IMG/VR virus record: IMGVR_UViG_3300045988_128837 | Coordinates: 23,861 to 87,860 of that record | Source: a virus | Length of the DNA stretch: 64,000 bases | Reading direction: 5' to 3' (one strand) | In this document: piece by piece, positions 1 to 64,000 of the stretch | Numbering within the stretch: the stretch's first letter is position 1 | How the letters are laid out: every line of letters begins with the position of its first letter | Made by a program: the position numbers and the translations under genes | Notes under the pieces: generated by a model | The model's database searches: none | What the model was told of the DNA's origin: nothing | Seen by the model: only the letters and a program-made list of their open reading frames with translations

Positions 1-152
1 TACGCATATGAAGCATCATTGATTCTGTCGATCAAGACATTCATTTCTTTCACATATTCAGTTTTCATAATTTTTGGATTTTCCTTTTCTTGTTTATATT
101 GTTTAGTTAATTATTTTAATTTGTGTTTTCTATGTCTTTCAGTAACTGCCAA

Positions 153-791
153 TTACTTCACTACATATATTTTTCTGTGCTGTTGCACATTTATTGTTTC
201 GGAATGTGTTGATTTGAACACGTCTACATGCATTCCTTTTACTTTGCCTCCGCAATCTTCTGCCACAAAGATTGTGTCACCGTATCCCTCAATCTTAACT
301 CTTGTTCCATAAGGGATAATGTTTTTATCAACCGCAATCGTATGATATGGTCGAGCAAATTTATGCCCTGCATGATTCCAAGCAATCTTAGATCCATATC
401 CTTCAGAACATTCATAACATGGACAATATGCCGTGATCAAAAATGTTCCAAGTGAACTCTTTTCAAGTTCTCGCTTTCGCTTCAGCCGCTGTCGTTTAAT
501 TCGCAATCGTTTCTTTCGAAGTTTTTCTAATCGAATCTGTCTTGCTTGCTCTTCATCAGCTTTCTTACATTTCTGATAATGCTCATGAACATCTTTTAAT
601 GCAACGCTTTGGCTGATTGGATTGTCTGAAATCACATTGCCTTGCTTATTTTCTGCAACAGTTGTCTCTGTTGATAAGGTTGAAGCCTCTACCGAGGGTC
701 GCTCCTCTGCTTTAACCGTGTGAGTCATAAAGCCCGAACACATTGCTAAAAAACTAAACGAGACAACTTTCATTAAAAATCTTTTTCTCAT
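153..791 (-). CDS. Secreted 3D-domain protein (YuiC/MltA-like cell-wall binding or lytic transglycosylase-like). True start probably the internal Met MRKRFLMKVV at 791, not the track start at 815.
   Basis: N-terminal signal peptide MRKRFLMKVVSFSFLAMCSG. C-terminal 3D-domain motifs (YGTRVKIEGYGDTIFVAEDCGG, HVDVF). RBS AAGGAAAGGAAA lies upstream of the internal ATG. Has a K/R-rich linker. Confidence 0.55.
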   Translation of the reverse strand: MRKRFLMKVVSFSFLAMCSGFMTHTVKAEERPSVEASTLSTETTVAENKQGNVISDNPISQSVALKDVHEHYQKCKKADEEQARQIRLEKLRKKRLRIKRQRLKRKRELEKSSLGTFLITAYCPCYECSEGYGSKIAWNHAGHKFARPYHTIAVDKNIIPYGTRVKIEGYGDTIFVAEDCGGKVKGMHVDVFKSTHSETINVQQHRKIYVVK

Positions 792-821
792 TTTCACATT
801 TCCTTTCCTTAGCATATTGGT

Positions 822-859
822 ATCTTATCATACTTCTTGCACCCTGTCAATAGGTGCAA
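822..859 (-). promoter_or_regulatory. Sigma-A-like promoter (TTGACA, 17-nt spacer, TGnTAAGAT) with a palindrome TTGCACC-N8-GGTGCAA spanning the -35 box.
   Basis: Minus-strand reading: TTGCACCTATTGACAGGGTGCAAGAAGTATGATAAGAT. A near-identical element recurs at 42151-42189 and a related one at 29891-29928. Confidence 0.5.
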
Positions 860-868
860 AGAATAAAG

Positions 869-3142
869 TTAATTTTTTAGGCTTAACCAAGTGCGCCTCT
901 TATTATGATTTGTCATAATACATCTCTTAAACGCTTCTGGCTCTGCAAGGAGTGCAAATCTTTTCTTAGCTCGTGTCAACATCGTATATAACATACAGTT
1001 ATCAAGCAATTTGTAATGCGTATTGTCAATAATACCGATCACAGTTTGTGCAGCCGATCCTTGAAGTTTATGCGTGGTTAATGCATATGCTAATTGCAAT
1101 TGCCCAAGTTGAGCGAAAGAATATTCAATCATTTTCTCTTCGATATTTGCATTCATAGATACCAAACATATTTCTTTTTCTTTATCAATCGCTGTAATGT
1201 ATCCAATATCACCATTGAATACATCTCGCTCATAATCATTTGAGGTCTGTAATACCTTATCTCCCAAATAGTATTTACGATCTTTGAATTCAACAAATGG
1301 TTTATTACTACTAGCAAATAATTCTTTCTGCACTGCTTTATTCAATTCATCTGTACTGTTCGTGCAATTGCTTCTTCGTGGGGAAATAATCACAACATTA
1401 TCAAGCCCTTCCTCTTTAACAGATTTAATATACTGCTTTACTGCCATGTTAAATAACGATTCTCTATTCTTCCTGAACAAATAAAACATATCATTTAGTT
1501 CACCATGAACAATTTTTAATTGTGGACTATCCAATGGGTTAATTCCTCTACGAATCTTTCTTGCATCCGTTAAAATACCAGATTTTTCTGCTTGCCTCAT
1601 CGGCTTGGTGAGCTGAACGCTATTCAAACCTTTCTTTTTTAACAGATCAGAGAAAATATTACCAAATCCAATCGGTGGCAACTGCATATAATCACCACAA
1701 AAAATTAATCGTGTTCCTGGTCGAATTGCCAATAAAAAATTATAGAAAAGGCTCGCATTTGTCATACTACTTTCATCCATGATCACAACATCAGCAGGTA
1801 ATGGGTTATCTTGGTTGTAGCAAAAACTATCAATACCTTCTGCCACAAGTAATCTATGAATAGTCCGTGAGTCCAAACCTGTTGCTTCTTTAATTCGCTG
1901 GGCTGCTTTTGCAGATAATGCACACGCAACAATGCTATTATTTCTTTTTTGGTAGCATTTTATAATTGGTTTCAGAATTGTTGTTTTACCAGTCCCAGCT
2001 TCTCCAGAAATAAACACAACTTGACAATTTAATGCTTTGTTAACTCCTGTAATTTGCTCTTCTGAAAACATAAACCCTTCTTCATCTTCAACTTCAGAAA
2101 TCGTCTGACTAATCTCACTATCTGTTATTGGTTTGTAATCTGTTGTATTCCCAAATGAATATTTCTCCATATCTTTAATCAGTTCGTAAATATCCATTTC
2201 AATTGTATAATACGATTTCAGACCAATTTTATCTCCAGATGTATATAAATAATTTGGTATTTTTTTATCTGATTCTTCATCAAGCCATTCGTCAAATATA
2301 GGTAGGCATTCAGACGCTGCATTACTAATATCGCTTCTTAAATTTTTGATATATACATATGTATGTCCATCATTATCACCAACTTGATGCAAGTCGTAAG
2401 AAATAAATGCATTTAACCGTTGATTTGAGCATCGCAATTCTGGTTTTAATTTGAGCGCAATATCATCAACTCGTTTAAACCCCATGCCCTTTACTCTAGT
2501 GAGTATATATGGATTTTGTTCAATCTGTTTTTTTAAAACACTTGGATTAGGTTCAGATTTCAACAATCTTTCAATCGTTGGTAATGTAACTCCATATGGT
2601 TGTAACATTACAACAATATCAGAAATCACATAATTTTTAATAATTTTATCTCTAAGTTTCTTCCAAGTTTTATCTCCTAGTCCTTTGATTTCTGAATGGT
2701 CAATCATCTCTAACTGACCATTCATTACATCTTCAACAACATTAGGATATTTCGCAATTAACTGATCTGCGATCGCTGCGTTCGTCTGTGTTTTTAAAAA
2801 TACCTTTTGTGCTTCAAAAGTTTTAGGAACTTCAGCAACTATAGAAAGTGGTTTATATTGATATTCATTGTATTTCTTCGAATATGTCATATTGGCTTTA
2901 ACCTTATATTTCGTTCCTAAATACAACTCCTGCATATTACCAACCAATTTGCCACATTTGTTCATTTTTTTATCGGATAAGTCATCAAAATCATTATTAT
3001 TATATGGTTTACATTCTGGTAAATCTTCTGCTGTACAGAATGTGTAAATCCCAAATAAAGATTCTTCATTATAATAAATCTGATATAATGGGACAATCTC
3101 AAACTCATATTCTTTTGTACTATCCACCACTTTAGGCGACAA
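869..3142 (-). CDS. RecD/Dda-like SF1 DNA helicase with an N-terminal extension of about 340 aa.
   Basis: Walker A ISGEAGTGKTT, Walker B VIMDESSM, motif III CGDYMQLPPI, motif VI LTTHKLQGSAAQTV, C-terminal LTRAKKRFALL. Confidence 0.7.
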   Translation of the reverse strand: MSPKVVDSTKEYEFEIVPLYQIYYNEESLFGIYTFCTAEDLPECKPYNNNDFDDLSDKKMNKCGKLVGNMQELYLGTKYKVKANMTYSKKYNEYQYKPLSIVAEVPKTFEAQKVFLKTQTNAAIADQLIAKYPNVVEDVMNGQLEMIDHSEIKGLGDKTWKKLRDKIIKNYVISDIVVMLQPYGVTLPTIERLLKSEPNPSVLKKQIEQNPYILTRVKGMGFKRVDDIALKLKPELRCSNQRLNAFISYDLHQVGDNDGHTYVYIKNLRSDISNAASECLPIFDEWLDEESDKKIPNYLYTSGDKIGLKSYYTIEMDIYELIKDMEKYSFGNTTDYKPITDSEISQTISEVEDEEGFMFSEEQITGVNKALNCQVVFISGEAGTGKTTILKPIIKCYQKRNNSIVACALSAKAAQRIKEATGLDSRTIHRLLVAEGIDSFCYNQDNPLPADVVIMDESSMTNASLFYNFLLAIRPGTRLIFCGDYMQLPPIGFGNIFSDLLKKKGLNSVQLTKPMRQAEKSGILTDARKIRRGINPLDSPQLKIVHGELNDMFYLFRKNRESLFNMAVKQYIKSVKEEGLDNVVIISPRRSNCTNSTDELNKAVQKELFASSNKPFVEFKDRKYYLGDKVLQTSNDYERDVFNGDIGYITAIDKEKEICLVSMNANIEEKMIEYSFAQLGQLQLAYALTTHKLQGSAAQTVIGIIDNTHYKLLDNCMLYTMLTRAKKRFALLAEPEAFKRCIMTNHNKRRTWLSLKN

Positions 3143-6100
3143 CCCCCTTCACTTTCTTAATATCTTCTAGCCATTGTTTATATGGTTTAATTTTCTTTGC
3201 GATAACCTTCTCGTCTGAATCTTTTCTGCATAACATCGCAATCTGATTTCCTTTGGCAATCATATCTTCATATTCTTTTAATTGCGAATGCCAGACGATT
3301 GCCTCAGTCAATCCAAAACTAGAATATAAATTCACATACGCAAATGTCTTTTTATTTTTGTCTTTCTTTTTATCAACTTTAGCGATCACTGCAACCACAG
3401 TGCAATCATCTCCATTTTCAACATCTTGAAATTGTTTTGACATATACTTGTATGCCTGATCAAATGGGTTATCGTTGATAAAGATTTGCAATGCTTCAAA
3501 TTCCCAAAAATCTTCATTCTCAAGATATTTTTGATTCTGTGTGATAAATTTCTGAAATCGTTCTTTTTCCTTATCTTTATACAATTCATACTTTTTATCG
3601 TTGTAAGCTTTTAATATTGCATCTTTGTCATAATCATATTTCTTCTCACCTATACGGTAATCTTCAGCGTCAATATCCCATTTAATAAGTAACTGTTTGT
3701 AACTCGGTGCTTTTGCAACTGGCTTGAATGTTGTTGGCTGATACATAGATTTCAAATACTGAATTAAAGTTTTACGTTTATTCTTTGTCGGAATTGCACC
3801 TGCCTTAATCAACTGAATAACCTGCGCTTTACTTGGATTAATACGTTCACAAAAGTTTTCAAACCCTATGAATTTACCATTTTCATCACGGTCTTCAAGA
3901 ATTACCTTTGCAATTTTTTCTCCAATACCACTGATAGCCGATAATCCAAACAATATATACACATCGTCAATACTGAAATTCATCATTGATTTATTTAAGT
4001 TTGGTGGTAACACTTGAATCTTAAACGCCTTGGCATCAAGAATATATTTATTTACCATTCCTGCCTTATCTTTATTGCGATTCAATAATGCCTTAAAAAA
4101 ACACAACGCATAATGTTTCTTTAAAAACGCTGTTTGCAAGCATAATACAGCGTAGGAGTACGCATGACTTTTATTGAATAAGTATCCCCCTTTTTGGGAT
4201 AACGTCTCGCTAATCTGTTTTGCAATTTCTTCTGGGTATCCATTCTCAATAATCTCGTAATAAAGCTTTTTAGATTCAGACTTCACAAGTTCAATATTCT
4301 TTTTACCAATCGCCTTACGGAATAAGTCGGCTCCTCCATAACTTCGACCACCAAATTTACGAACAATATCAAGTAATTGCTCCTGATAAATCATACATCC
4401 ATACGTTTCTTTTAAGATTGGTTCCATATCTGGATGGATATATGTGATTTTCTCTGGGTGATGTTTGTACTCAATGAATTCTTCTAAGACATCCATTGCA
4501 TCTGGTCTATAGAGTGCTAATACAGCTGCCAACTCTTCCATGTTTGAGACTTGTAACCTAACCAGCAAGTCCTTCATACCAGCACTTTCGACTTGGAAAA
4601 CACCATTCGTCATTGCACTACGCAATAATTCATATGATCCTTCGTCCATTTCAAACTTTGGATTGTTAATATTTACATCAAACTCAGTTAACCCTGCGTC
4701 AATTTCAGCTTCTTTTACAGTGTTTAGTGTTGCAACACCCAAAATATCAAATTTAATAATCCCAATCTCTTCAACGATACGTTTATCTACTTGAATAACG
4801 TGCTCTCCGTCAGTTCCAAGCTTCATTGCCATATAATCGCTAATATCTGTATCTACAATTCCTACACCACCTGCATGAGAAGATACTGTTTTTACTCTGC
4901 CTGCAAGATGTGATGCAACATCAAAAAGTTCTTCATATCTTGGGTTCTCTGCTAAATCTCTGTTATTCCACAAAGATTCTTCAATTGTGTCATATACGAA
5001 TTTTTTACTTAATTTGTCCATCTCGTGATAATTGAACCCTAAGACCTTACCAACATCTTTGATCGCTACAATTGGAGTAATAAAACTGAAATTGATAATC
5101 TGGCATACTCTGTTGTCGCCATACTTATCGATCAAATATTGGATAATCTCATCTCGTGTACCAACATCTGTATCTGTATCTGGCATTGAAATTCGCTCTG
5201 GATTCAAAAATCTTTCAAAAATTAGTCCATATTTGATAGGATCTAAGTCTGTAATTGTAATCGTGTAACACACTAAACTACCTGCACAACTACCTCGACC
5301 AGCACCAATTGGAATGCCATTTTCTCTTGCAAAATTGATAAAATCCCATACAATTAAGAAATACCCATCGAATCCCATTGAATGAATAATATCTAATTCA
5401 TAATCAATTCTTTCTTTTCTGAGTTTCTGTTCTTCTTCTGGTAATTTATCGAATCCTCGTTTTACCCACCCTGTATCAATCAGATACTTTAAATAAGAAT
5501 AATTATCTTCAAATCCTTCTGGTAATGGGAAAGATGGTAACTGAGGTGCCTGAAATGGCATGTGAATTTCATCAATTAAATCTGCAATCCTATCAGTTTC
5601 TTCAAGCCCTTTAGTTACTGCGTCTTCTCCAATTTGGTTATCCATAATTGCATGAATTTCATCGTCAGATTGTAAATAACATCCTTCATAAATTTCTGCT
5701 GCGGTTTCAGTATCGTGAGCAAGCTTTACATGCCAGTTCTGATAATACAGATCTTCTTTTCTAGCAGCGTGACTATCAGTTGTGATAATATATGGTGTGT
5801 TAGTATCTACTGAAAGCTGTAAGATTTTCTGATTATATACTATTTGATCCTGATGTGAATGTGATTGCATTTCTAAATAAAAATGTGGAAAAATCTCTTT
5901 GTATTCACGAACATATTCAACACATTTCTGATAATCTGGCTCTCTGGCAAGTTTAGATGCTAAACAAGCACTACTCACAACCAGATTCTTAGCATATGGT
6001 TTCAACGCATTCAGATCAATTCGTGGCTTGTAGTAAAATCCATGAAAATTTGAATCAGTTACCAATTGATTAATTGCTTTTCTACCATTCTCATTCTTTG

Positions 6101-6365
6101 CCAATACAATTAAATGGAAATATTTGCTATCCTTATTCTGCTCTGTCATATCAAAGCATTCATAAAATTCAACTCCAAAAATCAATTTAACACTTGGATA
6201 TTTCTCATGAAGTTTGTCATAATAACACCAACTATACTCATTTCCATGCTCTGTGATAGCCAGGGCTTTTAATCCTATCTCTTCTGCTCTTTGTAAGTTT
6301 TCTTCAGGTAATGCATATCCATCTAACAATGAATAATGCGAATGTGTATGTAATGAACTGCTCAC
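3132..6365 (-). CDS. DNA polymerase III alpha subunit (DnaE-type) with an N-terminal PHP domain.
   Basis: PHP motif HTHSHYSLLDG. DnaE palm signature GRGSCAGSLVCYTITITDLDPIKYGLIFERFLNPERISMPDTDTD. Length 1077 aa. Confidence 0.8.
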   Translation of the reverse strand: MSSSLHTHSHYSLLDGYALPEENLQRAEEIGLKALAITEHGNEYSWCYYDKLHEKYPSVKLIFGVEFYECFDMTEQNKDSKYFHLIVLAKNENGRKAINQLVTDSNFHGFYYKPRIDLNALKPYAKNLVVSSACLASKLAREPDYQKCVEYVREYKEIFPHFYLEMQSHSHQDQIVYNQKILQLSVDTNTPYIITTDSHAARKEDLYYQNWHVKLAHDTETAAEIYEGCYLQSDDEIHAIMDNQIGEDAVTKGLEETDRIADLIDEIHMPFQAPQLPSFPLPEGFEDNYSYLKYLIDTGWVKRGFDKLPEEEQKLRKERIDYELDIIHSMGFDGYFLIVWDFINFARENGIPIGAGRGSCAGSLVCYTITITDLDPIKYGLIFERFLNPERISMPDTDTDVGTRDEIIQYLIDKYGDNRVCQIINFSFITPIVAIKDVGKVLGFNYHEMDKLSKKFVYDTIEESLWNNRDLAENPRYEELFDVASHLAGRVKTVSSHAGGVGIVDTDISDYMAMKLGTDGEHVIQVDKRIVEEIGIIKFDILGVATLNTVKEAEIDAGLTEFDVNINNPKFEMDEGSYELLRSAMTNGVFQVESAGMKDLLVRLQVSNMEELAAVLALYRPDAMDVLEEFIEYKHHPEKITYIHPDMEPILKETYGCMIYQEQLLDIVRKFGGRSYGGADLFRKAIGKKNIELVKSESKKLYYEIIENGYPEEIAKQISETLSQKGGYLFNKSHAYSYAVLCLQTAFLKKHYALCFFKALLNRNKDKAGMVNKYILDAKAFKIQVLPPNLNKSMMNFSIDDVYILFGLSAISGIGEKIAKVILEDRDENGKFIGFENFCERINPSKAQVIQLIKAGAIPTKNKRKTLIQYLKSMYQPTTFKPVAKAPSYKQLLIKWDIDAEDYRIGEKKYDYDKDAILKAYNDKKYELYKDKEKERFQKFITQNQKYLENEDFWEFEALQIFINDNPFDQAYKYMSKQFQDVENGDDCTVVAVIAKVDKKKDKNKKTFAYVNLYSSFGLTEAIVWHSQLKEYEDMIAKGNQIAMLCRKDSDEKVIAKKIKPYKQWLEDIKKVKGVVA

Positions 6366-6376
6366 TAACTTTCACC

Positions 6377-8125
6377 TCAATCCCAAATATCTTCGTCTAA
6401 TTCTTCATCTGTTGTGATGCTCAGAACATTAATATCATCAACCGCAATTTGATATTGTCTAATTCCGTTAAAGATATTAGTCTGTGCAGTTCCTACTAAT
6501 TCAAATGTAACTGTGCCTTCGTCAGAAAAATCGTTCATAATCCAATCATAAATCTTATTTTTTTCATTACATCTAAACATCACACATGGAATATCATTAA
6601 TCTTGAATTGTATTGTATCCATTTTCTTACCAACAACATTAATTTCTTCCTTATTTAATGTGATATTCTCGACAGCAATCATCGGATCATCAATGCCCTG
6701 CCCACGAATATCATCCAATTTAGACATTTCCTGTAGTAGTTCAAAATCTAATCTGCAAGCATCTACAATGAAATCAACTCTATAAGTTGCATCATATTTA
6801 ACATCTTTCAGTTTGTCGTTTAATTCTGTGATTGCTTCAGAGATATTATCTGTCGAACATCCAAATGCATTGGCGTGACCTTTTGCCCATAAAAATGAAT
6901 TTGTCTCGGATATTACATCTTTCAAACTATCAATTGGGCTATGATCTACATTCCTTGCACTACCACTCATTTCCACTAATCCTGTTTCTGGGTTAGTATG
7001 CTTTCGTAATAATAAGCATGGTCTGTTCATATCTTCAGCGATCTTGATAGCAACCAATCCTGTCAAACTGCTATCTAATGTTTCTGTAACATCAAGAATA
7101 GTAATCTTGCTATCTTTATCTTTTTCAGCCTCTTTCATAATAATTGGAACCATCTTTTTCTTTTGACGATCCTGTTTGCCTTTGGCATTTTTGCATAATC
7201 GAGCAGCACGATCGTAAATGTTCTCTTTGATTACTTCCGCAGGATTGTTTTTTGTTGCTCTTTTCTTATAGTCAAATACCTCATAGTCTTCAATAAATGC
7301 TCTAAAAACTAATTCTTTATCTTTCACGGAACCAAATCGTACCATACCATTGATAATTGGAACGATATACCACTGAACATTATGGATATTAACAATACTG
7401 TGCATTGAATAATCTTGTGCCTGAATTAGTGCTTTAAAGCATTTATTCTGAATATTCTGAATCCCTTTATCCACTAATCGACGTGTCTCAAATGATCTCA
7501 TATCCATGACATCACCGATATTCGCTAATGCACATAAATCTAAATAATCATCAGCATAATTGATCCATAATTCGTCATCCATTGCTTGCAAAAATCTATA
7601 AACAACGCCTGCCCCACATAAGTCTTTGTTCTTATAGTGTGGACTGCACTGGTTATTTACAATTATAACTTCCTCTGGCATTTTAATTTCAGATTCTTCT
7701 TTTTCATGGTGATCAAGAATTACAATCTGTACTCCACGATTTACAAGTTCAGTACACTGTGTTACATCGTTGGTGCCTGCATCTGGAATTATTAAAAGTT
7801 TTACGTCTTCAGGTATAGTAATATCTTCACTTAATCCGTGAGCTTTTGCTTTTTTATGCAATAAGTAACAAATGCTACTCTTACTATCATAAAGTTCATT
7901 ATTAATACGATTTAAGTACATATATGCCATTGAAGCAGAACAAAATCCGTCTACATCCTCGTCAATTAAAATACCGATTTTATGTCCATTTTCAAGTGCA
8001 AAAATCGTTGTATTTACTGCGTTTTTGATACCCTCTAAATCGGCATAATCTTGAATTACGCTATCATCGAGGTTCAAATACGTTTCATAATCATCAATCC
8101 CTCTATTTTTTAAAATTTCTGGCAC
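6377..8125 (-). CDS. RecJ-like single-strand DNA exonuclease (DHH/DHHA1).
   Basis: DHH motifs LIDEDVDGF, IIPDAGTND, ILDHHE. DHHA1-like WAKGHANAFG. Confidence 0.65.
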   Translation of the reverse strand: MPEILKNRGIDDYETYLNLDDSVIQDYADLEGIKNAVNTTIFALENGHKIGILIDEDVDGFCSASMAYMYLNRINNELYDSKSSICYLLHKKAKAHGLSEDITIPEDVKLLIIPDAGTNDVTQCTELVNRGVQIVILDHHEKEESEIKMPEEVIIVNNQCSPHYKNKDLCGAGVVYRFLQAMDDELWINYADDYLDLCALANIGDVMDMRSFETRRLVDKGIQNIQNKCFKALIQAQDYSMHSIVNIHNVQWYIVPIINGMVRFGSVKDKELVFRAFIEDYEVFDYKKRATKNNPAEVIKENIYDRAARLCKNAKGKQDRQKKKMVPIIMKEAEKDKDSKITILDVTETLDSSLTGLVAIKIAEDMNRPCLLLRKHTNPETGLVEMSGSARNVDHSPIDSLKDVISETNSFLWAKGHANAFGCSTDNISEAITELNDKLKDVKYDATYRVDFIVDACRLDFELLQEMSKLDDIRGQGIDDPMIAVENITLNKEEINVVGKKMDTIQFKINDIPCVMFRCNEKNKIYDWIMNDFSDEGTVTFELVGTAQTNIFNGIRQYQIAVDDINVLSITTDEELDEDIWD

Positions 8126-8192
8126 AACATTAGAGGTATCATTTGTGCCACCTTCATATAATTTGTATTTTATATGTATAACCTGCCTGTTC

Positions 8193-9221
8193 TTATTTAA
8201 GTGTATACAAATAGTTATTTAACAATAGTTCCCATTTTTTAGGATCATCAGTAGGTGATTCTTTTTCATCAAGGATTCCTTCTTCTGAGTTATCCATAAT
8301 GTATGAAATCGGAACTCCATCAATAAAACGATCGCCAAGCTTTTGAATCTCTTCTAACTCAACATCTTTGTCAAAAATAAATACTACTTCAACTCCGAGT
8401 CTTGTTAACATGTCAATTTGCTGTCTTGAAACTTGCTTGCCGCCAGTTGCCACAACATTTTGATATCCATATGACCATAGCTGCATGACAGCTTTTTCTG
8501 CTTCTGCAACATATACTCTTCCAACCCTTTCTATATAAGGTAGAGTTTTATTCAATCCGTATAAGATTCTTTGTCTAGCGCATGGCTCAATATATAAATA
8601 TTTCAAATCATGTTTATCTAACTTTTTCTTGAACAATCGTCCTTTAACACCTACCAAATCACCAATTTCAGAAAAAATAGGTATTGTAATTCTGTTTGTA
8701 TCTTCGTCATAGCCAATATTAAATTCCTTCTGCGTTAAATAACTAATATGGTCATCGTAAAATAAATCGTTTACATAATCCTTATAATAAGAAAGAATTC
8801 GTTTTGAAATTGGTTTGACTGGTTTATCTTCTTCGGTTTCTATATTTTCTTTCATATCATGAATCAATTGAGTGATCTGCAAACTTTCTGGCAGTTGCTC
8901 ATTAAAATCATGATAATAATCTATGCCGATCAAATTGGCTAGATATTTTAAACCGTCTGGGAAAGACAGACTTTTTGTAAAGCATACCAAGTCAATTAAA
9001 TCTGTCTGTCTTTCTTTTGCTGTCATTTTTCTTGTATAATTTGTGCAATTTAGGTTTTCGTTGTTATATGTAATAACTGCGGATCCATTATCCCCATCTT
9101 TATTTGCACAGCTCCAATATCCAGACGAATGATATTTAATATGATGACAGCCTATATCTTTCAGAATATTTTCTACATAATTGTTGTCGTATATATATTC
9201 TTTTAGCTGTGCTACGTCCAT
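8193..9221 (-). CDS. DnaG-like DNA primase (Cys/His N-terminus plus TOPRIM domain).
   Basis: TOPRIM stretch YVAEAEKAVMQLWSYGYQNVVATGGKQ...VVFIFDKD. Cys/His cluster CHH...C...C at the N-terminus. Sits in a primase-helicase gene order. Confidence 0.55.
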   Translation of the reverse strand: MDVAQLKEYIYDNNYVENILKDIGCHHIKYHSSGYWSCANKDGDNGSAVITYNNENLNCTNYTRKMTAKERQTDLIDLVCFTKSLSFPDGLKYLANLIGIDYYHDFNEQLPESLQITQLIHDMKENIETEEDKPVKPISKRILSYYKDYVNDLFYDDHISYLTQKEFNIGYDEDTNRITIPIFSEIGDLVGVKGRLFKKKLDKHDLKYLYIEPCARQRILYGLNKTLPYIERVGRVYVAEAEKAVMQLWSYGYQNVVATGGKQVSRQQIDMLTRLGVEVVFIFDKDVELEEIQKLGDRFIDGVPISYIMDNSEEGILDEKESPTDDPKKWELLLNNYLYTLK

Positions 9222-9224
9222 AAC

Positions 9225-10778
9225 CTACGCTCCGTTTTTCTCTCGTTTTATGACATATCCTATTTCGTCCCAAGTATTTAAATCCAAATTGATTTCAAAA
9301 ATTGGAATAACATTCTTGTTACCGCCTCGGTTTTTCTCAACCTTAATACAGAAATATGTCTTGTCCTTTTTTAGATCGTGCGCCTGTGGCTCTCCCCAAT
9401 CACTAATTGATATATACTGATATTTGTAATATTCGTCAGGATGTAATCTTTTACCAAGCATTAAGATGTCAGCAACGTGCTTAATCTGTTTTGCATTGGC
9501 AATATTATTACTACTTAACTGGAATATATCTGTATACACTGTATCATCAGTTAACTGGAATACAGAGAAACAAAACATATGGATTTCTTTCATAAGCTCT
9601 TTAATTTTTGTGGCTGTCTGTTTCACCGTTTGCCAATCATCAATACGATAACCTTTTAACGTGTCATAACCACAATATTTCACATCATATAACATACGAT
9701 GTTTTCTAAATTCAAACTCTAATGCCGAATCTGAGTAGTCAGAGCCAACATCTTTGAAATATAATTTCCCTTGACGTTTCTGATCAACCCATTTTGCAAC
9801 TTGCATAACTTTCTGAAACTCATCTGACGTAGTAGCCACTCTATGTTTGTACTCATCTTCTGTTTCAATAAAGTCTCCATTTTCATTTGTTTTTCTTTCA
9901 ATCACATTGCCATTGTTATCTCTGTAAATACCACGAACTATTTCTTCTTCTGGTTTTTCAATATCAATACCATGAAGCTCTTTGAAGCATTTGTTGTTGA
10001 TCACTGTAACGACTAAGCAATTTCGTAAATCTTTTTCATCCATCTCATTACTGAGCAATAAAAATTTCTCGTCCATTACCAATACGATATATGCAATCAA
10101 CAACATCATATTTCTTGATTTTCCTTCATTACTTAAGAATCCATTAAAAATTACTTTTCCAAGGCGACATCCTCTGAACATCTTATTGAGAATCGCCCAA
10201 GGTAACGGAATCCCCAAATCTGGTTTTAATAAAAATGATTCAACCTGTGATTCAACACCACTATTCAATAAGACAGAATCTTCGCCTGCGCTAATAACAG
10301 TGTTAATTTTGTCTGCCTGAGATCGAATCACTCTATAAATATCTTTTGCTTCCCATTTTTCAAATAACCTATGGTTTAAAATTCGTTGAACAGGATATCC
10401 ATTTCTGTCATACTCTCTTACAAGAGAATATTTCTTAACGAGATTATAATATTTTTTAAAATCATCACAATCTGCAACCTGCATCCATGATGAAATCGTC
10501 TTCCACCCTTTGTATCTTTTGTATGTCCTAAGTCTTTCATCTGATTGACTCATGAACATATTTACCTTATCCTCCTCAATCGTCTGAGTAAATGTTTTAT
10601 ACATAATCTCAAACATATCATAGAAAAATTTACATGCCTCGTCACTGAAATCATACTGACTTCTCATATATCCACCATAAGAAACATATAAATCTGGCTG
10701 TTTATACAAAGCACCGATAAACATCATTTCACTCTGAATGTTAGTTACACTTTTACGTTCTACTGCTTCTTCTGTCAA
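9225..10778 (-). CDS. Putative replicative helicase (divergent DnaB-like) or helicase loader.
   Basis: Lies immediately downstream of the primase. Degenerate P-loop LSNEGKS and an acidic stretch LLLSNEMDE. Called from gene context rather than strong motifs. Confidence 0.35.
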   Translation of the reverse strand: MTEEAVERKSVTNIQSEMMFIGALYKQPDLYVSYGGYMRSQYDFSDEACKFFYDMFEIMYKTFTQTIEEDKVNMFMSQSDERLRTYKRYKGWKTISSWMQVADCDDFKKYYNLVKKYSLVREYDRNGYPVQRILNHRLFEKWEAKDIYRVIRSQADKINTVISAGEDSVLLNSGVESQVESFLLKPDLGIPLPWAILNKMFRGCRLGKVIFNGFLSNEGKSRNMMLLIAYIVLVMDEKFLLLSNEMDEKDLRNCLVVTVINNKCFKELHGIDIEKPEEEIVRGIYRDNNGNVIERKTNENGDFIETEDEYKHRVATTSDEFQKVMQVAKWVDQKRQGKLYFKDVGSDYSDSALEFEFRKHRMLYDVKYCGYDTLKGYRIDDWQTVKQTATKIKELMKEIHMFCFSVFQLTDDTVYTDIFQLSSNNIANAKQIKHVADILMLGKRLHPDEYYKYQYISISDWGEPQAHDLKKDKTYFCIKVEKNRGGNKNVIPIFEINLDLNTWDEIGYVIKREKNGA

Positions 10779-11470
10779 TCAAGTCCCTCACCAAAAATAT
10801 CACTTAAAATGTCGTCCATGTTATCGTCTTGTGTGGCTGTTACTACAGTTTTCTGAGTTGTGATATTATTTGTTTCAACAAAAGATTTTGCAAATTTTTC
10901 ATTATTCTTTTTGTCTACTTCATTTAATTTCTGTTTCTCTTTCCATCGTAAATAACTATCATACTTTCCTACTAAAACTGCTAAATCATAATTAACCTGG
11001 TGTGTTGGATTATCTTCATCCATCGTTCCTTTTTGTATCAAAAATGTTCGATTTTTCTTAAGATATTTCATTTGACGCTTCCACATATCTAAAAGATCAC
11101 TTGGTGGAATTGGTTTCGCCAGACCACGATATGTACCTTTATAAATACTTTTCAATTTTGTAAAAACATAGGCTGGTACAGAACCAATGTAGTTATAATT
11201 ATCAAGAATAAACCGATATACTTTGTCTTCTAACAATCTTGGTTCAAGTAACACTCGTGCTTTCTGATTATATTCGTCAATCTTAGATAATGCAGATAAC
11301 CATTTATCATGTTTAGTATTTTTGGATAATAATTTTGCTTCACACATTTTTCGGAAACATTCTTTGTGATAATAACTATTGTCATATTTAACAATCTCTT
11401 GTACTTTATCTAAATCAAGTTCAATTACTTCTTTACAATAAGCACATTTTACTGTTAAAACATCTGCCAT
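10775..11470 (-). CDS. Hypothetical protein with an N-terminal Cys/His zinc-ribbon-like motif.
   Basis: CAYCKE...YHKECF. Translationally coupled to its neighbours. Confidence 0.4.
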   Translation of the reverse strand: MADVLTVKCAYCKEVIELDLDKVQEIVKYDNSYYHKECFRKMCEAKLLSKNTKHDKWLSALSKIDEYNQKARVLLEPRLLEDKVYRFILDNYNYIGSVPAYVFTKLKSIYKGTYRGLAKPIPPSDLLDMWKRQMKYLKKNRTFLIQKGTMDEDNPTHQVNYDLAVLVGKYDSYLRWKEKQKLNEVDKKNNEKFAKSFVETNNITTQKTVVTATQDDNMDDILSDIFGEGLD

Positions 11471-11549
11471 ACTACAGTTACTCCTCGTCCAATATCAAAG
11501 GATTAGGTAGCCAAAATGGCTACCATATAAACCCTTTTGTAATTTCACC

Positions 11550-12764
11550 TTATCCTTCCTGATCTTCTTTGATTTTTTTCACTAAGATTTCTTCAATCTT
11601 CTTTAACTGATCAAGATCATTAAGACGACTAAAGGCGGTAGGTAATCCTTCTTTGGCGAGCTTATCTTTCATTTCCTGTCTTTTTGGAGGGGCTAATTTT
11701 TTGATTCTGTCAGAAATTCGTTTTTTTACATCCTGAACAGAATCTTTTTTGCTAGATGAGCCACTGGATAACATACCAGATTCTTCTTTTTCTGCTTCCT
11801 CTTCGGAAACTGGCTTACCTGCCTCTCCAAGAATTTCTCTCTTATAGATTTTCTGTTCAACATCTACTGCTTTTGTAAGAGCATTACCAAGTGTAAACTC
11901 TTTGTTCCCAACAGAATTATCAATAACTTTCTGCCAAGCTAACATCTGTGGATCTTCTACAATCTCGTTCTTTTTATATGTATGTGTTCTATCTTTCAAT
12001 ATCTGAGCACAAACCATATCAGTTTCACTATCAACGAATGTACGAATTACTGTTTTGGCGTTATAATCCATACCTTTAAATCCGTCAATAATTTTACGAC
12101 CTGTTGTAACAGTTTCTCTTTTACCATCAATCATCTTAGATTCTGTTTCATCTTTTTCTCTTGCTGTTACAACACAATGTGCTCCAGAAGCTAATAAATC
12201 AAGAATTAAATCCTGACCTTTGAAGTTTACAGTCTGGTAATCTTTTAATTCCATACCTGCACCTTCAATTTTGACAAGTCTGGCTTCACCTGTCATATTT
12301 GCAGCATCCGCTTTTACACGATTTCTTTTCTTAGAGAACTCAATCAATCCCTGTTTTGTAGTCAGATTTAAGATTGTTGATCCATCTACAACAATTGCAT
12401 CAGCTCTAAATGGAAGACCATCTGCATCTAAAACTACATCATCAGTTTCTTCTCCATCGTCATCAAGCTCGTAGAAGTCACCGTTTGTTTTAACTGTATC
12501 AATATAATGTCTTACTTCTCCTAAGCTCTGAGTGTAAACAATGTAAATGTTTTCGAGATTTACACCATTTTCCTCTAATTCTGGTAAATAATCATCAATA
12601 CTTCCTGATTCAGAATCTAAATATAAGACTCTGAAAGGTTTCCCATCTGGGCGTTTAAAATACGCTAACTGCATTGCCAGTGTACTTTTACCAGTAAAAG
12701 GTTCTCCATAAATAATAGTCATCAATTTACTCTGTGTTTTTGCTGCTTTTCTTGCTTTTGCCAA
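11550..12764 (-). CDS. AAA_24 / Sak4-like RecA-fold ATPase (ssDNA annealing/recombination) with a C-terminal charged extension.
   Basis: N-terminal MTIIYGEPFTGKSTLAMQLA Walker A typical of phage Sak4/AAA_24. Walker B-like IVVDGS. Confidence 0.55.
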   Translation of the reverse strand: MAKARKAAKTQSKLMTIIYGEPFTGKSTLAMQLAYFKRPDGKPFRVLYLDSESGSIDDYLPELEENGVNLENIYIVYTQSLGEVRHYIDTVKTNGDFYELDDDGEETDDVVLDADGLPFRADAIVVDGSTILNLTTKQGLIEFSKKRNRVKADAANMTGEARLVKIEGAGMELKDYQTVNFKGQDLILDLLASGAHCVVTAREKDETESKMIDGKRETVTTGRKIIDGFKGMDYNAKTVIRTFVDSETDMVCAQILKDRTHTYKKNEIVEDPQMLAWQKVIDNSVGNKEFTLGNALTKAVDVEQKIYKREILGEAGKPVSEEEAEKEESGMLSSGSSSKKDSVQDVKKRISDRIKKLAPPKRQEMKDKLAKEGLPTAFSRLNDLDQLKKIEEILVKKIKEDQEG

Positions 12765-12829
12765 ATGTAAAACTCCTTTATGTATATATTGTTTTTGTTA
12801 TTTATTTGTGAAATGATTTAGAATTGCTC

Positions 12830-13942
12830 TTACCAAACATCGCCTTCAGTATCATCTGAAGAATCATCAAAACCAGATCCCCATTCATCATCTGTAAAAG
12901 AACTACTTGTCTGTTTATCATCAGACTCACCGAAATCACTTCTTGCTGCTTCTGCCTTTTTAATAGCTTCAATCGCTGCATCAATTGCTTCTCTGGTGTA
13001 TGTTTCTGAATCAATACTGTCTTTGCTTGCGCCAGTGATAATAAGTTCTTTTCTTGCAGAATTTACGACTCTCTTTGTAGGATCTGCTTCTCCCCATCCA
13101 TCATCTTCTACTTCAACTTCTTCTGTCTGAATTTCTGTCTTAATATGTCCCCAAACTTCAATAGATGAATATGGCTTCACATTTTTCTTAAAAGTTTTTG
13201 CTAATTTCTTATTTGTCATATAGAATTCAGCATCATCAACAGATGAATAACCAATAATCTTTCCATAAACGATAAAACGTCCTGTTGGCACATCATTTTC
13301 TTTTTCCTGTTCGATATTTGTGAATACCATTGTCTGTTTGAAATCAGATCTTACTTTACGTTCTTCATCATCAAGATCAATTTCTTTACTTGTTAAACTA
13401 ATCTGTGTTGGAGACATTCTTGACCACTGACGTTTAGTACCGTCTTCCCCAGTAAAACTTCCATATTCAATATCTCCTTTGATGAATACACTCTGGTTGT
13501 CTGCCATGTGTTCTGAAGCATATTTTGTTAAATCAAATGGATCTAATACCAGTTTTTTGTTAACGACCTGTCCTTTATCATTGGTCTCTTTTTCAAGACC
13601 TGCTCTTGAACCAATAATTGCCCAACCTTCGCCAAGTCCTAATTCTTCAGCCGATTTAAAACGATCCGCCCAAGGAATTTTTTTAGTTTTGTATGTACCG
13701 TCTTTCTCTCGTTTGATAAAACATACTGTAGGTTTTTCAAATGCCTGAATTTTACATCCAACTTTTACGTCAGGTTCTACTTTAACTCCGAAAGATAATG
13801 TTCGTTTATCTTTGCCTTTCTGCGTTTTACCTTCCTTATAAAAGTCGTCTTTCGCACAATCAGTGATTAATCCTTCTAACTGAAATGTACCTTTAGTTTC
13901 TGGTAAGTTGAAAAGTCTTTTAGATTTTGTGTTTTCTGCCAA
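12830..13942 (-). CDS. Putative ssDNA-binding protein with an acidic C-terminal tail.
   Basis: C-terminus DDEWGSGFDDSSDDTEGDVW resembles SSB acidic tails. Position after the Sak4-like ATPase. Confidence 0.35.
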   Translation of the reverse strand: MAENTKSKRLFNLPETKGTFQLEGLITDCAKDDFYKEGKTQKGKDKRTLSFGVKVEPDVKVGCKIQAFEKPTVCFIKREKDGTYKTKKIPWADRFKSAEELGLGEGWAIIGSRAGLEKETNDKGQVVNKKLVLDPFDLTKYASEHMADNQSVFIKGDIEYGSFTGEDGTKRQWSRMSPTQISLTSKEIDLDDEERKVRSDFKQTMVFTNIEQEKENDVPTGRFIVYGKIIGYSSVDDAEFYMTNKKLAKTFKKNVKPYSSIEVWGHIKTEIQTEEVEVEDDGWGEADPTKRVVNSARKELIITGASKDSIDSETYTREAIDAAIEAIKKAEAARSDFGESDDKQTSSSFTDDEWGSGFDDSSDDTEGDVW

Positions 13943-14152
13943 ATGAATTTACCTCTTTCTGTTATTAAATTTGTTTAGTTAGTTTTTAGTTTGTAAATAA
14001 GTCATCAATTTATATCCACTGTCAACTCTGCCAAAGTCAACAGGAACAAAAAATAATTTTATCTGATCGTCTTATATTGCTATAATCGTTCTAGCACGTT
14101 TATAACAAATGCGTCAAAAAAAATAATAAAAGTTGTTTGCGTTATTCAACTT

Positions 14153-14695
14153 TTATAATCTGGAAAATGTTGTTGATCGCATTCTTTTAATCTTTTGTTG
14201 TATCGCTTGAAATGATGTGCCAAACATTTTTGCGATTTCTTGATATGTATAACCTTTTGATTTTAAATCAACAATCATTCTGTCCTTATTATTTAGTGTG
14301 TAACATTTATCTTGAAAATTCAACTTGAAAATAATATTTTTTTCAAAATTTTCTTCATCCTTTAAAAGAAATGAATTTTCATTTTTGTCTTCATCCCAAT
14401 CATCTAACATATGATTATATGAAATAGTATTCATATCGCCCTTTCTTCTCTGCCGAAATCTGTATTTGTTATATACCGTTATTTCATTTTGTATACATAA
14501 ATACGCATATGTCGAAAATGATTTAGACCGTGTTTCATCATAATCAATTGCTGCCTTACACAACCCAATAGCAGCGAATCCATAATAGTCATCAAAATTT
14601 TGTCTGCGGATACCGCATTTTGTCATAGCAGAGTAAATCAAATTATGATTTTGTTCTACCAATTTTCTCTGTTCGTCATTTAATTTCAACGACAT
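14153..14695 (-). CDS. Phage-encoded sigma-70 family sigma factor (regions 2 and 4 only; ECF/TcdR-like).
   Basis: Region 2: LIYSAMTKCG...DDYYGFAAIGLCKAAIDYD...FSTYAYLCIQNEI. Region 4 HTH: GYTYQEIAKMFGTSFQAIQQKIKRM. Paralog of 20787-21368. Confidence 0.6.
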   Translation of the reverse strand: MSLKLNDEQRKLVEQNHNLIYSAMTKCGIRRQNFDDYYGFAAIGLCKAAIDYDETRSKSFSTYAYLCIQNEITVYNKYRFRQRRKGDMNTISYNHMLDDWDEDKNENSFLLKDEENFEKNIIFKLNFQDKCYTLNNKDRMIVDLKSKGYTYQEIAKMFGTSFQAIQQKIKRMRSTTFSRL

Positions 14696-14724
14696 TTTCT
14701 CCTTTATTTACTTGTGTTTATGTG

Positions 14725-15000
14725 TTAATCATGAACAAATGGTTCCCATTCTCTGGGTGGAGCATTTAGCTTCCAATATTTCGGTAATGAAACTCTTACC
14801 CTGCAACCTCTAACTACATTATAAAAATCACAATTTAAGCAATTCTCATAATCGACACTTCTACTTCCCATATCATGAACTCTGTTTGCCTTACAGATAT
14901 TTTGAACTACGCTTAAAGCATCATATATCTCATCAGGTGTATACTCTTTATAATTTTTCTCGCTCACAATATCACCTCCTACTTCTTGAATGCTCGCCAT
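14725..15000 (-). CDS. Small Cys-rich protein, tandem paralog of 14979-15278.
   Basis: YTPDEIYDALSVVQNICKA aligns with HTPKEILNALHVIQDTCEY in the neighbouring ORF. Cys pairs CLNCDF...C. Confidence 0.4.
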   Translation of the reverse strand: MASIQEVGGDIVSEKNYKEYTPDEIYDALSVVQNICKANRVHDMGSRSVDYENCLNCDFYNVVRGCRVRVSLPKYWKLNAPPREWEPFVHD

Positions 15001-15278
15001 ATAGTATCTGGATCATCATCAATTTCCCAATTACAAGGGTCAAGGTCTCTAGGTGTACAAGTCGGGGCTTCGCCCATCATCGTGCATAAAGGACAGGCTT
15101 TACAATCTTCGTCTGCTCCATCAAGATGGTATTCGCACGTATCCTGAATCACATGCAGTGCATTTAAAATTTCTTTTGGCGTATGTAATTTACTTTTCTT
15201 TTCTTTCTCCATTATATTTCTCCTTAATTGTATCAATTGCAAACTGCAACGCCTCATCTTGAATTGTTGTATAATCAT
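14979..15278 (-). CDS. Small Cys-rich protein (CKACPLC ... C), tandem paralog.
   Basis: See 14725-15000. Confidence 0.4.
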   Translation of the reverse strand: MIIQQFKMRRCSLQLIQLRRNIMEKEKKSKLHTPKEILNALHVIQDTCEYHLDGADEDCKACPLCTMMGEAPTCTPRDLDPCNWEIDDDPDTIWRAFKK

Positions 15279-15699
15279 TTATGGAAATCATATCATTTAA
15301 TACATGGATGTACTGTGCCGCATTGGTTTTAGTAGATAGTAGCTTTTCGGAATCTCGATTCTCTATATCATTCACAGTCAATGTATCGCACGCATTAAGA
15401 CACGAATCCACCAATTCGTTCCATAACGACAAAACAAAATATCTCGCTGCAATCGGATGACGTTTTAGTTCATCAACTAGCGGTTTCGTCAGTTGAAACG
15501 TATCAAGAAAACTACATATATTATAATATTTTCGAAGTATATGATCTTGCTTATTTGATGATTCAACCTCGCCTATTGAAAGTGCTAAACTATTTCTTAA
15601 TTCTTCTAACTGCCCGTATGTAAATACTTTATTATTTTCTTTTTTCACTCTGTCTTTCCCATTCCTTTCTCCAATAATCATCTTCTTTGATATTGCCAA
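15190..15699 (-). CDS. Hypothetical protein.
   Basis: Minus-strand ORF within an operon-like array. Confidence 0.35.
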   Translation of the reverse strand: MAISKKMIIGERNGKDRVKKENNKVFTYGQLEELRNSLALSIGEVESSNKQDHILRKYYNICSFLDTFQLTKPLVDELKRHPIAARYFVLSLWNELVDSCLNACDTLTVNDIENRDSEKLLSTKTNAAQYIHVLNDMISINDYTTIQDEALQFAIDTIKEKYNGERKEK

Positions 15700-16273
15700 G
15701 TTTCACATATTGATCTGGTTTAATTTCTCCTAAATCAATCATATCAGAACCATAAACAGATAACATCTGCCACGCCAAATCTTCATCATTATAAATAATC
15801 AAATATACGTCTTCGTCATCATCAACCAATTGTACAACATCATATTCAAATTCATTTTCTCTGCCAGTTGATTGACAAATGGTATCTTCTTTTACTTGAC
15901 ACCCATACATACCACTATGGTCTGCTGGTTCACATCTTGGGAATAATAACCATCCTTTACCGATGTATGTCCCAGTAATCCACTTATTAGTATCATAATT
16001 CTGTGCCTTGCAGTATATACCACAATTTTGATAGGTTTGATTCATTGCTAAATTCCCCTTTCGCTCTTTTGTAATCCGATATACTCTGTCCATAGCTTCC
16101 ATGTTATGATCATGTACCTCTGGAATAAAAATTTCCCTTCCACAAATCTTACAAATACCATATGTCTCTGCAAACGAAATTCTTTCACCTATCATTGGAA
16201 CAATTGTAAACCTTGTTTCAAGTTCATAATCAACTAGCTTTCGACAATATGCGCACAAAAGTTTCTTCTCCAT
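15632..16273 (-). CDS. Hypothetical protein with two CxxC pairs (zinc-ribbon-like).
   Basis: CAYCRK...CKICGRE. Confidence 0.35.
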   Translation of the reverse strand: MEKKLLCAYCRKLVDYELETRFTIVPMIGERISFAETYGICKICGREIFIPEVHDHNMEAMDRVYRITKERKGNLAMNQTYQNCGIYCKAQNYDTNKWITGTYIGKGWLLFPRCEPADHSGMYGCQVKEDTICQSTGRENEFEYDVVQLVDDDEDVYLIIYNDEDLAWQMLSVYGSDMIDLGEIKPDQYVKLGNIKEDDYWRKEWERQSEKRK

Positions 16274-16278
16274 CTACA

Positions 16279-16674
16279 TTACTCTCCTAACTCAATCCCA
16301 CAAATTTCTTTCGCCAGTTCTCTTACCGCAACACGTTCTTCACAAACACAATATCCATCATCTTCATCAATTGTAAGATCATTATTGTACATGAATTTTA
16401 GTAACTCTTCTAAGGTATGAATATCTTTTTTGACTTCATTTACCTTGGCATAAAACTCTCGTTTTAGAACCGCTTTTATTTCTGATTCAGTGCGATATAT
16501 CTCTTCTAAAAGAACCATATATAAACCATGCGTTATACTATCTTGTATCATTATATATGTTAGATCGCCAAGACATTTAATCTCGGTAATAATTCCAGAC
16601 TTAACAGTATATGGTTCATCGTACCAAGCAAAATACACTTCGTCTCCAACTTTGACATTGCCCATCTTTATCAC
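16279..16674 (-). CDS. Hypothetical protein.
   Basis: ORF only. Confidence 0.35.
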   Translation of the reverse strand: MIKMGNVKVGDEVYFAWYDEPYTVKSGIITEIKCLGDLTYIMIQDSITHGLYMVLLEEIYRTESEIKAVLKREFYAKVNEVKKDIHTLEELLKFMYNNDLTIDEDDGYCVCEERVAVRELAKEICGIELGE

Positions 16675-16680
16675 CTCTTT

Positions 16681-16884
16681 CTAACACCAAGCCCACAAAA
16701 TTACTCCAATTAAGCATGATACATGGAGCATAACCCATAAGAAAAATATCCTATATTCAGTTAAATCCCAATTATATGAATCATCACAACCAGTAACTAT
16801 GAACCAAACCCAAACAATTACATATACCAATACGCACATAGTAATTGAAAATATTCTAATTGCTAGTTTGACATTATCTATCAT
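16681..16884 (-). CDS. Small membrane protein (two hydrophobic helices).
   Basis: Hydrophobic segments ITMCVLVYVIVWVWFIV and VMLHVSCLIGVILWAW. Confidence 0.35.
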   Translation of the reverse strand: MIDNVKLAIRIFSITMCVLVYVIVWVWFIVTGCDDSYNWDLTEYRIFFLWVMLHVSCLIGVILWAWC

Positions 16885-16890
16885 CGCATC

Positions 16891-17436
16891 CTACCATTCA
16901 TCTGCTTCAACTGGCTCTAATTTGTCTTTATTTTTAACAAAATCTAACATGACTTCTTTTTGCATACCTTCGTATAATGTGCCATAATACATTTTCTTTA
17001 ATTTGAAAAATGCCATTTTTAAATCATCTTCATAAAACTTACCTCTTTGCCCATTTTTAATTTGCCGATAAGGATTTTCAGGATGACAATACTCCACAGA
17101 AATTGTTCCATCATCTCTATCGTATGCAGTCTCCATCAAAATACCACCATTCTTAAGCGCCTGATATTCAACCTGATATCCGTCAATAAACCCATACGGA
17201 TGCCACTCATAATCATCTGGTACAACAGCAGGTTCAATAACATCAAAATATTTTTCTAATTCATCTCCAGACATCACACCAAGATGCACTCCATCTACAT
17301 CAAATCTAAAATTGATAACATTTTCATCTGTATCAATCTTAACAATCTCGCATACCTCTCCAAGATTATCAAAGCATCCCATTGGCTTCTTTAATTTAAT
17401 CTTATGATCTATAGTCAATTCATTAATATTAATCAT
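16891..17436 (-). CDS. Hypothetical protein.
   Basis: ORF only. Confidence 0.35.
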   Translation of the reverse strand: MININELTIDHKIKLKKPMGCFDNLGEVCEIVKIDTDENVINFRFDVDGVHLGVMSGDELEKYFDVIEPAVVPDDYEWHPYGFIDGYQVEYQALKNGGILMETAYDRDDGTISVEYCHPENPYRQIKNGQRGKFYEDDLKMAFFKLKKMYYGTLYEGMQKEVMLDFVKNKDKLEPVEADEW

Positions 17437-18467
17437 GCTGCCACCTTACCTTTCTTACTAAAATGTTCATTCCATGCATCGACCGCTTCTTGTTGATCGG
17501 CAGTTAGAGGATCATTGAATCTTTGCAGTGCTTGTACGATTCGTCCATTTTGTATTTCAATCGTCACTAAGGATTTGTTTGGTTCTTTTGCGTTTCTCAA
17601 AAACATGATATGGCATTCGCCATCAATGACTCGATCTATGTAACTTGCCACACAATTATTTTGCTGCACCGCTTCGTCTTTAATGTCTTGAGTGGAGTCT
17701 GGATAAAAGAATCTCAGTCCTTTATATGTAAATTCGTATTCTTTATTAATACGGCTCTTAAAGACTTCTTCCGAAAATTCTTTTTGTAATCTTTTGTAAT
17801 TTCTTTTGACAATATCCATTGTTGTTTTGAAATGTCTTGGATATCTATCAAATTTATGACTGATTGCGTCCATCATACGGGCATAATCACGCAATTCTCT
17901 GAGTAACCAATTTATACTATTGGTAACAGCTTCAAATGTAATTATTCTATCTATATAAACAAACACATCTGCAAGATTATAGCCATAATCCTGATTTAAA
18001 GCCTCCAAAATTTTCGTAAAACGATATCTATGATTATCCTCAAAGAAATTTATTAAATATTCTTTAGTTAATGTCATATACTCTGTCTGTAAAATCGTTT
18101 GTACATAATCTGGATACATCTTATAAAAATCAACAAAATCATTACTTAACAATCGTCTATTCTTCACACCAAGACAATAATTTCTCAACCATTTTGGTAC
18201 TTCATTAATTGAATATTTAAAATCTTCTGTGACTTGTTTGTGTGTAAAACCTATAGCAAAGAACTGCTCGCACATAGAATACTTACTTGCATATTCAAAC
18301 AAAGTTCCTAAATTATAATCAATGAAGCCCCATGTAGTTCTTCCCATTTCACAATTTCTTCGCCAATTTACATATTTTAGAAACTCTGCATAATGTGGAT
18401 CGGACACAAACAATTTATCCAATTCATCAGCTGAATGTCCAGACAGAATATTGTTCAAAGCTTTCAC
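17433..18467 (-). CDS. Hypothetical protein.
   Basis: 344-aa ORF. No firm motif recognised. Confidence 0.35.
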   Translation of the reverse strand: MKALNNILSGHSADELDKLFVSDPHYAEFLKYVNWRRNCEMGRTTWGFIDYNLGTLFEYASKYSMCEQFFAIGFTHKQVTEDFKYSINEVPKWLRNYCLGVKNRRLLSNDFVDFYKMYPDYVQTILQTEYMTLTKEYLINFFEDNHRYRFTKILEALNQDYGYNLADVFVYIDRIITFEAVTNSINWLLRELRDYARMMDAISHKFDRYPRHFKTTMDIVKRNYKRLQKEFSEEVFKSRINKEYEFTYKGLRFFYPDSTQDIKDEAVQQNNCVASYIDRVIDGECHIMFLRNAKEPNKSLVTIEIQNGRIVQALQRFNDPLTADQQEAVDAWNEHFSKKGKVAA

Positions 18468-18596
18468 TTTCTTGCCGCTCTTGCCATAGCAATCACCATT
18501 TGATAAATCATATTTGCAAGTTTTATCATCATCCAGATGGAAAATAATAAACTTGCCTTGTTTTTCTGCTGTAATAGTGTTTCAACTCCTTTTCTA

Positions 18597-18643
18597 CCAC
18601 AATATATAGTATATAATATTTATAGACATACTATATATTGTGG
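18597..18643. repeat. Perfect 16-bp inverted repeat CCACAATATATAGTAT-N15-ATACTATATATTGTGG.
   Basis: Read directly from the sequence. Shares the core CACAATATATAGT with the palindrome at 30400-30446. Confidence 0.6.
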
Positions 18644-18663
18644 TTATTTTTAACATCAAATTC

Positions 18664-19143
18664 CTATTTTATTGTCACATTATGTACACAACAATAATGT
18701 TTCATCTCTAAATAAAAATCTACAACATATTGACACAGACCAATATACTCACTAAACACCCTATCAGACATCTCAATCCACCAAGAATGAAGTTTTTCAT
18801 TACCATCATTTAAGATCAATACTGGAATATTGTTTTCATGAGCAATAGCAATTTCCATAGATGTGCCAATACTCTTTGGATCATTTGCATACACAATAAT
18901 CAAATCACTATTCTTAACAAGACGAGTATCAAATCGCATAACTTCTTTTTCTGTCTCATGTTTGTTATTTTCGAAATTGTAATAATCTACTGGATTGATA
19001 ATACTAACTGGTTTTACATCAACCAATGATTTCTCGCAGCAACTATTGATACACCTACAAATTTCTTTTCTCCACGCATCCTGTTCTTCAAACGACAGAT
19101 CCTGCATACCGCCTGCTAAATAAATCTGAAATACGTCACTCAC
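18664..19143 (-). CDS. Nucleoside 2-deoxyribosyltransferase-like (Rcl / N-deoxyribosyltransferase family) protein.
   Basis: N-terminal IYLAGGM. Catalytic-Glu-like motif GTSMEIAIA. Confidence 0.5.
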   Translation of the reverse strand: MSDVFQIYLAGGMQDLSFEEQDAWRKEICRCINSCCEKSLVDVKPVSIINPVDYYNFENNKHETEKEVMRFDTRLVKNSDLIIVYANDPKSIGTSMEIAIAHENNIPVLILNDGNEKLHSWWIEMSDRVFSEYIGLCQYVVDFYLEMKHYCCVHNVTIK

Positions 19144-19684
19144 TATTTCTTTCTCCTTTCACAATATAGGACTCAATCAATCCTTTTCTTAAGCGATCAT
19201 TCATATCCTGAATGGCTTCCTCAATTGTTTTAAATTTACATGAACAAATATGCTCTTTTGTCAAATTAACAAATGAATATGTGCCATCGGATTTGTTCTT
19301 AAAAATAACCACCACTGATTCTTCCCCATTTGGCTTCTTAACAATAAATCTGAGCGCACCTTTTTGTGTTTCCTGTTTGTTTTCAAGTAAGATAGTATAA
19401 TTGATTTTTAACCAGCTACCATCTGCCCATACTTGTTTAATTTTTTCTTCAGCATTTTGAAGTTTACAATGTCTATAATCAATACTCTCGATATTATAGA
19501 CAAATGATTCAATGGCTTCTTTATCATTTTTTATTGTGATTTGACCATGCGTTCCATTTCTTCCATCTGCAATCGCATCAATAAATTCTTCTACAGTATA
19601 ATCTTTATCAAGCACAACATCATATTTAGTATGTTTATCGTTATCAGAACGTGGTTGTTTTATTAATTCAAACATTTCTATCAT
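19136..19684 (-). CDS. Hypothetical protein.
   Basis: ORF only. Overlaps the end of the upstream HTH gene. Confidence 0.35.
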   Translation of the reverse strand: MIEMFELIKQPRSDNDKHTKYDVVLDKDYTVEEFIDAIADGRNGTHGQITIKNDKEAIESFVYNIESIDYRHCKLQNAEEKIKQVWADGSWLKINYTILLENKQETQKGALRFIVKKPNGEESVVVIFKNKSDGTYSFVNLTKEHICSCKFKTIEEAIQDMNDRLRKGLIESYIVKGERNSE

Positions 19685-19937
19685 CTACCTTCTTATTAAA
19701 TGTCTCTTGTAAATTTAACCATAACCGCCCATCGTCAGCGAACCCATAATGATCTGCCATTGCTTTTGCAAATTCTTTTGTAACACTTTGTGATCCGTTA
19801 ATCAGCCCTTGCACATAATCAACATCCATGCCGATTTTACTCGCAAGCTGATAAGGAGTTATCCTGCAAGATTCAACAAATTCTTCTAAGCATTCGCCAG
19901 GATGAAAAGCAATTTCGTCTCCAATCTTTACATACAT
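19668..19937 (-). CDS. HigA-like XRE-family HTH protein.
   Basis: HPGECLEEF...ITPYQLASKIGMDVDYVQGLINGSQSVTKEFAKAMADHYG matches the HigA antidote pattern. Confidence 0.5.
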   Translation of the reverse strand: MYVKIGDEIAFHPGECLEEFVESCRITPYQLASKIGMDVDYVQGLINGSQSVTKEFAKAMADHYGFADDGRLWLNLQETFNKKVDDRNV

Positions 19938-19939
19938 TT

Positions 19940-28730: not shown

Positions 28731-29123
28731 TTATTTCCCCTCACTTTTAAACTCTTCAATCTCTCTCCACGCCAAAACACTTTCGTCGTTATAGTATAAA
28801 ATGTTACTGTTACGCCTTCTCCATCCATGAGAATCGTGCCATGACCTATGAGTGCATTCACCTTTTATAAAAACCCAAACGTACTTAATATCTTCTGGCA
28901 GATCATCAGGATTCTTTCTTAAGTCATGCCATCTATACTTTTCTTTATATTCTTTTAACTCTTTCAATTCTCCCAGCCACTTCGCAAGTTGCTCATGATT
29001 TAAGGCACAGTCAATCAATCCATCAAGTTCTTCATCGTCTGGATTCGCATGACACAACATGGCTTCTGTGTATTTCTTTGTTGTCATATCATTTGCGCAT
29101 TTGATAGTTTCTTCTAAATTCAT
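28731..29123 (-). CDS. Hypothetical protein.
   Basis: ORF only. Confidence 0.35.
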   Translation of the reverse strand: MNLEETIKCANDMTTKKYTEAMLCHANPDDEELDGLIDCALNHEQLAKWLGELKELKEYKEKYRWHDLRKNPDDLPEDIKYVWVFIKGECTHRSWHDSHGWRRRNSNILYYNDESVLAWREIEEFKSEGK

Positions 29124-29138
29124 TTGTTTCTCTCCTCT

Positions 29139-29426
29139 CTAATCAATATCTGCGATACTCTCTACAAAACAGTTATAATAAATATATCTCTTACCTTTGT
29201 AGTCAAACTTGACATATCCACCATCATTTGTATCAATATCAATTTTTCCTTTATATTCAGCAATCTTCTTACCGTCTGCCGTGTATACTGTAATGACTCT
29301 ATTCATACCACCATTCCAATTGCTTTTCATATCAACAACTCCTCTTTTGAATCCTGCGGTACATCCTGTCATTGATCCTAAGCAAATCGTTGTTCCTAGA
29401 ACCGTTGCCAAAATTTTCTTTCTCAT
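29139..29426 (-). CDS. Small lipoprotein.
   Basis: Signal peptide plus lipobox MRKKILATVLGTTICLGSMTGC. Confidence 0.5.
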   Translation of the reverse strand: MRKKILATVLGTTICLGSMTGCTAGFKRGVVDMKSNWNGGMNRVITVYTADGKKIAEYKGKIDIDTNDGGYVKFDYKGKRYIYYNCFVESIADID

Positions 29427-29834
29427 TTATTTCTCTCCTTCTTCCTTATAGTAATATCCATACAAGCAACAATCTCCAGAATCCCATGTGTCGTAATAAC
29501 AACCGTCTGAAATTGCAACTACATGATTCGCAACATTTACCAAGTAATTGCCTTGTTTATGATCTTTTGCAAAACTTTCAACTGTTGGTCGTTTAGATCC
29601 TTTTCGGTTGCTAATACCTTGATAAGCAAACCCATTATCGAATAAATATTCTTCGTAACATTTTCGCTCTGATGGCATACACTGCATATCCCTTGCGTAT
29701 GGTAACAAATCATCAAATGTTGTTAACCATTCTTTATCAAGCACTTTTGTTAATGCTCTGATCACGCAATCTGAATGATTGTCTTTTGTATCTTTATCGT
29801 TTGGTTGATAATATCTGTAAATTTTATTTGACAT
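29427..29834 (-). CDS. Hypothetical protein.
   Basis: ORF only. First gene downstream of a strong minus-strand promoter. Confidence 0.4.
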   Translation of the reverse strand: MSNKIYRYYQPNDKDTKDNHSDCVIRALTKVLDKEWLTTFDDLLPYARDMQCMPSERKCYEEYLFDNGFAYQGISNRKGSKRPTVESFAKDHKQGNYLVNVANHVVAISDGCYYDTWDSGDCCLYGYYYKEEGEK

Positions 29835-29890
29835 TTTCTCACTCCTTCATATTTCATTTTCTTGAAGTTTACCTTTCATTTGTTGAATAT

Positions 29891-29928
29891 AATATACCAC
29901 TTCTTGCACATAGTGTCAATACAAAATC
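29891..29928 (-). promoter_or_regulatory. Sigma-A-like promoter (TTGACA, 17 nt, TATATT) driving the minus-strand gene array.
   Basis: Minus-strand reading: TTGACACTATGTGCAAGAAGTGGTATATTATATT. Shares the GTGCAAGAAGT core with the promoter at 822-859. Confidence 0.5.
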
Positions 29929-29937
29929 TTCAACTTC

Positions 29938-29969
29938 TTGAATATTTTATTTTACATCCTGTATATAAT
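29938..29969 (+). promoter_or_regulatory. Divergent plus-strand promoter (TTGAAT, about 18 nt, TATATAAT) for the HTH gene.
   Basis: Plus-strand reading: TTGAATATTTTATTTTACATCCTGTATATAAT, followed by GGAGG, 8 nt, ATG. Confidence 0.45.
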
Positions 29970-30000
29970 ATGTTACAATATAGATGTGGAGGTATATCAT

Positions 30001-30204
30001 ATGATAAGTTATAAACCGCTTTTCGTAACTTTAGCGAAAAAGGGTATGACAAAATCTGATTTACGAACCGCTTTAAATATGGGGTCTGGTACAATTGCCA
30101 AGATGGCAAAGAATCAGTATATCAGTCTCGAAAACATTGACAAAATTTGCTTATATCTTGATTGCAAAGTTGAAGATGTTATCGAGGTCATACCAAACGA
30201 TTAA
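30001..30204 (+). CDS. XRE/Cro-like HTH DNA-binding protein. The only plus-strand gene in the window; start at MISYKPLF.
   Basis: Strong RBS GGAGGTATATCAT before ATG at 30001. HTH-like GMTKSDLRTALNMGSGTIAKMAKNQYISLENIDKICLYL. Confidence 0.45.
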   Translation: MISYKPLFVTLAKKGMTKSDLRTALNMGSGTIAKMAKNQYISLENIDKICLYLDCKVEDVIEVIPND

Positions 30205-30244
30205 CCAAAAAGACTTTAACCATTTAGGTTGAGGTCTTTTTTAG

Positions 30245-30382
30245 TGGAAACAACAGGAATCGAACCTGTGTCGGCAATTTATATGTGATGAAAATTAAAT
30301 GTAAATAAATAAAAATACTTATATGGAGGTAGAAAAATGAATGTTTATGTATTGCCTGCTCTACCAACTGAGCTATGTTTCC
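30245..30382 (-). tRNA. tRNA-like gene with canonical acceptor, D and T arms but an insertion of about 70 nt between the anticodon-stem strands. Candidate intron-containing tRNA or tRNA pseudogene; possible CAU (Met-type) anticodon. CCA is not encoded.
   Basis: Minus-strand reading: GGAAACA-TA-GCTC-AGTTGGTA-GAGC-A-GGCAA[TACATAA...74 nt...]TTGCC-GAC-ACAGG-TTCGATT-CCTGT-TGTTTCC-A. The acceptor stem pairs 7/7 and the T-loop is canonical. Confidence 0.4.
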
Positions 30383-30399
30383 ATGACTGGCACTTTATA

Positions 30400-30446
30400 C
30401 AACTATATATAGTGGTTCAATAATTGGATAATCACTATATATTGTG
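30400..30446. repeat. Inverted repeat ACAACTATATATAGTG-N17-CACTATATATTGTGT, related to the palindrome at 18597-18643.
   Basis: Read directly from the sequence. Shared core CACAATATATAGTG on the reverse complement of the right arm. Confidence 0.5.
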
Positions 30447-30512
30447 TTTTATAGAGTCATAAAATGCCAGTTTTATGTTTGTGAAATTAATTTTTGTAGA
30501 TGAATTTATTCG

Positions 30513-31247
30513 TTATTTGCGAGCATTTTTCATCTGATCTAATATGGCTTTAGCTTCTTGCTGTCGCTCTTCTTGCTCCATATGATAATCCAATGTTTCT
30601 GCACTAGATTCATACGCAATAGCAACGCCTTTGGATTGTTCGCTAAGTTTCTTTGCTCCTTCTCGAACCTCTTCCAAACCTTCCTGAGCAGCATTTAAAC
30701 TATTGTATTGGTCTAAATTTTTCTGCAATTCTGCAATCTGCTGATCTGCTTCCATCTGGAGAACCACAGTATCTTTTTCACCTTTTAACTTAATGAGCTG
30801 ATCATATGCTTGGTTTTTAATTTCTTCTTGTTTATCTTTTGTTGCTTGCAACTCTGGGATTTTCTTTTCGTACACTGATTTCTGTGCCTTGAGCGTGGCT
30901 AATTTTTGAGCATAATACATTGCTTTTTTATCATCATTGTTATCAATATACTGGTTGATCATTGCCTCGGTTTTAGAAATTTCTTCTTTTGTTTCTTTGA
31001 GGTTATCTTCCATTGTTGCCAATCGACCAGCTACCATTGTGTATGTACCCATTGTTTTCTGGTAGAAATCCTGCTTATCTTTAATTGCAGTATTATATCT
31101 GGCTCTTGCTCCCTCTGGAGTCATTGCATTTTCTTTGATTTTTTCTGTAACTGTTCCAGATGCCACATTTTTAATCTGCTTTCCATTTTTAGTAAATTGT
31201 AAATATGCGATAATCGCTACAATTACACAAATAATAATAATTGTCAT
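30513..31247 (-). CDS. Membrane-anchored coiled-coil protein, PspA/IM30-like.
   Basis: N-terminal TM helix MTIIIICVIVAIIAYL. Long heptad-rich coiled coil resembling PspA/LiaH organisation. Immediately downstream of the flotillin gene. Confidence 0.35.
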   Translation of the reverse strand: MTIIIICVIVAIIAYLQFTKNGKQIKNVASGTVTEKIKENAMTPEGARARYNTAIKDKQDFYQKTMGTYTMVAGRLATMEDNLKETKEEISKTEAMINQYIDNNDDKKAMYYAQKLATLKAQKSVYEKKIPELQATKDKQEEIKNQAYDQLIKLKGEKDTVVLQMEADQQIAELQKNLDQYNSLNAAQEGLEEVREGAKKLSEQSKGVAIAYESSAETLDYHMEQEERQQEAKAILDQMKNARK

Positions 31248-31261
31248 AATAATTTCTCCTA

Positions 31262-32722
31262 TTAGAACTCACGGTAATCTGCTGGCTCTGGTGTTCCAAG
31301 ATTTTCATTATCTGTAGATTCTACTTCTTTATCTTCAGAAACAAAATCTTTTAGCATCTTTGCAAGATCAACACCTGTAGATCCTTTAACACCATCTGAT
31401 ACCTGATTCACAACATTCATAATATCTTTTGTTAATTTTGTTGTGTTTCCTTCTCCATACATAGTGATACTTCCTACATTTCCTAATGGTGCGGCTGCAT
31501 TTTTAACTGCTTCTGGGAACATCTGGCACATCATTTCTACAATAGAAGCTTTACCCATCTGTTTCATAGCTTCTGCTTTCTTTTCGATTGCTTCTGCTTC
31601 AGCAATACCTTTAGCTTTGATTGCCTCGGCTTCTGCTACACCCTTTGCACGAATACCTTCAGCTTCCTGTTCCATAGCATATTTTGTAGATTCAGCTTCT
31701 TTTTCTTTAGCATATTTATTAGCTTCAGATTCTTTCTGTCTCTTGTATAAGTCTGCATCTGCTCTCTGCTGAGAAGCATATTTTTCAGCTTCTGCTTGTT
31801 TCTTAATTTGCGCATCTAATGTCTGCTCTGTTACCTCAACGTCTTTACGCTTCAGTTCAATTTCCTTTTCCTGACGCATAATATTAGCATCCGCAGTTAC
31901 AACTTCAATTTCTTTACGTGATTTTTCTTCCTGAATCTTGTATGCTGCATCTGCCTCAGCCTTCTTTGCTTTTGAAATCTTCTCAAGTTCAGATTTTTTA
32001 ATTTCCAGATTGTTATTCTTTTCTGCGATCGCTGTTTCTGACTCAACCCTTGCATCATTCGCTTCTTTTTCAGCCATTGCTTTTGCTTTTTCAATATCTC
32101 TTTCGCTTTCAGCTCTGGAAATTGCAGCCTTCTTCTGAATTTTAACAACATTATCTACACCAAGATTTTCAATAACATCATTATCATCCATAAAATTCTG
32201 CACATTAAAACTGATGATATCTAATCCCATTGCAGCAAGGTCTGGCTTCGCATTTTCTGTAACAAGCTGTGCAAATTTCTGACGATCAGAAACCATTTCT
32301 TCGAGGCTCATCTTTCCAACGATCTCTCGCATATTACCTTCAAGGACTTCTCTTGCGACCTGTCCAATATCGCCTACTGGCTTATTTAAGAAGTTTTCTG
32401 CTGCAAGTTTTAATCTTTCTGGATTACTGCTAACCTTTACATTGACCGCTGCATCTACATTGATATTGATATAATCTGCTGTAGGCACAGAGCTTGATGT
32501 CTTAACATCAATTGGAATTAACTCAAGATTAAGATGATCTGCTTTTTCAAAGAATGGGATTTTTAACCCTGCCTTACCAATTAATGTCTTAGGTGTCTTT
32601 CTAAGTCCAGAAATAATATAAGCTTTATCTGGACTTGCTTTGACATAACCGCTACCGATAATAGCTCCTACGCCACCTACCGCAATAACCACTGGTACCA
32701 CTGTTCCAATTACTTCAATCAT
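31262..32722 (-). CDS. Flotillin-like SPFH/band-7 protein (FloT/YqiK family).
   Basis: N-terminal TM helix, SPFH domain, long coiled coil with Ala/Glu repeats AEAEAIKAKGIAEAEAIEKKAEAMKQ typical of flotillins. Confidence 0.65.
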   Translation of the reverse strand: MIEVIGTVVPVVIAVGGVGAIIGSGYVKASPDKAYIISGLRKTPKTLIGKAGLKIPFFEKADHLNLELIPIDVKTSSSVPTADYININVDAAVNVKVSSNPERLKLAAENFLNKPVGDIGQVAREVLEGNMREIVGKMSLEEMVSDRQKFAQLVTENAKPDLAAMGLDIISFNVQNFMDDNDVIENLGVDNVVKIQKKAAISRAESERDIEKAKAMAEKEANDARVESETAIAEKNNNLEIKKSELEKISKAKKAEADAAYKIQEEKSRKEIEVVTADANIMRQEKEIELKRKDVEVTEQTLDAQIKKQAEAEKYASQQRADADLYKRQKESEANKYAKEKEAESTKYAMEQEAEGIRAKGVAEAEAIKAKGIAEAEAIEKKAEAMKQMGKASIVEMMCQMFPEAVKNAAAPLGNVGSITMYGEGNTTKLTKDIMNVVNQVSDGVKGSTGVDLAKMLKDFVSEDKEVESTDNENLGTPEPADYREF

Positions 32723-32788
32723 AAATATCTCCTTTGTTTATAAAATTTATTTATTACAACACCATATATAGATGTCATAACCTAGTTG

Positions 32789-33121
32789 CTAAATACATCC
32801 GCCACAAGAATTAGGGCGAAAATCCTCTTCGTTGATTGCCTTGAAAATCTGACGCTGAACATCAATATCTGTTGTAATTTCATCTAACCAATACTTATTA
32901 GACTCAATCCATTCATCTTGTTTCAGTCCGTCATAATATGACTCCCATTCTTCAACCCAACCTTTGAAATACCATCTCTCATATTTCTTATATGTATTCA
33001 TAGGTTCTGTGCGTAAGTCTTCTGGAATCTTATCGGTAACATCTTTGCCATCAACATAAAGCTTCCATTCCCCAATACAGAGTGCAAAACCACGACCTGT
33101 CCATTTTGCTTTAACTTCCAT
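32789..33121 (-). CDS. Hypothetical protein.
   Basis: ORF only. C-terminal CGGC. Confidence 0.35.
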   Translation of the reverse strand: MEVKAKWTGRGFALCIGEWKLYVDGKDVTDKIPEDLRTEPMNTYKKYERWYFKGWVEEWESYYDGLKQDEWIESNKYWLDEITTDIDVQRQIFKAINEEDFRPNSCGGCI

Positions 33122-33141
33122 ATTTAATCATCCTCTTCAAT

Positions 33142-34104
33142 TTAATTTCCTAATGCAATTAATGAATTTCCACATGTAATTCTGTCTGTGTCTTCTTCTT
33201 TCGACGGAACAAATACAATTACATCCCAACCGTCTTTTACAAGTGGTTGTTCAAATTTTTCATATACGTCAAAATCTGTTACGATCTCATATCCTTCGTT
33301 AACTGCTTCAACTGTTTCATGGATAGGAGTAATCTTGACAATGCATTTTTCCTTATCGAAATACTTGTTCATCAAATCTACGTCTAAATTACTTTTGGAT
33401 GTAACAGCAAAATTCAATGTATACTTACGTTTCTTTGGCATTGGCAACCAATCAATAATGCCTCCGATCTCTGTTAAAGATAATGAACATCCTCGAAACA
33501 TTTCATTTCTTTGTTCTTCATTAAGAGTATTGATAGAGAACTGAAGACCAAAGCCATCTTCTCCACCATATTCGAATCCAGTTTTAACCCATTTATGTAA
33601 AAATTCTTTTAAATTATTATTTGCCTTTGGCATCATTGTAGAAATTACTGGATGATATGTGTTGAAATGTATATCACTGTCTGGATCTGCTAACATATGT
33701 GCAATCTGTTTAGCCGAAGCAATTACATTTTGATTAAATGTAGGCTCTCCCATTCTTGCATAATGTACATTTAATCGTTCTCCATGTCTGATTCCTGATA
33801 AAGCAATTCCAGAAGTGATCTCCATCATTAACTCTGGCAACGATGCGTTTCCTTTAAATCCAAGTTTAGGGCAATCACAGAAATTGCAATGCATCGGGCA
33901 ACCTTTCTGTGACGAAACAGTCACAACTAATTTTTCTCTAATATCAACTGGTTTATGTTCAACTTTTTCAATTCGTTTATCATACCCAAGAAAATCTGCC
34001 TTAATGTTGTTTTCCTTGCCATAATCACCAACAAATAAGTATTCCAATGTTAAATCTGTATCGGAGATAATTTCTCCTGTATGTGTGTCTGTAATCTGTC
34101 TCAT
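33142..34104 (-). CDS. Radical SAM enzyme, RlmN/Cfr-like (truncated; lacks the N-terminal domain).
   Basis: CxxxCxxC at SSQKGCPMHCNFCDCPK resembles SSQVGCxxxCxFC of RlmN. MGEPTFN parallels GMGEPL. C-terminal TCGNSL parallels the RlmN ACGQL second catalytic Cys. Confidence 0.45.
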   Translation of the reverse strand: MRQITDTHTGEIISDTDLTLEYLFVGDYGKENNIKADFLGYDKRIEKVEHKPVDIREKLVVTVSSQKGCPMHCNFCDCPKLGFKGNASLPELMMEITSGIALSGIRHGERLNVHYARMGEPTFNQNVIASAKQIAHMLADPDSDIHFNTYHPVISTMMPKANNNLKEFLHKWVKTGFEYGGEDGFGLQFSINTLNEEQRNEMFRGCSLSLTEIGGIIDWLPMPKKRKYTLNFAVTSKSNLDVDLMNKYFDKEKCIVKITPIHETVEAVNEGYEIVTDFDVYEKFEQPLVKDGWDVIVFVPSKEEDTDRITCGNSLIALGN

Positions 34105-34134
34105 TTTCTCTCCTTCCTTTAAATTACTGTTTTA

Positions 34135-34602
34135 TTAATCAAATAATCCATACCCAAAGTGCTGTCTCAGTTCATGATTCCAACTATTAATCGATTCAAC
34201 TTTTCGCTCTTTGACAAGCTTATATCGAAAATCTTTAGGCATAGACAATGCGATAAAATTCATAATAAGTTTTGCACAGTCTTTCCTTTCTTCGATATAA
34301 TACACGCCATCTTCTTTATAGAAATCAACCTCTTTAAAACACCCAGAATTATTTAAAATTTCAAATGCTGTTTCGCTAATTTCTGATTCTTGATACTCTG
34401 TCCAAATCAGTCTCTCACTTCTACAACCAAGACCTAGCCCCGTATAATCTTCATTACAATTAAAACCTACTCCTAGCTTTTTACAGCTGTCTTTATACGC
34501 TTGTCGAATTTTATGAATATCATAGTTACAATCAAATAAAAAACTTTCTGATATTTTATGCCCATCTTCCGACCAGTCGCCTAATTCTAATTTATAAATC
34601 AT
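34135..34602 (-). CDS. Hypothetical protein.
   Basis: ORF only. Confidence 0.35.
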   Translation of the reverse strand: MIYKLELGDWSEDGHKISESFLFDCNYDIHKIRQAYKDSCKKLGVGFNCNEDYTGLGLGCRSERLIWTEYQESEISETAFEILNNSGCFKEVDFYKEDGVYYIEERKDCAKLIMNFIALSMPKDFRYKLVKERKVESINSWNHELRQHFGYGLFD

Positions 34603-34659
34603 TCCAGTCTCCTTTCTTTAGGCACCCACCCGTCAAATATGACGAGCAGGTATATCATC

Positions 34660-35049
34660 TTAATCTTCTAAAGAATCAATCATCGCACGTAATTCTGCTT
34701 CTGACATCTTCTCAATAGCCTCATCCTGTTTCTTGGAAAGAGCATCAATATATTTTCTCTGTGTCAGTTTCTTATTAATACGTTCCTTCTCAGCAAGTCT
34801 CTCATTACGTTTTGTTATAAAGATATACTTCACAATACCAATCGCAGCTGTTAACTTTGGATCAACATTTGCATCATCCAACAGACTTTCTTCTGAAGAT
34901 TTAACTTCCTGATCTTTCAGATTTTTATAAACCACGTCTAAATCTTTATCAGATAAATCCCATAAATCTTCTACGGATAATTCTCCCTTTGTTGATGGGA
35001 ATCTCAATTTGCTTCTTGTTGCCATTTCGAATAACTTTTCTGTTGTCAT
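34660..35049 (-). CDS. Hypothetical protein.
   Basis: ORF only. Confidence 0.35.
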   Translation of the reverse strand: MTTEKLFEMATRSKLRFPSTKGELSVEDLWDLSDKDLDVVYKNLKDQEVKSSEESLLDDANVDPKLTAAIGIVKYIFITKRNERLAEKERINKKLTQRKYIDALSKKQDEAIEKMSEAELRAMIDSLED

Positions 35050-35069
35050 AATTTAATCTCCTTTTTATG

Positions 35070-37139
35070 TTAAAATTTAATTTTAAGAACTCTTTCTGTT
35101 GCACCCTTGACTTTAACGATCACATCATCTCGTTTTGTAGAACTGAAACCAATTCCTGATAGCTGGTTTGGATCATCTGCGACATGCATCTTACTTCCTA
35201 AAGCCTCGAATACTCTTTTGTGCTGTACTAATTCCTGCTTCAAAAACTCATTGAAGAATCCATTTGGAGTATCTTCATTTACACATCCATTTAACATAAA
35301 CAGATAATGTTTATGTCCAATACCTGTCTGCTCGTCCCAATAGTTAGGTGAATAACACATTACTGTTACTGGCACAAACTGATTTGTATTGATTCCCCAG
35401 ATTTCTCTTGAAGATGTTGTTGATGGAAGTTTCTCTTTGATTGTGAATACTCCATCTTTTAATGTAACTGTAGCCACTGGAACATCTTCGTTCTGACGTA
35501 AAGGCTTATCATATTCAAATTCATAAATCTGTCCATCAAATTCAATCTCTGCTGTAAATCCAGAAACTCCATTTCTATGAGCAAAATTTCTTACGAAAAA
35601 TTCATATTCTCCGTCAACCATTTTGGATTTATCTGCCCATGTAATATTTTCTACGGCAGGCTCTCCTCTATGTGGATGAGTTACATCAACATCAAGGCTT
35701 CCACCAGTTGCATAATCATGCATTGAAGCATAATAGATATGATGACGTGGAGTTCTGCAATGTGCATCAAAATCATCCTGATTCCAATCTGTATTTGCAT
35801 TCCACTGAATTGAGAATCTTAAAACTCCATCAACTGCACCACCTGCGTTCTTAACTCTTTCTTTCATTTCACTGTCTGTCATATTTCCTGAATATGCCCA
35901 GCTGAAAGGATTACTCCACTTCATCATGTTCTTAGCATCTTTATTTACAGGTGCGATCAGTGAAACCATATTCTTCTTGTGACGATTTTCAAACAGAACT
36001 TCTAATTCTTTTGCCGTTGGAAGTACATCTGATACGAATTTCTCTGCACTGATTTCTTCGACTTTAGAGAACTTCTTAGGATTTACAGCAACTTCCTTAC
36101 TCATCTCATCGAAAATATCTAAACCGCCCTGAATACGTGGGGCTGCATCACGATTACAAAACAGGATATTGTTGACTGTAATATCATCAAGTTCCGCAAA
36201 TCTACGCTGTAATGAATCCATATATCCTAAATCAGTCACAGTTTTCTTTGCATCCTCAAGCATTTTCTTTGTAAAAATTGCCTTTGGTCGTTTGTAATTC
36301 GCAGGAGCTACAACATTTTCATAAGCCTTAACCGCATTATCTAAGTCCATATCCTCACTGATATTTACAAGCAATGTACCAATACTATGGTTTCTAATAC
36401 GACCAATTACATCTCCGATAGTCATTGCTTTTGCCCATGTGTATGTATCTTTTTCTTCATCAGACAAAGCATTATATTCTCGCTGATATTTTCTAAAGTC
36501 TTTTAAGACTCTTTCCCATTCCTGTCCTCTGTAAAGAGTATTTGAAGCGATCAGTTCTAATACGGTATCAACAGCTTCTTCTGTAATCTCATCGAGTGAT
36601 CTTTTAAACACATTCTTTCGATCTCTAACTTTTGCTTTTGCTGTAGGAATATCGGATTTTCTTTCTAGTAATCTCTCTGGAATCGGTGTATACATATGAG
36701 TCCATTTGATAATCTGCTTATCTTCTGTATACTCATTTGTGGTTTTTGTACCAACTGTATTTGTAAAATGTCTCCAAATATCTTTGATTGGTTTAGATTC
36801 TACATATGTTCTCAGAGCATCAACTACTGGCTGAAATACGGCATCCTCAGTGTCAATCTCCCAGATCGTATGAATCTTGCCGTCAACAATTGCCACAGCT
36901 CCACCGATTGTTTTAATAAAGTTTCGGCAATGACCACAGTCATATTCTCGTCGTTTGCGATACATTTTGTTTGTTCCTTCAGGAAAACTACTCAGATATA
37001 CTTCCCACAGCACATCTTTATCAATATCAGTTTCATACAATGTAGAATTGTTTTTCTCTACATAGTCGAGCATTTTATTTAAACGCTCTGACAATTTGTT
37101 TAAAAAATTGCTCCAGTTTTCATTCATTGGCGTACACAT
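35070..37139 (-). CDS. Large hypothetical protein (689 aa), ORFan.
   Basis: Long uninterrupted ORF. No motif recognised by eye. Confidence 0.4.
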   Translation of the reverse strand: MCTPMNENWSNFLNKLSERLNKMLDYVEKNNSTLYETDIDKDVLWEVYLSSFPEGTNKMYRKRREYDCGHCRNFIKTIGGAVAIVDGKIHTIWEIDTEDAVFQPVVDALRTYVESKPIKDIWRHFTNTVGTKTTNEYTEDKQIIKWTHMYTPIPERLLERKSDIPTAKAKVRDRKNVFKRSLDEITEEAVDTVLELIASNTLYRGQEWERVLKDFRKYQREYNALSDEEKDTYTWAKAMTIGDVIGRIRNHSIGTLLVNISEDMDLDNAVKAYENVVAPANYKRPKAIFTKKMLEDAKKTVTDLGYMDSLQRRFAELDDITVNNILFCNRDAAPRIQGGLDIFDEMSKEVAVNPKKFSKVEEISAEKFVSDVLPTAKELEVLFENRHKKNMVSLIAPVNKDAKNMMKWSNPFSWAYSGNMTDSEMKERVKNAGGAVDGVLRFSIQWNANTDWNQDDFDAHCRTPRHHIYYASMHDYATGGSLDVDVTHPHRGEPAVENITWADKSKMVDGEYEFFVRNFAHRNGVSGFTAEIEFDGQIYEFEYDKPLRQNEDVPVATVTLKDGVFTIKEKLPSTTSSREIWGINTNQFVPVTVMCYSPNYWDEQTGIGHKHYLFMLNGCVNEDTPNGFFNEFLKQELVQHKRVFEALGSKMHVADDPNQLSGIGFSSTKRDDVIVKVKGATERVLKIKF

Positions 37140-37160
37140 AATTTATCTCCTTTTCATGTA

Positions 37161-46611: not shown

Positions 46612-46971
46612 CTACAATGGTCTAATAATATCAGGATTCATGATCAGAATACTATCACAATCCCAACCGTAAAGCTCATAATATAACTCATAATCACCTT
46701 TGGATAAATTAAGCTTAATTGCATCAACTCCATCTTCGACCATCTTCTCAAAATCTGGCACAACGCCCATTGTATCAAATAAATATTCTGGGAGATATCC
46801 CGATAGATCTTGCGTTGGAACCTGCTTTAAATCGGCTTTCGCTGTCCATTCAACAATATTTGCCGAATCATCCAATGTAAATTTAAAGTTTTTGTCTAGT
46901 TTATCAATTCTAAAATCATTATCAATACACATTTCTCCCACGGCTGATCCGCCTTTATATCCGATGCCCAT
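46612..46971 (-). CDS. Hypothetical protein.
   Basis: ORF only. Confidence 0.35.
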   Translation of the reverse strand: MGIGYKGGSAVGEMCIDNDFRIDKLDKNFKFTLDDSANIVEWTAKADLKQVPTQDLSGYLPEYLFDTMGVVPDFEKMVEDGVDAIKLNLSKGDYELYYELYGWDCDSILIMNPDIIRPL

Positions 46972-47096
46972 AAACCTCCAAATGGTTTGTTAATCATGTT
47001 TCTGTTCACAATTGACATAAACAACTCTTTCTCAAACTTATCACTTCCGTAGTGAATATAAATATTTTCTGACATTTTTCCATCCTTTCGTCAAAC

Positions 47097-47825
47097 TTAT
47101 CCTGTCATCTGCTTCTCAAACAACTGTCTTTCCAACGCACCAAAATCATAATCACGATCACATTCCAAGTGTGCAAGGTTCGTTACCTTTGGCTTTTGTT
47201 TAGCGTTCTTCTTAGCCTGATTTCGTTCCCAGTTTCGTACTGCTGCCTTCCAGTCTTGCATCTTGCTATTGCCCATCATCCAATCTTTGGCTGTGTAATA
47301 ATCCACAAACTCTTCTGGATCAATCCCATTGTTTCTTTGTTGACAATATCTGGAGACTTGCTCGCAATCAGGCGGTGTGAATCGCTTTATATTATTATTA
47401 TTATTATTATATTTATTATTATTCTTTACTTTCTTTTTATGTGTCGCTTCTGCGTCGTTTTGGTGTCGTTTCTGTGTAGCTTGTTCGTCTACAAAACCTT
47501 GATAAACACTGTAATTTACTATGGTTATGACCGTCTTTTTAGTGTCGCTTTTTACATGTATGATACTGTCGTTTTCCAGTGTCTTTAAAAATTTGATAAC
47601 CTTTGAATTACTCCACCCCCATCGATCACACAATCTTCTGATCGAAGTAACCATCGATCCTCGCTCGACTGTTTCTAAGTTTCCATCAATATACTTAGGT
47701 TGATTATTATAACCTGCGAGAATAAGTAAGTCAATCATTGCTTGTCCTCTGGCAAATGGTTTGTCTTCCCATAGCCAATGATCTGTAATTTTCCGATGGA
47801 GTTTGATCCATCCTGTGTTACTCAT
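47097..47825 (-). CDS. Phage replisome organizer / replication initiator-like protein with a poly-Asn tract.
   Basis: N-terminal WIKLHRKITDHWLW...LLILAGY...GSMVTSIRRLCDRWGWSNSKVIKFL resembles Phage_rep_org_N / DnaD-like initiators. Confidence 0.45.
   Translation of the reverse strand: MSNTGWIKLHRKITDHWLWEDKPFARGQAMIDLLILAGYNNQPKYIDGNLETVERGSMVTSIRRLCDRWGWSNSKVIKFLKTLENDSIIHVKSDTKKTVITIVNYSVYQGFVDEQATQKRHQNDAEATHKKKVKNNNKYNNNNNNIKRFTPPDCEQVSRYCQQRNNGIDPEEFVDYYTAKDWMMGNSKMQDWKAAVRNWERNQAKKNAKQKPKVTNLAHLECDRDYDFGALERQLFEKQMTG
47389..47426. repeat. (AAT/ATT)n microsatellite encoding poly-Asn inside the replisome-organizer gene.
   Basis: Sequence attattattattattattatatttattattatt. Confidence 0.7.
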
Positions 47826-47884
47826 GGCATCACTCCCCTCTATATATGGAGATAAAATTCTCCTTTAATACCTACATATATTTA

Positions 47885-48100
47885 TTATTCGTCAACATAA
47901 TAATCACGTTTAAACTCTTCATAAGTCATAACACGTTTCCCACAGTTTCTACAAGTCATAGTCTTTCTATAGTTGTACTCTGTAACACCTTCTTCTTCCA
48001 GCTCTCCATTGCCTGTATATAAATCGTATCCTTTCATATAAATTCTGTGCTCTAAACCTGACTCACTTCCACAATGAGGACATTTGATTTTTTTTCGCAT
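47885..48100 (-). CDS. Small zinc-ribbon protein.
   Basis: CPHCGSE ... CRNCGK. Confidence 0.4.
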   Translation of the reverse strand: MRKKIKCPHCGSESGLEHRIYMKGYDLYTGNGELEEEGVTEYNYRKTMTCRNCGKRVMTYEEFKRDYYVDE

Positions 48101-48127
48101 ATATTAACCACCTATCAAATTTTCGTT

Positions 48128-48856
48128 TTATTCTTCATCAAGTTCCATATGATTTACATCAACAGGATTCTCTAATTTTAAAATATCTTCTTTCTGTTCT
48201 ACAAGAGCTTGTTGGGCTATTGCATTAATTTTATTCTGTGCAAAAGCCTCGATTTCTCCTTTAGCTTCTGTAATTGTTTTGTCTATCTGATTTTGGAATT
48301 GATCAAAGATAAATTTTGAACTAGATTCAATACATTGAGTCACGTTGGCAAGTCTTCTCAGGATCATTTCTCGATCGCCTTTTCCAATAGATTTCTTCGT
48401 AGTAAAAAGCTCCTTGACTTCATCATAAAATTCTTTTGCATCGCTCATACGCTCGTTCATAGACTCTTTAAATTCATTTGTTATCTGCTGTCTTTTATTG
48501 ATAAAATCCGCTTCGTTAATACGTCCTTTACCACGTAAATATTTAATAGTACATGGAATACCTGTTCCAACATTCATAGAAGTAATTAATTCCGCAAATT
48601 GTGATTGCGACATTTCTACTTCCAGAATCTCATCTTCTCCAACATACCTATCATCATTGAGTCCCCTTATAACCACACCTTCCTTTAATACCATATGGAT
48701 TGTATCGTTATGCTGAATGCTACTGCCAAATAAATTGCTATGCCCGCCATGAGTACGATTGAATGATAACATTCCAAATGATGGGTGTTTATATGATGTT
48801 CCAAGAACATCTTCTGATATTATATAATCTCCTTCTTTCCTAATATTTTTTTCCAT
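48128..48856 (-). CDS. Hypothetical protein.
   Basis: ORF only. Confidence 0.35.
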   Translation of the reverse strand: MEKNIRKEGDYIISEDVLGTSYKHPSFGMLSFNRTHGGHSNLFGSSIQHNDTIHMVLKEGVVIRGLNDDRYVGEDEILEVEMSQSQFAELITSMNVGTGIPCTIKYLRGKGRINEADFINKRQQITNEFKESMNERMSDAKEFYDEVKELFTTKKSIGKGDREMILRRLANVTQCIESSSKFIFDQFQNQIDKTITEAKGEIEAFAQNKINAIAQQALVEQKEDILKLENPVDVNHMELDEE

Positions 48857-48948
48857 TTATTTCCTCTTCTTTCCTATATTTTTATTTGTATTTTTAAAGC
48901 ATACCAAAAAATGATATGCTTTAATTTATTTCATCTTATTAAGTTACT

Positions 48949-49734
48949 CTAAAATTCATCCCATTCTTCATCAATTATTAACCCAAATGCAGGATGATAT
49001 TCTGCCTCGCAAACTACATGATCTTTATACATTCTATATCCTTTTTCAAGCACATATTTAACAGGAAATGGACATTCAAACATATCCAAATCTCCATCTT
49101 TAATTGCTTCGTCTAACTTACATTCTGGAATTGCAAGAATAGAATGTCCACAATCCACAAAGTAATAATTGAATTCTTTTAATTCCTCTGGAAGTCCTTC
49201 GTAATTATCTTTCTTTACTCCATGAAGATCTGCTACACTTCTACGAATTGTATTTGTTTCTACTTCTTCCTCTGCTGTCTGATCATCTTTGTCATCAAAA
49301 ACCGACCATGCTAAGGTTCTGCAAAAATCTCCTGACCAGTTTGAAATTATGGTACAAAATGGCGTTGGAATATCCACAATAAATGGCAATTCAGGATGAT
49401 ATTCACCCAAGGATTTTCCAAACAAATCTTTGTAAGCACACTCTATTGATTTCATTGCAAGGGATAATCCGCTTCTATCTTTGCATCCTACTGTTGTCAG
49501 CAATACAATATTTTCGCCTTCAGCCTCTAATATAACTTCTGCGCAATAGAAAGCTCCATCCGCAGTAATATGCAATTTAGTTCCATCCATAAACGGTACT
49601 GTGTAATTAGATGATACATTCCTATCAAATTCAATAAGCTCTCTCATTCTAGTTCTTATTTCACTACTGATTTCCTCTGAATAAGATTTTCTCATATGCC
49701 CTGTCAACAGAGTATAATGATTAATATATTCCAT
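48949..49734 (-). CDS. Hypothetical protein.
   Basis: ORF only. Confidence 0.35.
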   Translation of the reverse strand: MEYINHYTLLTGHMRKSYSEEISSEIRTRMRELIEFDRNVSSNYTVPFMDGTKLHITADGAFYCAEVILEAEGENIVLLTTVGCKDRSGLSLAMKSIECAYKDLFGKSLGEYHPELPFIVDIPTPFCTIISNWSGDFCRTLAWSVFDDKDDQTAEEEVETNTIRRSVADLHGVKKDNYEGLPEELKEFNYYFVDCGHSILAIPECKLDEAIKDGDLDMFECPFPVKYVLEKGYRMYKDHVVCEAEYHPAFGLIIDEEWDEF

Positions 49735-50723
49735 TACTTGTCCACCTTAACCCTTCTCATTTCTCTGACTTCTTTTTTATACTGTTCGATAGCATCAAGT
49801 GCATTTTCAGTATAACAAAAATCATACTTTTTCGCAAAGTTATTTACAGACCTGTAATTGACTATAGGTACTTCCACGCACCCTTTGTCTCGATTATATC
49901 GATTATTCACAATTTTCCTTGAAGCGTTGTAAATTTCATTACTCCTTGCACTCCAACGCAATGTTAGAACTTTATCTTTTGAATCGTAATTAATCCAACG
50001 AGTGTTTTCTTTTTTATAGTTACCGCTGATTGCCATTTCTGTGATTTCGCTATCATGAATACAAATAGCAAACCCATTTTGTAATAAACTGTGTCCAATT
50101 TCTGCTGCTCTGTCAGCATAATTTCCGCTTTTCTCGGTCAGACAACGACACCAACAACAATCATCTTCATTCCATCTATAATCTTTTGATTTAACCAAAT
50201 TAATGAAATCCTGATCTTTCAGGTAAAACAAGCATATTTTATCAAGTTTTTTAACAATTTCCACAACACCTTCATGTTCTAGTCTTTCTGGTGCCACAGC
50301 ATCAATACTAATGATTCTTTCTCGACGCTCTTTCTCCCTCTTAGTTCGTTTATATTTTCGCAGAAAATCTTGTTTACTAATAAATCGATCTAAGTCTAAC
50401 CAAAAAGAGGCTGTCGTTTCATTTTCTATAATTTCCTGTACTGTTCTGTCGTTTTCAAACTCATTATAAACATCCAATCGAATTGTATTAGCCCACGCTA
50501 CTTGTTTTTCTGTTCCTGTCAATTCTGGAAATCCATATTCTTTTGATAGTGCCTCAGAGTTTTTGTTTTCTTCTGTAATCTGTTTTTCTCTTTCTTTTTT
50601 TTCACATTGTGGACATAGATGAGAAAAAGCATAGTCAACTTTTCTCTGTCTTTCACTCATTTTTCCAATAACATTTACTACTCCATCATGCCCACAAGCG
50701 TAAGTGCCTTCATATTTAGCCAT
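49734..50723 (-). CDS. Hypothetical protein with an N-terminal Cys cluster.
   Basis: CGHDG...CPQCEKKE. Confidence 0.35.
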   Translation of the reverse strand: MAKYEGTYACGHDGVVNVIGKMSERQRKVDYAFSHLCPQCEKKEREKQITEENKNSEALSKEYGFPELTGTEKQVAWANTIRLDVYNEFENDRTVQEIIENETTASFWLDLDRFISKQDFLRKYKRTKREKERRERIISIDAVAPERLEHEGVVEIVKKLDKICLFYLKDQDFINLVKSKDYRWNEDDCCWCRCLTEKSGNYADRAAEIGHSLLQNGFAICIHDSEITEMAISGNYKKENTRWINYDSKDKVLTLRWSARSNEIYNASRKIVNNRYNRDKGCVEVPIVNYRSVNNFAKKYDFCYTENALDAIEQYKKEVREMRRVKVDK

Positions 50724-50744
50724 ACTTATCCCATTTCCTTTCCA

Positions 50745-51248
50745 TCAAAGTTTCATTTTATCTATATGATCATCACATTCCCATACCGCTTCATAGCAGA
50801 CATCTAACATATCTCTTACGATTTGTTTCCTCTGACTTAACTTTTCTTCTTTTTTTTCAATATCCTCTTTCTCACGCAATAAATGCATATATTTTTGATA
50901 CGGCATGTTTGTATCTGCTAGTTTTTCTTCTATAGCGATCCTTTCATTAATTACTTTTCTTAATTTATTACATAATTCCTTATGCTTATCTTTGATCGCT
51001 TTAATGACTGCATATTCATACATTCTTTGATATTTAGACTCAAATTTTCCATCTTTGAATTCATAACGATCCTCAACCTTGCAGGCATCTAAAATCTTAT
51101 CTCCGTTTTCTCTGCACTCATTTAACAATTCCATTAAAGCCTCTTCGTTGTCAAATGTCGCATAACCAATTCCATCTTCTTTTGTTTCGTAAACACACAT
51201 ATATGGTTTTTCTGGTGTATATGCCTTAGATTTTTCCATTTTAATCAC
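50745..51248 (-). CDS. Hypothetical protein.
   Basis: ORF only. Confidence 0.35.
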   Translation of the reverse strand: MIKMEKSKAYTPEKPYMCVYETKEDGIGYATFDNEEALMELLNECRENGDKILDACKVEDRYEFKDGKFESKYQRMYEYAVIKAIKDKHKELCNKLRKVINERIAIEEKLADTNMPYQKYMHLLREKEDIEKKEEKLSQRKQIVRDMLDVCYEAVWECDDHIDKMKL

Positions 51249-51263
51249 TCCTTTTTAATTACT

Positions 51264-51620
51264 TTATTCTTTACAAGCTACAATGCAAGTTAGCTCTTTA
51301 AAGAACGGTTGATCTTTAATCTGATTTAATAAATAATATACATCACAATTGATCATATCTTTTTCGGATTTATCTATACTATATATTATTAAATATTCCA
51401 GTTTGTCACTCCAATTTTCAACAATTCCTAAATATTTTTCCATTTCCTCTTTAATACTCTGCGAATCATCTAAAATAAAATTATCACATCTTGAAAACAG
51501 ACTGCGAGAAATGTTTTCATCTTCAAATATGATTACAAAGCATTTTTCTGATCGAGAACTATCAATAAAATCACTGAGAAATTTAGATTTTCCATTGCCC
51601 TTCAATGTTAATATTTCCAT
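51264..51620 (-). CDS. Hypothetical protein.
   Basis: ORF only. Confidence 0.3.
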   Translation of the reverse strand: MEILTLKGNGKSKFLSDFIDSSRSEKCFVIIFEDENISRSLFSRCDNFILDDSQSIKEEMEKYLGIVENWSDKLEYLIIYSIDKSEKDMINCDVYYLLNQIKDQPFFKELTCIVACKE

Positions 51621-51626
51621 TTTACA

Positions 51627-51863
51627 TCATTCCTTTTCAAAATATCTTTTCGCTATTTCTTCAAAAAATTGTTGTTCCACTGCGATTACAAGCCCTGAGA
51701 ATTGCAAAGTGTCTTCTGAATAAAGTTCATTTTTCCACTTTCTCGCATATTCTCTAAAGCTTTCACAGGTTTTTCCAACTTCTTTAGCCCTAACATATTT
51801 TTCCCAAATAGATTTTAAGTCGCTATCACTCATATCTTTAAAAATCTTAATCATTTCCATCAC
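51627..51863 (-). CDS. Hypothetical protein.
   Basis: ORF only. Confidence 0.3.
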   Translation of the reverse strand: MMEMIKIFKDMSDSDLKSIWEKYVRAKEVGKTCESFREYARKWKNELYSEDTLQFSGLVIAVEQQFFEEIAKRYFEKE

Positions 51864-51871
51864 CTCAATTT

Positions 51872-52456
51872 CTAAATTCTAATACCATGCTCTGCCTCAT
51901 ATCTACACCAGCAATCAATATATCTATCTTCATCATTAACATCTAAATACTGTTCGTATTTATCCATGAGTGGATACATTTCATCGTAACAAACACCTTC
52001 GTTAATAAAGCTCCAAATATCCATATAAATCGTATTATATAATTCTTCTGGAATATAATCATACACATCTGCACAGATGATTTCCACCTTATCACTCAAT
52101 GGCAACTGACTTGCTACCAAATCAATAACTTCCTGATTCTTTTCCACTACAATGATTTTATCTACCATTGGATCATCTTGAATCGCAAGTAGAATCAAAC
52201 CAATTCCAAGTCCACCAATAAAAACTTTCCCGTGAGCGTTTGTTACAAAATCTTCATTAGTTCTTTTTCCCATTGGTGTATTAGACATTAAGACACTTCC
52301 TCTATGTTCTAATCTCACATAATCTCCTGGTGCAATTCCATGACACATGGCGTATCCATCCTGGTTGCTTATTGTAAAATGAGACAATTTAAAATCTCCA
52401 ATCTGTCTATCTTTTAAAATTTTGCTCATATCTTCATACATATATCTATCTTCCAT
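51872..52456 (-). CDS. Possible class I SAM-dependent methyltransferase-fold protein.
   Basis: Gly-rich motif-I-like VFIGGLGIGLILLA, an acidic residue after beta-2 (IVVEKN), and ICADVYDY. Weak call. Confidence 0.25.
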   Translation of the reverse strand: MEDRYMYEDMSKILKDRQIGDFKLSHFTISNQDGYAMCHGIAPGDYVRLEHRGSVLMSNTPMGKRTNEDFVTNAHGKVFIGGLGIGLILLAIQDDPMVDKIIVVEKNQEVIDLVASQLPLSDKVEIICADVYDYIPEELYNTIYMDIWSFINEGVCYDEMYPLMDKYEQYLDVNDEDRYIDCWCRYEAEHGIRI

Positions 52457-52493
52457 TTACTCTCACTCCTTCTGATCAAATATTTGTTTTATT

Positions 52494-52763
52494 CTAGTAT
52501 CCCATATTAGTTTCTTTTGTAATCTTTGCTGCTACAGAATCTAACATCTCATATTTTTCAATAATATTAGACACTTCTTCTTTTGTTAGGAGTCTCCATT
52601 CATCAGTTCCATTCTTTTTAAACTCTAGTGTATGAGAGCCACGATCTACCCATACAGGAATTCCAAATGTTACTCCAACGTATTTATCCATTAAAGCTAA
52701 ACATTTATCAACTAATTTCCTATATTCTTTAGCTTCTTCTTTTCGGTTTTCCAATTTATTCAT
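52494..52763 (-). CDS. Hypothetical protein.
   Basis: ORF only. Confidence 0.3.
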   Translation of the reverse strand: MNKLENRKEEAKEYRKLVDKCLALMDKYVGVTFGIPVWVDRGSHTLEFKKNGTDEWRLLTKEEVSNIIEKYEMLDSVAAKITKETNMGY

Positions 52764-52812
52764 TTTGAGACAACTCCTTTTTCGTTTTGTGTCATAATTA
52801 TATCACACCTCT

Positions 52813-53907
52813 CTATTCTTCTGAAATAATTTCCACCGCTGCTTCGTAAAATCTGTTGTACAAAGTTGCATTAGTTTTAATAAGCTGAGCTTTAGACAGT
52901 CCATGAGCATACTCATCCCAATTAACACCGTTTTCTGTCATCTTAGTATAGATTTTCCGATAAACAGAAGTTCCGCCTTTAGATTTATTTCCAATATGAT
53001 TAGCATAATTGGTAATCTTGATCTTCATTTCTTCCCAATCAGGCTGTGCATTTTCTTTGCGGAACTGTCGCAGAAGTTTTTCCAATGAATTGACTAACAG
53101 ATCAGGATACTTGTCATAGCAAAGATCAATCGTTGGTACATTGCCTCTTTCGCTAATATTATACTTCTCTTTGTATTCTTTCCGATCCTGTTCCCACACA
53201 ATTCCATATGTGTTAGTGAGATACCTGTATACTTCTTTAAGAATATCTCTCGTAGTAGTTCCTAATTCATCAGATTCTTTTAGAATATCATTAATGATAG
53301 AATATACGTTGGATTTCCATTCGTTAAGTTTGTATTCTGCAATAACACTTTCAGTATCTACTACTGGAATATCTTTCGTAGGTTTACCGATCTGCTTATA
53401 TAGTTCTTTTCGTTCGGTTTTCATCTCTTTTACAATGTCCGCCAACTGATTAAAACCTTTGATAGTAACATTGTATAGGCGTTCATTGTTTCTTTCCATC
53501 TGCCTCATAAGTTCTGTCTGTTCTGTAAGAAATTGCTCCACTGTTGTTACGGGAGTTCCTGTTCTTAAATTTCCATGACGATAAGCTCCAATCACATCCC
53601 ATACCCAATCCATAAAGGCATCAGCCTTGGGTTGTCTACTTCTTCTACAAATTTCATAAATGCCACGTTCATTATAGATATAACTAGAATAAGATTTTCC
53701 ATCAGTTGTTTCCAATTTGGTAACAACTGAATCTCTATCTAGTCTTTCTTTATTAGCATCGTGAATTTTTGCAATGGCGACTCTAGGATCTTTATATTCT
53801 AATGCAAGCCCAATCTGTTGCCTGCTCATCCACAACTGATCCTCAGCACTATAAAAATCACACGATAAATCATTAAAATTTTCCGTTTTAACTAACTGTA
53901 GGTTCAT
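52813..53907 (-). CDS. Bro-N domain protein (antirepressor-like).
   Basis: DQLWMSRQQIGLALEY...ERGIYEICRRSRQPKADAFMDWVWDVI. Confidence 0.5.
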   Translation of the reverse strand: MNLQLVKTENFNDLSCDFYSAEDQLWMSRQQIGLALEYKDPRVAIAKIHDANKERLDRDSVVTKLETTDGKSYSSYIYNERGIYEICRRSRQPKADAFMDWVWDVIGAYRHGNLRTGTPVTTVEQFLTEQTELMRQMERNNERLYNVTIKGFNQLADIVKEMKTERKELYKQIGKPTKDIPVVDTESVIAEYKLNEWKSNVYSIINDILKESDELGTTTRDILKEVYRYLTNTYGIVWEQDRKEYKEKYNISERGNVPTIDLCYDKYPDLLVNSLEKLLRQFRKENAQPDWEEMKIKITNYANHIGNKSKGGTSVYRKIYTKMTENGVNWDEYAHGLSKAQLIKTNATLYNRFYEAAVEIISEE

Positions 53908-54133
53908 TCTTCATCTTCCTTTCTAAACTGTCTTATTTTTCTCTATACTCATTATTTTTGTATGCTTTAATTCCGTAAACCAATAGAAATAAAATCAACA
54001 TTTAATTCCAACTATTAGTGTGCCAATCCTAATCGAAACCTATTCTATTCCTATTAGCTCTCTATGTAATCAACACCCTTTCCATTCACAATTATATGCT
54101 TAGTGAATCATTAGTTTGTGTATAATAAATTTG

Positions 54134-54160
54134 ACAAAAAACCGACCTGCCAAATCGGTT
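54134..54160 (-). terminator. Rho-independent terminator (AACCGA-loop-TCGGTT followed by UUUUUU).
   Basis: Minus-strand reading: AACCGATTTGGCAGGTCGGTTTTTTG. Confidence 0.45.
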
Positions 54161-54177
54161 CTCGTCAAATATTCCCG

Positions 54178-54208
54178 TAAAATAAAAAGAACCTTCCACT
54201 CGGTTCTT
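54178..54208 (-). terminator. Rho-independent terminator (AAGAACC-loop-GGTTCTT followed by UUUUAUUUU), in tandem with 54134-54160.
   Basis: Minus-strand reading: AAGAACCGAGTGGAAGGTTCTTTTTATTTT. Lies immediately downstream of gene 54230-54475. Confidence 0.45.
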
Positions 54209-54229
54209 TGCCAAAATTATTATATGGAA

Positions 54230-54475
54230 TTAAATCAGCTGATAAATAAGCATTCCGAAAGCTACGATAACCCATAATGTCGTAATTACTTTCATAGGCT
54301 TCATAATAGCTTCTAATATTTCCTCTAATACGTCTATATATTTGCTTAAATATACCTTATTATGTTCACGATCAATTTTTCTTAGCGATAACCAAGCTAG
54401 GAAAACAATCACATATAACACAAAAGATATTCCGCAGAACTGTTCAAAGACATGAATAATCTGTTCTAATTCCAT
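54230..54475 (-). CDS. Small membrane protein (two TM helices).
   Basis: FVLYVIVFLAWLSL and VITTLWVIVAFGMLIYQLI. Confidence 0.35.
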   Translation of the reverse strand: MELEQIIHVFEQFCGISFVLYVIVFLAWLSLRKIDREHNKVYLSKYIDVLEEILEAIMKPMKVITTLWVIVAFGMLIYQLI

Positions 54476-55818
54476 ACTTCATCATCCTCATCTTCATTAT
54501 CATATAAATTTTCCACAGGTGCCGTCTGTTGGAACATATCTGTTGGAGATAGGTTTCTAGCTTCACACATTGCACAAAAGACTTTCAGTACCTTATCCCA
54601 TTCATGTTCTTGAATCCACTGTAGAAATGGTTTCTTTCCACGTTTCTTAACATCAATCTGATATTTATACTGTAAGTTCTTATACAGCTCGTTCCACATA
54701 ACAGAGAACTGTGTTCCTGTAACCGCAGCTAATTTCCTAATACCAGCGTTCATCTTATTGCGATCATCCCACGTCAAAATTTCCGCTGCTAATAGCTTAT
54801 TATCATTCTGTAGCTTCTGATTTTCTTCTTTGAGTTCCTTGTTTTGTGTTCTCAGATCCGTTACCATTGCAAGCTTGACATCTTCAGAGAATGATGGAAA
54901 ATAGTGTTCAATAAACTGTGATTCTTTTCCAAAGTCAACTGCACCGCCTGTCTTACGGATGTTTCTAAGGTATTCTTTGATCTGTTTCTTCATCTGTTTT
55001 GCAATCGGCTTGCGTGACTGCATACACACTTCATAGAGTCCATCTTCTGTCAGAAACCAAAATGGATTAATAGTCTTTCCCGTAGAATCAATCTGACCTA
55101 AATTTGACCCGCCAACATTATTGGCGGTTAAGATTTTGGTCTTATATTTTTCCTCTGAATCAATCACCTGTAACATCATATCTGTTTTATAACTTCCATC
55201 AGGACGTTTACTATAATCAATCCATTCTGCAACATCTCTTGCCAAGAATAACGGATCTTCAATGCTTCTGTATAAGTCAATTCTTCTACCTAAAATTTCC
55301 GTTGTGTCTACAAGCTGCACACCTGCCTCTACCTGCTCTTGTTCTCTCTGCTCTTCTATCGTGATATAATCATTAATGAAAACATAATACCTCACGCTCT
55401 CGGCAAGGCTTGAAGTTTCCATCAGTAGTGAAAGTCGGATTAAACATTTAAGAGTAAACACCTTAGCACCTTTATAGCCGAATGAGATATTTAATCCGTT
55501 CGGATACGTTACCATGATTCTTCCCTTCTGTTTTTCCGTTGTTGCGTTCTGACCGTCAATGATCTCTTGCACTGTCTTAACTTCCATTCCATCGTCTAAA
55601 AACTCTTTGCGATACTTCGTACACAACCGCTTAACCTCGTCAACGTCTCCATCAAAGAATCGTGCTACCTGTTCTGTAGTAATATAATCTCGTCCAGGAA
55701 GCCACGGGATCGGCTTGATTGTAACCTGTTTCAAAAGTTCTGTGTTCTGTACCAGTTCATCTCTCTTTGCTTTATCCAAAATTGGATCGCAAGGAATTTC
55801 CATTTCGTTTAAATCCAT
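54466..55818 (-). CDS. Bro-N domain-containing protein (450 aa).
   Basis: EDGLYEVCMQSRKPIAKQMKKQIKEYL is a Bro-N-like segment related to 52813-53907. Confidence 0.4.
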   Translation of the reverse strand: MDLNEMEIPCDPILDKAKRDELVQNTELLKQVTIKPIPWLPGRDYITTEQVARFFDGDVDEVKRLCTKYRKEFLDDGMEVKTVQEIIDGQNATTEKQKGRIMVTYPNGLNISFGYKGAKVFTLKCLIRLSLLMETSSLAESVRYYVFINDYITIEEQREQEQVEAGVQLVDTTEILGRRIDLYRSIEDPLFLARDVAEWIDYSKRPDGSYKTDMMLQVIDSEEKYKTKILTANNVGGSNLGQIDSTGKTINPFWFLTEDGLYEVCMQSRKPIAKQMKKQIKEYLRNIRKTGGAVDFGKESQFIEHYFPSFSEDVKLAMVTDLRTQNKELKEENQKLQNDNKLLAAEILTWDDRNKMNAGIRKLAAVTGTQFSVMWNELYKNLQYKYQIDVKKRGKKPFLQWIQEHEWDKVLKVFCAMCEARNLSPTDMFQQTAPVENLYDNEDEDDEVWN

Positions 55819-55913
55819 AGTTATTCCACCTTTCTTATGTAAAAATTTGTATTAAAAAAGACACTCTGGAATTTTCCATAAGTGTCCTAGTTACCTATAT
55901 TAATTTATATTCA

Positions 55914-56450
55914 CTATAATTCTAGTTCATCAATTTCTGGCGTATCAGAATGTTCCATTTCCCTTAACTCTTCGATACTTGTTCCAAGCAAAGTAAGAGC
56001 TGACTTAAATCGGTTCGGATCAATATATCCTGTAGGTCTATGCCAAAAATTTTTAGCAAAATCTGGATCTTCTTTTTCCAATTCATATGCTATGTGATCG
56101 GCTTTATCATATAATAGTCTTGCTCGTGTTGGCAGTTTCATCGGTTCATATCCTCTACTCTGCTGTCTGTAATCTTCTATTATGTTATCCCAACTAAGAT
56201 CATCAGGAATCTTTTCTATTATATATACTTCTTGTAATGCTTCTTCAGGTACATCAGGATAATGAATTAGAGCATACCGCTCTTTTCCATTCTTAACATA
56301 TTTATATACTTCATGTTCAAGATCTGGAAGTGCTACATATTCTAATCCGTTTTTCTTTAGTCCATCTACCCAGTTTATTTCTGTAAATGTCTGAACCCAT
56401 ACATCTTTCCCATAATGCTTGAATTTATTCATATTCATAACTCCTTCCAT
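55914..56450 (-). CDS. Hypothetical protein.
   Basis: ORF only. Confidence 0.35.
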   Translation of the reverse strand: MEGVMNMNKFKHYGKDVWVQTFTEINWVDGLKKNGLEYVALPDLEHEVYKYVKNGKERYALIHYPDVPEEALQEVYIIEKIPDDLSWDNIIEDYRQQSRGYEPMKLPTRARLLYDKADHIAYELEKEDPDFAKNFWHRPTGYIDPNRFKSALTLLGTSIEELREMEHSDTPEIDELEL

Positions 56451-56486
56451 ATATAATCTGCTTTATTAAATAATATTTTCCATTCT

Positions 56487-56657
56487 ATCTTCCATTCCAA
56501 AGATCGGAAAAGAACTTATAAACCCCATACAGAATAGCAAAAAATGCTATAACCATTAAAATTCCATAACCACCACCTAAGATAGCTCCTAATATATATT
56601 CCAAAGTGTCCTCTGGAACGATAAATATAATTATTAACAATAAAACCCACATTACTT
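56487..56657 (-). CDS. Unannotated small membrane protein (56 aa, MWVLLLIIIFIVPEDTLEYILGAILGGGYGILMVIAFFAILYGVYKFFSDLWNGR).
   Basis: RBS GGAGAGTAAGTA precedes the ATG. Two hydrophobic segments. Below the track cutoff. Holin-like topology, but position is not diagnostic. Confidence 0.3.
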
Positions 56658-56761
56658 ACTCTCCTTTGTTCCATTTTTTTTAGTTTCTCTGATCATCTGA
56701 TATCTCAACCAATATGTATATATTATCATTTTCTTCAACCATCGTAAACAGACCGTAGAAA

Positions 56762-56983
56762 TTACACTTCACTTTCCTCTACTTCACTTGCGAATAACTT
56801 GTACTCATAGTCGTAACCACCACCATCACAAGGGATATCAATATCTCCTGTATTAATCTTTTCCGCTACAATATTTCTTGCTTCGTTCTCTGTTTCTGCT
56901 TTGATTTCCACTGATCTCTTATATGTTTCTACAACATCTATTATGTATTTTTTCATGTAAATTTCCATCCTTCCTACGATCAA
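56762..56983 (-). CDS. Hypothetical small protein.
   Basis: ORF only. Confidence 0.3.
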   Translation of the reverse strand: MIVGRMEIYMKKYIIDVVETYKRSVEIKAETENEARNIVAEKINTGDIDIPCDGGGYDYEYKLFASEVEESEV

Positions 56984-56995
56984 ATTGACATTCTA

Positions 56996-57247
56996 TTAAT
57001 TAATAGATCCATCTGCATTGACCAATCTATTTTCCATATCTGCGTTGTTATCTGCAATATTCTGCAATACATAAAACAGAGAATCATCCGCTTTAGACAA
57101 TTTTCCGATTGCCTTAGATAAATTTCCAATGCTTTCAGTTAACATTTTCATATCTTCTTTCCAATCATCTACGAACGTGTCATAGTCCATTCCCAAAGAC
57201 ATATTGAATAAGATGTTGGCAATTCTTTTTACTTCGTTATTTTCCAT
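56996..57247 (-). CDS. Hypothetical small protein.
   Basis: ORF only. Confidence 0.3.
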   Translation of the reverse strand: MENNEVKRIANILFNMSLGMDYDTFVDDWKEDMKMLTESIGNLSKAIGKLSKADDSLFYVLQNIADNNADMENRLVNADGSIN

Positions 57248-57261
57248 AACTAATCACTCTC

Positions 57262-57456
57262 CTATTCTCTAATCTCGTTTGCAATGTCATTTCTTGTACC
57301 TCTGATTGAACATCCTTCTGTATCATGTCGCATCAGGATCTCATAAATCTGTTCTTCCTCTTCATCTGTCAGAAAAAATCCTTCCCAGTATCCATAATCA
57401 TTCTCTCCGTGACACATAACGATTCCGATAATTTCCTGTTTTATTTCTGTATTCAT
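57262..57456 (-). CDS. Hypothetical small protein.
   Basis: ORF only. Confidence 0.3.
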   Translation of the reverse strand: MNTEIKQEIIGIVMCHGENDYGYWEGFFLTDEEEEQIYEILMRHDTEGCSIRGTRNDIANEIRE

Positions 57457-57462
57457 AATCTC

Positions 57463-57738
57463 TTACCCTTGTTCTTCTACAATGTCAATGTCATATTCTA
57501 AAAAAATTGACAGGTCATAATTATCTGTGACGCCCCATACACTTCTATATCCATCTTCTGCAAGATCTTCTCCACAATTGATGTCTGCTAAGATGAGTGC
57601 TTTTGTTGGAATATGTGTATGACAAGCAGTATCAATTTTTGCGTCAAGAATCTCTTTTCGTTTTGCTTCACACTCTTTAATGAAATACTTGACTTGTTCT
57701 TCGCCAGCCTTTGTTAATTTCCATTCTTTATCATTCAT
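57463..57738 (-). CDS. Hypothetical small protein.
   Basis: ORF only. Confidence 0.3.
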   Translation of the reverse strand: MNDKEWKLTKAGEEQVKYFIKECEAKRKEILDAKIDTACHTHIPTKALILADINCGEDLAEDGYRSVWGVTDNYDLSIFLEYDIDIVEEQG

Positions 57739-57841
57739 AATTTACTCTCCTATTCTGTGATAAAACTTTTCTTTTAACTCAAAAAGCGATACCTATAATA
57801 GATACCGCTTTCTAAGTATTTTTATTTAATTGTTTCCGATT

Positions 57842-58555
57842 CTACTTATGTTGTTTATATTCCCATTGTAAAATCCATAACTCTGCAATTCCACCAACCA
57901 TGTATTGCGGATTAAGGTCTTTATAAGAACCACACCCAAATTTATAACAAAAATTCTGCCATAAGTTCTTGAAGTACGTTCGACTCTTTTCTTTATACTC
58001 AGGTGATTTAGCACCACCTAAAAGATCCGCAACTCTCATTCTGGCTGTCTTAAGTAAAATCTGTTGTTGCTTATAATTGATCGTTGAATAATCAATTATA
58101 GATTTAAATGTGTCTGCACAAGATACAATGCTTTCTACTGCTTCTTCAAATTTTCCAGTTGATAAAACCATTCCATTCTCAACAGGCTGTAAATTTTCCA
58201 TTGTTTCTTTGAACTTAAAATATGTATTAACTAATTTCCGTTGCACATCCCATGCAAGATCATCGGTAAATGATTTCACGATTAACAGATAACCGCTTTC
58301 CGTCAAAAGCACAATATCTTGATGTAATCTCTCAGAAACATACATGATGTTGTGTCGACGAATTTCGTCGGGACAAACTTTAAAGTAATCCTCGTTCTCA
58401 ATTAAATGATTTCTATTCTTTCTAAAGTTTCTCCCTGCCGTTCCGTCAGGTCTTTGATGAACTCTGTCAATATCTTTGAATGTAACAACTCTCTGCCCAT
58501 TCCATTCTTTGACTTGTAAATCATTTTCTCCGATCTTAATACTGTTTGTTTCCAT
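57842..58555 (-). CDS. ORF6N-domain protein (KilA-N-like / antirepressor-associated).
   Basis: KEWNGQRVVTFKDIDRVHQRPDGTAGRNFRKNRNHLIENEDYFKV. Confidence 0.5.
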   Translation of the reverse strand: METNSIKIGENDLQVKEWNGQRVVTFKDIDRVHQRPDGTAGRNFRKNRNHLIENEDYFKVCPDEIRRHNIMYVSERLHQDIVLLTESGYLLIVKSFTDDLAWDVQRKLVNTYFKFKETMENLQPVENGMVLSTGKFEEAVESIVSCADTFKSIIDYSTINYKQQQILLKTARMRVADLLGGAKSPEYKEKSRTYFKNLWQNFCYKFGCGSYKDLNPQYMVGGIAELWILQWEYKQHK

Positions 58556-58749
58556 CTTATCTAAGTCCTTTCTGTAAAAATATAATTTCCATCACTCTTG
58601 TATACTTCACAGCTTTTAGATGTTTCGGCTTTTCGTAGCTTCCGTTCTCAGGTACCTACTAAATACAAGATATTCAATTCTCAATGTGCTATTAAAACAA
58701 ATTGGAATATGTGAAAATGAATATTTCCACTTGAAAGAATTGATAATTT

Positions 58750-58785
58750 GATATATACTCAATTTGTTCGGATTGGGTATATATC
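58750..58785. repeat. Inverted repeat GATATATAC-N18-GTATATATC.
   Basis: Read directly from the sequence, in an intergenic region. Confidence 0.45.
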
Positions 58786-58853
58786 TTTCCATTCGTGGAA
58801 GATATTTTACACATTCTTTGGTGGTAAGTTCCAGCTTGCCACCTTTTTTTGTT

Positions 58854-59045
58854 TTACAAGGTTTTAGGCGTTACAGTGTATTTCATTTCTACTTGAACGT
58901 CAATTTTTCCATCAACGTACGACTGTAACAATGCTTCTGCAACATCACTATATTTTAATGCGTTACACTTGCATTTCCGCTTAAAACTTTCTTGTAAGGT
59001 TTCTTCGATTTGGATCGACATTGGTTTTCTAGCCATTTCTTTCAC
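58854..59045 (-). CDS. Small ribbon-helix-helix-like (CopG/Arc-type) DNA-binding protein, putative.
   Basis: MARKPMSIQIEETLQESFKRKCKCNALKYSDVAEALLQSYV pattern (beta strand then helix). Confidence 0.3.
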   Translation of the reverse strand: MKEMARKPMSIQIEETLQESFKRKCKCNALKYSDVAEALLQSYVDGKIDVQVEMKYTVTPKTL

Positions 59046-59129
59046 TCCTTACAATGATATAATATCATTTTTTTAATTGCTCGTCAATAACTTTTTTAAT
59101 TATTTTAAAGTAATTAAATCTGCATTTTA

Positions 59130-59417
59130 TTATCCGACCAGTTCTAAGTATCCAGCCTTCACAAGATCCTCTTTCTGTGATAATGGCTGCGGTACATACT
59201 GCATACCCTTTTCTCTATCGTAGTCGTAATACCATACTCCGTATTCTTCAATCGGTTCCAGGATATGAATTGCAAGGCTAACTTCCATCACGTTTACCGC
59301 CTGAACGCAAGCGTTCTTCATATCCTCAAGGCTACATAATGTACTGTATTGTGGTTTTAATTTTTCCACAAAGTCTTCAAAGTCTAATCTTTCATATTCT
59401 TCTCTACTAACTTTCAT
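59130..59417 (-). CDS. Hypothetical protein.
   Basis: ORF only. Confidence 0.3.
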   Translation of the reverse strand: MKVSREEYERLDFEDFVEKLKPQYSTLCSLEDMKNACVQAVNVMEVSLAIHILEPIEEYGVWYYDYDREKGMQYVPQPLSQKEDLVKAGYLELVG

Positions 59418-59503
59418 TTGTTCTTACCTCGTTTCTTTCCATCAAAAAAGGAAGATACATTTCTGCATCTTCCTAGATTACTTTGTTCTTATTTAATTTT
59501 CCG

Positions 59504-59848
59504 TTATTCTTTTTTTCCGATAAGCTGAATAATGCAGCCAAAATCTCCAGCACGATATACTCTAATTTTGTCTGCACTATAGTCTGCCGTTAATCCTTCA
59601 TCGTCATAGATTTTAAGCCATGCTCTGAATCCTGATGATGTTTCGAATTCCATCTCCAAGGTATAGTGATCTCCGATCTTTGCGTTCTCATCAACGACAT
59701 AAGCATTATATCTTCCATCACAGCCAAAATCTAAGATATTTGCTTTTAGTCCGTTTTTTGTTGTACCTACAAAAATTAAAGCTGCAATATCACTATCTCC
59801 AATAAACTCTCTTTCGTACTCTTTATATGATTTCATAATTTCCACCAC
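59504..59848 (-). CDS. Hypothetical protein.
   Basis: ORF only. Confidence 0.3.
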   Translation of the reverse strand: MVEIMKSYKEYEREFIGDSDIAALIFVGTTKNGLKANILDFGCDGRYNAYVVDENAKIGDHYTLEMEFETSSGFRAWLKIYDDEGLTADYSADKIRVYRAGDFGCIIQLIGKKE

Positions 59849-59854
59849 CTTATT

Positions 59855-60574
59855 CTATAAACAATAACTAATCAACCATTCTTTTCCATCATACTTTACA
59901 AAACTATACCCATCCATTGGAATTTTTGTTTCCAACATCTTCTTAATTTTCTTATCTGCTTTGATTTCATCTGCATCTTCATGAAAATTTTTCATAAATT
60001 CAAAATTTTCTGTAAAATCTTCTAATGTATAAACAACTGTGCCATTGTTTAAATGCTTTTCTGCTTCTTTTCTAGTACAGCCATCTTCCATTAAAATTTC
60101 CACATTTTTTTCCATAGCCCAGAGTTCTTTTAAAAGCTGGATCACAAATTCTGGATATTCCATAAAGTAATACCATTCATAAGCTGATTCTATCTGATCC
60201 ATTTCTTCTCTAGTGAGATCTTCATAGTATTCGTCGGTATATCCGTTTGCATTTGCCCACATTTCAAAATCCATTGCTGTTCTCTGGAATTCTTTTACCT
60301 TGCTACTAATTCGTTGCAAGTCATTTTTTTCAATTGTGATCAAAGGTTTTCCATAATCATCATAAAGATCTTCCCATAAGTCGTTATTCCATTTTGATTT
60401 TGGTTCATGCTGTATGTAGATGTTTGTTGATCCATTTATATTCCAGCCCGTTGTAGCAACTAATTTTCCACTTTCTTTTTCTACTCCATAAAACATTCCA
60501 GGCTTCACGCAAAATCCAGCGTATGAAGCATGGTTAAAATGTTCTGGCAAGATCATTTCTTTAAATTCGTACAT
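59855..60574 (-). CDS. Hypothetical protein.
   Basis: ORF only. Confidence 0.35.
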   Translation of the reverse strand: MYEFKEMILPEHFNHASYAGFCVKPGMFYGVEKESGKLVATTGWNINGSTNIYIQHEPKSKWNNDLWEDLYDDYGKPLITIEKNDLQRISSKVKEFQRTAMDFEMWANANGYTDEYYEDLTREEMDQIESAYEWYYFMEYPEFVIQLLKELWAMEKNVEILMEDGCTRKEAEKHLNNGTVVYTLEDFTENFEFMKNFHEDADEIKADKKIKKMLETKIPMDGYSFVKYDGKEWLISYCL

Positions 60575-60662
60575 AATTTCCAGCCTTTCTGCCTATTTAG
60601 GACTTTAAAATATTAACTGTTCTCTTATATTATACACGATAATTTCCATCGTGAAAAGTGAC

Positions 60663-60687
60663 GGGATAGGAATCGAACCCACCGATA
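60663..60687 (-). other. tRNA 3'-half-like fragment (T-arm GUGGG-UUCGAUU-CCUAU plus 3' acceptor CCCGUCA) with no matching 5' half. Possible attP-type core or decayed tRNA.
   Basis: Minus-strand reading: GGTGGGTTCGATTCCTATCCCGTCAC. No complementary 5' acceptor or D-arm upstream. Confidence 0.3.
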
Positions 60688-60715
60688 AAAGCACTCTTTT
60701 ATCTACCATACGCCA

Positions 60716-60814
60716 CCGTTTTTCCGTTCCAGTACGTCACTACCATCAACCAGTAGTACAGTCTTTCCGTTCATTTAAAGTAACTATTAGCTTCAATAGT
60801 CGAGTTTTTCCGTT
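60716..60814. repeat. Three copies of TTTCCGTT at exact 43-bp spacing (60721, 60764, 60807) in a noncoding gap of about 285 bp. Iteron-like.
   Basis: Read directly from the sequence. The first copy is tandem (CGTTTTTCCGTT). Confidence 0.45.
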
Positions 60815-60859
60815 ATGGTGTAGTCTGCTTCACTACAGACAATAAAAGCCTTTAATTGG

Positions 60860-61123
60860 CTATGTATAGCACATAGAGAAGTTGAATAGTTCCGACGGAT
60901 CTTCTTTTAAAATTTCCGTCATACCTTCTATTGCTTCTTCTTGCGTTCTGTATTTCCGAAAAATTCCGAACGTGTTCTTGAATAATAAGAAGTATTTGTA
61001 ACCATATAAGTCATCATCTTTTCCAGAGTTCGGATGATTTTCTGTGAAGTATAAAGTATTATACTTTCGTTCTACGTGACACGCTAATGCTGTTATAGTT
61101 GTTCTGCGACTCATTCTTTCCAC
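60860..61123 (-). CDS. Hypothetical protein.
   Basis: ORF only. Confidence 0.3.
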   Translation of the reverse strand: MERMSRRTTITALACHVERKYNTLYFTENHPNSGKDDDLYGYKYFLLFKNTFGIFRKYRTQEEAIEGMTEILKEDPSELFNFSMCYT

Positions 61124-61130
61124 CTACTTT

Positions 61131-61328
61131 CTATTCTTCTAAATTTTTAGAATAAACATCAACATTACGTTTGTTATCACGACTCCAGCCCCACCCATAA
61201 TATTTTCCACTCATCCCGCAATCTTCAAGATCGTACTCAATACTAAGATCCCAGTATTCATCTGGATTTGTACAGAAAATTTCCGTTCTACCATCGGGAT
61301 ATGTATTTCTTGTTATCATAATTTCCAC
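61131..61328 (-). CDS. Hypothetical small protein.
   Basis: ORF only. Confidence 0.3.
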   Translation of the reverse strand: MEIMITRNTYPDGRTEIFCTNPDEYWDLSIEYDLEDCGMSGKYYGWGWSRDNKRNVDVYSKNLEE

Positions 61329-61481
61329 CTTCCTTCTATGCCATTGCTAACTACCTAAGAAACATAAACCATGAACATATGCAAAATGACGCGCTTCGTC
61401 AACTGAATTAAATTTATACCAATAAATATTGCCTACACTATCTACAAATTTAAAAGAAGTTTCCATATTTCCAGCTCCCTT

Positions 61482-61763
61482 CTATAATCTTTCCATCAGT
61501 TCTACAGCTAAGATATACGCTACATACTTCCATACGTTCACATATCCGTTTAGATCTTCCAACCTACATTGCATAGCCGTATGGATCATTCCATCGCAGA
61601 AGCCTTTGCTTTTAAGTTCTGCGATAAGATCTTTCTTTGCAATCGGTGGCAATGCTGCGACTCTGATTTTTCCAATGTCAAAAGTGTTACGTTCTGTCTT
61701 TTCTACTGTCTGAATCACTACTGTTTTGCGTTCTGTCATCTTTAAAATTTCCATTCTATACAC
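61482..61763 (-). CDS. Hypothetical protein.
   Basis: ORF only. Confidence 0.3.
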   Translation of the reverse strand: MYRMEILKMTERKTVVIQTVEKTERNTFDIGKIRVAALPPIAKKDLIAELKSKGFCDGMIHTAMQCRLEDLNGYVNVWKYVAYILAVELMERL

Positions 61764-61776
61764 CTTCCTTTACCTT

Positions 61777-62124
61777 TTAGTTTTCTTTATTTTTCCATTC
61801 TTTAGAACAACGAAATACAAAATAAAATGTCGTTCCATAGTCCTCAATACGATCTTCTGTTCTTGTTAATCCATAATTTCCAGCAACCTTGATGATATTT
61901 TTCACAACTTCCTTCCGTGTTTCAAAATAGTTTTCTAAAGTTATTGGAATATCATATCTTGCTAAGATAATTACTTGATATATATCACTGTAAAATCCAT
62001 TAAGATCAAATTCTATCGCTTCAACTCTATTAATTTGCAGAAGCTCTCTTTCCAACGATTTACATTTATCTAAAATGTTAAACTTCTTTGCTGTTCTTAA
62101 TTCTCTTTCTTTCATGATTTCCAC
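61777..62124 (-). CDS. Hypothetical protein.
   Basis: ORF only. Confidence 0.3.
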   Translation of the reverse strand: MEIMKERELRTAKKFNILDKCKSLERELLQINRVEAIEFDLNGFYSDIYQVIILARYDIPITLENYFETRKEVVKNIIKVAGNYGLTRTEDRIEDYGTTFYFVFRCSKEWKNKEN

Positions 62125-62131
62125 CTTCTTC

Positions 62132-62443
62132 CTATGCCGTTTTTAGTTCTTCTTTTTCATACTCTTCACGATCCTTATAGTACATACCCAACAGTTCTCT
62201 ATACTTCTTTTCACTGTCTGTCATGTACAGTTCGTAACAACTACTCCATTCGTTCAAGTATTTTTCACGTATAATAACGTAGGATCTAATCTTTTTCCTA
62301 CCTATCTTATAATTGTTCTTTCCAATGTCAAAAAAATGATTGTCTAATAGACAACCAGCAAAAGTATCATCCCAACTATCAGAAAAGATTTCAAAAAATT
62401 TATCAACTGTTTCTGATTCAATAATCATTGTTACATCTTTCAT
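62132..62443 (-). CDS. Hypothetical protein.
   Basis: ORF only. Confidence 0.3.
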   Translation of the reverse strand: MKDVTMIIESETVDKFFEIFSDSWDDTFAGCLLDNHFFDIGKNNYKIGRKKIRSYVIIREKYLNEWSSCYELYMTDSEKKYRELLGMYYKDREEYEKEELKTA

Positions 62444-62457
62444 AATCTTCCATCCTC

Positions 62458-62691
62458 CTATGCTGTAATCAGTTCATAATCTTCCAGTAACGTCATCAGG
62501 TTTGCTTTTTTCCATCTATGTAACACTCGATCACCCATTTCATTTCTAATCGGTTTGGCAAGCTGATTTCCATTGTGATCTTTCTTCCATTGCATAAACT
62601 GTTTTACTGAGTTATGATAGTGTCCATCATTATGGACTTCTATATATTTATTTTTGTTCCTTTTGTTTCTGTATATAGTAATCGTTGTCAT
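62458..62691 (-). CDS. Hypothetical small protein.
   Basis: ORF only. Confidence 0.3.
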   Translation of the reverse strand: MTTITIYRNKRNKNKYIEVHNDGHYHNSVKQFMQWKKDHNGNQLAKPIRNEMGDRVLHRWKKANLMTLLEDYELITA

Positions 62692-62695
62692 AGTT

Positions 62696-63013
62696 TTACG
62701 CTCCTTCCTTAACTTCCATTGCCATCCAATCAGCTTTCTTGATTTTTTCCATACCGTGGAACACTAAGAAGCCGTTTACATGGTTCATAGTTGTTGGGCT
62801 GTAATCGTTCCACAATCGGATAAGTTTTCCGTTGACTAACTTACAGACAATAGTTTCATATGATTTAAGCTCGTAACCATTGTCGATAACTCTTTCTTTT
62901 GCTTTACCGTAAAAACTCTTTCTTCCAGTAAGACAAGGAATATCATAAAATCCAGTGTACATTGTATTTTCTTTTCTCATAGTTCTAACCTTCTTTCTAT
63001 CTGATTTTTCCAT
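62696..63013 (-). CDS. Hypothetical protein.
   Basis: ORF only. Confidence 0.3.
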   Translation of the reverse strand: MEKSDRKKVRTMRKENTMYTGFYDIPCLTGRKSFYGKAKERVIDNGYELKSYETIVCKLVNGKLIRLWNDYSPTTMNHVNGFLVFHGMEKIKKADWMAMEVKEGA

Positions 63014-63605
63014 TATCTGCGATCGCTTCTACGTCATCACAGTAACTATTACAAGGATTCCATACACAATAGCTTGTTACGTGCTTTCCCTTGCGTACAC
63101 GTTTGTTATACGCAAGGTAGTAACCTTTTCCATACGTTCCATGTTTACCTCCGGCAGAAACACTTTTAATAATTTCCACATAAATCGTATGCTTTACAGC
63201 ACGTTCACGGATCATTTTATCGGTTAATTTTCCAGTGCTGATATACTTTACTCTATAGGCTTTTAAGTCGTACTCATGGCGTATATAATCGTTTACAAGC
63301 TGGATGTTCTTATTCTTTGCATTGATCTTTACGATCGAATCATCGAGTTTGTTTCTAGTGCCGTGAGTATTGAATTTTACAGTTACAACGGTAGTCTCTG
63401 GATAGGCATATGATTCCTTGCGTACTTTCCAGCAAGAGCCATCTGCCGTATCAATTGTGCCGTCACTGTTATAAATGCCGTTTATCGTTCTGTACGTGCT
63501 TCTTTTTGTCTTTGCGTGTACTGTATTTTCCATCATTAAAAAAGCCGTAAACATAAGTGCTACGGCTAATAAGATCTTAATTGTTTTGTTCTGTTTTGTT
63601 CTCAT
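62997..63605 (-). CDS. Secreted protein (signal peptide). Start taken at the internal MRTKQNK.
   Basis: MRTKQNKTIKILLAVALMFTAFLMMENTVHA signal peptide. C-terminal Cys-rich region. Confidence 0.4.
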   Translation of the reverse strand: MRTKQNKTIKILLAVALMFTAFLMMENTVHAKTKRSTYRTINGIYNSDGTIDTADGSCWKVRKESYAYPETTVVTVKFNTHGTRNKLDDSIVKINAKNKNIQLVNDYIRHEYDLKAYRVKYISTGKLTDKMIRERAVKHTIYVEIIKSVSAGGKHGTYGKGYYLAYNKRVRKGKHVTSYCVWNPCNSYCDDVEAIADNGKIR

Positions 63606-63624
63606 TGTGTTTTTACCTTCTTTC

Positions 63625-63981
63625 TTAATATTCAAAATTCGGAAATAGTTCGTATAAATCTTCTTCATCTATGTATTTTCCATTAATTGTGATACTAACG
63701 GCATAGGATACAAAATATTTTCCATTATCATCTTCTAAACCATCATCATCTTCTTGTTTCCAAAAAGAAAAGCAACTACCACAAATACAAATATCTTTTG
63801 CTTCTAAATTGTTAATAAAATGCTGATTGATTTCATTAATAACGAATTGTTCAAAATTGAAATTTTCCGCTTTTGCCAATGTGGATTTTCCCGTTAACCA
63901 GTCTGCATCTTTTCCACGTAAAGGATCAATAAGTTCTCCGTGTTCATTCTCTTGAAATATGTCGGCAGAAATCCCATGCAA
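63625..63981 (-). CDS. Hypothetical protein.
   Basis: ORF only. Window end nearby. Confidence 0.3.
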   Translation of the reverse strand: MHGISADIFQENEHGELIDPLRGKDADWLTGKSTLAKAENFNFEQFVINEINQHFINNLEAKDICICGSCFSFWKQEDDDGLEDDNGKYFVSYAVSITINGKYIDEEDLYELFPNFEY

Positions 63982-64000
63982 TTTAATTGTGTCAAGTTCT

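Follow-up and report, generated by a model that had tools for sequence, protein, structure and literature searches.

A −35-centred inverted repeat with lineage-specific arms at dispersed promoters of uncultivated phages, and a recombinase-fold protein as its candidate binder

Why should the same inverted repeat enclose the −35 box of two promoters that lie 41 kb apart in one phage genome, and which factor might bind to it? The question is raised by a stretch of 64,000 nucleotides of viral DNA, referred to as the window below, which has a G+C content of 34% and carries nearly all of its genes on the minus strand. The window encodes a PolIII-alpha-like polymerase, RecD-like and DnaB-like helicases, a RecJ-like nuclease and a primase-like protein, together with an ECF-like sigma factor and several Bro/ANT antirepressor-type proteins. 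A near-identity search of deposited phages with 8 kb found nothing, and the PolIII-like protein is at most ~36% identical to that of any deposited phage. Judging from the style of the promoters and ribosome-binding sites and from the lipoprotein signal, the host is probably a low-G+C Gram-positive bacterium. Lysogeny is only suggested, by the integrase, by the antirepressors and by the toxin-antitoxin genes in relatives.

The two copies of the promoter-operator element, the genes that follow them and the mobile-element genes near copy 2 are located in the window as follows.

822–878, minus strand: copy 1 (context A), promoter-operator
822–827, minus strand: −10 hexamer TAAGAT of copy 1, with the extended −10 dinucleotide TG at 829–830
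845–850, minus strand: −35 hexamer TTGACA of copy 1, spacer of 17 nt, dyad centre at base 848
837–843 and 853–859, minus strand: 7-bp arms of copy 1, proximal GGTGCAA and distal TTGCACC, respectively
~860–878, minus strand: A/T-rich upstream block of copy 1
153–791, minus strand: lipoprotein-like gene, first downstream of copy 1, with a C-terminal 3D domain (PF06725, E 4.8e-12)
42151–42207, minus strand: copy 2 (context B), promoter-operator
42151–42156, minus strand: −10 hexamer TATATT of copy 2, with TG at 42158–42159
42174–42179, minus strand: −35 hexamer TTGACA of copy 2, spacer of 17 nt, dyad centre at 42177
42166–42172 and 42182–42188, minus strand: proximal and distal arms of copy 2, respectively
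to ~42207, minus strand: A/T-rich upstream block of copy 2
41651–42100, minus strand: MazF/PemK-like gene of 149 aa, first downstream of copy 2 (PF02452, E 2.3e-15; phrog_1936)
40620–41636, minus strand: 338-aa gene with a tyrosine-recombinase fold, second in the copy-2 operon, candidate repressor
40240–40605, minus strand: 121-aa gene without known family, third in the co-directional run
43025–44311: IS110 transposase gene
45185–46135: active-looking tyrosine integrase gene (PF00589)

Read from 859 down to 837, copy 1 has the order TTGCACC-TA-TTGACA-G-GGTGCAA, and its spacer ends in TGA, followed by TAAGAT. In copy 2, the same 23-mer (42188–42166) is present, and the spacer ends in TGG, followed by TATATT. 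The palindrome around the −35 box described in the original prediction is confirmed at both copies, with 7-bp arms, a 17-nt spacer and a TG-extended −10. The prediction also held that the same 38-nt element recurs 41 kb away; the element does recur, but the two copies are not identical, as they agree at 32/38 positions across that span. The element lies on the minus strand, and the strand had not been given before. The window has TTGCACC-TATTGACAG-GGTGCAA at just two places, 837–859 and 42166–42188, both on the minus strand. The motif search proposed earlier returned two exact matches of the 23-mer TTGCACCTATTGACAGGGTGCAA in the window, where 0 were expected (100 shuffles), and no further match in the window at three or fewer mismatches; when the 9 central bases were left free, just weak 3-mismatch matches appeared elsewhere. 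The likeness of the two copies continues upstream (AAAAATTAACTTTnTTnn; A/T-rich AAAAATTAACTTT...), which gives a common block of ~55 nt.

Both copies have the features of a sigma-70/SigA-type promoter with an extended −10 (−35 near TTGACA, spacer of 16–18 nt, TGnTAnnnT), and among the intergenic promoters on the minus strand of the window, they match the consensus best. An intrinsic terminator was not called at the site by the scan, and no U tract follows the stem; the sequence after the arms is GAAGTATG or ACAGTATG. Copy 1 is placed directly after the helicase gene, the stop codon of which (869–871) falls within the A/T-rich block, and the 3D-domain lipoprotein-like gene lies downstream. The sequence of the lipoprotein-like protein is MRKRFLMKVVSFSFLAMC...; its likely start is the ATG at 791 with AAGGAAAGGAAA before it, and the mechanical ORF start at 815 adjoins the −10. 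The MazF-like gene starts at 42100 and is preceded by GAGGGA. No PADLOC or NCBIfam model matches the pair of the MazF-like and 338-aa proteins or its neighbours.

An internal control is provided by another promoter of the same phage, which the original prediction had counted as a third member sharing the core of the two copies. It is listed here with the small regulator gene that it faces, which had been proposed as a source of the binding protein.

29891–29919, minus strand: conserved sigma-70-type promoter (TTGACA, 17 nt, TG, TATATT)
30001–30204, plus strand: HTH_26/VanU-like regulator of 67 aa

The string GTGCAAGAAGT is literally present at this promoter; however, it is offset by 2 nt relative to copy 1, and copy 2 has GTGCAAACAGT instead. 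In the related locus L127, GTGCAAGAAGT of this promoter is replaced by CTACAAGAAAT, and GTGCAA is not conserved there. An inverted repeat about the −35 is found at this promoter neither in the window nor in L127. The promoter faces that of the HTH gene and carries a conserved repeat of its own, (T)TCAAGAA(G/A)T, three times. It is therefore not a member of the dyad family. The HTH protein itself, one of two binders put forward at the outset, is disfavoured: it is identical at 63/67 positions in the lineage with the type-2 operator, even though the operator differs, so that it more likely regulates its own divergent promoter region. The other proposed binder, the RHH protein (58854–59045), is disfavoured as well. 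Its relatives were found in 13 viral contigs only, among them just 4 of ~15 contigs with three type-1 operators, and the gene is missing from most near-complete genomes with three identical operators.

In viral contigs of 80–170 kb from IMG/VR, the operator pattern was matched in over 112 stretches, and the near-complete contigs (genomes of ~160 kb) carry exactly 3 copies of the element each. The copies fall into three contexts. Context A is the 3D-domain lipoprotein gene, which is followed by a ligase gene in relatives, and context B is the MazF-like gene with the 338-aa gene. Context C lies outside the window, after ~2.7 kb of gene-free DNA and at the head of a long gene array. When the context C loci were picked by their upstream flank alone, type-1 arms were found in 38/38, with a different outermost arm base in 10/38. 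Contexts A and C have ~14 nt in common downstream of the −10. In close relatives, the spacer variants TA..G and CG..A are mixed across the three contexts; therefore, exchange between the copies probably occurs. IMG/VR contains neither the type-2 nor the type-4 operator pattern. Among 185,579 representative bacterial genomes, the exact operator pattern had one match, in Microvirga, which was set aside as a chance match in high-G+C DNA without promoter context.

Diverged relatives were reached via homologues of the 338-aa protein (99–43% identity) and of the 3D-domain protein (95–70%), and then via their contigs. Since the relatives were reached through proteins and not through the element, the operator was not preselected. 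Together with that of the window, six operator types were obtained (the L numbers are our labels).

Type 1, the window in contexts A and B: TTGCACC-N9-GGTGCAA
Type 2, L114, L121, L125 and L127: TTAATTGrCrC...GyGGCAATTAA
Type 3, L116 and L141–L145: ATATCTTTAAAyGC-N9-GCAyATAAAGGTAT
L118, context B: AACTAAAC-N17-GTTTAGTT
L123, context A: ATTACCA...TGGTAAT
L124, context A: ATACTTAaTTTA...TAAAaTAAGTAT

Across the six types, the only invariant parts are C-n-TTGAC(A/G) and TG-n-TA...T, which are always 17 nt apart. At all ten sites, an inverted repeat has its centre at the G of TTGACA. With the centre fixed at this base, the symmetry is 7/7 in the window, 9/10 in L114, 8/9 in L116, 8/8 in L118, 9/9 in L121, 8/8 in L125, 7/7 (9/10) in L123 and 11/12 in L124. 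The chance of each dyad is ~0.0003–0.004 in this DNA, for a centre set beforehand at the G of TTGACA. The symmetric positions vary by lineage from 5–11 to 12–18 bases off centre, and such a shift would be unusual for one conserved binding geometry.

Contexts A and B could be read from the same genome in three lineages. The arms match between the two contexts for type 1 in the window, for type 2 in contig SRR19415682_506905 (L125/L127), and for type 3 in contigs 132849 (L142/L144) and 3300029604_000307 (L145/L143). At two loci ~40 kb apart in the same genome, the arm identity is 0.82–0.96, while the flank identity is 0.35–0.40. At the same locus in different lineages, the arm identity is 0.32–0.61, while the flank identity reaches up to 0.88–0.91; some of the same-locus flank values are lowered by indels, because the flanks were compared without gaps. 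The arms thus track the genome rather than the locus, which fits a diffusible, genome-specific binding protein. Gene conversion between the copies could be the source of some of the agreement within a genome. The arm pattern points to a phage-encoded DNA-binding factor of two subunits that would cover the −35 box. Taken together, the invariant hexamers, the fixed centre and the lineage-specific arms support the earlier proposal of a promoter with its −35 inside the operator of a co-evolving dimeric regulator, and judging from these comparisons it is highly probable that the promoter is gated through this operator by a factor that the phage encodes.

The 338-aa protein encoded downstream of copy 2 is a candidate for this factor. 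In comparison with PHROG integrases, it matched phrog_1 (E 4e-10), and hhalign of the family against integrases gave a probability of 96.5% over 194 columns. The remote relatives of the family are genuine integrases only. The family is small: it forms eight clusters at 90% identity, and a search of 1.8 billion proteins yielded two full-length representatives; tblastn of the protein against phages and phmmer against PDB sequences gave nothing useful. All 10 members keep the catalytic Tyr position, but at four other catalytic positions all of them have replacements, namely N/S/D/E (Arg-I), I/N/T/S (His-II), I/L (Arg-II) and I/V/A (His-III). As four of the five catalytic residues are replaced in a recombinase fold, the 338-aa protein is regarded as a dead recombinase. 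A first AlphaFold model, made with 9 sequences, had a pLDDT of 58 and matched recombinases in fold without significance, and it was set aside. By adding two family members and four remote integrases, the pLDDT was raised to 90.5 (14 sequences). The top 45 structural matches of this model are all tyrosine recombinases and include MrpR/YopR (8a0a, 8bpz, 8bj6), with 8a0a at rank 10 (E 6e-3). The active recombinases XerA and Tn1549 Int are nearer in fold to the 338-aa protein than MrpR/YopR.

Where the flank is long enough, context-B loci encode the 338-aa protein with no less than 95% identity (32/32). The divergence of the genes in ~20 kb around copy 2 was compared in three lineages, and the identities to the window proteins are as follows.

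338-aa protein: L114 65%, L117 56%, L118 45%
MazF-like protein: L114 73%, L117 71%, L118 65%
Integrase: L114 94%, L117 94%, L118 76%
106-aa protein: L114 91%, L117 92%, not present in L118
121-aa protein: L114 72%, L117 91%, L118 47%
216-aa protein: L114 57%, L117 98%, not present in L118
Bro/ANT protein: L114 66%, L117 97%, L118 78%

Within the compared block, divergence is fastest for the 338-aa gene and second fastest for the MazF-like gene, and a 437-aa protein diverges too (73, 67 and 69% identity). In L117, the operator differs although several neighbour proteins are 91–98% identical. The 121-aa protein is 91% identical under this differing operator and is therefore not the specificity determinant. 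The covariation of the operator type with the 338-aa protein is partly trivial, in that copy 2 lies beside its gene. Because of this physical adjacency, the link between the protein and the operator is one that we infer, and since the comparison spans just ~20 kb of 160 kb, a co-varying regulator may be encoded elsewhere. Considering both the divergence and the fold, the chances that the dead recombinase is the factor bound at the dyad are about even.

The operator may also be real and bound by something else, namely the HTH protein, the RHH protein, a complex with the MazF-like protein, a regulator outside the compared regions or a host protein. Short palindromes are usually bound by small HTH and RHH proteins, which favours binders of this kind, as do the divergence of the MazF-like and 437-aa proteins and the limited span over which the lineages can be compared (~20 kb at copy 2, ~6 kb at copy 1). 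In addition, the recombinase-fold repressor SroF binds as a monomer (bioRxiv 10.1101/2025.11.27.690993). Against these points, the HTH protein keeps its 63/67 identity between types 1 and 2 and has a separate repeat at its own promoter, and relatives of the RHH protein were found in just 13 viral contigs, including 4 of the ~15 with three operators. The 106-aa, 121-aa, 216-aa and Bro/ANT neighbours are 91–98% identical under a differing operator. A host factor would leave unexplained why the operator switches between phages whose neighbour genes are 94–98% identical. A binder other than the dead recombinase is thus considered unlikely, though by no means negligible. A different reading is that the dyad acts as a hairpin in RNA or single-stranded DNA, serving as a processing, stability or pause signal in read-through transcripts. 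The distance from the end of the upstream genes to the element is 10–70 nt, and a transcript that reads through would therefore include it; the isolated stems are viable (−4 to −14 kcal/mol), and a stem conserved in position with a lineage-specific sequence is also typical of covariation in RNA structures. However, the 101-nt regions fold no better than shuffles (z −0.15 to −1.5), there is no U tract, and the loops of 7–23 nt are always centred on the invariant consensus −35. The same stem sequence is moreover found at separate loci of one genome, a match for which pure structure has no need, and the hairpin reading is very improbable.

The copies might instead be duplicated strong constitutive or early promoters, in which the palindrome is incidental and is kept uniform by gene conversion. 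The likeness of the copies over ~55 nt, beyond the dyad, the mixing of the TA..G and CG..A variants among contexts and the likeness of contexts A and C for ~14 nt past the −10 are consistent with this. It does not account for unrelated arms that recur at the same centre in at least five types, each site with a chance of 0.0003–0.004, nor for the promoter at 29891–29919 of the same phage, which has no dyad, and we give it very little weight. It could also be supposed that the dyads are core sites of recombination or the ends of a mobile element, and that an active recombinase excises or rearranges the intervening 41 kb. Arms around a centre of 7–9 bp resemble the core sites of tyrosine recombinases, the copies are direct repeats, and an active-looking integrase and the IS110 transposase are encoded nearby. 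Yet the integrase next to the site keeps 94% identity between lineages whose arms differ, four catalytic residues (Arg-I, His-II, Arg-II and His-III) are missing from the 338-aa protein, and the gene order around both copies is constant in every contig examined. The centre of the dyad is the invariant −35, at a fixed distance from the −10. The IS110 element, for which no near match was found in plasmids, is private to this lineage and lies more than 800 bp away, and L114, L116 and L127, which have no IS110, keep the promoter-operator in the same place. Recombination between the copies is accordingly regarded as extremely improbable. The original prediction had named the terminal repeat of a mobile element as the alternative to a promoter; this was checked and rejected, as the element is kept where IS110 is absent.

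The preferred reading, an operator-gated promoter with the dead recombinase as candidate repressor, can be compared with several known systems. In the phage SPbeta, yorM is presumably a 3D-domain gene beside the PolIII-like yorL. The repressor MrpR of this phage, which has a recombinase fold but is inactive as a recombinase, binds to a repeated element, SPBRE, whose sites include yorM and the promoter of the operon that encodes MrpR (PMC10516654). By analogy, the phage here resembles SPbeta as a large Firmicute-type phage with a short element at several promoters, one of which in both systems belongs to the operon of the recombinase-fold protein itself. SPBRE is found at yorM, and copy 1 here precedes a 3D-domain gene and follows the PolIII-like and helicase genes. 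In both cases the regulator would be a two-domain tyrosine-recombinase fold without catalysis, the 338-aa protein being the candidate here. The differences are also clear. SPBRE as read from NC_001884 has the consensus CAAATACAAAWAATATGTATA with a small dyad, ATACA-N7-TGTAT, which bears no resemblance to TTGCACC-N9-GGTGCAA. Its position is variable (before the −35, after the −10 or on both sides), whereas the dyad here is always centred on the −35, and SPbeta has ~10 sites compared with 3 here. Homology between the 338-aa family and YopR is not detectable by hhalign (probability 0.5%), and the two have just their fold superfamily in common. No arbitrium genes are seen in the window. Membership in the SPbeta SPBRE/MrpR family was rejected, as neither homology to YopR nor the SPBRE consensus was found; what remains is an analogy. 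SPBRE/MrpR is the closest system, and the phage here may work in a similar manner outside that family. To our knowledge, SroF of phage phi3T is the only structurally characterised recombinase-fold repressor. Its crystal structure contains a monomer on an asymmetric 26-bp box (bioRxiv 10.1101/2025.11.27.690993), whereas the dyad of 23–37 bp here would imply two inverted subunits.

Heteroimmune temperate phages offer a further comparison, as in the immunity regions of lambdoid phages and the dispersed C1 operators of phage P1. The likeness lies in operators over promoter hexamers, one repressor for several promoters, co-divergence and autoregulation. The candidate here, however, is not of the HTH CI type, the operators are single −35-centred dyads instead of tandem arrays, and the promoters are tens of kb apart on one strand. 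Sites such as loxP, dif and the ends of Tn1549 consist of inverted arms of 7–14 bp around a short centre and are bound by two recombinase-fold subunits. The top fold matches of the 338-aa model are such enzymes on such sites; the differences are the invariant −35 at the centre, the loss of 4/5 catalytic residues and the lack of any sign of rearrangement. Type II toxin-antitoxin operons of the MazEF/Kis-Kid kind are autoregulated. A MazF/PemK-like gene is likewise the first gene after the palindromic operator at copy 2, and a co-diverging partner with a DNA-binding fold follows it. In contrast to MazEF, there is no gene for a MazE/AbrB-type antitoxin, the partner is the 338-aa recombinase-fold protein, and the same operator is also present at two unrelated promoters elsewhere in the genome.

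The explanation that we consider probable as a whole is that of strong promoters gated by a dyad operator, with the dead recombinase as the likeliest repressor. Copies 1 and 2 would be strong promoters for the housekeeping sigma factor (sigma-70/SigA-type) with an A/T-rich block upstream. With a phage protein bound there as two inverted subunits, RNA polymerase would find the −35 blocked, and the three promoters of each ~160 kb genome would be shut off together. For such a protein, repression is the simplest action, since the site overlies the −35 of a promoter that already matches the consensus. An operator of its own in each lineage would mean a repressor specificity of its own, as in heteroimmune phages. 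The 338-aa repressor, if made from copy 2, would repress its own operon, and the operator, with its inverted arms and a centre of 7–9 bp, resembles a recombinase core site of which the centre has been turned into a −35 box. The binding of a protein at the dyad, its repressive effect and the identity of the binder are all parts that we infer from the sequence comparisons.

A more specific proposal may be made tentatively. It is possible that the 338-aa family is a second lineage of recombinase-fold phage repressors, unrelated in sequence to MrpR/SroF, which acts as two inverted subunits on a core-site-like dyad with a −35 centre; by co-evolving rapidly with three dispersed operators, it would set the immunity groups of a family of uncultivated phages of ~160 kb, and it would be co-transcribed with a MazF-like protein. 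One report assigns the host MazF a role in the lysis-lysogeny control of SPbeta-type phages (PMC10769878). In that case MazF belongs to the host, whereas here a phage-borne MazF-like protein would be co-transcribed with the 338-aa gene, which may be seen as an echo of the former.

Operators that overlap promoters are textbook knowledge, but a clean comparative natural experiment such as the present one is not. The promoter has been frozen while the arms have been swapped across six operator types, of which at least three are fully cross-checked. This opens repressor specificity and heteroimmunity to direct tests in a family of phages that only metagenomes have revealed, and matched sets of operator and protein would be orthogonal repressor-promoter pairs for low-G+C Gram-positive hosts. 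If the dead recombinase does bind, tyrosine recombinases have become transcriptional repressors more than once. In that case, the mode of a dimer on a dyad would be unlike the monomeric mode of the SPbeta type and would suggest a route by which a recombination core site became an operator.

Among the matches to the type-1 operator, the inverted repeat TTGCACC-N9-GGTGCAA centred on the -35 box of a SigA-type promoter, two spacer variants were found on the related viral contigs (loci L001-L112), TTGCACC-TA-TTGACA-G-GGTGCAA and TTGCACC-CG-TTGACA-A-GGTGCAA. The two mirror each other at position 4 from the centre, with the half-sites TTGCACCT and TTGCACCC swapped. Both variants are mixed across all three contexts of the operator-promoter, that is, the 3D-lipoprotein gene (context A), the MazF-like gene (context B) and the site outside the window (context C), and this shuffling suggests gene conversion between the operator copies.

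In the type-1 genomes, contexts A and C also have in common approximately 14 nt (ACCAATATGCTwA) directly 3' of the -10 box, which fall in the predicted transcript start; context B is without this block. Two features belonging to these contexts are as follows.

Window 808-821: ACCAATATGCTwA block, context A copy
L036 (a type-1 locus) 4100-6800: gene-free DNA of approximately 2.7 kb that immediately precedes the third operator-promoter, the one of context C (outside the window)

The gene-free stretch could be an origin or genome-end region. Its base composition, judged by eye, appears to shift partway along. Downstream of the operator-promoter, L036 encodes a protein of 287 aa that weakly matches a replication initiator, and one of 942 aa assigned to phrog_8308.

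Within the window, two further features lie on either side of the 67-aa HTH gene.

Window 29834-30001: divergent, back-to-back promoters between the 135-aa gene and the HTH gene
Window 30245-30382, minus strand: tRNA-like gene (Rfam RF00005, 46.4 bits)

On its minus strand, the divergent promoter region carries three copies of the motif (T)TCAAGAA(G/A)T, at approximately 29856-29869, 29897-29905 and 29931-29939; the 67-aa HTH_26/VanU-like regulator probably has its operator in this motif. The motif is also kept in L127, a type-2 locus, where the gene 3' of the promoter corresponding to 29891-29919 is a different one, unrelated to that of the window. In the tRNA-like gene the acceptor, D and T arms are good, but 81 nt occupy the place of the 15-nt anticodon arm, which suggests a tRNA carrying an insertion or intron of approximately 66 nt; ARAGORN called no tRNA at this position.

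Two more features are located around the candidate repressor operon.

Window 40093-40121, plus strand: near-consensus promoter (TTGACG, 17 nt, TG, TATAAT)
Window 43025-44311, minus strand: IS110-family transposase

The promoter is located in the gap that follows the 121-aa gene, oriented so that transcription would enter this gene and the 338-aa gene in the antisense direction; an antisense RNA directed against the operon could arise from it. The transposase is an insertion private to the lineage of the window; in L114, L116 and L127 (type-2 or type-3 loci), a metallophosphatase or integrase gene directly adjoins the 106-aa gene, without IS110. No near match to the transposase was found in plasmids. 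In the relatives L116/L117 and L127, a variable accessory island lies upstream of the integrase. Depending on the relative, it carries toxin-antitoxin pairs (HicAB or Phd/YoeB) along with several Bro-N proteins; NAD-salvage genes (NAPRTase, NAD synthase and an isochorismatase-family protein) lie downstream of the operon.

The protein P0116 belongs to the four remote integrase-like outliers matched by the 338-aa recombinase-fold family. In the alignment with that family, Arg-I, His-II, Arg-II and Tyr are missing from P0116 too. Further catalytically dead recombinase-like proteins may therefore exist outside this phage group.

The window also contains a sigma factor gene.

Window 14153-14695, minus strand: ECF-like sigma factor gene (Sigma70_r2 and r4_2; phrog_351)

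That the phage encodes such a factor implies that it has a further promoter class, distinct from the SigA-type promoters studied here.

Follow-up and report, generated by a model that had tools for sequence, protein, structure and literature searches.

The tRNA-like locus and its genome context

The DNA analysed here is a 64-kb stretch (the window) of a phage genome of roughly 160 kb, with a low GC content (~33%) and genes that lie nearly all on the minus strand. Proteins encoded in the window include DnaE, RecD2, anti-repressors, a PemK/MazF-like protein, an IS110 transposase and a tyrosine recombinase. The kin of this phage are distant, comprising Herelleviridae phages of Bacillus and a Clostridioides phage, with ~57% amino-acid identity in one conserved protein. 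A tRNA-like gene forms the end of one minus-strand unit, where it is convergent with the gene of a 67-aa HTH regulator; divergent promoter-like sites are located at 29891-29979. The features of the region are as follows (positions are those of the window).

30001-30204, plus strand: HTH regulator of the Cro/C1 type (HTH_26), 67 aa (Pfam PF13443, 1.4e-14)
30207-30241, unstranded: hairpin terminator common to the HTH gene and the tRNA-like gene (inverted repeat I7; fold)
30245-30277, minus strand: 3' part of the tRNA body (Rfam alignment, ARAGORN with introns, pair covariation, T arm identity across types)
30278-30351, minus strand: insert of 74 nt that replaces the 7-nt anticodon loop (RNAalifold, composition, variable sites)
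30323-30341, minus strand: pyrimidine-rich core of the insert, UUCAUUUUUCUACCUCCAU (comparison of types A, B and C)
30337-30423, plus strand: ORF of 28 codons, antisense to the 5' part of the tRNA body and not conserved (ORF lengths in relatives)
30352-30382, minus strand: 5' part of the tRNA body (Rfam alignment, ARAGORN with introns, pair counts, variable sites)
30386-30471, minus strand: leader hairpin, present in its long form (inverted repeats I1 and I3; fold of the whole unit)

An earlier note on this DNA had described a tRNA-like gene whose anticodon region is interrupted by about 70 nt, leaving the strand unstated. The description was borne out by the Rfam model RF00005, which matches exactly the same coordinates, 30245-30382, on the minus strand (46.4 bits, E=9.6e-7; the gathering score is 29). 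The match is the only one to Rfam across the 64-kb window, and its alignment contains 81 nt at a place where the model expects 15. The acceptor, D and T arms quoted in that note are all present on the minus strand, as are the two anticodon-stem strands, GGCAA and TTGCC, with 74 nt between them. In the 5' part, GGAAACA is followed by U8 and A9, the D arm GCTC-AGTTGGTA-GAGC, A26 and GGCAA. The 3' part runs from TTGCC through a variable loop of only 3 nt (GAC) and the T arm ACAGG-TTCGATT-CCTGT to TGTTTCC, which completes the acceptor stem with GGAAACA, and the discriminator A73; CCA is not encoded at the 3' end.

The element thus has the 7-bp acceptor stem, the D and T arms and the tertiary nucleotides of a canonical tRNA cloverleaf, with U8, A14, G18 G19, G53 U54 U55 C56 and A58 all invariant in the alignment of its closest relatives (type A, below). 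It does not present a 7-nt anticodon loop (U33, purine 37) on a 5-bp stem, nor a 4-5-nt variable loop or a long arm. No tRNA was reported at the locus by ARAGORN under default settings. With introns allowed, as the earlier note had suggested, the program called a 72-nt tRNA with a 67-nt intron, and its solutions conflict: one has the anticodon AUA and an intron at 32/33, the other the anticodon CAU, an intron at 37/38 and an A at position 33. Position 33 of tRNAs is a near-universal U. The possible 7-nt loops are limited to UACAUAA, with A33, and UUAUAAA, with the anticodon AUA. A CAU does lie right after the 5' stem strand, where the earlier note had placed it, but with this anticodon position 33 would be an A. 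The cloverleaf was independently recovered by RNAalifold and the element is found in >80 contigs overall, and the locus is therefore more than a chance resemblance.

The leader hairpin ends 3 nt before tRNA position +1 in the window, and 3-4 nt before it in all of the types A, B and C described below. Relatives have a short 9-bp form, ACTGGCATT/AATGCCAGT, or ACTGGCAT/ATGCCAGT. Reading of the alignment revealed that one stem position passes from U-A through U.G to C-G when written as minus-strand RNA. On the plus strand the U.G state would become a C.A mismatch, a pattern that fits a hairpin of the minus-strand RNA. The terminator behaves differently, as both of its allelic versions pair 10/10 (with G.U) on the plus strand by the same kind of alignment reading, whereas both have two C.A mismatches as minus-strand RNA; full pairing is confined to the plus strand. 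Leader hairpin, cloverleaf and terminator constitute three separately folding modules (z = -4.7). Furthermore, the leader hairpin, the 3' trailer and the terminator are conserved together with the tRNA-like gene, and the hairpin stays with that gene at two loci (L043 and L060) where the upstream gene differs.

Distribution and three types of the element

A gapped pattern scan of viral contigs identified ~30 contigs of 80-166 kb with a near-identical interrupted gene. The HTH regulator was always linked to the convergent tRNA-like gene: in a search anchored on the HTH gene, all loci with a regulator at least 91% identical (53/53) had the interrupted gene 42 nt past the HTH stop, and each HTH gene of the homologues with 67-77% identity, which lie in syntenic loci, was followed by a homologous element of type A, B or C. 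The element was present in 0/27 HTH loci at 60% identity or less, and HTH homologues at 63% identity or less occur in unrelated contexts without it. A metagenome scan anchored on the insert sequence only provided 32 further contigs, and those with a stated source are human-gut assemblies. Both exons are in place in all 29 usable metagenome contigs (29/29), each of which was retrieved via the insert sequence.

No uninterrupted allele occurs in the 53 close viral loci, and a search of viral contigs for uninterrupted tRNAs sharing the D arm and anticodon stem of the element returned none. Similarly, blastn with the 800-bp region gave no match among 50,697 GenBank phages. The 25-nt 5' exon was compared with the genomes of 185,579 species, where the only match was to an unrelated element of a Chitinophagaceae MAG, either a truncated tRNA or YrlA-like; no host tRNA or prophage copy was thus found in that set. 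Among the nearest public genomes, Clostridioides phage pCD1602_4 is without a tRNA-like element, and MT835469.1 has only an ordinary, non-syntenic tRNA-Met(CAU).

Three types of the element can be distinguished by length.

Type A, 138-142 nt: window, L217, L218
Type B, 217 nt: L214, L219, L220
Type C, 230 nt: L215, L216

All three share the leader hairpin, an identical T arm, A73 and, ahead of the terminator, the trailer CTAAAAAAGACC. In types B and C the acceptor stem is GGAAGTA/TACTTCC, the D stem GTTC/GAAC, GTTT/GAAC or GTTT/AAAC, the top of the anticodon stem GAC/GTC or AGT/ACT, and the variable loop TAT. The inner two anticodon-stem pairs are absent from both. Their inserts measure 150-165 nt, compared to 70-78 nt between the stem strands in type A (63-71 nt by the ARAGORN count), and they are not G-free; they are predicted to be partly structured, with two closing helices, an internal hairpin and ~45 nt in a single-stranded segment, and one of the helices shows a change compatible with U.G pairing. 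A search of the B and C loci against Rfam yielded nothing at E of 1 or less, tRNA included.

Selection on the tRNA fold

To compare the tRNA bodies of types A, B and C, every insert was swapped for the same placeholder loop. In the resulting body-only alignment 98% of cells pair, and changes on both sides are seen in eight pairs: 5-68, 6-67, 11-24, 13-22, 27-43, 28-42, 29-41 and the tertiary Levitt pair 15-48. The states of pair 13-22 are C-G, U.G and U-A. Covariation in eight pairs was reached in 0/500 shuffles and slid controls gave 0-3, although types B and C amount to three distinct, related sequences, so that the eight pairs represent few independent events.

Within type A alone there are no double changes. 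Of the stem transitions in this type, 9/10 (C11U, C13U, C25U, C29U, C42U, C43U, A49G, C50U and C71U) leave the pair intact as G.U when read as minus-strand RNA, and would give A.C if read on the other strand; the flanking mutation spectrum predicts a G.U-compatible fraction of 0.58. The bias has P = 0.024 for 10/11 and, recalculated, about 0.04 for 9/10 when L208, a contig breakpoint, is left out of the count. Loop substitutions are limited to positions 15, 20 and 60. The G15A change in L134 and L184 is followed by C48U in L191. Exceptions to this pattern are L111, with two disruptive mismatches in the acceptor stem, and L212, with one in the anticodon stem (C29A). These comparisons show that selection keeps the acceptor stem, the D arm, the T arm, the top three anticodon-stem pairs and the 15-48 pair.

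The insert and its conserved pyrimidine motif

As RNA, the type A insert of the window consists of U35 A26 C12 G1, and it is the sole 74-nt minus-strand stretch with one G or less in the 64-kb window. It contains seven CAU triplets, which equals the maximum of the window, and is predicted to be wholly unpaired in the RNAalifold consensus fold. The variability of insert and exons was set against a neutral expectation derived from base-specific variability at third codon positions in two neighbouring genes. The 74-nt insert has 10 variable sites compared to 26.7 expected (P about 1e-5), and its 3'-most 28 nt only 2 compared to 9.8. The corresponding values are 7 and 14.9 for the 3' exon, and 5 and 13.9 for the 5' exon. 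Indels in the insert occur only within A/T runs. The insert is hence not junk, but is under purifying selection.

The only insert motif common to types A, B and C is YCCUYCAU (UACCUCCAU in the window), for which the fuller common form is UUCAUUUU..YCCUYCAU. It belongs to the pyrimidine-rich core, which reads UUCAUUUUUCUACCUCCAU in type A, UUCAUUUUACAUUCCUUCAUU in type B and UUUUACUUACCUUCCUUCAUUC in type C. In the longer types the motif is predicted to fall within the single-stranded segment. CCTCC has only 4 minus-strand occurrences in 64 kb, and TGGAGGTA is common to the insert core and the RBS of the HTH gene. Judged by its letters, YCCUYCAU resembles an anti-Shine-Dalgarno sequence. Firmicute sRNAs of the RsaE/RoxS type have C-rich seeds for pairing with Shine-Dalgarno sequences, and in them a C/U-rich motif (CCUCC or CCUUCC) is presented by a loop or an unstructured region. 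The exposed, conserved seed expected of such an RNA has a counterpart here in YCCUYCAU, which is conserved and predicted to be single-stranded. The likeness is in this single-stranded C/U-rich motif; the Firmicute sRNAs are not built on a tRNA body, however, and the pairing statistics of the phage element are not distinctive.

Two other ideas on the insert were considered. No other copy of it was found within the window, and a mobile-element origin was rejected on the lack of a second copy there. Promoter candidates within the insert (TTTACA-16-TATAAA or TTTACA-18-TAAATT) are weak, with the -7 T missing or 9/12 matches and with a spacer that differs among variants (16-20 nt), and a promoter was rejected as the main explanation.

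Alternative explanations for the interrupted gene

An explanation that we consider unlikely, yet which accounts for part of the data, is that the locus is chiefly an RNA-processing and termination module and that the released RNA is without a function of its own. RNase P, recruited by the tRNA-like fold to cut just past the leader hairpin, would then leave the upstream operon mRNA with a protected 3' end (as in MALAT1/mascRNA), and the G-poor, C-containing, unstructured insert would load Rho or a nuclease, leading to a stop of transcription before collision with the convergent HTH gene. The constant 3-4-nt distance between hairpin and +1 in all types, the minus-strand nature of the hairpin and the weakness of the common terminator on the minus strand fit such a module, as does a type A insert that is ~74 nt long, unstructured and rut-like in having far more C than G (12 C, 1 G). 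The C content of that insert is just 16%, however, and the B and C inserts are partly structured and not G-free. Moreover, a processing signal by itself would require neither a conserved pyrimidine motif nor a strictly kept D arm and Levitt pair.

The insert might instead be a short tRNA intron of a new kind, bacterial or phage, that is excised either by self-splicing or by an unknown endonuclease together with a ligase, the product being a decoding tRNA with the anticodon CAU or AUA. As is usual for introns, the insert differs among types in both length and sequence, the body around it being under strong structural selection, and ARAGORN accepts the locus once introns are allowed. Among intact phage tRNAs of full length, those closest in sequence are annotated as Ile or Met, although the placeholder loop of the query itself contained CAT, and a normal tRNA(CAU) whose acceptor stem is GGAAA..TTTCC-A occurs in a related gut phage. 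Against this, a canonical loop cannot be rebuilt, as CAU needs A33 and U33 gives the anticodon AUA. The 5' junction is not fixed either: there may be an extra A or G past the stem, CAU may be changed to CGU, and deletions of 1-3 nt occur. The 'anticodons' differ among types A, B and C despite their identical T arms, and the inner two anticodon-stem pairs are missing in B and C. On these four grounds a spliced, decoding tRNA is improbable, and the novel small spliced intron put forward in the earlier note is disfavoured. Purifying selection on the insert itself and a variable loop of 3 nt only count further against it. Among ~30 window proteins scanned with Pfam, neither an RNA ligase nor a splicing endonuclease came up.

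Known classes of intron fit no better. Group I introns have a length of about 200 nt or more, a P3-P8 core and a G-binding site. At 74 nt the insert is too short to hold such a core, in agreement with the earlier note; those of types B and C measure 150-165 nt. Rfam introns and ribozymes were absent from the window region at E of 10 or less, and from the B and C loci at E of 1 or less. The bulge-helix-bulge (BHB) recognised at exon-intron junctions has two 3-nt bulges with 4 bp between them. Explicit enumeration at the locus found 0 such arrangements, and the insert is unpaired in the predicted consensus fold; an archaeal or eukaryal splicing-endonuclease intron was rejected, and with it the archaeal-type BHB intron raised earlier. 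A permuted or split tRNA, also raised there, does not agree with halves that lie in normal order on one strand.

Of similarly low probability is a function of the conserved insert on the plus strand or as DNA, either as the RBS of a mini-ORF or as an HTH-linked regulatory site, with the tRNA halves as mere carrier. Read on the plus strand, the core is ATGGAGGTAGAAAAATGAA, the 'RBS-ATG' of the earlier note. The plus strand has only 4 copies of GGAGG in 64 kb, and the one here is followed by an ATG at ideal spacing; the GGAGG-ATG site resembles the -10/RBS region of the HTH gene itself, and farther downstream on this strand come a hairpin and then a T-run. The pyrimidine motif could serve the plus strand or the DNA instead. 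However, the 25-aa peptide that had been proposed to follow GGAGGTAGAAAAATG did not hold up. The ORF has 28 codons in the window, and 2-46 codons in three frames among relatives: 9-46 in three reading frames in type A, where ATG1 is deleted in the L135 subclade, and 2-7, by manual reading of the element sequences, or no usable start in types B and C. A plus-strand gene for a small protein or a type I toxin was rejected, as neither reading frame nor start codon is conserved. The stem substitutions and the wobble states of the hairpin fit minus-strand RNA only, and the promoter-like hexamers in the insert are weak, at spacings of 16-20 nt. An attP site or integration remnant (the tyrosine recombinase is 15 kb away) is likewise improbable, given an insert under selection and two complete tRNA halves.

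Decay of a tRNA(CAU)-like gene that was disrupted by the insertion and now drifts without function, the last option of the earlier note, is the least probable of these explanations: a non-canonical A33, the 3-nt variable loop, the failure of default ARAGORN, the disruptive stem changes in L111 and L212 and a close-clade exon conservation that by itself is not far from that of neighbouring genes would all suit a dead gene, but they are outweighed by compensatory changes in eight pairs (one of them tertiary), the bias of type A substitutions to G.U-compatible changes, exons and insert that vary far less than nearby base-matched synonymous sites, and retention of the element at the same locus where the HTH proteins are only 67-77% identical.

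Relation to known tRNA-like RNAs

The architecture of the element is closest to that of tmRNA and of the engineered tRNA scaffold. In tmRNA (SsrA), the 5' and 3' ends form an acceptor/T-arm module and a large internal domain replaces the anticodon arm; tmRNA is processed by tRNA enzymes, and phage-encoded versions exist. The two RNAs thus share a tRNA-like module in which an internal domain stands where the anticodon arm would be. In contrast to tmRNA, the phage element retains the whole D stem together with the top of the anticodon stem, has A3-U70 where tmRNA has G3.U70 (alanine identity), and measures 138-230 nt compared to about 360 nt. It is also without pseudoknots, a resume codon or a stable tag ORF, the latter because indels shift every frame. 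A tmRNA search with ARAGORN was negative, and the best Rfam score of tmRNA type was 14 bits, compared to a gathering score of 47.

Tests against other tRNA mimics gave a similar picture. The Y RNA-like YrlA, mascRNA and the herpesvirus TMERs use tRNA mimicry for processing or protein binding rather than for decoding, and some are encoded by viruses. The tRNA-like module of YrlA is permuted and accompanied by a Ro60-binding stem, whereas the arms of the phage element are in normal order; in mascRNA and the TMERs a small anticodon arm is retained and the cargo sits outside the cloverleaf. The Rfam model of YrlA (RF02553) had no match in the region at E of 10 or less, and the mascRNA model was likewise unmatched. 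Intron-containing tRNAs with a group I intron (bacteria, cyanobacteria, phages) or a BHB intron (archaea, eukaryotes) also have extra sequence within the anticodon loop, but the phage element differs from them in lacking a core, a BHB, a loop that can be rebuilt and a conserved anticodon. The element consequently does not qualify as a tRNA (by its anticodon loop), a tmRNA, a YrlA RNA or a tRNA with a group I or BHB intron. We rate it as a tRNA-derived or tRNA-like non-coding RNA of putative function.

In engineered 'tRNA scaffold' RNAs (Ponchon and Dardel; PMC3753655), a foreign RNA replaces the anticodon loop and acquires tRNA-like processing and stabilisation. This architecture is identical to that of the phage element; the difference is that scaffolds are laboratory constructs, whereas the phage element would be natural and evolutionarily maintained. 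The literature searched held no precedent for such an RNA family, and no description was found there of a natural RNA in which a complete tRNA body carries a functional domain in place of the anticodon loop.

Proposed function

Across this phage group the anticodon loop is replaced by a domain of 65-165 bases, and in some relatives the lower anticodon stem is replaced as well. We propose, with a probability of roughly 0.6, that the locus encodes a functional, non-decoding tRNA-shaped RNA. Judged on sequence comparison, a tRNA-derived non-coding RNA is the most likely identity, rather than an intron-containing tRNA or a dead gene. The minus strand would be transcribed behind the conserved leader hairpin, and the RNA would be released in the manner of a tRNA, with RNase P cutting 3-4 nt past the hairpin and the 3' end formed by RNase Z or by termination. 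The tRNA body would provide defined ends and stability, and the RNA would act through its exposed loop, which may pair with purine-rich sequences of Shine-Dalgarno type (AUGRAGG) or bind a protein. Transcription, excision, stability and loop action are all steps that we infer.

Somewhat short of even odds, the elements may make up an undescribed family of natural tRNA-scaffolded regulatory RNAs, with at least three types (138, 217 and 230 nt), in large phages of which many are from the human gut. The tRNA body would in that case serve for processing, stability and possibly access to the tRNA machinery, and the anti-Shine-Dalgarno-like loop would act on mRNAs, ribosomes or a protein. Recurrent tRNA mimicry is familiar from tmRNA, Y RNAs and viral tRNA-like structures. 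If the proposal is true, it adds a class of phage non-coding RNA that standard annotation misses (default ARAGORN, and Rfam for the longer types), offers a handle on gene regulation in abundant, uncultured human-gut phages and illustrates one route from tRNA genes to new functions. It also cautions that not every interrupted phage tRNA gene is an intron-containing gene or a pseudogene.

The anti-Shine-Dalgarno mechanism specifically is a doubtful part of this proposal, suggested by the letters of the motif. A possible candidate target, though not one that is singled out, is the RBS of the adjacent HTH regulator, UGGAGGUA, which is an exact 8-mer complement of the loop and could pair over 11 bp with one G.U. 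In pairing with the insert, the HTH mRNA ranks 3rd of 86 (z about -1.7), where G.U-tolerant runs of 11-12 nt are common by chance, and the HTH RBS shows no co-variation with the motif. Its complementarity of 8-11 bp is not distinctive and does not mark the HTH mRNA as a specific target.

The insert domain may instead be a protein-binding platform. A further lead is a possible link to the MazF/PemK-like nuclease of the phage via the sequence UACAU. Depletion of UACAU was not seen genome-wide; within the insert it occurs twice (P about 0.005, post hoc).

Mosaic boundary and upstream genes

The tRNA-like gene and its neighbours are arranged as follows (window coordinates).

30001-30204, plus strand: 67-aa Cro/C1-type HTH_26 regulator (HTH gene), convergent with the tRNA-like gene
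30245-30382, minus strand: tRNA-like gene
30386-30471, minus strand: leader hairpin, ending 3 nt before position +1 of the tRNA-like RNA
30513-31247: 244-aa protein, upstream of the tRNA-like gene
31262-32722: flotillin/SPFH protein, upstream of the tRNA-like gene

Relatives that differ from one another by ~1-3% elsewhere diverge abruptly, by 10-30%, once the comparison passes the 5' side of the tRNA-like gene (window 30476-31300), with a mosaic junction immediately upstream of the leader hairpin. In two of the retrieved contigs (L043 and L060), the upstream gene is completely different. Because the junction directly abuts the hairpin and the upstream gene differs in these two contigs, sequence comparison indicates that the leader hairpin, tRNA-like gene and HTH gene form one block, travelling together.

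The 244-aa upstream protein has a weak PspA_IM30 match in relatives, and the upstream genes of syntenic loci L215-L219 also include TerD, a vWA-TerF-like protein and a cation ATPase. The genes upstream of the tRNA-like element are of membrane-stress type, which is unusual phage cargo.

The leader hairpin itself is dimorphic in the population, as seen by comparison of the same site in nine contigs (L003, L023, L041, L045, L056, L062, L081, L090 and L092). The short form is a 9-bp hairpin; the long form measures ~90 nt, its loop being enlarged by ~60 nt that are partly palindromic (CACTATATATAG...).

Composition of the window

GGAGG is strongly depleted on the minus (coding) strand of the window, where dinucleotide content predicts 45 sites but only 16 are present. 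Only four sites occur on the plus strand (11686, 29988, 30325 and 39943), three of which share TGGAGGTA. On the minus strand, the sole other place in the window with at least seven CAT triplets per 74-nt stretch, the length of the tRNA-like gene's insert, is 48710-48813.

A low-GC island spans window 40000-46200, with GC falling to 0.29 at 40-42 kb, and contains the following genes.

41651-42160: PemK/MazF-like endoribonuclease
43025-44311: IS110 transposase
44442-45188: metallophosphoesterase
45185-46135: tyrosine recombinase

This region looks like a defence or mobility island acquired by the phage.

Other interrupted or tRNA-like genes

Unrelated tRNA genes with 45-60-nt inserts in the anticodon region and intact 7-bp acceptor stems were found on other viral contigs (L051/L093, L005/L025, L019, L052 and L030), two of them on contigs of 345-371 kb. 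Each insert contains a stable hairpin followed by a common (U)AACAGCA(A/U)U-like motif, and the anticodons assigned by ARAGORN are inconsistent. These genes may represent another class of interrupted phage tRNA. Giant-virus MAG contigs (L006, L018, L057 and L075) carry eukaryote-type introns directly 3' of the anticodon in tRNA-Tyr(GUA) genes, an arrangement to be expected in such viruses.

A Chitinophagaceae MAG (JBGSLS010000094.1; L097:2379-2477) carries a truncated tRNA that lacks the anticodon arm (31 bits), and a match to YrlA (Y RNA-like), sub-threshold at 30.5 bits, overlaps it. The 25-nt 5' end of this tRNA is identical to that of the phage element, probably by chance.

Relatives of the HTH gene

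A second HTH_26 paralogue, 55% identical, is encoded ~100 kb away in the same phage genomes (L164-L170 and L177), and no tRNA-like element lies beside it in these loci. On an unrelated viral contig, a distant HTH homologue is adjoined by an Rfam DUF3800-VIII RNA (L173:2701-2765, 42.6 bits).

Follow-up and report, generated by a model that had tools for sequence, protein, structure and literature searches.

A phage flotillin beside a membrane-anchored PspA-like protein: an apparent membrane-maintenance module with swappable parts

Why should a phage encode a flotillin, and why should the gene directly downstream of it specify a predicted membrane-anchored protein resembling PspA? Bacteria maintain their membranes chiefly with two systems, PspA/Vipp1/ESCRT-III proteins and flotillins, for which coupling was demonstrated only lately, in Bacillus; here one phage carries both a flotillin and a PspA-like protein, the latter hard-wired into the membrane. 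The locus lies in a 64-kb window (the whole stretch of DNA analysed) that is clearly of phage origin, as its PHROG matches include a DNA polymerase, RecJ, a primase, DnaB and an Ant-like protein, and nearly all its long open reading frames share one strand. The phage is a large gut phage with a genome of roughly 160 kb, and its host probably belongs to the Bacillota, a group assigned solely from the similarity of the flotillin. The features of the locus are as follows.

29938..30204, plus strand: Cro/C1-type HTH_26 gene, convergent, forming the right flank (Pfam HTH_26, 3e-14)
30513..31247, minus strand: gene B, 244 aa, phrog_33389, directly downstream of the flotillin gene
30519..31118, minus strand: predicted PspA-like helical core of B (AF2 model)
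31194..31244, minus strand: single predicted transmembrane (TM) helix of B, residues 2-18 (Kyte-Doolittle profile, AF2 helix)
31248..31261, minus strand: 14-nt spacer between flotillin and B, with the Shine-Dalgarno motif AGGAG for B (sequence reading)
31262..32722, minus strand: flotillin gene, 486 aa (list of open reading frames)
31403..32137, minus strand: Ala/Glu/Lys-rich coiled coil of the flotillin including the Flot domain, about residues 196-440
32102..32575, minus strand: SPFH/Band_7 domain of the flotillin, residues 50-207 (Pfam PF01145)
32642..32722, minus strand: N-terminal hydrophobic anchor of the flotillin, about residues 1-27 (Kyte-Doolittle)
32723..32788, minus strand: 66-nt spacer with the flotillin ribosome-binding site (RBS), left edge of the exchangeable slot
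32789..33121, minus strand: PM0253-like left-flank gene, 110 aa, located ahead of the cassette slot in every close relative

The flotillin and its locus

Both the flotillin and B have hundreds of database homologues, which shows that they are not a chance pair of open reading frames. The first-pass annotation had described the product of the upstream gene as a TM helix followed by an SPFH domain and a flotillin-type Ala/Glu coiled coil, and hydropathy, domain matches and composition all agree with it. Kyte-Doolittle windows of 19 residues exceed 1.6 only when they start at residues 1-11, which places the anchor at the N-terminus. The Band_7 match (PF01145) lies well above its gathering score (85.1 bits against a cut-off of 23.6, E 7.8e-24), residues 196-440 consist of 18% Ala, 16% Glu and 15% Lys with AEAEA repeats, and the Flot domain (PF15975) at residues 355-427 passes marginally (27.8 bits against 27, E 3e-06). 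In a PDB sequence search human flotillin-1 is collinear with the protein (residues 29-455 against 5-418, E 1.1e-53) and flotillin-2 matches at 1e-48, while QmcA reaches only 2e-6; besides these there is no chain at E ≤ 1e-3, and hence no HflK or HflC. An HflK/C-type protease regulator is thereby ruled out as the identity of this SPFH protein, and the flotillin-type assignment proposed earlier is upheld over the whole length. The NCBIfam FloT model (NF058507) is matched at E 5.4e-88 with 296.1 bits, below its equivalog cut-off of 700, which indicates a member of the flotillin family and not an ortholog of B. subtilis FloT. On these matches, the product of 31262-32722 is a genuine full-length flotillin-family protein of the FloT-like kind.

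Flotillins typically, though not obligatorily, have an NfeD neighbour (YuaF/YqiJ-type), as in the canonical bacterial operons of FloT/YuaG with the NfeD protein YuaF and of YqiK with YqiJ. The phage protein shares with these systems the N-terminal anchor, the SPFH domain, the EA-rich coiled coil and the Flot domain, but differs in its score below the FloT equivalog cut-off and in having no adjoining NfeD: none of its neighbours, the PM0253-like protein, a radical-SAM-like protein and B, matches Pfam NfeD at E ≤ 0.01. It is about 70% identical to flotillins of Longibaculum, Coprobacillus (both Erysipelotrichaceae) and Lachnospiraceae, which shows that it was captured from a host-like bacterium. 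In the putative donors the flotillin follows PadR and HAAS genes, a pair that forms a regulatory module for envelope stress (PMC11237479), and does not stand beside NfeD. Joint capture with the radical SAM gene that follows the flotillin in Longibaculum was considered and rejected, the radical-SAM-like protein of the window being unrelated.

The 14 nt that separate flotillin and B are too short for a promoter or a terminator. Together with the Shine-Dalgarno motif in this gap and the absence of any minus-strand terminator-like site between the two genes, this predicts that they are co-transcribed. A promoter scan performed at chance level (13 found against 13.7 expected), and thus no promoter is claimed for the locus.

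Gene B and the PspA family

B has a single hydrophobic stretch (residues 1-22), the rest being helical. Lysines K20, K23 and K26 follow its TM helix and no charge precedes it, from which the positive-inside rule predicts an N-out/C-in orientation with the helical domain in the cytoplasm. This predicted topology is opposite to that of i-spanins, which are N-in/C-out with a periplasmic coiled coil, and no lysis genes adjoin the pair, so that a spanin or lysis-factor identity was set aside as improbable. The AF2 model (pLDDT 85) has five helices after the TM helix, the core comprising alpha1 (44-102), the tip DNND (103-105), alpha2/3 (106-184), alpha4 (191-214) and alpha5 (216-243). For each of two independent models of B, Vipp1/PspA comes out on top in Foldseek, albeit weakly (E 7e-3).

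Could the resemblance to PspA nevertheless be that of any coiled coil? Taken alone, B matches Pfam PspA_IM30 (PF04012) over nearly its full length (residues 52-242 against 29-217 of the 220 model positions) with an insignificant score (12.7 bits against a gathering score of 33.9, E 0.096), and a shallow profile of 10 sequences found no PspA in the PDB, returning spurious matches to fatty-acid-binding proteins at E of about 0.14. The picture changes at the level of the family. PspA_IM30 is matched at E ≤ 0.01 by 64 of 105 family members (best 6.6e-13), against six of 105 for the next most frequent Pfam family, and nine of ten close homologues match it too. A profile of all 105 sequences, the depth required to recover Vipp1/PspA from the PDB, places Vipp1/PspA in its top four positions (3.4e-7 to 6.6e-7), about three orders of magnitude ahead of tropomyosin-type coiled coils, the best of the generic ones being a designed WA20-derived helical-bundle protein and tropomyosin (about 2e-4 to 1e-3). 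The HMMER bias in this search is high (22.7 on a 32.7-bit score), and coiled-coil composition inflates such matches. However, the alignment is collinear: hhalign of the B family with Vipp1/PspA gives a probability of 91.6% (E 8.3e-7) and runs in register over the hairpin tip, the alignment to Vipp1 residues 27-187 pairing 'DNNDDKKAMYYAQK' with 'KGDENLARQALERK'.

At the family level, B is on these comparisons a divergent homologue of PspA/IM30, of the ESCRT-III superfamily, in which a TM helix replaces the N-terminal amphipathic helix. Because the alpha0 of canonical PspA, which serves reversible membrane binding, is absent and the hydrophobic helix at residues 2-18 takes its position, B is filed as a TM-anchored variant and not as a canonical PspA. 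The claim of a TM-anchored PspA-like protein downstream of the flotillin is thus sustained in its predicted TM helix and, at the family level, in homology and more weakly in fold, while the protein's own Pfam match stays below threshold.

The idea that the phage has copied a PspA-flotillin pair from a host fares less well, since only the flotillin is host-derived and the B family was met here on phage-like contigs only. A scan of genome contigs with the pattern of sub-alignment A1 returned just three metagenome-assembled contigs, all with the order ATPase, three TerD genes and B and all phage-like in size; 'phage only' describes the scope of this pattern-dependent scan and does not prove absence from bacteria. 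The B loci themselves were gathered with sub-alignments A1 and A3-A5, the full 105-sequence alignment having no sufficiently conserved stretch.

An exchangeable slot

The history of the locus is best read from related phages, for which the census comprised 88 sequences (87 loci and the window) and about 88 further loci. In sister genomes with flanks 89-97% identical, a cassette of a P-type ATPase, vWA-TerF and TerD occupies the place of the flotillin. The breakpoints are exact: nucleotide comparison gives flanks 96.6% and 88.8% identical, and homology to the ATPase/TerD-bearing sister genome L039 (96.6%) spans the PM0253 gene and the 66-nt spacer and ends 5 nt into the flotillin open reading frame. 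The exchange preserves both the upstream RBS spacer and the tight 14-nt junction with B, and the HTH_26 gene beyond B is kept as a conserved right flank. Another variant (L032) has no flotillin, and an intact B stands alone. Genes for TerD, vWA-TerF and the P-type ATPase are found at this locus in the sister phages only, and tblastn with reference proteins detected none of the three in the 64-kb window. In more distant phages B is paired with three TerD genes or with ABC-transporter/PBP-OmpA genes, and in one phage TerD and B form a single fusion protein (P0017). As the slot is swapped around a retained B, B is the constant part and the flotillin a recent swap-in; judged from these comparisons, the flotillin is a recent replacement of the P-type (Ca2+-type) ATPase/vWA-TerF/TerD cassette at one slot. 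Near-identical backbones with a flotillin, with Ca2+-ATPase/TerD/vWA or with nothing amount to a natural experiment on the organisers of PspA polymers.

Flotillin and B together resemble a viral module for membrane maintenance whose parts can be exchanged. We lean, with some reserve, towards the view that they act as a co-transcribed two-gene accessory module, B being constant in an exchangeable slot, which would stabilise the host membrane during infection. The chief alternative is that a hot spot of recombination lies between PM0253 and B, into which the flotillin came as independent cargo and where it acts by itself, for example by altering the fluidity or microdomains of the host membrane, its adjacency to B being functionally uninformative. 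The wholly different cassettes, or none, in near-identical backbones fit this well, as does the recent capture of the flotillin from a host; other phage flotillins have no B beside them (a phrog_1735 homologue adjoins that of MT835492, and a TM protein that of csAssE-Sib). Adjacency of flotillin and B was seen at 34 loci, all of them within a single shallow clade whose B proteins share at least 84% identity, and these are therefore not independent evidence of coupling. However, all the alternative occupants, P-type ATPase, copine-like vWA-TerF and TerD here and ABC/OmpA genes in other lineages, are membrane or ion related, which together with the TerD-B fusion argues against a random filling of the slot. 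The survival of the RBS spacer and of the 14-nt coupling through the exchange and the cellular precedent for PspA-SPFH coupling speak for a working pair as well, and we consider independent cargo a serious but unlikely explanation. Flotillins without B occur in both related and unrelated phages.

Known systems and possible roles

The functional coupling of PspA and SPFH proteins in Bacillus, to which the first-pass annotation appealed, is documented: in B. subtilis the SPFH protein YdjI, encoded in pspA-ydjGHI (samGHI), is needed for PspA membrane foci (PMC8581546). As at the phage locus, an ESCRT-III-type PspA is encoded with a protein of the SPFH superfamily, the function there being in envelope stress. 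YdjI, however, is soluble, departs from the classical SPFH type and is recruited by YdjG/H, whereas the phage protein is a classical TM-anchored flotillin of the FloT type. Likewise the PspA of B. subtilis is a soluble protein that carries the amphipathic helix alpha0, whereas B is predicted to be permanently TM-anchored. No YdjG/H homologues adjoin the phage pair, which is phage-borne and assembled from different sources. A tether of the kind that YdjI provides for a soluble PspA cannot be what the flotillin is required for here, B being equipped with a TM anchor of its own. Bacterial neighbourhoods in which PspA is encoded near a protein with TM, Band-7 and flotillin segments are documented too (PMC11237479). 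The PspA neighbour in these is built like the phage flotillin; the phage pair differs in its TM-bearing B, in its phage context and in the absence of an adjoining gene for a CesT/Tir chaperone, an AAA+ ATPase or an NfeD-like protein. The partnership of PspA with SPFH proteins is thus already known, and what is new is a phage version with a TM-anchored relative of PspA and a host-derived flotillin.

Counterparts without a flotillin occur in other phages. In Jug phages terD adjoins a 'pspA-like gene' on one operon transcript, and Ca2+ P-type ATPases are also encoded (PMC12880540). A phage 'pspA-like' gene thus stands at the 3' end of a membrane/ion-stress cassette there too, and the B homologues of the sister phages occupy just this position in their ATPase-vWA-TerF-TerD-B cassettes; the window has a flotillin in place of ATPase, vWA and TerD, and the Jug gene is likened to B by its description only. 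Flotillins, Ca2+ P-type ATPases and TerD genes, three features to which attention has recently been drawn in large gut phages, are connected by this locus. Gp247 of Bacillus phage G is a member of the B family (24.7% identity, E 6e-10), and its context, gp243-gp250, contains an ABC permease, an ABC ATPase, the B homologue and PBP-OmpA. TM-bearing PspA/Snf7 homologues have been described in bacterial operons with an ABC transporter and PBPB-OmpA (PMC11237479), that is, again a TM-anchored ESCRT-III-like protein inside a membrane-transport operon; the partners there are an ABC importer and OmpA-domain binding proteins, and a flotillin is absent. This agreement lends independent support from gene context to B as a PspA-like protein.

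In the two-gene module that we favour, B would behave like PspA and Vipp1 and polymerise at the cytoplasmic surface of the host membrane, and its polymer would seal or stabilise the stressed bilayer and keep up the proton-motive force during phage replication. The flotillin might gather or arrange B by building SPFH cages or microdomains, serving as an alternative to Ca2+-sensing TerD/vWA proteins as organiser of this effector. What the phage gains may be protection from damage by membrane proteins that it encodes itself, from premature lysis or from abortive-infection effectors that depolarise the host membrane. If this function is true, phages actively maintain the integrity or proton-motive force of the host membrane, which would have consequences for the timing of lysis, for burst size and for the evasion of abortive-infection defences that target the membrane.

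In eukaryotes, Ca2+ triggers ESCRT-III repair of the plasma membrane through recruitment by ALG-2/ALIX, with copines and annexins. A more speculative reading, itself rather unlikely, takes up this parallel and regards the B family as a virus-borne, permanently membrane-tethered polymer of the ESCRT-III/PspA type, the common effector of a modular phage system of membrane repair. Interchangeable upstream cassettes would set the place and time of B assembly, the task falling to a flotillin cage in one form, to an ABC transporter and OmpA-domain proteins in another, and in a third to a Ca2+ pump accompanied by TerD, which binds Ca2+, and by a copine-like vWA protein. In this last, Ca2+/TerD form the system would represent a prokaryotic-virus analogue of Ca2+-triggered ESCRT-III wound repair. 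Large gut phages would rely on the system to maintain the energy state of the infected cell in the face of their own membrane load or of pore-forming abortive-infection effectors of the host. The analogy lies in the sister cassettes, which put TerD, a copine-like vWA protein and a Ca2+ pump beside an ESCRT-III-superfamily polymer; the recruiters, however, are not homologous, and the window itself has no Ca2+ components.

A further alternative holds that the locus serves superinfection exclusion or competition, a Ter-like change of the membrane blocking injection by other phages, colicins or plasmids instead of protecting the energy state of the cell. The replaced cassette resembles an abbreviated Ter system (TerD, vWA-TerF), and the locus sits in an accessory region where relatives carry NAD+ salvage genes, a class known as counter-defence. 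An anti-superinfection role has been proposed for the Ter genes of jumbo and related phages (PMC7824862), but this idea is a proposal only in the literature too. Against it, none of the Ter components sought by tblastn is left in the 64-kb window, the PspA family is known for membrane maintenance and not for blocking entry, and none of flotillin, B, PM0253, TerD and vWA-TerF matched a PADLOC defence-system model; we regard this explanation as improbable. That B is only a generic TM-anchored coiled coil (a lysis-timing factor, a spanin-like or holin-associated protein, or a scaffold), its PspA matches stemming from composition, is highly improbable in view of the family-level matches, the two Foldseek results, the predicted cytoplasmic domain, the lack of adjacent lysis genes and the context of the phage G type.

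The assignment reaches beyond this locus. B belongs to PHROG 33389 (match at 2.5e-21), which carries the listing 'unknown function' and would gain a likely function from its relationship to PspA. The family counts 251 clusters at 50% identity in 1.84 billion representatives.

A flotillin gene followed by a gene for a membrane-anchored PspA-like protein

The segment from 30513 to 32722 contains exactly two minus-strand ORFs:

31262-32722 (-), flotillin, 486 aa
30513-31247 (-), protein B, 244 aa, directly downstream

These co-oriented genes, encoding a flotillin and a TM-anchored PspA-like protein, are tightly spaced: the 14-nt spacer carries an AGGAG Shine-Dalgarno sequence and is too short for a promoter or terminator, and no terminator-like site was found between them on the minus strand.

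The upstream product is a real flotillin. Its only strongly hydrophobic stretch is the N-terminal 27 residues, followed by Pfam Band_7 (residues 50-207, 85.1 bits against a cut-off of 23.6), an Ala/Glu/Lys-rich region with AEAEA repeats (residues 196-440) and Pfam Flot (residues 355-427, 27.8 bits against a cut-off of 27). The match to the NCBIfam FloT model (5.4e-88) runs from end to end but scores under the equivalog cut-off. Among solved structures the protein comes closest to human flotillin-1 (1.1e-53; its residues 29-455 align with 5-418) and flotillin-2, the sole further SPFH match is QmcA (2e-6), and HflK/C is absent from the matches; a generic HflK/C-type protease regulator is therefore ruled out.

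On its own, B matches Pfam PspA_IM30 only at E=0.096, though over nearly its full length (residues 52-242, model positions 29-217 of 220), and falls in phrog_33389 (2.5e-21), a PHROG entry without assigned function. A ten-homologue profile searched against 1.84 billion representatives brought up 251 at E<=1e-3, a coherent family with lengths near 245 aa. PspA_IM30 is matched by nine of ten close homologues and by 64 of 105 diverse family members (best 6.6e-13), the next commonest Pfam family by 6 of these 105. With a 105-sequence profile, Vipp1/PspA chains were the top four PDB sequences (3.4e-7 to 6.6e-7), and hhalign of the family against the Vipp1 segment matched in that search (91.6% probability, E 8.3e-7) gave an alignment collinear over the hairpin tip (B DNNDDKKAMYYAQK, Vipp1 KGDENLARQALERK). 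The AlphaFold2 model from a deep alignment (pLDDT 85.4) predicts a TM helix at residues 2-18, a linker helix and then helices 44-102, 106-184, 191-214 and 216-243, a layout consistent with alpha1-alpha5; for both B models Foldseek placed Vipp1/PspA structures first, weakly (E about 7e-3). We conclude, mainly from sequence profiles and with fold evidence that is consistent but weak, that B is a divergent PspA/ESCRT-III-superfamily homologue. Its one defining departure from canonical PspA is a true TM helix in place of the N-terminal amphipathic helix. With lysines behind this helix and no charge ahead of it, the positive-inside rule predicts a cytoplasmic location for the helical domain.

The first-pass annotation, which from sequence alone had read this locus as a flotillin paired with a TM-anchored PspA/IM30-like protein, is thereby confirmed in its observation and supported in both identities. 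The PspA-SPFH coupling that it cited from Bacillus is also established, as YdjI is needed for PspA membrane foci in B. subtilis (PMC8581546). In the Bacillus system, however, which needs YdjG/H, both PspA and the non-classical SPFH protein YdjI are soluble, whereas flotillin and B are each predicted from sequence to carry their own membrane anchor. We class the pair as a TM-anchored form of the PspA-SPFH partnership that is carried by a phage. 'Flotillin family protein' is already an annotation in a few phage records, and nr contains a 95%-identical protein as a Caudoviricetes hypothetical protein; no literature description was found of a flotillin/PspA-like pair in a phage or of the interchange of flotillin with an ATPase/vWA/TerD cassette, and none that identifies phrog_33389 as TM-anchored PspA proteins.

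Origin of the pair and occupants of the slot

Flotillin shares about 70% identity with 'flotillin family proteins' of Longibaculum muris, Coprobacillus cateniformis and Lachnospiraceae (for the L. muris locus, L088, 70.3% across 445 aa and 71.6% in nucleotides), and was thus captured fairly recently from Bacillota resembling the host. In the bacteria with the nearest flotillins (Longibaculum/Coprobacillus contigs L088/L089/L090 3746-6458) the order PadR > HAAS > 80-aa TM protein > flotillin is conserved. PadR-HAAS is a regulatory module defined by Ravi et al. as a partner of PSP systems (PMC11237479), which suggests that the host flotillin is under HAAS-PadR envelope-stress control. B was recovered on phage-like contigs only, namely many large IMG/VR contigs, Bacillus phage G (gp247) and, in a genome scan, three MAG contigs that resemble phages in size and gene order; the pattern dependence of that scan leaves absence from bacteria unproven. 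Both families of the supposed 'phage copy' of a PspA-SPFH pair are present, but the pair is a recent assembly with a host-derived flotillin rather than a host operon copied whole.

The genes around B were compared by a tblastn census over loci recovered with a close-homologue alignment of B. The slot is the place between B and the left-flank gene; its occupants are called the cassette. The flanks are as follows:

32789-33121 (-), PM0253-like gene (PM0253), 110 aa, left flank
29938-30204 (+), convergent Cro/C1-type HTH_26 gene (HTH), right flank

Gene order around B in the census (loci within a class are close relatives, hence no independent samples)
Gene order; loci; B identity to the window
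PM0253 > flotillin > B > HTH(-); 34 loci + window; at least 84%
PM0253 > P-type ATPase > vWA-TerF-like > TerD > B > HTH(-), same syntenic slot; 15 loci; 49-73%
P-type ATPase > TerD x3 > B; about 35 loci; 37-42%

The pairing reflects an exchange of cassettes beside a constant B, and the slot of flotillin otherwise contains Ca2+/membrane-stress genes. At the nucleotide level, window and locus L039 are 96.6% identical through PM0253 and the RBS spacer, up to 5 nt into the flotillin ORF, and identity (88.8%) returns from 10 nt ahead of the B start codon; between these breakpoints L039 carries a 4.1-kb ATPase/vWA/TerD cassette. Scans with three more B subfamilies added 33 loci with ATPase > vWA-TerF > TerD > B and about 50 with ABC permease > ABC ATPase > gp246-like > B > PBP-OmpA, ordered as Bacillus phage G gp243-250. 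The latter arrangement matches the ABC/OmpA operon type in which Ravi et al. described bacterial TM-bearing PspA/Snf7 homologues (PMC11237479), and thus gives independent support to the assignment of B. Jug phages and some smaller phages were recently reported to have a 'pspA-like gene' beside terD, in one operon transcript, and Ca2+ P-type ATPases (PMC12880540). By parsimony, B with the ATPase/TerD cassette is ancestral and flotillin a derived, clade-specific replacement.

Functional coupling of flotillin and B is plausible. Its main rival takes the slot as a mere cargo hot spot, with flotillin and B functionally independent. The slot is empty in the natural variant L032, where intact B directly follows PM0253, and phage flotillins occur without B in MT835492 (40% identical, no B gene nearby), csAssE-Sib (adjoining a TM protein) and Vibrio phage KIT04. 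In L050 the break lies inside the 3' end of B, so most of B travels with the cassette. In one phage, protein P0017 (L005 8001-9080, 359 aa) has a TerD domain (Pfam 5.2e-58) where B has its TM helix, fused to a B-family PspA-like core, and its gene adjoins another TerD gene and a P-type cation ATPase; this is Rosetta-stone evidence pointing to a direct TerD-B link. Another protein, P0153 (L095 1892-3145, 417 aa), combines DNA-ligase adenylation domains with a C-terminal stretch of ~112 residues that matches the second half of the B-family profile (E 6.3e-13); its contig is short, and either a gene fusion or an artefact of gene calling may explain it.

Proposed working of the module

Like PspA and Vipp1, B would polymerise at the cytoplasmic side of the host membrane, which it would stabilise, and, because it is anchored, would be active constitutively once made, without stress-dependent recruitment. 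Flotillin, assembled into SPFH cages or microdomains, would serve to concentrate or organise either B or the lipids at the site of damage, a task that in sister phages would fall to Ca2+-binding TerD and the copine-like vWA protein, together with a Ca2+ exporter. Plausible pay-offs are upholding the PMF while a large genome replicates, buffering the load of phage-encoded membrane proteins, later lysis or resistance to membrane-depolarising abortive-infection effectors. In a more novel reading, to which we assign a low probability, the phages would encode an ESCRT-III-like system for membrane repair that is modular, its organiser cassettes being interchangeable. Second among the rivals is a Ter-like role of the module in superinfection exclusion, as already suggested for Ter genes of phages (PMC7824862). 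A third reading, with B as a generic coiled-coil or lysis protein, is unlikely, coiled coils such as tropomyosin being about three orders of magnitude weaker than Vipp1/PspA in the PDB search with the 105-sequence profile.

Genomic setting

The window is a phage genome segment with nearly all long ORFs on the minus strand and PHROG matches to DNA polymerase, RecJ-like exonuclease, primase, DnaB-like helicase, exonuclease V/Dda-like helicase and several Ant-type anti-repressors. On IMG/VR contigs of about 140-166 kb the locus recurs in identical or near-identical form; among cultured phages, Brevibacillus phage Sundance and Clostridium innocuum phage Amboise have the closest polymerases, at only 29-33% identity.

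The locus lies in an accessory region that carries NAD+ salvage genes in close relatives: in L002 (41-4125), L006, L007 and many census loci, NAD+ salvage/synthesis genes (isochorismatase-family, NAMPT/NAPRTase, NAD synthase) stand directly upstream of PM0253 > cassette > B. The window has no NAD synthase match within 6.5 kb and instead a radical-SAM-like gene at 33142-34104 (phrog_24834, 3.4e-80; Pfam Radical_SAM, E 4.7e-4; CxxxCxxC motif). Further along, a 689-aa protein (35070-37139, -; phrog_1735, 9.6e-265; no Pfam match) and a neighbouring 129-aa protein (34660-35049, -) have homologues (38.6% and 29.6% identity) immediately downstream of the MT835492 flotillin (L179 6539-8953), which adjoins that of the 689-aa protein.

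The only Rfam match of the window is a tRNA at 30245-30382 (-), in the 308-nt gap between B and HTH (46.4 bits, gathering threshold 29). At the expected anticodon-loop position it has a ~67-nt AT-rich insert that contains CTACCTCC, which reads GGAGGTAG on the + strand and is followed there by ATG. ARAGORN misses the element by default but, once introns are allowed, reports a tRNA-Tyr(ata) whose intron lies at the non-canonical position 32-33. The cloverleaf arms fold (z -2.97), and both halves with a 64-72-nt insert are kept in 49 related loci, including ATPase/TerD-bearing ones. Possible readings are a tRNA with an intron, a decayed tRNA, or a tRNA-like element that acts in processing or at a 3' end.

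Two integrase-like genes (40620-41648, 45185-46135) and a transposase-like gene (43025-44311; phrog_2199, 2.6e-66) cluster within 40001-46200, which includes the lowest G+C of the window (0.288, at 40001-42000) and may represent the insertion of a mobile element into the phage. Three Ant-type anti-repressor paralogues (38489-39313, 52813-53907 and 54466-55818, all -; PHROG 130/463/5060) lie within 17 kb, and two tandem paralogues of 177 and 170 aa (27668-28201 and 28218-28730, -) share 40% identity (E 9e-34).

Follow-up and report, generated by a model that had tools for sequence, protein, structure and literature searches.

A phage-encoded radical SAM enzyme of an RlmN/Cfr sister family and the association of its relatives with NAD salvage genes

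A 64,000-nucleotide stretch of DNA from a gut phage (the window; positions 23,861 to 87,860 of IMG/VR record IMGVR_UViG_3300045988_128837) includes a gene for a minimal-core radical SAM (rSAM) enzyme. Profile scores and alignments place this enzyme in a separate, uncharacterized sister family of RlmN/Cfr, and not among the RlmN/Cfr orthologs. The family has recurrent operon, fusion, and allelic ties to NAD salvage genes, and in the phage of the window the gene is a dispensable accessory gene located in a swap slot. The reading that we favor, tentatively and at slightly less than an even chance, is that the gene encodes a stand-alone rSAM enzyme, predicted to be active and accessory, with a function tied to NAD+ (pyridine-nucleotide) salvage and not to rRNA.

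The rSAM protein and its relationship to RlmN and Cfr

The gene is an ATG-started ORF coding for 320 amino acids, and its limits in the ORF listing of the window are exactly those given in Table 1. A strong Shine-Dalgarno-like sequence, AAAGGAAGGAGAG, is found immediately 5' of the ATG. The ORF, its coordinates, and all the motifs quoted in a first-pass annotation of this DNA are real in the ORF translation. The same annotation had called the protein truncated, which is wrong, since approximately 300-330 amino acids is the usual full length in the family. Its assignment of the gene to a phage was borne out by the presence of identical proteins on viral contigs in IMG/VR (82-170 kb in length) and by the phage replication and recombination genes found in the window (DnaE-type polymerase, RecD2, RecJ, Ant/Bro, recombinases). 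No match to a near-identical phage was found in GenBank. PADLOC models produced zero matches for the window rSAM, P0219, and the window neighbors, and a defense-system identity for the protein was rejected on this basis.

Table 1. Coordinates of the rSAM gene, its motifs, and the slot in which it is located
Feature	Nucleotides	Strand	Basis
Minimal-core radical SAM enzyme, RlmN/Cfr sister family phrog_24834, intact gene	33142..34104	-	ORF call, profiles, hhalign, model
Glu21, counterpart of RlmN Glu105 in the beta-extension preceding the core; near-invariant among family members	34042..34044	-	hhalign and conservation
Thr62, column of the RlmN resolving Cys118	33919..33921	-	PDB phmmer and hhalign alignments
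CxxxCxxC motif (Cys69/73/76, [4Fe-4S]/SAM cluster), residues 64-76, SSQKGCPMHCNFC	33877..33915	-	aligned with RlmN SSQVGCALECKFC
RMGEP, residues 117-121, 'GGE-type' SAM-binding motif, compare RlmN MGMGEP	33742..33756	-	alignments and conservation
TCGNSL, residues 310-315; Cys311-Gly312 equivalent to RlmN Cys355-Gly356 (ACGQL), methyl-carrier cysteine loop	33160..33177	-	hhalign
Slot left junction, holds the rSAM ribosome-binding site AAAGGAAGGAGAG	34105..34134	-	sister-genome comparison
Slot right junction, …GGATGATTAAAT ahead of the ATG of the 110-aa gene	33122..33141	-	common to NAD-cassette genomes
155-aa ORFan, phrog_20092, constant upstream flank of the slot, no rSAM partner	34135..34602	-	neighbor searches and slot comparison
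110-aa ORFan, phrog_20678, constant downstream flank of the slot, no rSAM partner	32789..33121	-	neighbor searches and slot comparison

The protein matches the phrog_24834 profile with E=3.4e-80, residues 17-316 being aligned to profile positions 21-322 of 336, and the sister family of this type spans at least 497 viral contigs. Homologs of the window rSAM form 6904 clusters at 90% and 577 clusters at 50% identity, and hhalign comparison with E. coli RlmN gave a probability of 98.7% (E=2.6e-16) over RlmN residues 103-363. As measured by the PHROG match, the cluster counts, and hhalign, the homology is far beyond chance. Comparison with the NCBIfam RlmN/Cfr models (TIGR00048, NF008396, NF000424, and TIGR04432) yielded 35.4 bits for RlmN, whose cutoff is 290, with a match limited to residues 47-134. 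Family members match these models in 31 out of 32 cases, the best E value with the CfrAB model being 8.8e-17. The AlphaFold model of the window rSAM is confident and its nearest known relatives are again RlmN/Cfr: all of the best 10 Foldseek matches were structures of radical SAM methyltransferases of the RlmN type (E about 1e-11; next fold, 1.8e-5), with a core identity to RlmN of just 16-19% and a TM of 0.60-0.65. Each method used (profile, PDB phmmer, hhalign, and Foldseek) singled out RlmN/Cfr as the closest known relatives. Assignment to another radical SAM subgroup (NrdG, QueE, SPL, viperin), the outcome against which the first-pass annotation had set its proposal, did not occur in the profile searches; matches to these four were marginal (E>0.01), their folds trailed RlmN by six or more orders of magnitude in Foldseek, and they were rejected as candidates. 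The earlier description of the protein as an RlmN/Cfr-like methylase stands as a statement of kinship. It does not extend to orthology, because the scores are approximately 10-fold under the cutoffs and the column of the RlmN Cys118 is never Cys. The literature searched contained nothing relevant on a phage RlmN-like enzyme.

RlmN (23S rRNA m2A2503 and tRNA m2A37 methyl synthase; PDB 3rfa, 5hr6) and the window rSAM have in common the CxxxCxxC motif in its SSQxGC context, the MGEP motif, and the pairs E21/E105 and C311/C355. The first two of these, both pointed out in the first-pass annotation, are kept in the family: Cys69 and Cys76 do not vary at all, Cys73 is kept by 35 of the 37 full-length family representatives, and little or no variation is seen at Gly119 and Pro121. 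The window protein has a family-specific Asp77 directly after CxxxCxxC, and its first 26 residues correspond in the alignment to the RlmN beta-extension. The resemblance of the C-terminal TCGNSL, part of the longer string ITCGNSL (residues 309-315), to the loop of the second RlmN cysteine was upheld by hhalign, which pairs Cys311 with Cys355. This column holds Cys in 27 and the next one Gly in 30 of the 37 representatives; since Cys311 is missing from about one fourth of them, methyl-carrier chemistry may not be universal in the family. The suggested check of the RlmN cysteines had a mixed result, since Cys355 has an equivalent and Cys118 does not: its column is occupied by I, T, N, A, V, or S, and by Cys in 0 of 37 representatives. 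The window rSAM also differs from RlmN in the absence of RlmN residues 1 to approximately 90, in a disordered insert at residues 29-52, and in being acidic (pI 5.3, net charge about -13). The loss of the N-terminal accessory (RNA-binding) domain had been noticed earlier and was confirmed, as every alignment begins at RlmN residue ~77-103 and the protein has 320 amino acids compared to 384. Cfr, the 23S rRNA m8A2503 methyl synthase responsible for antibiotic resistance, is part of the same clade; the window rSAM differs from it by a score of 23.7 bits where the CfrAB cutoff is 530, and by the same gaps in architecture and cysteines as with RlmN. The N- and C-terminal extensions of longer relatives were uninformative.

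A functional RlmN/Cfr-type RNA methylase, modifying C2 or C8 of adenine at A2503 of rRNA or A37 of tRNA and so adjusting translation or the sensitivity to antibiotics in the infected cell, would agree with the closeness to RlmN/Cfr in sequence, profile, and fold, and with the conserved Cys355 equivalent and CG(Q/N) loop. It would also fit the location of the rSAM homolog within a tRNA gene cluster in the T5-like phage BUCTxx99, the tRNA genes found within a few kb of rSAM in Arno162, Kehishuvirus, L050, and L051, and the Thg1-like tRNA-repair gene present near rSAM in 14 loci. We consider such a role quite unlikely: all scores are far under the curated cutoffs, the whole N-terminal accessory domain is gone, the Cys118 equivalent is never Cys, the protein is strongly negative, and fusions to an ECF importer or an amidohydrolase, as well as NAD salvage operons, would make no sense for an enzyme of this kind. 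In the titles of PDB entries 5hr6 and 5hr7, RlmN C118A is described as holding RNA in a trapped covalent adduct. As far as the sequence comparisons go, the RlmN/Cfr-type activities proposed in the first-pass annotation are unsupported, given the low scores, Thr62, the pI, and the fusions to an importer component and to small-molecule hydrolases. Nothing in the analysis pointed to a role in PhLOPSA-type antibiotic resistance, and the plasmid contexts included genuine rlmN genes alone.

NAD genes beside family members and in a variable slot

Unlike RlmN, the rSAM family keeps company with NAD salvage genes, an amidohydrolase, a flavoprotein, and an importer. Six related loci from gut Alphaproteobacteria include a tight operon with the structure NAPRTase (PncB)-nicotinamidase (PncA)-rSAM-NadE-DUF5662-NrtR, in which the rSAM is 55-57% identical to that of the window. 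PncB, NadE, NrtR, or PncA adjoins rSAM in three more independent lineages (L036, L051, and L075). The gene order in Vibrio phages is Prs-like, NadV-type (NAMPT-like) phosphoribosyltransferase, and rSAM. In subgroup 3 an NMNAT-like gene comes after rSAM. Where a phage rSAM shows 78-89% identity to that of the window, there are PncA/PncB/NadE/DUF5662, Prs/NAMPT/NadE, or NMNAT and Nudix genes at a distance of 4-10 kb. The window itself includes no NAD gene.

A search with a 689-amino acid neighbor encoded in the window, whose matches represent essentially one phage species, revealed a slot located between two constant flanking genes. Among 47 genomes this slot is occupied by a four-gene NAD cassette (PncA-like, Prs-like, NadV-type, and NadE) in 31 and by rSAM in 11, and it is empty in the remaining five; no other state was found. 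The left-junction sequence is identical ahead of the NAD cassette or of the 110-amino acid gene in sister genomes, and none of the 34 contigs carrying the cassette k-mer is of the rSAM type. In a second lineage the slot has the rSAM or the empty state alone. The surroundings of the slot are mosaic, with many patterns of presence and absence, and the exclusivity may be no more than the product of a recombination hot spot and of the sampling of few clonal lineages. The adjacent large ORFans, which the first-pass annotation had put forward as possible partners of the enzyme, were rejected: tblastn comparison of 15 window neighbor ORFs with 79 genome loci linked none of them to rSAM, and in 80 viral loci the window ORFans co-occur with rSAM only inside one group of near-identical phages.

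It must be considered whether the link to NAD is coincidental, rSAM being unrelated cargo in the recombination hot spots of large phages, where auxiliary metabolic genes accumulate as well, with a true role such as modification of a host protein or of another cofactor. By raw count, an NAD gene was found within the fetched flank in just 9 of 88 lineages of subfamily 1, and approximately 90% of these lineages have none there. Isolated phages show heterogeneous rSAM contexts (ParB, TerC/TerD, tRNAs, structural genes), the slot region is mosaic, and the recurrence of SPFH genes is unexplained, all of which would agree with coincidence. We nevertheless regard it as unlikely, because the tie to NAD comes in independent forms, namely fusions, tight operons governed by an NAD-specific regulator in four or more cellular lineages, the adjacency in Vibrio phages, and the three-state slot, and because six different NAD enzymes are involved.

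Fusions, a flavoprotein module, and other neighbors

In four relatives (35-41% identity) rSAM is joined to an ECF S-component, for which QueT is the best Pfam family (two of the four are above the gathering threshold), and there are fusion proteins consisting of an ECF S-component (QueT-like), rSAM, and an MTA/SAH nucleosidase (nucleosidase E=1.9e-66). The ECF domain of the fusions had no PDB match. Two other proteins, P0235 and P0259, are fusions of rSAM to an isochorismatase-type hydrolase. The ECF-rSAM-nucleosidase fusions, the acidic protein, and the absence of an RNA-binding domain suggest that the substrate is a small molecule. It counts against the NAD reading that the transporter part, by its Pfam match, belongs with the QueT (queuosine precursor) family and not with a known niacin transporter.

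Subgroup 2, from environmental bacteria, has a gene for a TrxR-like flavoprotein immediately upstream of rSAM in 64 out of 80 metagenome loci, and a gene for an isochorismatase-family Cys hydrolase upstream of the flavoprotein in 34-36 of the 49 loci with sufficient flank. The hydrolase is a generic cysteine hydrolase and not clearly a nicotinamidase. Besides these two genes the subgroup 2 loci have no further conserved neighbor, and neither PncB nor NadE is found nearby. Nothing relevant to the hydrolase-flavoprotein-rSAM triad was found in the literature searched.

The radical SAM queuine lyase QueL is encoded together with the ECF S-component QrtT and the nucleosidase QueK (PMC11130926, PMC11477304). 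The ECF-rSAM-nucleosidase fusions combine the same three activities and mirror the logic of this C. difficile queK-qrtT-queL operon, in which a radical SAM enzyme processes a heteroaromatic base that has been imported for salvage, and two T4-like phages have a FolE or QueE-like gene 4-5 kb from the rSAM homolog. On these grounds the enzyme might act in the salvage of 7-deazaguanine (queuosine) precursors, as an analog or relative of QueL or as a modifier of preQ bases, feeding tRNA-Q or 7-deazaguanine DNA modification in the phage. The remaining evidence renders this highly improbable. No preQ1 or any other riboswitch adjoins rSAM in the 32 loci scanned, de novo neighbor clustering produced no QueK-, QrtT-, or TGT-like neighbors, the distant QueT-like domain is present only in the fusions, the fused nucleosidase is of the MTA/SAH type and not an IU-type nucleoside hydrolase, and the window includes no 7-deazaguanine genes. 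The sole listing of QueL, under the generic IPR006638, suggests that it is not RlmN/Cfr-like and belongs to another radical SAM subgroup.

Another proposal with very little probability is that the enzyme alters the DNA of the phage or the pool of deoxynucleotides, for example by C-methylation of adenine within DNA or in a free base or nucleotide, with the result of evading restriction or nucleic-acid-targeting defenses. The chemistry of the nearest relatives is directed to C2 or C8 of adenine, a dispensable gene in variable slots is typical of anti-defense functions, DNA methyltransferase genes recur near rSAM (nine genome loci), and the two nucleoside 2-deoxyribosyltransferase-like proteins encoded in the window could install a modified base. 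However, this proposal leaves the chromosomal NrtR-regulated NAD operons, the hydrolase-flavoprotein-rSAM module, and the ECF fusions unexplained, and the rSAM has no DNA-binding domain. We know of no case of a C-methylated adenine-type modification of phage DNA or nucleotides.

SPFH genes recur near rSAM without explanation. Neither the SPFH proteins nor the small proteins encoded in the window showed homology to those of Kehishuvirus.

Proposed function and its significance

In the favored reading, that of a function tied to NAD+ salvage, the enzyme retains the [4Fe-4S]/SAM core, the beta-extension ahead of this core, and the C-terminal Cys-Gly loop, which in RlmN bears the methyl group. The substrate would be a small heteroaromatic metabolite of the NAD pathway, salvaged or imported (nicotinamide/nicotinate or an NAD-derived nucleotide). 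The reaction probably resembles that of RlmN: Cys311 would be methylated by SAM, a 5'-deoxyadenosyl radical would generate a Cys-S-CH2 radical on this residue, and the latter would add to an sp2 carbon to form an adduct resolved by a non-cysteine base. The TrxR-like flavoprotein is the probable source of electrons for the rSAM cluster, and the MTA/SAH nucleosidase probably removes SAH and 5'-deoxyadenosine. For the phage, the enzyme may help to maintain or shield a functional NAD+ pool while infection proceeds, in place of a full NAD salvage or reconstitution cassette.

The phage NAD+ reconstitution pathways are NARP1 (Adps and Namat), NARP2 (NAMPT and NMNAT), and NARP3 (PnuC and a NadR-like protein). 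As it is the case for rSAM, they are dispensable phage accessory modules built around NAD+, and rSAM is adjacent to such genes in Vibrio phages or allelic with them. It differs in being a single radical SAM enzyme without homology to Adps, Namat, NAMPT, NMNAT, PnuC, or NadR, and restoration of NAD+ by rSAM is putative. The NARP literature searched makes no mention of a radical SAM gene. A more specific possibility, which we hold to be on the improbable side, is that the family carries out an unrecognized radical-SAM step in NAD+ biology, acting on nicotinamide/nicotinate, NAD+, or an NAD-derived nucleotide, for example by C-methylation of the pyridine or adenine or by conversion of an unusable derivative. 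This step would be under NrtR control in gut bacteria and would provide phages with a one-gene alternative to the NARP cassettes against NAD+-depleting immunity.

The database label '23S rRNA (adenine2503-C2)-methyltransferase' is probably wrong for these phage genes, and as a consequence they should be left out of virome counts of Cfr-like resistance determinants. To our knowledge, RlmN and Cfr are the sole characterized members of their radical SAM class, both acting on RNA, and NARP1-3 are the only known routes of phage NAD+ reconstitution, a field that is active. If the proposed function is correct, it would extend 'methyl synthase' chemistry from RNA to a metabolite, it would add a new reaction to the NAD salvage of anaerobic gut bacteria, and it could represent another phage answer to NAD+-depleting defenses.

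The rSAM gene and its relation to RlmN and Cfr

The first-pass annotation had reported a gene for a truncated RlmN/Cfr-like radical SAM methylase (rSAM), and its coordinates and quoted motifs were confirmed, all motifs being present in the translation (see table); a strong ribosome-binding site lies upstream of the ORF. The product matches phrog_24834, of function unknown, with E=3.4e-80. Homologues form 6904 clusters at 90% identity and 577 clusters at 50% identity, and relatives are encoded on at least 497 IMG/VR viral contigs. The gene is thus real and widespread. The window is phage-like: its genes lie on one strand throughout, with a GC content of about 0.34, and code for a DnaE-type polymerase, RecD2, RecJ, Ant/Bro proteins and recombinases. 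Identical copies of the window protein are borne by viral contigs of 82-170 kb, and no close relative of the window at the DNA level was found among GenBank phages. Outside the rSAM locus the window consists mostly of ORFans, and a search of this remainder for NAD and 7-deazaguanine genes found none. Two nucleoside 2-deoxyribosyltransferase-like proteins, an RlaP-type (RNA repair pathway) nucleotidyltransferase, a PcfJ-like protein and a sigma-70 region-2 protein were among the scanned ORFs, and the segment 40001-46135 resembles a mobile-element patch.

Features of the window and of loci fetched around family members or window neighbours (L numbers)
Feature	Location	Strand	Remarks
rSAM ORF	33142-34104	minus	ATG start, 320 aa
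Radical SAM cluster motif SSQKGCPMHCNFC	residues 64-76		window protein
RMGEP motif	residues 117-121		window protein
ITCGNSL motif	residues 309-315		window protein
110-aa ORFan	32789-33121		phrog_20678
155-aa ORFan	34135-34602		phrog_20092
SPFH genes near rSAM	31262-32722 (and 30513-31247); L111 10991-11866; L007 3296-4513; L002 9027-9872
Local GC dip to 0.288	40001-42000		mobile-element-like patch
Tyrosine-recombinase-like genes (two)	40620-41648 and 45185-46135		same patch
IS110-family transposase	43025-44311		same patch
Metallophosphoesterase	44442-45188		same patch
Split Prs-like frame	L262 13612-13905 and 13972-14448		97-aa and 158-aa ORFs
Four genes of the 88-89% phage group	L112 8224-9012, 420-1103, 18460-19026; L114 14482-15072
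Three-gene module	L182-L261, e.g. L204 6468-7133, L260 2607-3497		subgroup 2
DUF5662	L026 7723-8220; also L118, L306-L308, L318		165 aa

Pfam analysis of the window protein gave only a sub-threshold Radical_SAM match. The best NCBIfam matches, confined to residues 47-134, were the RlmN and Cfr models (35.4 bits; cutoff 290); 31 of 32 diverse family members matched these models (best E=2e-22) and none reached a cutoff. The family profile aligned to E. coli RlmN with 98.7% probability (E=2.6e-16) over RlmN residues 103-363, the whole catalytic core. When an AlphaFold2 model made from the family alignment (pLDDT 85.3, pTM 0.86, disorder at residues 29-52 only) was compared to the PDB, each of the top ten matches was an RlmN-type radical SAM methyltransferase structure (E 1e-11 to 4.5e-9, TM 0.60-0.65), followed by the LipA and PFL-AE folds from E 1.8e-5. 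Since RlmN/Cfr ranks best by NCBIfam, profile alignment and fold, the homology originally proposed is correct, and neither profile nor fold favored another radical SAM subgroup.

In RlmN, Cys355 carries the methyl group and Cys118 resolves the covalent enzyme-substrate adduct, so that the C118A substitution leads to a trapped protein-RNA crosslink. PDB entries 5hr6 and 5hr7 bear titles that agree on the Cys118/C118A roles. Of these two cysteines, which the first-pass annotation had singled out, only the former has an equivalent: in the family-profile alignment Cys311 corresponds to Cys355 (Cys in 27 of 37 full-length representatives) and Glu21 to RlmN Glu105, but the Cys118 position is occupied by Thr62 and its column includes I, T, N, A, V or S and never Cys (0/37). 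The N-terminal accessory domain of RlmN (about 90 residues) is wholly absent, as had been noticed. The protein is nevertheless not truncated: family members are typically 300-330 aa long, and the short form is the native family architecture. It is also acidic (pI 5.3; 35 K+R versus 48 D+E). Judged by its sequence, the window protein is not an RlmN/Cfr orthologue. Because the RlmN membership tests failed, the JGI label "23S rRNA (adenine2503-C2)-methyltransferase" on the phage proteins P0015, P0037, P0059 and P0065 is probably an over-annotation spread through virome data. The same failure, together with the family fusions described below, disfavors a genuine RNA methylase, a role with which the location of the gene among tRNA genes in some phages would agree.

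A variable slot in the window phage species

Relatives of the neighboring 689-aa gene were fetched from 62 loci, mostly of the window phage species (93-100% identity), and the interval between the 155-aa and 110-aa genes was scored in the 47 genomes with both flanks. Only three states were found: a 3.7-kb NAD cassette (31 genomes), the rSAM gene alone (11 genomes), or an empty slot with a 32-74-bp gap (5 genomes). The junctions are common to the states, the swap being clean at gene boundaries, and a cassette-specific k-mer present in 34 viral contigs was found in none of the 11 rSAM-type contigs. The corresponding slot of a second phage lineage contains rSAM in 11 genomes and is empty in 2. 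Therefore, rSAM is a dispensable accessory gene and, in the window phage species, allelic with a cassette for NAD salvage. It is possible that it is unrelated hot-spot cargo.

The cassette includes nicotinamidase-like, split Prs-like, NadV-type PRTase and NadE genes, with profile scores above cutoff for the NadV-type PRTase (436 bits) and NadE (189 bits). The split Prs-like (possible Adps) frame may represent a pseudogene, a protein made in two parts or a sequencing artefact. Compared to NARP1, a known phage NAD+ reconstitution pathway, the cassette has, besides the Prs/NadV pair, the nicotinamidase-like gene and NadE; this combination is undescribed for NARP1 in the literature examined.

The adjacent ORFans, initially suggested as partners, do not behave as such: none of 15 neighboring window proteins (including the 110-, 155-, 129- and 689-aa ORFans and the SPFH protein) accompanies rSAM at 79 genome loci, and at 80 viral loci the immediate neighbors co-occur with it only in a group of near-identical phages. 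The 110-aa ORFan at the downstream flank, which ends in NSCGGCI, is kept in the window phage species irrespective of slot content. In several unrelated phages, an SPFH/Band-7 (flotillin/prohibitin-like) gene lies no more than one or two genes away from rSAM. These are the window phage with its 88-89% relatives, a crAss-like Kehishuvirus and a T5-like Stenotrophomonas phage. Their SPFH proteins are mutually unlike; that of the window is followed by a gene for a PspA/IM30-like coiled-coil protein.

NAD genes, fusions and a possible role

Vibrio phages carry a Prs-like gene and a NadV-type phosphoribosyltransferase gene, a pair that resembles NARP1 (bioRxiv 10.1101/2024.02.11.579819), followed directly by rSAM. 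Phages with an rSAM 78-89% identical to that of the window have NAD genes 4-10 kb downstream, in the sets PncA/PncB/NadE/DUF5662, Prs/NAMPT/NadE, or NMNAT-like plus ADPR-pyrophosphatase-like Nudix. Four notable genes near rSAM in the 88-89% group are Thg1-like (tRNA-His guanylyltransferase-like), E1/ThiF-like, NMNAT-like (GRFQTFHKGH) and ADP-ribose-pyrophosphatase-like Nudix. The fetched flank includes NAD genes in only 9 of 88 lineages of subfamily-1 (raw count).

Gut Alphaproteobacteria harbor a tight operon of NAPRTase, nicotinamidase, rSAM (55-57% identity to the window protein), NadE, DUF5662 and NrtR; its location is truly chromosomal, with RNase E and alanine racemase nearby. Three further lineages carry subsets of the other operon genes near rSAM. 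DUF5662 (HD-like THDLSKF motif) accompanies PncA/PncB/NadE in bacteria and phages, with or without rSAM, and seems to be a second NAD-linked gene of unassigned function. In subgroup 3, rSAM is paired with an NMNAT-like gene. In subgroup 2, from environmental bacteria, it is the last gene of a conserved three-gene module. Immediately upstream of it, at 64 of 80 loci, is a gene for a TrxR-like flavoprotein. Among the 49 loci with sufficient flank, 34-36 have, upstream of the flavoprotein gene, a gene for an isochorismatase-family Asp/Lys/Cys hydrolase, not demonstrably a nicotinamidase; beyond these three genes nothing is conserved at subgroup 2 loci. The flavoprotein is probably an electron donor and not a thioredoxin reductase, since the CxxC disulfide is absent in 56 of 60 copies. 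The module is self-contained and found in diverse bacteria, with flanks that differ between loci.

In some family members rSAM is fused between an ECF S-component at the N-terminus (QueT as best Pfam match) and an MTA/SAH nucleosidase at the C-terminus (E=1.9e-66); others join rSAM to an isochorismatase-family hydrolase. The C. difficile queuine lyase QueL is a radical SAM enzyme whose gene likewise accompanies those of an ECF component and a nucleosidase (PMC11130926, PMC11477304). This comparable company, the QueT-like fusions and FolE/QueE-like genes nearby in two phages suggest a queuosine-salvage role; however, family loci showed neither a preQ1 riboswitch (32 loci scanned) nor QueK or QrtT neighbors, and its family listing suggests that QueL is of a different subgroup.

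The data are most economically read as pointing to a minimal radical SAM enzyme of the RlmN clade, which would act on a small metabolite linked to NAD+ salvage. The importer fusion and amidohydrolase partners point to a small, salvaged heteroaromatic compound as putative substrate. RlmN-type chemistry, yielding SAH and 5′-deoxyadenosine, would fit the retained Cys311 loop and the fused nucleosidase, although the latter point is weak because every radical SAM enzyme makes 5′-deoxyadenosine. The flavoprotein is a plausible reductant. Modification of DNA or nucleotides is a possible alternative. The NAD connection comprises several independent kinds of linkage, yet is guilt by association.

No radical SAM or RlmN-like enzyme linked with phage NAD+ pathways was found in the literature examined, such an enzyme goes unmentioned in the NARP1/2 and NARP3 papers, and PADLOC has no model for rSAM. 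The family is already catalogued, as a PHROG and under the labels "radical SAM protein" or "23S rRNA methyltransferase", yet uncharacterized; a reaction new to NAD+ biology, or a new route of phage counter-defense, is a realistic prospect.
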